Source: Chiloscyllium plagiosum
Lineage: Eukaryota
NCBI RefSeq assembly: GCF_004010195.1
Contig: NC_057756.1
Span: 7,067,095-7,094,618 of the forward strand
Direction: 5' to 3'
Length of the DNA: 27,524 nucleotides
Position 1 is the stretch's first letter; the number at the start of each line of letters is the position of its first letter. Made by a program: the position numbers and the translations under genes. Positions 1 to 27,524 of the stretch are shown here, piece by piece. The notes under the pieces are model-generated. The model worked only from the letters and a program-made list of their open reading frames with translations. It ran no database searches and was not told the origin of the DNA.

Positions 1-851
1 ATTTTGTAGATAAACCATCCTGACCTCCTCGATTAGATTTCAATGATTAACTCAATCCCATGTATATGTGAGTCTGTGTATAAAACACCACAAAACCTTC
101 AATTATATTGCACTTGGTGACTCACTCCTGGTTATTCATTATTCAACATAAACAGCACCACGAACCTCTTCCAGCCTATAACTTATTGCCTGATATCTGT
201 TAATCCATAATTAAACCATCCTGAACCAAGCAATCTGATTCCAGTGTGTCACTCACTAAACTCTCATGTTAAGTTCATGTTCTTAACACAATCTCCTGGC
301 AAGAAAGGTCAATGTATCACTTGTCCTCCTATCTACTGGCACTACCATCTCTGTGACCTTTCTGACATTTACGTACAAGATCAGCCAAACCCCCTGGACA
401 AAAATGTTTCCGAATTTCTCACCATTTTAAACGCAAAAATTCCACTTTTTGTATTCTTCCTGCAAATCACATTCCACTACACTGTAGTCTACCTGTCAAT
501 GTTTTAAATATAACTCACACAACATAAAACAGCAAAGTAGATTATATGATGGGATGTAGCCAACTGTATTACACTCAGTACCTTCGTGTTGCACTGTCAT
601 AATATCCAGTCATAAACCTTCTGGGTCTGAAAGTGTGGACTGGGCAGGGAACAAGGATTTTAAGCTGTCACTGAGTTAGTTTGGAAATCTGTGCTGCACA
701 TGGACATTGCTCCACAATATATTCCATCTGCCAATGACTTGCCCACTCAGTGAAGCTATCCATGTCGGGTCACAGCCTCTTTTCTCACCCCGCGCCCCCA
801 CAGCTTTCTCTCCCACCTAGCATGAGTCTTGTCAGTGACCCTGGAGACATC

Positions 852-906
852 ACATAGAAACATAGAAGATAGGAGCATGAGGAGGCCATTCGGCCCCTCA
901 AGCACA
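852..906 (-). mobile_element. Short CR1-type LINE 3' tail
   Basis: Reverse complement reads ...gaggggccgaatggcctcctcatgctcctatcttctatgtttctatg. The same tail type occurs at 5753-5837 and 8420-8510. Confidence 0.6.
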
Positions 907-907
907 T

Positions 908-1307
908 TCATAGAGTCATAGAGTCATAGAAGTGCACAGCATGGAAACAGACCCTTCGGTCCAACTTGTCCATGCCGACCAGATATCCCAACCCAATGTA
1001 GTCCAACCTGCCAGCACCCAGCCCATATCCCTCCAAACCCTTCCTATTCATATACCCATCCAAATGCCTCTTAAATGTTGCAATTGTACCAGCCTCCACC
1101 ACATCCTCTGGCAGCTCATTCCATACACGTACCACCCTCTGCATGAAACAGTTGCCCCTTAGATCCCTTTTATATCTTTTCCCTCTCACCCGAAACCTAT
1201 GCCCTCTAGTTCTGGACTCCCCGACTCCAGGGAAAAGACTTTGTCTATTTATCCTATCCATGCCCCTCATAATTTTGTAAACCTCTATCAGGTCACCCCT
1301 CAGCCTC
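908..1307 (-). mobile_element. CR1/HER1-type LINE 3' end (ORF2 C-terminus + 3' UTR)
   Basis: Minus ORF ...SRTRGHRFRVRGKRYKRDLRGNCFMQRVVRVWNELPEDVVEAGTIATFKRHLD is a typical CR1 ORF2 C-terminus. It ends in (TCTATGAC)n repeats. Confidence 0.9.
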
Positions 1308-1688
1308 NNNNNNNNNNNNNNNNNNNNNNNNNNNNNNNNNNNNNNNNNNNNNNNNNNNNNNNNNNNNNNNNNNNNNNNNNNNNNNNNNNNNNNNNNNNNN
1401 NNNNNNNNNNNNNNNNNNNNNNNNNNNNNNNNNNNNNNNNNNNNNNNNNNNNNNNNNNNNNNNNNNNNNNNNNNNNNNNNNNNNNNNNNNNNNNNNNNNN
1501 NNNNNNNNNNNNNNNNNNNNNNNNNNNNNNNNNNNNNNNNNNNNNNNNNNNNNNNNNNNNNNNNNNNNNNNNNNNNNNNNNNNNNNNNNNNNNNNNNNNN
1601 NNNNNNNNNNNNNNNNNNNNNNNNNNNNNNNNNNNNNNNNNNNNNNNNNNNNNNNNNNNNNNNNNNNNNNNNNNNNNNNNNNNNNNNN
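1308..1688. other. Assembly gap
   Basis: Run of N. Confidence 0.99.
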
Positions 1689-2075
1689 GGCTGGGGGGGG
1701 GGGTGACCTTATAGAGGTTTATAAAATTATGAGGAGCATGGATACGGTAAATAGACAGAGTATTTTCTCTCGTGTGGTGGAGTCCAGAACTAGAGGCATA
1801 GGTGAGAGGGGAAAGATATAAAAGAGACCTAAGGGGCAACATTTTCATACAGAGGGTGGCACGTGTATGGAATGAGCTGCCAGAGGAAGTGGTGGAGACT
1901 GGTACAATTGAAACATTTAAAAGGCATTTGGATGGGTATATGAATAGGAAGGGTTTGGAGGAATATGGGCCAGGTGCTGGCAGGTGGGACTGGATTGGGT
2001 TGGGATATCTGGTCGCATGGACGGGTTGGACCGAAGGATCTGTTTCCGTGCTGTATACTCAATGACTCTATTCTG
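1689..2075 (+). mobile_element. CR1/HER1-type LINE 3' end
   Basis: RDLRGNIFIQRVARVWNELPEEVVETGTIETFKRHLDGYM, then the 3' UTR and an atgactctattct tail. Same family as 908-1307, opposite strand. Confidence 0.9.
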
Positions 2076-2219
2076 TATGAGACATGTGCTGAGAGAGAGG
2101 GAGATAGTGATATCGTACATGGGAAGGAGAAAGAAATTGTGAGATTTTACATGAGAGAGAGAAAAACAGTGAGATCGTGCATGAGACAGAGATAGAAAGA
2201 GAGTTTGTACGTGAGAGAT
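2076..2219. repeat. Degenerate ~30-bp purine-rich tandem repeat
   Basis: About 4-5 units resembling gtgagatcgtgcatgagagagagaaaaaca. Confidence 0.55.
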
Positions 2220-2479
2220 TCACCTTCCCTAACACTGAGGGGCTCCTGTATCACACACCGGAATGAAATCAGACGCTGTGTTTAGGGGCAGGACATGGCT
2301 GGTGTAATTAGAACATCTGTTCATGAGGATGCTCAGAACCAGGAATCCAGCAGAGAATGACAACAGAACAGAGAGGATCAAACAAAGAACTTTGTATTGA
2401 ATTAGTGGAAGTGTAGAGTAGAGAATGTAGAGTCAGTGATGTACTGAACCTGTTGTACCACGGTTGAGAGTTCAGGACT

Positions 2480-2675
2480 GTATCTTTATTTGTATCTGTA
2501 TGTGGGGGGGTGTGATGGAGACAGTTTAAACTTGGCTTACTCTGAGCCTCTGCTTGGGGAATGCCTATCCTTCATATATTTGACTGCAACATCATAGAGA
2601 GGTCTCCCCATGCTGTACCTGTTCTGGGAGTCATTAATGCAGACAGTGTCGAGACAGCTTTACTCTGTACCTCCC
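2480..2675 (+). repeat. Degenerate copies of a ~70-bp shark-type tandem repeat
   Basis: gctgtacctgttctgggagtcattaatgcagacagtgtcgagacagctttactctgtacct resembles the GCTGTACCTG..GGGAGTGTTTGATGGGGACAGTGTAGAGGGAGCTTTACTCTGTATCT unit. Recognised from memory only. Confidence 0.4.
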
Positions 2676-3364
2676 CCCATTAAACAGGACATATCACTGG
2701 AATGTGCAGATGGTACACAAATTGCCAATGGAGTATACAGGGAAGAGCAGTAAACTTTCAGTGGATACAAGCAGGTGCTGTTTACTATCGTTGGGAAGAT
2801 GTCTGAGGATGAAAGTGGTCCACAGGATTGCTGATATCATCTCAGTAAAACACTCACAGAGAGACCTCCTTCCTGTTGTTGGCCAATTAATATGAAGCAC
2901 AGAATTCCAGCGAAATAGGCATGTGAGGGCTGAGGGCTTTCTCTGTTTGTCATAAAGAGCAAAATGGTCACCCAATGTCCTTGGGGGAAGAGGTCTGGCC
3001 TGGATTTCACCCAAATCACAGCCTGACACTGCAACCCCACAAAGTAACTGAGGGATGGACATTTATAAAACACATTCCATGCCTTCAGTGTAATCTCAAA
3101 CTGGGTTCGAGGGAATGGAGCAGTTTTGTAGTGTCCTCAGTGTGTGATTGGGGGAATAGGGAAACTAATTTCTGAGGCAGATAGCCATAGAGTTACAGAC
3201 ACAGATACAGAGCCAGAGACACACAGAGACAGGATGGGAGTGTCCTGGAGATGTTTCAGAGCTCACTCTGAGACAGATATGAGTTATACAGTAGCAGATG
3301 GGAGTGAATTATTCGCTGATACCCACAGTGCGCTGGACACAGTCTCTGTGAATGACTGAGATGA

Positions 3365-3535
3365 TGGGATCCCATGTTCCATTTACTGATAATACAAAGT
3401 GATGTGGGACAGTAAAATGCAAGGCGGACGCAGAAAGGCTGGGAAGGGAGTTGGACAGGTTCAGTGAGTGAGTGAGTAAGACATCGTCTTTGCAGTATCA
3501 CAGAGGGAAGTGGGAGGCTTTGTTCCTTCATTTTA
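3365..3535 (+). mobile_element. Highly decayed CR1 RT fragment (FADDTK region)
   Basis: tttactgataatacaaag...ggacaggttcagtgagtg...gggaagtgggagg parallels the FADDTK..L..W...W.M..N..KC.V segment at 13645-13790. Confidence 0.5.
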
Positions 3536-3834
3536 ATCTTGAAATGGTTTCAGGGTATTGTTAGAGTTTCTGACGTTGATTCTAATCTTGGACCCAGAAG
3601 CAGCAAGAAGCCTTTCTTTCTCTCTTTTTAAGCAGTTTCCATTATTGTCTCAAAAATGTTCATTCTCTCTGGTCCTGTTAAATCCGAGGGAGACAACCCT
3701 GGGTTTGGGTCATTTCCCTCCCTCCCCAATCACCCCTTGCTCTCCAGCTATCATTCTGGTGAAGCTGTACTGCAGTCAGATACACACACACTCCCCAACT
3801 CCCCACTCTTTCTTGCCTTTCCCTATTTGTAACA

Positions 3835-5745
3835 AGAGAGACAGTGTGCGTGAACACGAGAGAGAGTATGTGCACAAGAGGAACAATGTGCGCAAGAGTG
3901 AGAGAGAGAAAGATAGAGAGTGTGTGTGTGGCGAAAGAGAGAGTGTGCATGTGAATGCAGGAGAGAGAGAGTGTGCGCGTGAACATGAGAGAGTGTGCAG
4001 GAATGCACAGGACAGAGTGTGCATGATTGTGTGTGTGAGAGAGAGAGAGTGGGCGTGTTAACCCAAGAGAGAGTGTGTGTGCAAATGTGAGAAAAAGAGT
4101 ATTCATGCGAATGTGTGAGAGAGAGTGCGCCCATGACTGCGAGAGAGGAAGTGTGTGTGAATGCGAGAGAGAGAATGTGCGCAAAAATGAGGAGAGTGTT
4201 TGCGAACCTAAGAGAGTGTGCATGACTGTGAGAGAGAGTGTGCAAAAATGCAAGAGAGAGAGAGCGAGGGTGTGTGCAAATGCGAGAGAGACTGTGCGTG
4301 AACGTCAGAGAGAGAGAGAGTGCGCACAAATGCAAGAGACTGTGTGTGCGAACGCAAGAGAGAGATTTAGTATGTGCGCAAGAGGAACAATGTGTGCATG
4401 TGTGAGACAGAAAGATAGTGTGTTTCAGTGTGCGAGAGTGAGGGAGAGTGTTTGAGCACGAGAGTGTGTGTAAGTGTGAGAGTGTGTGCATACGCAAGAG
4501 AGAGAATGTGCGTGAATGCCAGTGAGTGAGTGTGTGTGAAAGCAAGAGTGATTGTACACTAACGTGAGAGAGTGTGCAGAACACCTAAGAGAGAGTGTGC
4601 ATGAAAGTGAACGCGTGCACGAGAGAGAGTACGCGCGTGAATGTGAGAGAGAGTGCGCGCTAATGCAAGAGAGAGACTTTATGCAAACACGAGGAGAGTT
4701 TGCGCAAATGTGAGAGAGAATGTACGCAAATGTGAGAAAGAGTGCGCAAACATCAGAGACAGAGTGTGCGCAATGCAAGAGTGACAGTGTGAATGAATGT
4801 GCGAGAGACAGGGAATTTGAAGGAGAGTGTGTAAAAGTAAGAGCGTGTACGCAAACACGTGAGAGAGAGAGAGTGTGCACAAATGCAAGAGAATGTGTGC
4901 AAATACGAGGAGAGAGTTTGTGCAAAAACAAGAGAGTGTGTGCAAATGCGAGAGAGTGTGCGTGAACACGTGAGAGTGCGAGTGAACACGAGAGAGTGCA
5001 TGAACGCGAGAGTGCATGCACATGCAAGAGTGCGCACAAACGTAAGACAGTGTGTGTGCGAATGCAAGAGAAAGAGTGCATGAACACGAGAGAGAGTGAA
5101 TGTGTGTGCAAGAGGAACAATGTGTGCATGAGTGAGGGATAGAAAGAGAGAGTGTGAGAGTATGCACGAATGTGAGACAGAGCGTGCGTGAATGCGAAAG
5201 AGAGTGAGTGTGTAAATGTGAGAGAGAGTGCGCGTGAAGATGGGAGAGAGAATGTGCGCACATGCTAGAAAGTGTGTGCACAAATGCACATGAGAGTGAG
5301 AGAGTGCGCAAACGTGAGAGAGAGAGACAGTAGGAAGGAGAGAGTGTGTAAAAGCAAGAGTGTGTAGGCAAACATTGAGAGAGAATGTGTACAAACACAA
5401 GAGAGAATGTCGCGAACGTGAGAGTGTGTGTGCAAATGCGAGAGAGTGTGTGCGAACTCATAAGTAAACACAAGAGTGTGCGTGAACGTGAGAAAGTGTA
5501 CGCATGCACGCAAGAGAGAATGTGCACGAATGCAAGAGAGAGAGTGTGCATGAACATGAGAGAGTGCCTGAGTGAATGCGCAAGGTAGAGTGTGTGTGAA
5601 TGTGAGATCAAGTGGGCTTGTGAATGCGAGAGTGAGCATGTGAATGTGAGAGTGTGAGTGAGCGCAAGAGAGAGTGAGTGTGCACAAAAGCAAGAAAGAG
5701 AGTGTGCGCTAATACGAGAGAGACAGAGACTGTATGCAAACGTGA
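3835..5745. repeat. ~1.9-kb (GA)n/(GT)n compound minisatellite-like low-complexity tract
   Basis: Many ~20-24-bp variants of GAGAGAGAGTGTGCGCAAATGC. These generate the spurious H/T/L/S-rich and C/V/R/E-rich ORFs. Confidence 0.9.
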
Positions 5746-5752
5746 CACTGAT

Positions 5753-5837
5753 AAAGGATGATCAGCCATGATCATATTGAATGGTGGTGCAGGCTCGAAG
5801 GGCAGAATGGCCTACTCCTGCACCTATTATCTATTGT
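5753..5837 (+). mobile_element. CR1-type LINE 3' tail
   Basis: gatcagccatgatcatattgaatggtggtgcaggctcgaagggcagaatggcctactcctgcacctatt. Confidence 0.7.
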
Positions 5838-5840
5838 GAG

Positions 5841-6340
5841 NNNNNNNNNNNNNNNNNNNNNNNNNNNNNNNNNNNNNNNNNNNNNNNNNNNNNNNNNNNN
5901 NNNNNNNNNNNNNNNNNNNNNNNNNNNNNNNNNNNNNNNNNNNNNNNNNNNNNNNNNNNNNNNNNNNNNNNNNNNNNNNNNNNNNNNNNNNNNNNNNNNN
6001 NNNNNNNNNNNNNNNNNNNNNNNNNNNNNNNNNNNNNNNNNNNNNNNNNNNNNNNNNNNNNNNNNNNNNNNNNNNNNNNNNNNNNNNNNNNNNNNNNNNN
6101 NNNNNNNNNNNNNNNNNNNNNNNNNNNNNNNNNNNNNNNNNNNNNNNNNNNNNNNNNNNNNNNNNNNNNNNNNNNNNNNNNNNNNNNNNNNNNNNNNNNN
6201 NNNNNNNNNNNNNNNNNNNNNNNNNNNNNNNNNNNNNNNNNNNNNNNNNNNNNNNNNNNNNNNNNNNNNNNNNNNNNNNNNNNNNNNNNNNNNNNNNNNN
6301 NNNNNNNNNNNNNNNNNNNNNNNNNNNNNNNNNNNNNNNN
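5841..6340. other. Assembly gap
   Basis: 500 N. Confidence 0.99.
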
Positions 6341-7200
6341 ATTAATTTAGGATATCTGGTCAGCGTGGATGAGTTCGACCAAAGGGTATGTTTCCATGCT
6401 GTATGACTGTCAGCTCAATGCCTGTCAGAATGGTGATATGGTTCCAAGACAGTGTGTTGAGTGGCTTGGACTTGAGCTTGTAGCTTATTGTTTGCCTATT
6501 CTTTTTTTTCTCCTGGCCTTCAGATCATGGGTCTGGGAGGTGTTTACAGAGGACCCTCACTTTGGTACTGCATTTTGTCTTGTCCCAGTGCTATTGCAGG
6601 CATGTTAGATGGGTTCATGACCATTGCAATATCCTGTGCCTTCTGTCATTCCACGTGGGTTGAATCGAATTGGCTAATGGCTGATATTCATGATGCTGGG
6701 AATCTCAGGGGGCAGACCAAGATGGATCACCCACCTGGCACATTCTTCAGCCTCATCTTTTGGACTGATTGGCTGGAATCCCCAATCATTGAGGATGGCG
6801 GTGAGTGCTCCCTCCCAATTGCGTGTTTAATTATCGGCCCCCAGTCACAACTGGATGTGGAATGACCATTGTCAGATCACTTCACTCAACCTGGTGCAAG
6901 TTGATTTTTTTCACTGTTGAGCAATCCTGTGTGGTGACATTACTAGTCGAAGAGTGTGATGATGGAAAAGCGCATTCGTCAGGCAGCATCTGGGGAGCAG
7001 GAGAATCGACGTTTCTGGCATACGCCCTTCAACAGGAATGAGGCCTCATTCCTGTAATGTCAATTCTCCAGCTCCTCGGATGCTGCCTGACTGGCTGTGC
7101 TTTTCCAGCACCACACCCTTCGACTCTGGTTGACTTTGTTTTAGGTATGTCTGCTGCTCCTTGCTCGCTATCCTGCACTTCTCATTTCCCAGGTTTTATA
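6341..7200 (+). repeat. Copy 1 of an old local direct duplication (CR1 tail + spacer + decayed LINE fragment)
   Basis: Collinear with ~9890-10560. Shared anchors include ggatatctggtcag, aatggtgatatggttccaag, gggaggtgtttac, tcttgtcccagtg, gcaatatcctgtgccttc and gatggatcaccca. Confidence 0.8.
6945..7125. mobile_element. Penelope pseudo-LTR-derived fold-back insertion
   Basis: Diverged inverted arms around the perfect 24-bp palindrome acaggaatgaggcctcattcctgt (7032-7055). Related to 21626-21803 and 24379-24600, and absent from the paralogous copy near 10490. Confidence 0.7.
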
Positions 7201-7391
7201 TTGTCAATGATTAGAACCCATAGAGCTTTAAAACATTTAATTGAAATTTTGAACAACCACAACAAACAATTTTAGCAATATGTCATGTGCTGAAGAAATG
7301 GTGGTAAGGATTTCATTAGAGTATATAATGTACGTATGAATACCAAACTCTCTCCACAGTTTCAGGATGAGATCAACAAAAACTGAAACAA

Positions 7392-7760
7392 ACATAGAGC
7401 ATTCCAACTCGTCCCTGCTGACCAGGTATCCGAACCTAATTTTGTCCCATGATTCAACACTTGGCCCAAATCCCTTTTAAACACTTCCCTTTCATGTTCC
7501 CATCCATGTTGCAGTTTTCCCAGTCTCCACCATTTCCTCTGGCAGTTCATTCCATACATGCACCACCCTCTGCATGAAAATGTTGTCCCTTAAGTCCCTT
7601 TTTAATCTTTCATCTCTCACCTTAAACCTATGATCTCTGGTTGAGATAACCCTATCCCTGGGAAATAGATATTGGCTAATCACCCTATCCATGCCACTCA
7701 TGGCGTTATAAATCTCTATAAAGTCCCCCCTCAGCCTCTGATGCTCCAGGGATAAATTCC
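7392..7760 (-). mobile_element. CR1 LINE 3' end
   Basis: Minus ORF LEHQRLRGDFIEIY...RDLRDNIFMQRVVHVWNELPEEMVE. Confidence 0.85.
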
Positions 7761-7779
7761 CGTCGTATCTAGCCTTGAC

Positions 7780-8520
7780 TGAATGGGTGTGAATAGGATG
7801 GTTTCTGCTTGTGGGAGAATCTAGAACAAGGTGGTCGTTTTGTAAAAATAAGTGGGCACTCATTTAAAACAAAGAAGAGAAATCATTTTTATTCCCTCAG
7901 AGGGTTCTGTGTGTTTGCAATTCCCTTCCTCAAAAGGTCGTGGATGCAGTTGCTTTAAGTATTTTTCAGTCACAGCCAGATAAATTCTGGATTATAAAGA
8001 TAAAATTCATTGTTTCAATACAGTGTGGAAACAGGCCATTTGAACCAACAAGTCTACATTTGACATGCCGAAGTGTATCCCATCCAGACCGATTACCCCT
8101 AGCGTATTACTTTACATTTACCCAGACTACTGCACCTAACCTACACATCCCTGAACACTGTGGGCAATTTAGCCTGGCCAATTCACCTAACCTGCACATC
8201 TTTGGACTGTGGGAAGAGACCAAAGGAGCTAGGGGGGAGCCAGAAGAAGCCCACACCAACATAAGGAGAACGTGCAAGCTAAACACAGTTACCTGAAGCT
8301 GGAATTGAACCTGGGCCCCTGGCATGGCAAAGCAGCGATGCTAGCCACTGAACCACCATGCACCCCAAGGTGAGGTGGATTATCGGGAATATGCAGGAAT
8401 GCAGAATTGAGATTAACATCAGATCAGCCCATCGTCATCATGGAAGGCATAGCTGGTTTGAAGGGCTGAATGGTCTACTCTTGTTCCTTGTTTGGAACTT
8501 CTTCCTGATGTATGATTCAT
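7780..8520 (+). mobile_element. Older CR1 3' end interrupted by a SINE
   Basis: gggagaatctagaacaagg...ttcccttcctcaaaagg..gtggatgcag up to ~8000. It resumes at ~8368 and ends with gatcagcc...gaagggctgaatggtctactc. Confidence 0.65.
8010..8367 (-). mobile_element. HE1-type tRNA-derived SINE
   Basis: Reverse complement starts ggggtgcatggtggttcagtggctagc (A box) ... ggttcaattcc (B box), followed by the core cccacagtccaaagatgtgcaggttaggtgaattggcc. Confidence 0.85.
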
Positions 8521-8702
8521 TCTTATCTTGGTCTGTAAATCATTTCTTGAATATCTGTGAGTGAGAATCACAATTCCTCACATATCTAGTACAAGCATCC
8601 CATTTGGAATTTTCCATAAGCAATGCCAGTGTTTATCACCCATCCCTAATTTTCCAGATGGCTGTTCGGAGTCAACCACATTCTTATGCGTACGTCGGCA
8701 TG

Positions 8703-9227
8703 TCATAGTCATAGAGAGCTACAGCATGGAAACAGACCCTTCGGTCCAACCATTCCATGCCAACCAGATATCCCAACCCAACCTAGTCCCACCTGTCAGT
8801 ATCTGGTCCATATCCCTCCAAACCCTTCCTATTCATATACCCATCCAAATGCCTTTTAAATGTTGCAATTATACCAGCCTCCACCACTTCCTCTGGCAGC
8901 TAATTCAGTACATGTATCACCCTCTGTGTGAAAAAAGTTGCCCCTTAAGTCTCTCTTATATGTTTCCCCTCTCATCCTAAACCTATGCCCTCTAGTTCTG
9001 GACTCCCCCACCCCAGGGAAAACACTTTGTCTATTTATCCTATCCATACCCCTCATGATTTAATAAACATGGTTCTGTAAGGTCACCCCTCAGCCTCTGA
9101 CGCTCCAGGGAAATCACTCCTAGACTATTCAACCTCTCCCTATAGCTCAAATCCGGCAACATCCTTGTGAATCTTTTCTGAACTCTTTCAAGTTTCACAG
9201 TATCTTTCTGATAGGAAGGAGAGCAGA
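8703..9227 (-). mobile_element. CR1 LINE 3' fragment
   Basis: Minus ORFs SPSYQKDTVKLERVQKRFTRMLP...ERQRLRGDL and ESRTRGHRF, with an (ctatgac)n tail. Confidence 0.9.
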
Positions 9228-9231
9228 TGGT

Positions 9232-9960
9232 CAATGCGAGGTGTTGCATTTTGGTAAGGGCAAATCAGTTCAGGACTTGTAGACTTAGTGATATTGCCCT
9301 AGAGAGTGACCTGGGCATATAGGTTCTAGGTTTCTTGAAGCTGGAGTTGCCGGTTGATAGACCAGTGAAGAAGGCATTCGCTCGGCTTGTCTTTAGAGGC
9401 CAATGCATTCGGTTTTGGAGTTAGAAGGTCATGTTGCATCTGTGCAGCACATTAGTTAGGCCACTTCTGGAATGCTGCATTCAATTCTGGTCTCCCTGCT
9501 TTCAGAAATATGTAGTTAAACTTGAAATGGTGCAGAAACGATTTATGAAGATGTTGGGGTTGGCGGCTTTCAGCTATAGATACTGAATAAGCTGGTCTAC
9601 GTTCTCTGGAGCATCGGAGGCTGAGGGGTGAATTGATAGTTTACAAAGTCATGAAGAGCATGGATAGGGTGAATAGACAAGATCTTTTTCTCAATTTTTA
9701 GGGGAGTCCAAAACTGGAGAGACCTAAGGGATAGATTTTTCACACCGAGGGCGGCGCTTGTATGGAATGAGCTGCCAGAGCAAGTGTTGGAGGCCTGTAC
9801 AATGACAGCATTTAACAGGCATTTGGGTGGGTGCATAAATAGGAAGGGCTGAGAAGGAGATGATCCAAATGCTAGCAAATGGGATGAGATTAAATCAGGA
9901 TATCTGGTCAGAATGGAAGAGTTGCACCAAAGGATCTATTTCCATGCTGTACAACACTGT
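9232..9960 (+). mobile_element. Decayed CR1 LINE 3' fragment
   Basis: gaggtgttgcattttggtaagg, ttagttaggccacttctggaatgctgcattcaattctggtctccc (LVRPLLECCIQFWSP), tggaatgagctgccagag and the 3' UTR. Confidence 0.85.
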
Positions 9961-10560
9961 CTGTAAAAATGGTGATATGGTTCCAAGTCAGTGTATTGCA
10001 TATCTTGAAGTTATTTGGTGCTGATTCTTTTCTTTTGCTTCCCCTGACAGTCTAGGTCATCAGTTGGGGAGGTGTTTACGGAGGAGTCTTGCATTGCATC
10101 TTGTCCCAGTGTTATTGCAGGCATGTCAGATGGGTTCATGACAATTGCAATATCCTGTGCCTTCAGACATTCCTTGGTGTCACATGGACTGAATCGAATT
10201 GGTTATTGGCTGACATCCGTGATGATGGGAATCTCATTGGGAAGACTGAGATGGATCACCCACTTGGCACTTCTGGCTGAAGTTGTTGCAGATGTTTCAG
10301 CCTCATCTTTTGGACCTGATGAGTTGGTATCCTCCAGTCAATGAGGTTGAAGGTGATTGACCTCCCCCAATTAATTGTTTAATTATCCACCGCCAATCAC
10401 AACTGAATTTGGAACGACTGTGTAGGATTACTTAACCCTGCTTGTTGTGCGTTGATTTTCCCTCAGTTGAGCAACCCTGTGTCGTGACATTAGTAAATTA
10501 CTTCCTTGTTTTGAGTATGTTTGGTGTTGCTCTGTGGTAGCCCTCCGACACTTCTCATTT
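9890..10560 (+). repeat. Copy 2 of the local direct duplication
   Basis: Collinear with 6341-7200, lacking the 6945-7125 insertion. ORFs 6488 and 10072 share GFMTIAISCAF. Confidence 0.8.
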
Positions 10561-10616
10561 GAAGCGATTTGATAATGCCAACACAGTCAGTTCTTCTATC
10601 ACGCAATGGTTACATT

Positions 10617-11300
10617 CGTCATAGAGATGTACAGCACAGAATCTGACCCTTCACTCCAACTTGTCCGGGCTGACCCGATATCCTAATCTAATCCCATATG
10701 CCAACACTTGACCCATTTCCCTCTCAACTCTACCTATTCATGTATGCAACCAGATGCCTTTTAAATGTTGTAATTGTACTAACCTCCACCAATTCCTCTG
10801 GCAGCTCATTCCATGCACGCACCACCCACTGCATTTCCCCCTAGGTTCCTTTTAAATCTTTCCCCTCTCACCCTAAACTTATACCCTCTCGCTCTGGACA
10901 CCCCACCCCAGGGAAAAGGCCTTGTCTGTTTATCCTATCCATGCCCCTAATGATTTTATGAACCTCAAGAAGGTCTTCCCTCAGCCTCTGACACTCCAGG
11001 GAAAACAGCCCCAGCCTATTCAGCCTTTCCCTACAGCTCAAATCCTCCAACCCTGGCAACATCCTTGTTAATCTTTTCTGAGCCCTTTCAAGTTTCACAA
11101 CATCCTGCCGATAGGAGGGAGACCAGAATTACACACACTATTCCAAAAACGGCCTAATGAATGTCCTGTACAGCCACAACATCATGTCCCAACTCCTAAA
11201 ATCAATGCTCTGACCAATAAAGGAAAGCATACCAAATGCCGCCTTCACGACGCTATCTACCTGCAACTCCATTTTCAAGGAACTATGAACCTGCACCCCA
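10617..11300 (-). mobile_element. CR1 LINE 3' fragment
   Basis: Minus ORF KLERAQKRLTRMLPGLEDLSCRERLNRLGLFSLECQRLREDL followed by the 3' UTR. Confidence 0.9.
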
Positions 11301-11659
11301 TTCTTGTGTAACTCCATGGTATAGAAAAATCACACTTCAGGGACAGCGCTGAATGTGTTGGTGCCAATCGGTGCAGCCAACACACACTTTAAAACTTCAC
11401 ACTGTAGAAAGTGTCCCCAATTCTTCAATCATGTTAGAGTGAATTTGTGTTGATGAAACACTTGTTATATCAGAACAACCAGTAATTGGCCCCTGAGGGA
11501 AGAGAAAATCAATTGAGATTTTGGGCAAAAAAAGAACAAACCATTTGAAGAAATGGTTGTGAGGAATTGTTAAGAGGTTGACGCACCACTAATATACCTG
11601 CGTAATATATGTATTAATAGCAAATTCTCTCAACAGTTTAAAGATCAGGTCATCAAAAA

Positions 11660-11765
11660 CTGAAACACAGAAAGCATTGCAGAAGCTCAATAGGTCTGGC
11701 AGCATCTGTGGAGAGAGAAACGCCATTAACATTGAGTCTAATGTGACTTATCTTCACCACATCAA
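11660..11765. mobile_element. Short Penelope pseudo-LTR-like repeat remnant
   Basis: gctcaataggtctggcagcatctgtggagagagaaac; a similar remnant lies at 24700-24785. Confidence 0.45.
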
Positions 11766-12039
11766 AATCTGAACAATGTGACAGCCTTGTGAAGTTTACA
11801 AGGGATTTGGTGTCCCACAGTGTCACTAACACCTGAAGGGAGCTGTGGCGTGGGTAAGGCTTTCACTAAGAAACCCGTGGGATCTGTCTTGACAACATCT
11901 CCTATCATGTGACTTATCTGTTACTTGTGTTTGCCTCATGTTAGTTTTGATAATGTAGAACTTGTAACATGGCAATCTTTCCTTTTGTGTGTTTCTCAAG
12001 GAAGTAATCTCAGATTTTTTTTCCAGGGGACTAATATAC

Positions 12040-14362
12040 AAGCAGGGAGTCAGCGAGAAATTGAGAAGCAAATCTGTCAGGAGATGTGTTATCTGTAAGA
12101 ATTATAGGGTAGTTATGGTAGGGGATTTTAATTTTCCAAACATAGACTGGGACTGCCAAAGTGTTAAGGGTTTCAATGGAGAGGAATTTGTTAAGAGTGT
12201 ACAAGAAAATTTTGTGATTCAACATCTGGATGTACCTACTGGACAAGCTGCAAAGCTTGACCTCCTCTTGAGAAATAAGGCAGGGCAGGTGATTGGTGTC
12301 AGTGGGGGAGCGCAATGGGGCCAGTGACTATAAATCTGTACATTTTCAAATAACTTAGTGATGGAAAAGGATAGACCGCATCTAAATTGAAGGATGGCCA
12401 ATTTTGATGGTATGATGCAAGAACTTTGAACCGTTGAGTGGGAGCAGATTTTCGGAGGTATAAGGACAGCTGGAAAATGAGAAGCCTTCAAAAATGAGAG
12501 AACAAGAGACCAAGGACAGTATATTCCCATTCAGGTGAAATGCAAGGCTAGTTGGTGTAGCGAGTGCTGGATGACTAGAGAAATTGAGTTTTTGCTGAAG
12601 GAAAAGTAATAAATATGTGTCGGGTACAAACAGCAGTGATCGAGTCAATCCTTAAGAGTATAAAGGCTGTAGAGTATACTTATGAAGGAAATCAGGAGGG
12701 CAAAAAGGGGACATGAGATAGCTGTGGCAAATAAGGTTGAGAATCCAAAGGGACTTTTAAAATATATTAAGGACAAAAGGGTAGTGAGAGAGAGAACAGG
12801 GCCCCTTCAAGATCAGCAAGAGAGCCTATGTGTGAAACCACAGGAGTTGGGGAGATGCTAAATGAGTATTTTGCATCGGTGTTTACTGTGGAGAGGGACG
12901 TGGAAAATATAGAATATGGGGAAATAGATGGTGACATTTTGAAAAATGTTCATATTAGAGAGGAGGAGTTGCTGGATGTTTTAAAATGCATAAAATTGGG
13001 GAAATCCCCAGGCCCTGATCAGGTGTACCTTAGAACTCTGTGCAATACTAGGCATGTGATTGCTGGGCCCTTTGCTGAGGTATTTGGATCACTAGTAGTC
13101 ACAGGTGAGATGGGGGAAGATTGGAGATTGGCTAACATGCCACTATTTCAGACAGGTGATAAGGAAAAGCCAGGGAACTTTCCACCAATGAGCCTGACAT
13201 CGGTGGTGGGCAAGTGTTTAAGGATTCCTGAGGGACAGGATTTACATGCATTTGGAAACACAAGGACTGATTAAGAATAGTCAACAGGGCTTTGTACATG
13301 GGAAGTAATATCTCACGAATTTAATTGTTTTTCTTTTGGAATAAGTAATGAAGAGGATTGATAGCAGAGCGGTGGCTGTGATCTATGTGGATTTCAGTAA
13401 GGCATTTTTCAAGGTTCCTCATGGGAGACTGGTTAGCAAGGTTTGATCTCATATAATACAGGGAGAATTGGCCATTTGGATACAGTGCTGGCTTGAAGGT
13501 GGAAGACAGAGGGTAGTGGTGGAGGGTTGCTTTTCAGATTGGAGGCCTGTGACCAGTGCTGTGCTGGAAGGATTGGTGCTGGGTTCACCACTTTTCATCA
13601 TTTATATAACTCATTTGGATGTGAACACACTAAGAATAGTTAGTAAGTTTGCAGATGACACCAAAATTGGAGGTGTCGTGGACAATAACAAAGGTTACCT
13701 CTGAGAACGATGGGGTCTTGATCAGATGGACCAATGGGCTGAGGAATGGCAGGTGGAGTTTAATTTAGATAAATGTGAGGTGCTGAATTTTATGAAGGCA
13801 AATCAGGGCAGGACTTGTACATTTAATGGTAAGTCCTCGGGTGTGTTGCTGAATAAAGAGACCTTCGAGTGCAGCTTCTTAGTTCTTTGAAAGTAGAGTT
13901 GCAGGTACATAGGATAGTGAAGATGTTTGGTAAACTTGCCTTTACTGGTCAGAACATTGCATATAGGAGTTGGGAGGTCATGTTGTGGCCGTACAGGACA
14001 TTGGTTAAGCCACATTTGGAATATTGTTGGAGGATTTGAGCTACCGAAAGAGGCTGAATAGGCTGGGGCTGTTTTCCTTGGAATTTTGGAGGCTGAGGGG
14101 TGATCTTATAGAGGTTTATAAAATCATATGGGGCATGAATAGGGTAAATAGACAAGGTCTTTTCCCTGCGTTGGAAGAGTCCAGAGCTAGAGGACATAGG
14201 TTTAGGATGAAAGGGTTAACAATTAAAAGGGACCTAAAGGGCAACTTTTTTAGGCAGAGGGTAGTGTGTGTATGGAATGAGCTGCCAGAGGAAGTGATGG
14301 AGGCTGGTAGAATTACAACATTCAAAAGCCATCTGGATGGGTATATGAATAGAAAGGATTTA
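12040..14362 (+). mobile_element. CR1 LINE ORF2 remnant (APE endonuclease C-terminus + reverse transcriptase), frameshifted and internally deleted
   Basis: VVMVGDFNFPNIDW and LDLLL (endonuclease); KSPGPDQV, WRLAN, SLTSVVGK, DFSKAF, SKFADDTKIGG (RT); VWNELPEEV. Many stops and frameshifts. PHLEYC joins directly to LEDLSY near 14027. Confidence 0.95.
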
Positions 14363-14853
14363 GAGTGTGCTGGCTGGATTGCTGTGCAGACTGATGCCAA
14401 CAGCACCATTTCAATCCCTGTCCCAACCCTGCTTATTCAGACAGGTCTAACTCCCAGTGTTCAGCCAAATACTGATGTGGAGTGAGCTCCTTATTTCTGA
14501 TTTGTTTTCCCTCTCTCAGATAGAGAGACAGCTATGGTCCCTTCAAGGGGCTACAGCTGTTCTTTGATAATGTCAAATGATACGGGGGTTTTGTTGGTTG
14601 AGTGAAAACAAAAATGAAAAGAGCAAATTAAGAAATTATTGTAAACCATTTGAGGTAAGGTCAAAACTTCATCAAAGTATCAACAACTGGATGATATTCG
14701 TGATCATTGATGCTTTATTAAGAGAATGGAAGAACAAGTTGAAGCAAGAAGAGCAACGTTCAGACTGACATTAACAGAACGACATTTGCTGTGGAGATTT
14801 TGAATTAAACTCTTCAGATACAACAGGGACAGGTGGGACTTGAACTGAGTTGC
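14363..14853 (-). repeat. Inverted duplication copy 1 (contains a putative - strand 3' terminal exon starting at 14788, AATAAA at 14714-14719)
   Basis: Reverse complement of ~20495-20990. About 7 mismatches across 14598-14853; clearly more diverged across 14363-14570. Confidence 0.9.
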
Positions 14854-14961
14854 CATGAAACAATAGTCAGACAAGCTTAATTTTATTCCCTAGTTATAAC
14901 TATCCAGCTGAACACTCTGTTACTTTTCAATGTCTCTGACTATCCTTCAGACAGGTAGGAT

Positions 14962-15600
14962 GCAATTGCTGCAATTACACCAGCCTACAACACCCCATCT
15001 GGCAGCTCATTATACACTCACATGACCATGTGTATGATAAAGTTGCCCCTTGGGTCCCTTTTAAATCTTGCCCCTCTCATCTTAAAGCTTTGCCATCTAG
15101 TTTTGGACTCCCCTAACCTGGGAAAACAGATCTTGGCTCTTCACCCTATCCATGCCCCACATGATTTTATAAACTTTAACATCACCCTTCAGCTCGGATG
15201 CACCAAAGAAACCAACCCCAGCCCATTCAGCCTCTCCCTGTCACTCAAAGCCTCCAGCCCTGTCAAAATCCTTGTAAATATTGTGTGTATCCTTTCAAGT
15301 TCAACAACATCTTTCTGAAAGCAAGGAGACCAGAATTGGAATGTAGATTCCAAATATGAGGTAAGCAATGTCCTGTATTGCTGCAACATGACATCACAAC
15401 TCCTATACTCAATGCACTGACCTTTCAAGACAAGCGTACCTAACGCCTTCTTCACCACTCTGTCTACCTGCGATGCCACCTTCAACGAACTATGAACTTG
15501 TACCCCGAGGTCTCTCTTTCAGCAACACTCGCAGGGCCTTATCATTAAGTGCATAGGTCCTGCACTGATTGGCCTGACCAAAATGCAACACCTAACATTT
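14962..15600 (-). mobile_element. CR1 LINE fragment
   Basis: Minus ORF QVDRVVKKALGTL...FQFWSPCFQKDVVELERIH. Confidence 0.85.
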
Positions 15601-16362
15601 ACAGTCCCACAACAATGTGGTTGACTTTTAACAGCCTTTCATCAAATTAGGAATGGGTGATAAACACTGGTCTTGCCAATGAAAAATTCCAAGTGGGATG
15701 TTTGTGTCAGATGGTTAACAGAGAGTTTACAGTTCAGGCTCTGAGATATTCAAGAGCTGATTTGCAGATCAACACATTCCTGACTGAGAATCACACAACA
15801 GGAAGAACATCCAAAGAAGGAACAAATGTTGGTCACATGGCCCTTCACGTTTGTTCTGCCTTCCACGAAGATCACAGCGGATCGGATTTTAACATCAACT
15901 CCACATTCCTGCACCTTCCCCAATAATCCCACCCACTCTTGGTCATTAAGAATGTGCGTCTCCATACTGAGGCAGCAAAATCCGATCAATCCTTCAGCTA
16001 TACGTTACTGAGGAAAGAAATGTGCTTTCAAAGATATTGGTCTTGTACTCACCAGGACAGAATCACAAGAAAGCCAAGTCTCAAAGAGAACACCAATTTT
16101 GATGAGATGTGGAGAGGGTGCGAGTGACAAATATACTGATTGATCATGGCAATGTGCTGAAGGATTCTCCAGAGAGCAGTTAACTGCAAAGCTTTTGTTT
16201 AAATTTGAATCAGGCCAGTCAATTCTGATTAGTCAATACATGAACCAGAGGAAAGTAAGTACCCAAGGTTGAAAGATCCTGACCTTTTCCTCATAGCCCT
16301 CACTCAAAACCCCATCCAGTTCAGTTGCACATCTCACTTCTCTTCTCTATCATTCAATGTCC

Positions 16363-16790
16363 ATAAGGCCAAAAAAATATAGGAGTAGGAGCAGTCCATT
16401 CAAGCCAGTTCCATCATATAATACGATCAAGGCTGTTCTCATCTCAACCACAACACCACTTTCCTGCCTGGTCTCCAAAGCCGTTTCACCTGCTACTAAT
16501 TAAACATGTGTCTATCTCCTCCTTAAATTTATTCAGTGTACCAGCATTCATTGCACTCTGGGGTATTGAATGTCACAGAATTGACAGAAGTAAATCCTCC
16601 TGATCTCTGCTTTACATTTGCTGCCACTTACCCTTGAACTGATAACCAAGATCGACTCACAAGGGAAAATATCTGCTGCATGTTGACTTTATCAGTCTCC
16701 TTTTGCATCTTTTATATCTTAGATTACTTCGGGTGCTTTCAAACTAGAGTGAATCTGGGCCTCAACTGCTCAATATCTCCTCAGAAGACA
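16363..16790 (-). mobile_element. Old CR1-type LINE 3' end
   Basis: ataggagtaggagcagtccattc...tctatctcctccttaaatttattca...gcactctggggtattgaatgtcacaga is the reverse complement of the tail family seen at 7780-8520. Confidence 0.55.
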
Positions 16791-16869
16791 AAGCTTTCAT
16801 CTCTGGAATTATCTGGAGAACGTTCTCGAAAATGCCTCCAATACAATGGCATCCTGTCCTGTCCAAATT

Positions 16870-17000
16870 CCATTGGCTGTGACCACAGAGGAATTTTCCA
16901 GAAAATTGTGTTATTTTGTTTCACAAGTAATTTGACAGGAATGCTGAGGTCATTTGAGATGTGTGTAACATCACAAGTCATGGTTCTGTCTCAATATAAA
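16870..17000 (+). promoter_or_regulatory. Putative Pol II promoter: TATAAA (16995-17000), reverse CCAAT box (16870-16878), RUNX-like GACCACA (16881-16887), kB-like GGAATTTTCC (16890-16899), MARE/CRE-like TGCTGAGGTCA (16942-16952)
   Basis: Motifs read directly in non-repeat DNA. The TATA box lies ~125 nt upstream of a Kozak-context ATG (acaATG), with no intervening ATG. The short motifs could be chance matches. Confidence 0.55.
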
Positions 17001-17123
17001 GCAGACACCAAGTGAGTATCTGCAGTGAGGAGTGGAGAGCTGTGATCAGGAAGACTGCAGCAGCTCAATAACAGACAGAAGTGACTGATCTGTGCCTCTG
17101 ACAGACCCCATCAAAACTTGACA

Positions 17124-17172
17124 ATGAAGTTGGTTCTTGCTTTCACCATTATCTGCTTGTGCATTGCTCACG
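17124..17172 (+). CDS. First coding exon of a secreted protein: signal peptide MKLVLAFTIICLCIAH + G, phase-1 donor (possibly Ly6/three-finger family)
   Basis: M-K-hydrophobic core of 16 codons plus 1 nt, a consensus donor G|GTAAGT at 17173, an upstream TATA box and a T-rich intron start. The family is inferred only from the nearby LU motif. Confidence 0.75.
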
Positions 17173-17214
17173 GTAAGTCTGTTCTTATTTCATTTATTTT
17201 TGGGATTTCTCTGA

Positions 17215-17308
17215 TGTTGAACTCAATCCTCAGAAGTGTCCAACAAGTAGTTTGTTGAACTCAATCCTCAGTTACCCCCAAAGACACTGAAGTGTCCAAC
17301 AAGTAGTT
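17215..17308. repeat. Two-copy 38-bp tandem duplication with an 18-bp indel
   Basis: tgttgaactcaatcctcag+aagtgtccaacaagtagtt occurs twice; copy 2 has ttacccccaaagacactg between the halves. Confidence 0.9.
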
Positions 17309-17404
17309 ATTTACGCTCAGAGAGGGACACCAATACCCATTCCCGTCCTGGAATCAGTTTGCTAACCAATCAATTGTAACAAACTGATATATCACTGAAC
17401 TCCT

Positions 17405-17733
17405 ACAGTGCAGAAAGAGGACATACATCCATCGAGTCCTACACTGACTCCCAAAGAGCATCCTATCTTGACCCAGCCCTACTCCTATATCCCTGTAACC
17501 CAAAATGTCCTAGTTTGCACATCCCTCGCCACTATGGTCAATTTAGCATGGTCAATCCACCAAGTCTGCACATCTTTGGTCTGTGGGAGGAAACCGGAGC
17601 ACCCGGAGGTTTTCACGCAGACATGGAGAGATCATGCAAACTCCAAACAGACAGTCACTGCAGACTGGAATCACAGCCGGGTCCCTGATGCTTTGAGGCT
17701 GTAGTGGTAACCATTGAGTCACCGTGCCACCCC
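17405..17733 (-). mobile_element. HE1-type SINE
   Basis: Reverse complement begins gggtggcacggtgactcaatggtta. The core tgtgggaggaaaccggagcacccggagg is present. Confidence 0.85.
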
Positions 17734-18394
17734 AAATGCCTTTCCCTCAAATCGTAAGTTTCCCAAAGAGCTTCATTGAATGATTACGAAAAGAGAAGGG
17801 CAACTCCATGTTGTCGAGAGATTTGGGGTCAGATGTTCCAAAGCTTAGTCTTAATAGTCTTAGTCTCCATGAAGTAAAGCGAAGTCAAGAGACAGGGAGG
17901 TGGAGGGAGGAATTTCCAGACTTCAGGCAGTTGAAAACATGGCCACTGCTGATGGAAGGATGGTAATGGCCATTCCTCAGGATGCTCAGCGGAGTTCTGT
18001 CGGTCTCTTTTGAGGAGTTGCAATGATGGGACAGATCACCAGTCTGCTCCCATTTAGGAGATATATGCTCATTTGATGCTAATGTACATTTTCATGAAAA
18101 TAGCATGCGGGAATATGGGAGAAAAGGGCAGGAGATGTGGCGCTTAGTAACAGAACCAGTGCAGGCATGATTAGCTGAATAGTATCCTTCTGCACTGTCA
18201 CAATCCTGCAATTCTGTGATTGCTTCTGGGGCTTCCCCAGTTGGTAGAAACATGGAAGGCAGAGCAGATGCGAAGCTAATTGGAGTCAGGGAACTCATGT
18301 CCTTTCAGGAGACTAGATACTGCAAGTTTCAATGTGTGAAATAGGGTGGGTGAGGCAAGTGGGCAGCTGTGTCCACATAGGTAGCCATAGTTAC

Positions 18395-18546
18395 AGAGTC
18401 ATTGTCATAGGGTATTACAGAATACAAAGAATCCTTTGGCCCATGGAGTCCATGCTGGTCATCAAGCTACTCTACTGTAATCCCATTTCCCAGCGCTTGG
18501 TCCATAGCCTTTTGTGTTACAGCATTTCAAGTGGTCATCTGAATAC
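18395..18546 (-). mobile_element. CR1 3' tail remnant
   Basis: gtcatagggtattacag...tttggccc...aatcccatttcccagcgcttggtccatagcc. Confidence 0.5.
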
Positions 18547-19545
18547 GTCTGACAGAAATGCAATGGTTCTGAGCTCCATCACCATGGAGGGGAAAGAAAC
18601 AACCCCTGGTTAGAGGCCAAGGCATTCTGGGAGATGTTTGGAGAGCACTGGAAGTTGAAACTTCCTGGGAGATTCCCATGTGACAAACACATCAGATCCT
18701 CCACATCTTTGATCACTTCTCCAAAATCTGATGATTTTGCCCCAGAAATCTTGGTCCATCAGTATCATGGAAAGGTTTGACATTCCAAAGTGAAGTCCGC
18801 AGACTGAAAAGTCTGATGATGGAATTTTTGCACTGCCTTTCTGGAAATAATAGCTTTCCTGAACTGCACATACTATTCAAAGTGTGGTTGAACCAATCTC
18901 CGACACAATTTATAATAATTCAATTCAAGAGTTGTGCGTACCACAAGGACCCTCAAATCCATCTATTCTACAGTTTGCTGCGGTCTTTCATCACTTCAAT
19001 CGTATTCAGCTCCTCTAATCTTCCCACCAAAGAGCATAAGCTCACTTTTCCCCCACATTTTATTCCATCTGCCAAGCTTTTGTCCACTCTCTCCACCTGT
19101 CTCTATTCCTCAATAGAAGTTTTCTGTCATCCTGAATTGCCCTTTTACCTGTTTTTCTCCATTATCCCAACTCTCTACGTTCTACTAATTAGCCAATCCT
19201 CAATCCATGATAATATACTTCCCCCAATAATGTAGGCACCCATCGAAGGGATGTAAGTGCCTTATCAGACATGTTTTGGAAATTCCCTTTAAATCTCACA
19301 ATCTTCCCTTGTCAGAAATGGTATTTTGCTGCTTCCCCTGCCCTATCATGATCTCAGAGTCTAATCCTGCACCAGGATCATGGAAGCACACTAAATCATT
19401 AATTCCTTAAACAGCAATGTAGAATGATTCAGTGCAAACCTGAGTCAACTCTCGCTGAGAAACGTGTGGATGTTTTGAGAACAAAGACCAAGAAACAATC
19501 TAAGACAATTGAAATCAGAACCAGGTCCTCATCTGATTTTCATTG

Positions 19546-19731
19546 GCGGCACAGTGGCACAGTGGTTAGCACTGCTGCCTCGCAGCGCCAGAGACCCGGG
19601 TTCAATTCCCGACTCAGGCGACTGACTGTGTGGAGTTTTCACGTTCTCCCTGTGTCTGTGTGGGTTTCCTCCGGGTGCTCCGGTTTCCTCCCACAGTCCA
19701 AAGATGTGCAGGTCAGGTGAATTGGCCATGT
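19546..19731 (+). mobile_element. Young HE1-type SINE running into the gap
   Basis: A box tggcacagtgg, B box ggttcaattcc, core gtgggtttcctccgggtgctccggtttcctcccacagtccaaagatgtgcagg. Confidence 0.9.
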
Positions 19732-20101
19732 NNNNNNNNNNNNNNNNNNNNNNNNNNNNNNNNNNNNNNNNNNNNNNNNNNNNNNNNNNNNNNNNNNNNN
19801 NNNNNNNNNNNNNNNNNNNNNNNNNNNNNNNNNNNNNNNNNNNNNNNNNNNNNNNNNNNNNNNNNNNNNNNNNNNNNNNNNNNNNNNNNNNNNNNNNNNN
19901 NNNNNNNNNNNNNNNNNNNNNNNNNNNNNNNNNNNNNNNNNNNNNNNNNNNNNNNNNNNNNNNNNNNNNNNNNNNNNNNNNNNNNNNNNNNNNNNNNNNN
20001 NNNNNNNNNNNNNNNNNNNNNNNNNNNNNNNNNNNNNNNNNNNNNNNNNNNNNNNNNNNNNNNNNNNNNNNNNNNNNNNNNNNNNNNNNNNNNNNNNNNN
20101 N
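19732..20101. other. Assembly gap
   Basis: Run of N. Confidence 0.99.
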
Positions 20102-20494
20102 CATTGCTGGGTTGGGACAGCTAGGCTCTTGGAAGGAGCAATGCAAAGCTGGATTTGTTTCTAACTCTTTTAATTGGCTGTGCAACTGTCTTAATGTAAC
20201 AATTATAATCTACATGTATTAATGCAATCTATAAGGGGGATGAGGTGTATTCTGGCTTCAACTGTGTATTGATCTGGATGGCAGAACCTTCAGTAATATT
20301 GTCATGCCTTATAAACCGACTTGTAGCAACTTAAAGCCATAATGAGATCGGCAGACCTGCAGGAGCTGTGTGACATCACTGTGATAGTGGGCAGGTAAAC
20401 CCTGTTCACATTGACATACCAGGGAGTGGGCACGAGTGCCTCAGCTGTGCGGTGAAATGTCCACAGATTACTGAAATGGATAGACTCAGGGAAA

Positions 20495-20990
20495 GCAACT
20501 CAGTTCAAGTCCCACCTTTCCCTGTTGTATCTGAAGAGTTTAATTCAAACTCTCCACAGCAAATGTCGTTCTGTTAATGTCAGTCTGAACGTTGCTCTTC
20601 TTGCTTCAACTTGTTCTTCCATTCTCTTAATAAAGCATCAATGATCACGAATATCATCCAGTTGTTCATACTTTGATGAAGTTTTGACCTTACCTCAAAT
20701 GGTTTACCATCATTACTTAATTTGTTCTTTTCATTTTTGTTTTCACTCAATGTCAAATGATACGGGGGTTTTGTTAGTTATCAAGGAAGGAGGTGTAGCC
20801 CCTTGAAGGGACCACGGATGTCTCTGTATTTCCCTTACTCAAATAATCAGAAATAAGCTGCCCGGCCCCATCCCACATCAGTATGTGGGTCAAGACTGGG
20901 AGTCTGACCTACCTGAACGAGCACAGTTGGGACAGGTACTGAAACAGTGTTATTGGCATCAGTCTGCACAGCAATTGAGCCACCACACTG
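20495..20990 (+). repeat. Inverted duplication copy 2 (putative + strand 3' terminal exon from 20560, AATAAA at 20629-20634)
   Basis: Reverse complement of 14363-14853. Contains acceptor actctccacag|c, AATAAA and a downstream GT/T-rich tract. Confidence 0.9.
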
Positions 20991-21245
20991 CTTGATCAGT
21001 AAAAAGAGAAGCTAGATTCTCTCAGAATTGCAATGGCCTAAATGGCCCAGTCTCTGGATGGTCAGGTATCTAATGTATAGATTAGAGTGGTGCTGGAAAA
21101 GCACAGGTCAGGCAGTATGCAAGAAGATTCACGGTAGGGTTAAGGATGCCTGCCTTGAAGAAGTTTTCCTCCTCTCTCTACATGAATCTCTGAGTCTCTC
21201 TCACTGCAACCCCCAGGTCATCTCCTCTGCCCTGAAGACTCTATG

Positions 21246-21461
21246 CTGGTGGTATTAGCATTGGACTGTTAATTCAGAGACCCAGATAATGTTCCGGGCA
21301 CCGAAGTTTGAATCTCCACCAAGGCTGATGGTGGAATTTTAACTCCAGATTTAAAAAAAAAGCATTCAAATTCCACCATCAGCCATGGTGGAGATTCAAA
21401 CTTCGGTCCCCGGAACATTATCTGGGTCTTTGAATTAACAGTCCAATGGTAATACCACCAG
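21246..21461. mobile_element. Fold-back pair of tRNA-SINE 5' heads
   Basis: ~90-bp inverted arms (ctggtggtatta...gatggtggaattt / aaattccaccatc...taataccaccag) with a few mismatches, around a short A-rich spacer. Confidence 0.8.
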
Positions 21462-21625
21462 GCTGTTCCTTCCCTTTAAAAGGTACTCACACCCTATTAC
21501 CCATGTTCCTCACATGCCAACCCACACTATCACCCTACGCTTTCATCCACTCATCCATTCCCTCACCATGACAGTGAATAGAGTCATAGAGATGTACAGC
21601 ATGGAAACAGACCCTTCATCCAAAC

Positions 21626-21803
21626 AGGAGAAAGTGAGGGCTGCAGATGCTGGAGATCAGAGCTGAAAAATGTGTTGCTGGAAAAGCGCAGCAGGTCAGG
21701 CAACATCAAAGGAGCAGGAGAATCGACGTTTCGGGCATAAGCCCTTCTTCAGGAATGAGGAGGGTGTGCCAAGCAGGCTGAGATAAAAGGTAGGGAGGAG
21801 GGA
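21626..21803 (-). mobile_element. Penelope pseudo-LTR fragment
   Basis: Same family as 24379-24600. Reverse complement contains cctgaagaagggcttatgcccgaaacgtcgattctcc. Preceded by a short CR1 tail (21579-21622). Confidence 0.75.
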
Positions 21804-22329
21804 ATGTGAAGAAATAAGGACTGCTGTAATTTATTGTATTTTCCACCTGTCTGCATACAGTGGTAATTTGCTTACTTCTTTCTATTTATCCCTGAGCGAT
21901 ATCTCAACTCAGATAATTACTGAGTATATCTCGTTAGTCACAGACACTACTTTCCAGTGAGCAAACTCTTCTAATAAATAGAAAGACTGTCATTTTTTTA
22001 ATTGTGAGAAGAAATGACAAATAACTTTTCAAAACAAAACCCAATGTTTTAAAGGATGGCTGCATATTTGGAAAAGCAAGTAATCTGATATTCATGATAA
22101 AGTGTGATGTGTGTAGTTGCTTGAACAAACAGCAGTCAAAGTTTTGGGTTGCACATGAGTTGGAGCCAAGGGGTTCTGTGCAAAGAAGAAAGTGGGTGAC
22201 ATTTTGCCTGTCATTAATTAGATAATTGGTTGTCAGGCAACCTAATAGTTTGGGGCTGGGAACAAGACACAGAGAGAAGTCTTTTGATCTCTGCCTGCTC
22301 AGGAGCTTTCAAGTCCATTCTTTTTTTTT

Positions 22330-23245
22330 AATTAATTCATGGGATGTCGATGTCACTGTCTGCCCACCCCTAATTGTCCCTTGTGAAGGTGCGGATGAGC
22401 AGCTTTCTTGAACTGCTGCAGTCCATGTTCTGGAGGTTGACCCTCAGTACTGTGAGGGAGGGAATTTCAGAATTTTAACCCAGCAAAAGTGAAGGAAAAG
22501 TGATAGATTTCCAAGTCAAGATGGTGAGTGGCTTGGAGGGGAATTTGCAGAGTTTGGTGTTCCGATGTATCTGCTGCCTTTGTCCCTCTAGATGGAAGCA
22601 GTTGTGGGTTTGGAAGGATCTTTTAAGGATGCTGTTTAAGGATCTTTTGTGAATTTCCACAGTGCATCTTGTAGATATTACACACTGTCTCTCCTGAGTG
22701 TTGGTAATGGAAGCAGTGGATATTTGTAGGTGTGGTGCCAGTCAAGTAGGCTGCTTTGTTCTGGATGGTGTAAAATCTCCTGAGTAATGTTTCCATTACA
22801 TCCATCCAGGCAAGTGGGGAGTATCCAATCACACTCCTGATTTGTGCCTTATAGACTATAGACAGGCTTTGCGCAGTCAGGAGGTAAGTTACTCACCAGA
22901 GTATTCCTAACTTGTGGCCTGCTCTTGTAGCCACTGTGTGTCTCTACCGAGTCCAGTTGAGTTTCAATGATAATCCCCAGGACGTTGATAGTAGACGTAG
23001 TAATAACATTGAATTTCAAGGGACGGTGGTTAGGTTGACTCTGGTGATGGTCATGGCCTGGCATTTATGTGTGTTTGAGAATGTTACTTGCCACTTGTCA
23101 GCCCAAACCTGGATTCTATCCAGATCTGGTTCCATTTGAACAAGGATTCGTTCAGTATCTGAGCAGTTATGAATGGCGCTGAATTGTGCAATCAGTGAAC
23201 ACCCACACTTTCGACCTTATGATGGAGAGAAGGTCACTGATGAGC
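22330..23245 (-). mobile_element. Decayed LINE (CR1/L2 clade) 3' portion
   Basis: Minus ORF pieces YSPLAWM...IQNKAAYL and LCKFPSKPLTILTWK, ending at cccatgaattaataaaaaaaa (reverse complement). Confidence 0.75.
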
Positions 23246-23469
23246 AATAGATTAGCCATGGGCAAATGCAGGCTTACGGGGGTAGGTCTGGGTGGGATGC
23301 TCTTCGGAGGGTCGATGTGAATGTGATATGCTGAATGGCCTGATTCCACACCTTAGGAAATCTCTCTGACTCCATATGCAAGGGACAAATATTCAATCTA
23401 AATCATAACCCTTCTCGAGCCTGTTATATGATTTTTTTGGTTGTAGCTCACAGTGGCATCCTCATTAAC

Positions 23470-23805
23470 ATTCATAGAGTCCCTATATTGCAGATAGAGG
23501 CCATTTAGACCATCATATCTATAACAACCCTCTAGAGAGCATTCCATCCAGACCCACCTCTGTAAACCCACATTTACCAGAGTTGATCCACCTAACCTGC
23601 ACATTCCTAGGCACTATGGGCAATTTAGCATGGCCAATCCACCTAACCTGCACATTATCGGACTGTGGGAAGAAACCAGAGCACCTGGAGGAAACCCATG
23701 CAGACATGGGGGCAATGTGCAAACCCCACATAGTCACCCAAGGCTGGAGTCGAGCCCACATTTCAACTGCTGTGAGGCAGTAGTGCCAGCAACTGAGCTC
23801 ACCAT
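23470..23805 (-). mobile_element. HE1-type SINE
   Basis: Core gggcaatttagcatggccaatccacctaacctgcac...ggactgtgggaagaaaccagagcacctggagg. A + strand HE1 3' piece also lies at ~23248-23372. Confidence 0.85.
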
Positions 23806-23987
23806 TCGAAATGTTGATTTCAGTCTGATTCTGCTTTATGGTTCCCTCCTTTGCAGAGATCACGTGTGTTAGTCTGACTTAGTGCTACAGAAAATTTCAT
23901 TGTAAAGAGAGGGAAATATTTTGGTGTAGTCAATTGTTTTCTTTACATGTTGGAAGATTATTGGCAGTGATTCATTATACTTTACAG

Positions 23988-24053
23988 GAAAAGTTCCCAC
24001 GCAATCAAAATGTAGCAGGAGTTGGGAAATAAAAGTGCTCCACTTAATTTCAG
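23988..24053 (+). CDS. Candidate 66-nt internal exon, (G)KVPTQSKCSRSWEIKVLHLIS
   Basis: Acceptor ttcattatactttacag| and donor CAG|GTGAGA. Only the phase-1 frame is open, matching the 17124-17172 exon. No family motif recognised. Confidence 0.3.
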
Positions 24054-24378
24054 GTGAGATTTTATTTCTAAATTTTTAATGCAGTGTTAGAGATTGTGTC
24101 ACTTCATTGAAAAATCTATTGAGCTGTTCAAGTCATGTAGTGGAAAATTGGTCCTGATAATATCAATGTTCACAGCAATATTTCAATTAACACAACTGCC
24201 AGGATAGAAAGAGACATCCCATTATCTGTGATAAAACAAATACATTGAGTAGTATTTTGAAAGTAGTGAATATGAACAAAACTCTGAAATGTAAAACAAA
24301 AATGACAATGGCAATAATATAGCAAGATTAAAATTAGTTTTACACTGTAAAGACTTTGTAAATATATATGTCAAACAC

Positions 24379-24600
24379 TGCTGAAAATGTGTTGCTGGAA
24401 CAGCGCAGCAGGTCAGGCAGCATCCAGGGAACAGGAGAATCGACGTTTCAGGCATAAGCCCTTCTTCAGGATTCCTGAAGAAGGGCTTATGCCCGAAACG
24501 TCGATTCTCCTGTTCCCTGGATGCTGCCTGACCTGCTGCGCTGTTCCAGCAACACATTTTCAGCTCTGATCTCCAGCATCTGCCGACCTCACTTTCTCCT
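24379..24600. mobile_element. Young Penelope pseudo-LTR palindromic insertion with target-site duplication
   Basis: 92-bp arms (24380-24471 / 24473-24564) with a single mismatch. Flanking direct repeat (t)atatgtcaaacac at 24365-24378 and 24600-24613. Confidence 0.85.
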
Positions 24601-24795
24601 ATATGTCAAACACAACTTGACAATGATCCATAGATGAAATTAGCATAGATCATCTAACACTTGAAACAATTAGTTTTAAGGGAGTAAGTCCAGAGAATCC
24701 TAGTGATGCTCAGCAGGCCTGACAGCCTTGTTGGAGACAGAAACAGAGTGTAACTTTGAGTCCAATATGATTCTCCTTTGGAACTCGATAAAATG

Positions 24796-25454
24796 TGTGA
24801 GATACTGTGGCTTGAAGAGGTGTGTTTTGTGTTGGTTTGTTTTAGACAGAGAGATTGGGGGACAGGTGCCAAGTAGCCTCTGAGAAGATAAACAAATTAT
24901 GAGGGCTTGGGTTTATTTTTTAAGTAATTTGGAACAAGAGAAACAGCCTAAGTGGGTGCCATCAAGCTCTCACAGATCCAGGATTTTTAATTAGCTTTCA
25001 GCTGATGTTGCTGAGGTATCAGCAGGGTTGGAGCGCAGTGAATCTCTCCTGCCTGCTACACTCTCTCCTTGAGTTTTCTGTCAGAATTGTCTTTTGATGT
25101 TCTTTCCTCCTGGATTGGAGATCTGCATGTGAGACAATCCTATTTTCTGAACTTGCCTATTGTGAAGGGTTTGTTGATGGGATCTTGCTATATTGGAACA
25201 GTTACTGTTTAGTACTAAAATAATCAATTGTTCTGTTAAGTTTTCCAACACATTTGTTATTCTAAGTTCCTCTTTCTTTTGTTGTATTTTAATGGTAGTG
25301 TTTGAATGATTTGTGTTTCGCTTAACATCGAGTAGTTTGACCAATCGAATTGCATCTGGAACACAACACCTCACATTTACGTTTAAAATTAGAAAATGTT
25401 AGGTTCTCAGCTACCTTTAATATATTTTGAGGGGGTACAGTGTGGTCCATAACA
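24796..25454 (+). mobile_element. Probable solo LTR (Gypsy-like)
   Basis: ~660 bp starting TGTGAGAT and ending CATAACA, non-coding. Resembles a shark LTR family from memory. No clean TSD (aatg vs atgg). Confidence 0.55.
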
Positions 25455-25929
25455 ATGGGACATCTTGAAGAAATGAAGCAGAGCTGCAGAGATTTAAGCA
25501 CAGATTTCCAAAGATGAAACCAGGTAATATAAGGTATGACAGTCAAGGGCACAGCAGTTGAAATCAGGGATGCTGAACAGGCCAGAATTAGAAATGAACA
25601 TAAATTGGAGATATTTACAGGAAGTAGGCCAACCGCAAAAACAAAATAAAGAAAGGGATGAGGAAGGGGAATGGATGAATTGGAAAGGAAAGGTGAGAAT
25701 TTCAAAGCTAAGGATTTGTCCAATGGTATGAACATGAAGGACAAAAAGTACCATCCTGTCAGTAATGTAATGAACATTTAGTATATTGCTGCCAATAAAT
25801 ATTTAATTTCCTTATATGCAGAGCTTAAAACACAGTATGCAATCTGTGGTCTCACCAAAGCTTCATTTGATTATAACCTAACACATTTCCTCTTCTGCTT
25901 CAAATCTCTAACAATGTGGCAGAAGGCAA

Positions 25930-26290
25930 TAGGAGGAACAACACCTCATCTTTCACCTGGGCAGCCTACAACCCAGAAGACTCAACATTGAGTTCTCCAA
26001 TTTCAAATGACCTCCCTTCCCATCACTGACCCCCTTCCTAGCCCTCCCTTCCACTTCTCCTTGCCACTAACCGGATTCATTCTTCCCATTGACCAACCAG
26101 GTCATACCCTCCACTTGCCTTCACCTATCCCGACTAAATCACCCTATCCCTGCCACCCCCTTTATCTGCAGCTCCCCCTACACCTACCCACAGTCCTGAG
26201 AATGGTCACATTCGAAACATCAACTTCTCTACCACCTGAAGCTGCCTGGCTTGCTGTGTTGTTCCAGCTTCCTGCCTGTCTACACTGTCA
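25930..26290 (+). mobile_element. Penelope 3' fragment (GIY-YIG C-terminus + pseudo-LTR)
   Basis: Translates EEQHLIFHLGSLQPRRLNIEFSNFK-stop, then a C-rich tract, a decayed cctgagaa..cgaaacatc core and gctgcctggcttgctgtgttgttccagc. Confidence 0.75.
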
Positions 26291-26941
26291 CTTATTGACA
26301 AGTATTGGCCTCTGATTATTCAATGTCTCAATTTTAAATATCTAATTTTCAAATCTCCAAATGGACGCGCATCTCCATTTTGCAATAATCACCTCGAGCT
26401 CCATAATTGTTCAATTTTCTCTGCTCCTCAGATCTTAACCTCTAGTATATCATGACAATCTCATATATACACCAAGATAATTTCCCCTAACCAGTGCAAA
26501 TATATTGTTCATGTTTATTTGATCAGATCGTCTTATTGTCTTTCATATCTCCCGGACTTCTGTCTTGTGAATAAATGAATTCCAAATTCAGTAATCTTTC
26601 CTAACACATATAATATCACAAGGTATTATTCACTTTGCTCAATTCTTTGCGTTTTTTCATCCAGTTTGGAGAGCAAAGCTTTTCATTGTACGTCACCTAA
26701 TTTAATATATGGTTTTTGTATTATAATTTGATATGTCTGAAATTGAATTCTAGATCCAAGATTTATTTTGTGATTTGAGTAAACTCTGCTGCAACTCCTG
26801 GTGATTTCTTTATCTCTGCCCTCAATGGATTTGCTTTCCAAACGTAATGTCAATAGATCTGCCAGCTAATCAACACTGTGAAGATTTAGAGCATACCTGC
26901 CTTGGAATCTGCACCACATATCTGTGCCCAGTATGCTTACC

Positions 26942-27019
26942 TCAAAGAGTGGTGCTTGTATTACACAGGTTTCTGTTACAACAGATGGGTTTCGTGTTAC
27001 TCAGCAACCCTGGAATAGT
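26942..27019 (-). CDS. Last coding exon fragment of a Ly6/uPAR (three-finger) protein, TIPGLLSNTKPICCNRNLCNTSTTL*, truncated upstream by a Penelope element (possibly pseudogenised)
   Basis: Manual minus-strand translation gives the CCxxxLCN LU-domain terminal motif, then TGA at 26944-26942. AATAAA lies on the - strand at 26767-26762. No GPI-type hydrophobic tail. Confidence 0.6.
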   Translation of the reverse strand, partial: TIPGLLSNTKPICCNRNLCNTSTTL

Positions 27020-27480
27020 TGCTGTGATTCTGTTCGCCGAGCTGGAAGTTTTTGTTGCAAACGTTTCGTCCCCTGTCTAGGTGACATCCTCAGTGCTTGG
27101 GAGCCTCCTGTGAAGCGCTTCTGTGGTGTTTCCTCCGGCATTTATAGTGGCCTGTCCCTGTCGCTTCCGGTTGTCAGTTTCAGCTGTCCGCTGTAGGGGC
27201 CGGTATATTGGGTCCAGGTCTATGTGTTTGTTGATGGAATTTGTGGATGAGTGCCATGCTTCTAAGAATTCCCTGGCTGTTCTTTGTTTCGCTTGCCCTA
27301 TAATGGTAGTGTTGTCCCAGTCAAATTCATGTTGCTAGTAGCCACACACGCAGACGACAAGCAACATGAATTCGACTGGGACAACACTACCATTATAGGG
27401 CAAGCCAAACAAAGAACAGCCAGGGAATTCCTAGAAGCATGGCACTCATCCACAAACTCCATCAACAAACACATAGACCT
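27018..27480. mobile_element. Penelope element: - strand 3' end/pseudo-LTR plus an inverted + strand GIY-YIG fragment
   Basis: + ORF HADDKQHEFDWDNTTIIGQAKQRTAREFLEAWHSSTNSINKHIDL. ~120-bp inverted arms at 27217-27337 / 27360-27480. Terminus ttctgttcgccgagctggaagtttttgttgcaaacgtttcgtccc. Confidence 0.85.
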
Positions 27481-27524
27481 AGAGGGTGGTGCGTGTATGG
27501 AATGAGCTGCCAGAGGAAGTGGTG
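27481..27524 (+). mobile_element. CR1 ORF2 C-terminal fragment
   Basis: agagggtggtgcgtgtatggaatgagctgccagaggaagtggtg (RVVRVWNELPEEVV). Confidence 0.8.

Follow-up and report, generated by a model that had tools for sequence, protein, structure and literature searches.

At the right-hand end of the window (the whole 27,524-nt stretch of Chiloscyllium plagiosum DNA analyzed here, contig NC_057756.1), the minus strand carries, in its own reading direction, the 3' part of a Penelope-like retroelement (27020..27483), the remnant of what appears to be an LU-type (Ly6/three-finger) exon (26941..27019), a splice donor (26934..26940), and, farther on, a candidate last exon that begins at 24225 and reaches at least to 24061. 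On the plus strand lie a signal-peptide-like first exon (17124..17172) and an exon-2-like piece (20423..20494).

The LU-type fragment and its splice donor

From 27019 to 26945 the minus strand encodes TIPGLLSNTKPICCNRNLCNTSTTL, followed by an in-frame TGA at 26944-26942; the translation of 26942-27019 as TIPGLLSNTKPICCNRNLCNTSTTL* in the preliminary description is thus confirmed. The 25 codons end in CCNRNLCN-TSTTL, and 26941 would be the last base of the exon. CCNRNLCN has the form of the terminal LU motif, CC-x(3-5)-CN with asparagine after the tenth cysteine, so that the LU-type C-terminal motif described earlier also stands. Three cysteines are left in the fragment, where an LU domain has 8-10 in 60-90 residues. 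Neither of the remaining frames was retained, since each contains stops; one of them reads VTRNPSVVTETCVIQAPLFE at a phase-0 donor and lacks a good acceptor.

In a second individual of the same species (run X2), one contig covering 26387-27047, with a sole difference at 26545, carries the identical stop and the identical junction with the insert, so neither is an assembly error. A contig from run X4, with three differences, stops at 26964, short of the insert junction.

The pattern CCxxxxCN occurs once in the six frames of the window. By itself it is weak evidence, because windows simulated with an order-3 Markov model of this one contained the bare motif in 8% of 300 cases and in 106 of 1000 in a second set. 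The narrower CCxxx[LM]CN was found in 2 of 300, and a CC..CN motif with a phase-1 AG/GTRAG donor within 15 codons in 0 of 1000, a test that is post hoc, having been devised after the donor had been noticed. These figures bear on the reading of the fragment as a chance motif in noncoding DNA, which is favored by the frequency of the bare motif, by the many windows read in the scan, and by the lack of a database match anywhere. The joint rarity of motif and donor argues against it, as do the candidate tail exon and the signal-peptide-like exon nearby, and we regard such a coincidence as unlikely.

The donor, GAG/GTAAGCA (exon/intron), lies on the minus strand 1 nt past the stop and is in phase 1 in the CC..CN frame; the window holds 11 AG/GTRAG sites on its two strands, in about 52.5 kb. 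LU exon sets are generally bounded by phase-1 introns (PMC6600238; PMC8417595), and the donor at 26941 would supply, at the level of sequence, that boundary on the 3' side. A donor in the phase expected for an LU module makes the piece look like a genuine exon, but an internal rather than a terminal one. The archetypal Ly6 layout, with the GPI signal inside exon 3, is not seen here: the donor interrupts the reading six codons past the CN, and the GPI-signal-like tail is 2715 nt off. Nor does the piece have the form of a terminal CC..CN exon with stop and 3' UTR, as in secreted LU genes, given the consensus donor behind the stop. The preliminary description, which had overlooked this donor, called the piece a terminal exon without a GPI tail; with the donor in place and a GPI-signal-like exon at 24225, that designation is not supported.

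What would survive of it is the view that the element split a genuine terminal exon, belonging to a three-finger gene whose product was secreted from the start, with donor and tail both due to chance. The stop, which is no assembly error, does stand five codons past the CN asparagine, as in secreted LU proteins. In terminal exons, however, the stop is not typically followed by a donor, whereas here there is a consensus donor in the expected phase; moreover, there is a candidate tail exon, and RNA ends at its acceptor (see “The candidate anchor exon and its RNA”). Such a terminal exon is very improbable.

Database comparison, proposed with the preliminary description as the check on LU membership, gave no LU match in Pfam (fragment at 20, 25, 43, or 44 residues), the PDB sequences, or the protein collections, all insensitive for 25 residues. 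Protein word searches at 26-86 and 87-2000 residues returned two candidates without a score and then none. The sole HMMER match among 1.84 billion proteins (P0001), a 56-residue pomegranate tandem repeat with 6/14 identity, was rejected as an artifact. The best Atlas neighbor scored 0.76 and is unnamed; a pattern search of JGI metagenomes and a search of Rfam each gave 0 matches. Fragments of 20-25 residues from a fast-evolving family likely fall under the sensitivity of such searches, but the word content of an annotated orthologue that is nearly identical should have sufficed for detection. Since no sequence match was found, it is the motif and the gene anatomy that point to LU membership. 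In the literature, three motifs of the fragment and one of the signal exon are absent from nine supplements of PMC6337849, and a search that most subscription journals lay outside turned up no publication about a Ly6 cluster in sharks or about a separate GPI exon; one table row in PMC10707392 lists a UPAR/Ly6 fragment among shark skin proteins.

The candidate anchor exon and its RNA

If the donor at 26941 were joined to 24225, the intron would measure 2715 nt. The acceptor, TTTGTTTTATCACAG/A at 24226/24225 on the minus strand, is T-rich, and an AATAAA stands at 24066-24061. In phase 1 the candidate exon reads NGMSLSILAVVLIEILL* (24223-24170), a 17-residue tail resembling a GPI signal; the mean Kyte-Doolittle hydropathy of its last 12 residues is 2.88, against 1.67 for phase 0, and phase 2 stops at once. 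Read on from the LU-type exon, the tail would close 24 positions past the CN asparagine, a usual length for a GPI signal. From sequence alone the tail exon is not significant, because short hydrophobic phase-1 tails arose by chance at 3 of 153 acceptor-like sites in a scan and because the 24226/24225 acceptor, with 13 of 20 pyrimidines, falls under that scan's cutoff of 14.

Reads of 4 of the 24 listed runs were compared with 23900-27120; X21 is a single-cell RNA run, of which about 2% was read. Its depth is 0.94 in the bin 24116-24223 and 0.02 in the bin 24224-24331, in one orientation only. This equals 101-102 plus 2 bases, the equivalent of roughly a single read, and the coverage ends on 24225, where the exon is predicted to begin. 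The first mate is on the plus strand over the tail exon, which in most stranded libraries indicates minus-strand RNA. Depth is zero in the unique intron bins 26384-26923 (at low power), the bin of the LU-type exon is swamped by element-derived reads, and a joint to 26941 is absent among the X21 joints listed, each of which has at least three reads. In a related species the tail-exon contig shows 9 differences in 424 positions and no gaps, and three intron contigs together show 62 in 1589 (Poisson P 0.03; Fisher P 0.10), which suggests at most slight constraint on the tail exon.

With its CC-x4-CN end, the asparagine after the last cysteine, and, farther downstream, a candidate hydrophobic signal whose length would fit, the locus resembles the GPI-anchored single-LU Ly6 genes (CD59, LY6E, PSCA, LYNX1, and teleost Bouncer). 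It differs from them in that the GPI signal would stand on its own exon, an in-frame stop precedes the tail, and cysteines 1-8 are missing from the window. The separate GPI exon is atypical, since in typical LU genes the GPI signal lies in the same exon as CC..CN, exon 3 (PMC6600238, Fig. 1 legend).

The fragment could instead have been an internal exon of a multi-LU (PINLYP/uPAR-like) or TGF-beta-receptor-like gene, with the later exons lost or elsewhere and the tail at 24225 incidental. A phase-1 intron shortly past the CN is indeed a likeness to the multi-LU genes (uPAR, LYPD3, PINLYP), and the TGF-beta receptor ectodomains have one as well. PMC6600238 and PMC8417595 give this as the layout of multi-LU genes, and two-LU proteins are reported from cartilaginous fish in PMC6337849. 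In contrast to either group, however, neither another LU domain nor a transmembrane-plus-kinase exon nor any Pfam match was found past the fragment. At the curated Pfam cutoff, no family was found among 103 cysteine-bearing ORFs above 15900 or 75 further minus-strand ORFs, and hence no second LU domain, kinase, or receptor exon among these 178; the scan covered DNA that is not self-repeated and, on the plus strand, ORFs above 15900 with at least two cysteines. The one extended cysteine-pattern match in the window lies inside a simple repeat, and RNA coverage stops at the 24225 acceptor. An origin of this kind is distinctly unlikely.

The Penelope-like insertion at the exon edge

Self-BLAST shows an inverted duplication with 91% identity at 27213-27483 in the minus-strand insert (27020..27483), which also contains, at 27334-27080, a short remnant of an endonuclease-like ORF with stops. 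The copy number of the insert is very high, the summed contig depth at 27032-27120 exceeding 1 million. No Pfam match was found for its ORF and no match in a phage BLAST of the insert; Atlas neighbors of the ORF carry GIY-YIG on 11-17% of members (score 0.84), which is a lead only. Inverted-repeat structures have been described for Penelope-like elements (PMC3846280), and the insert shares this inverted structure and the very high copy number with Penelope-like elements that carry GIY-YIG; the GIY-YIG-like neighbors would fit as well. It is unlike full elements in being a short 3' remnant with stops. The second arm is cut off by a fragment of another repeat (27481..27524, strand not assigned), presumably CR1/LINE, which has eight further matches in the window. 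The element's far junction, with any duplication of the target site, falls outside the window. RNA of the family is strand biased in X21 at 27032-27120 (depth 185.6 versus 25.4, the endonuclease-like ORF being on the favored strand); these reads derive from all copies of the element, not from the copy at 27020 alone.

The insertion is lineage specific: two individuals of this species carry it, whereas the single run compared from a relative does not show it. In that run (X12, a related species), a 1256-nt contig aligns with 26254-27019 over its first 761 letters and then diverges, continuing for 495 nt of unique sequence unlike the element. The site is thus an empty site, or at least holds other sequence, in the one run of a relative compared. 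The contig differs from the window at 34 positions; among the 21 listed, none lies past 26912. The word share at the stop codon in the relative was 0.24 observed, against 0.26-0.39 before gaps are counted. The Penelope-like insertion that had been proposed at the 5' edge of the exon is thereby borne out. Penelope-like sequence does adjoin the exon as described, its first base being 27020, not about 27018.

Whether the element entered the exon or the intron before it turns on the few codons next to the junction. The 12 codons before the CC contain no cysteine, so cysteines 1-8 must have been encoded upstream of the insert. A possible acceptor, TATTCCAG/G at 27009..27019 on the minus strand, would begin at 27009 an exon of exactly 69 nt (23 codons), in phase 1 at either end, and the insert would then lie 10 nt before it; the alternative is that these bases encode the residues TIP. 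The 20 positions upstream of 27010/27009 hold 10 pyrimidines, a low count because the insert occupies that stretch. If coding, TIPG would make a plausible loop-3 turn, and the insert would lie inside the exon, with cysteines 1-8 removed. The intron within LU domains is normally at the tip of loop 2 (PMC6600238), which favors a split exon over an intronic insert. A position inside the exon is thus the most likely one, an intronic position 10 nt upstream being also possible.

An intronic insert is the starting point for regarding the locus as a live gene for a secreted protein, in which the stop drops the anchor from an intact 69-nt exon at 27009-26941. Nonsense-mediated decay follows a 50-nt rule, and a stop 1 nt before the last junction would escape it, the old GPI exon becoming 3' UTR. 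The exact 23-codon exon that TATTCCAG/G yields fits this account, as do the same stop in the second individual and a tail exon that appears spliced. A stop before the anchor is, moreover, the route proposed for secreted LY6 and three-finger toxin genes (3FTx) in PMC10421932. Nevertheless, the intron would sit at loop 3 and not at its usual place in loop 2, with the insert in place, pyrimidines make up 10 of the 20 bases before the acceptor, the protein collections yielded no record, and RNA is near zero in the sole RNA run compared. We consider a live secreted gene quite improbable.

A proposed course from anchored Ly6 gene to damaged locus, and the rest of the window

The explanation we prefer, with about an even chance of being right, is that the fragment is the tail end of a Ly6-type gene that a stop and an insertion have damaged and whose product was GPI anchored, the anchor being encoded on an exon of its own. 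The fragment would be the second-to-last exon of a minus-strand, single-domain gene of Ly6/uPAR type. It would end at the phase-1 donor and encode the final strand of the three-finger domain together with its CC-x4-CN loop. The signal for GPI attachment would have sat, along with the 3' UTR, on a small final exon at 24225. Two kinds of damage may then be distinguished: the in-frame TGA one base before the donor would cut off the anchor, and the Penelope-like element, arriving after the split from the related species, would have replaced everything upstream of 27019, most likely by landing inside the exon and removing the earlier cysteines. Function would thereby be lost; some low-level transcription and splicing may persist at the locus, probably with no folded protein as the product.

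If this damaged-gene reading is right, it matters little in itself, as transposon damage is routine, and PMC10421932 describes pseudogenes and orphan exons as common in Ly6 clusters. What it would add is a shark LU locus, apparently not annotated so far, in which the GPI exon is separate, an atypical arrangement, and the insertion can be dated by its presence in this species and its absence in one relative.

A different sequence of events, to which we give a small chance, is that a shark Ly6 gene has been caught in mid-change from anchored to secreted, a single stop dropping the anchor and the insert being intronic or later. The shark frame resembles secreted LU proteins (SLURP1, PATE, and snake three-finger toxins) in ending five codons past the CN asparagine, and 3FTx and LY6K have been proposed to arise by just such a stop ahead of the anchor (PMC10421932). 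It is unlike them in that donor and anchor exon are still present; the model for snake three-finger toxins involves a duplicated exon 3, and nothing at the shark locus points to toxin or venom-like expression. Were it true, the change would parallel, in cartilaginous fish, the step from which SLURPs and the three-finger toxins of snakes have been proposed to originate, and the exon thrown away in the process could still be seen. Should the stop predate the insertion and the gene be expressed, the locus would show cleanly, in nature, how one stop codon can remove the anchor, a step that has been inferred, not observed, for secreted three-finger proteins.

The preliminary description had also placed the fragment in a gene cluster. 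A signal exon and a CxxC...C piece do exist, which lends weak support to a second, also damaged, gene; they are on the opposite strand from the fragment, and a signal-peptide exon of the fragment's own gene would be expected past 27524. The signal-peptide-like first exon (17124..17172, plus strand) reads MKLVLAFTIICLCIAH, ends in a phase-1 donor G/GTAAGT, has a TATAA at 16995, and is probably part of that second gene; a word search found no homologue of it. The exon-2-like piece (20423..20494, plus strand), SGHECLSCAVKCPQ..., has a weak phase-1 acceptor and three cysteines in a CxxC...C pattern, starts like an LU exon 2, and runs into a duplicated segment; no Pfam match was found for it. A gap of N's (19732-20101) lies between the two, and no matching CC..CN exon is seen on the plus strand for either.

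An inverted pair, 14364-14853 (plus) and 20989-20495 (minus), brackets these two pieces. Its identity follows a gradient, from 168/232 through 40/44 to 209/212 over the inner 212 bases, and an inversion or a gene conversion is possible. Both copies have a donor-like site, TTTGAG/GTAAGG, and about 24 bases are inverted in one of them, as judged by eye. Also by eye, a short direct duplication is visible at 17231-17303 around gaagtgtccaacaagtagtt and gttgaactcaatcctcag, in the intron just past the signal exon.

Elsewhere in the window, 11950-14360 contains decayed fragments with endonuclease- and reverse-transcriptase-like readings, which we take to be LINE-like; many short copies of the same 3' end are scattered across the window. 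About 2 kb at 3830-5760 is a degenerate simple repeat of (GA/GT)n type, with strong skew and long spurious ORFs. Palindromes occur at 21246-21461 (89% over 217 nt) and at 24380-24564 (98% over 185 nt), the latter built of a very high-copy, transcribed repeat.
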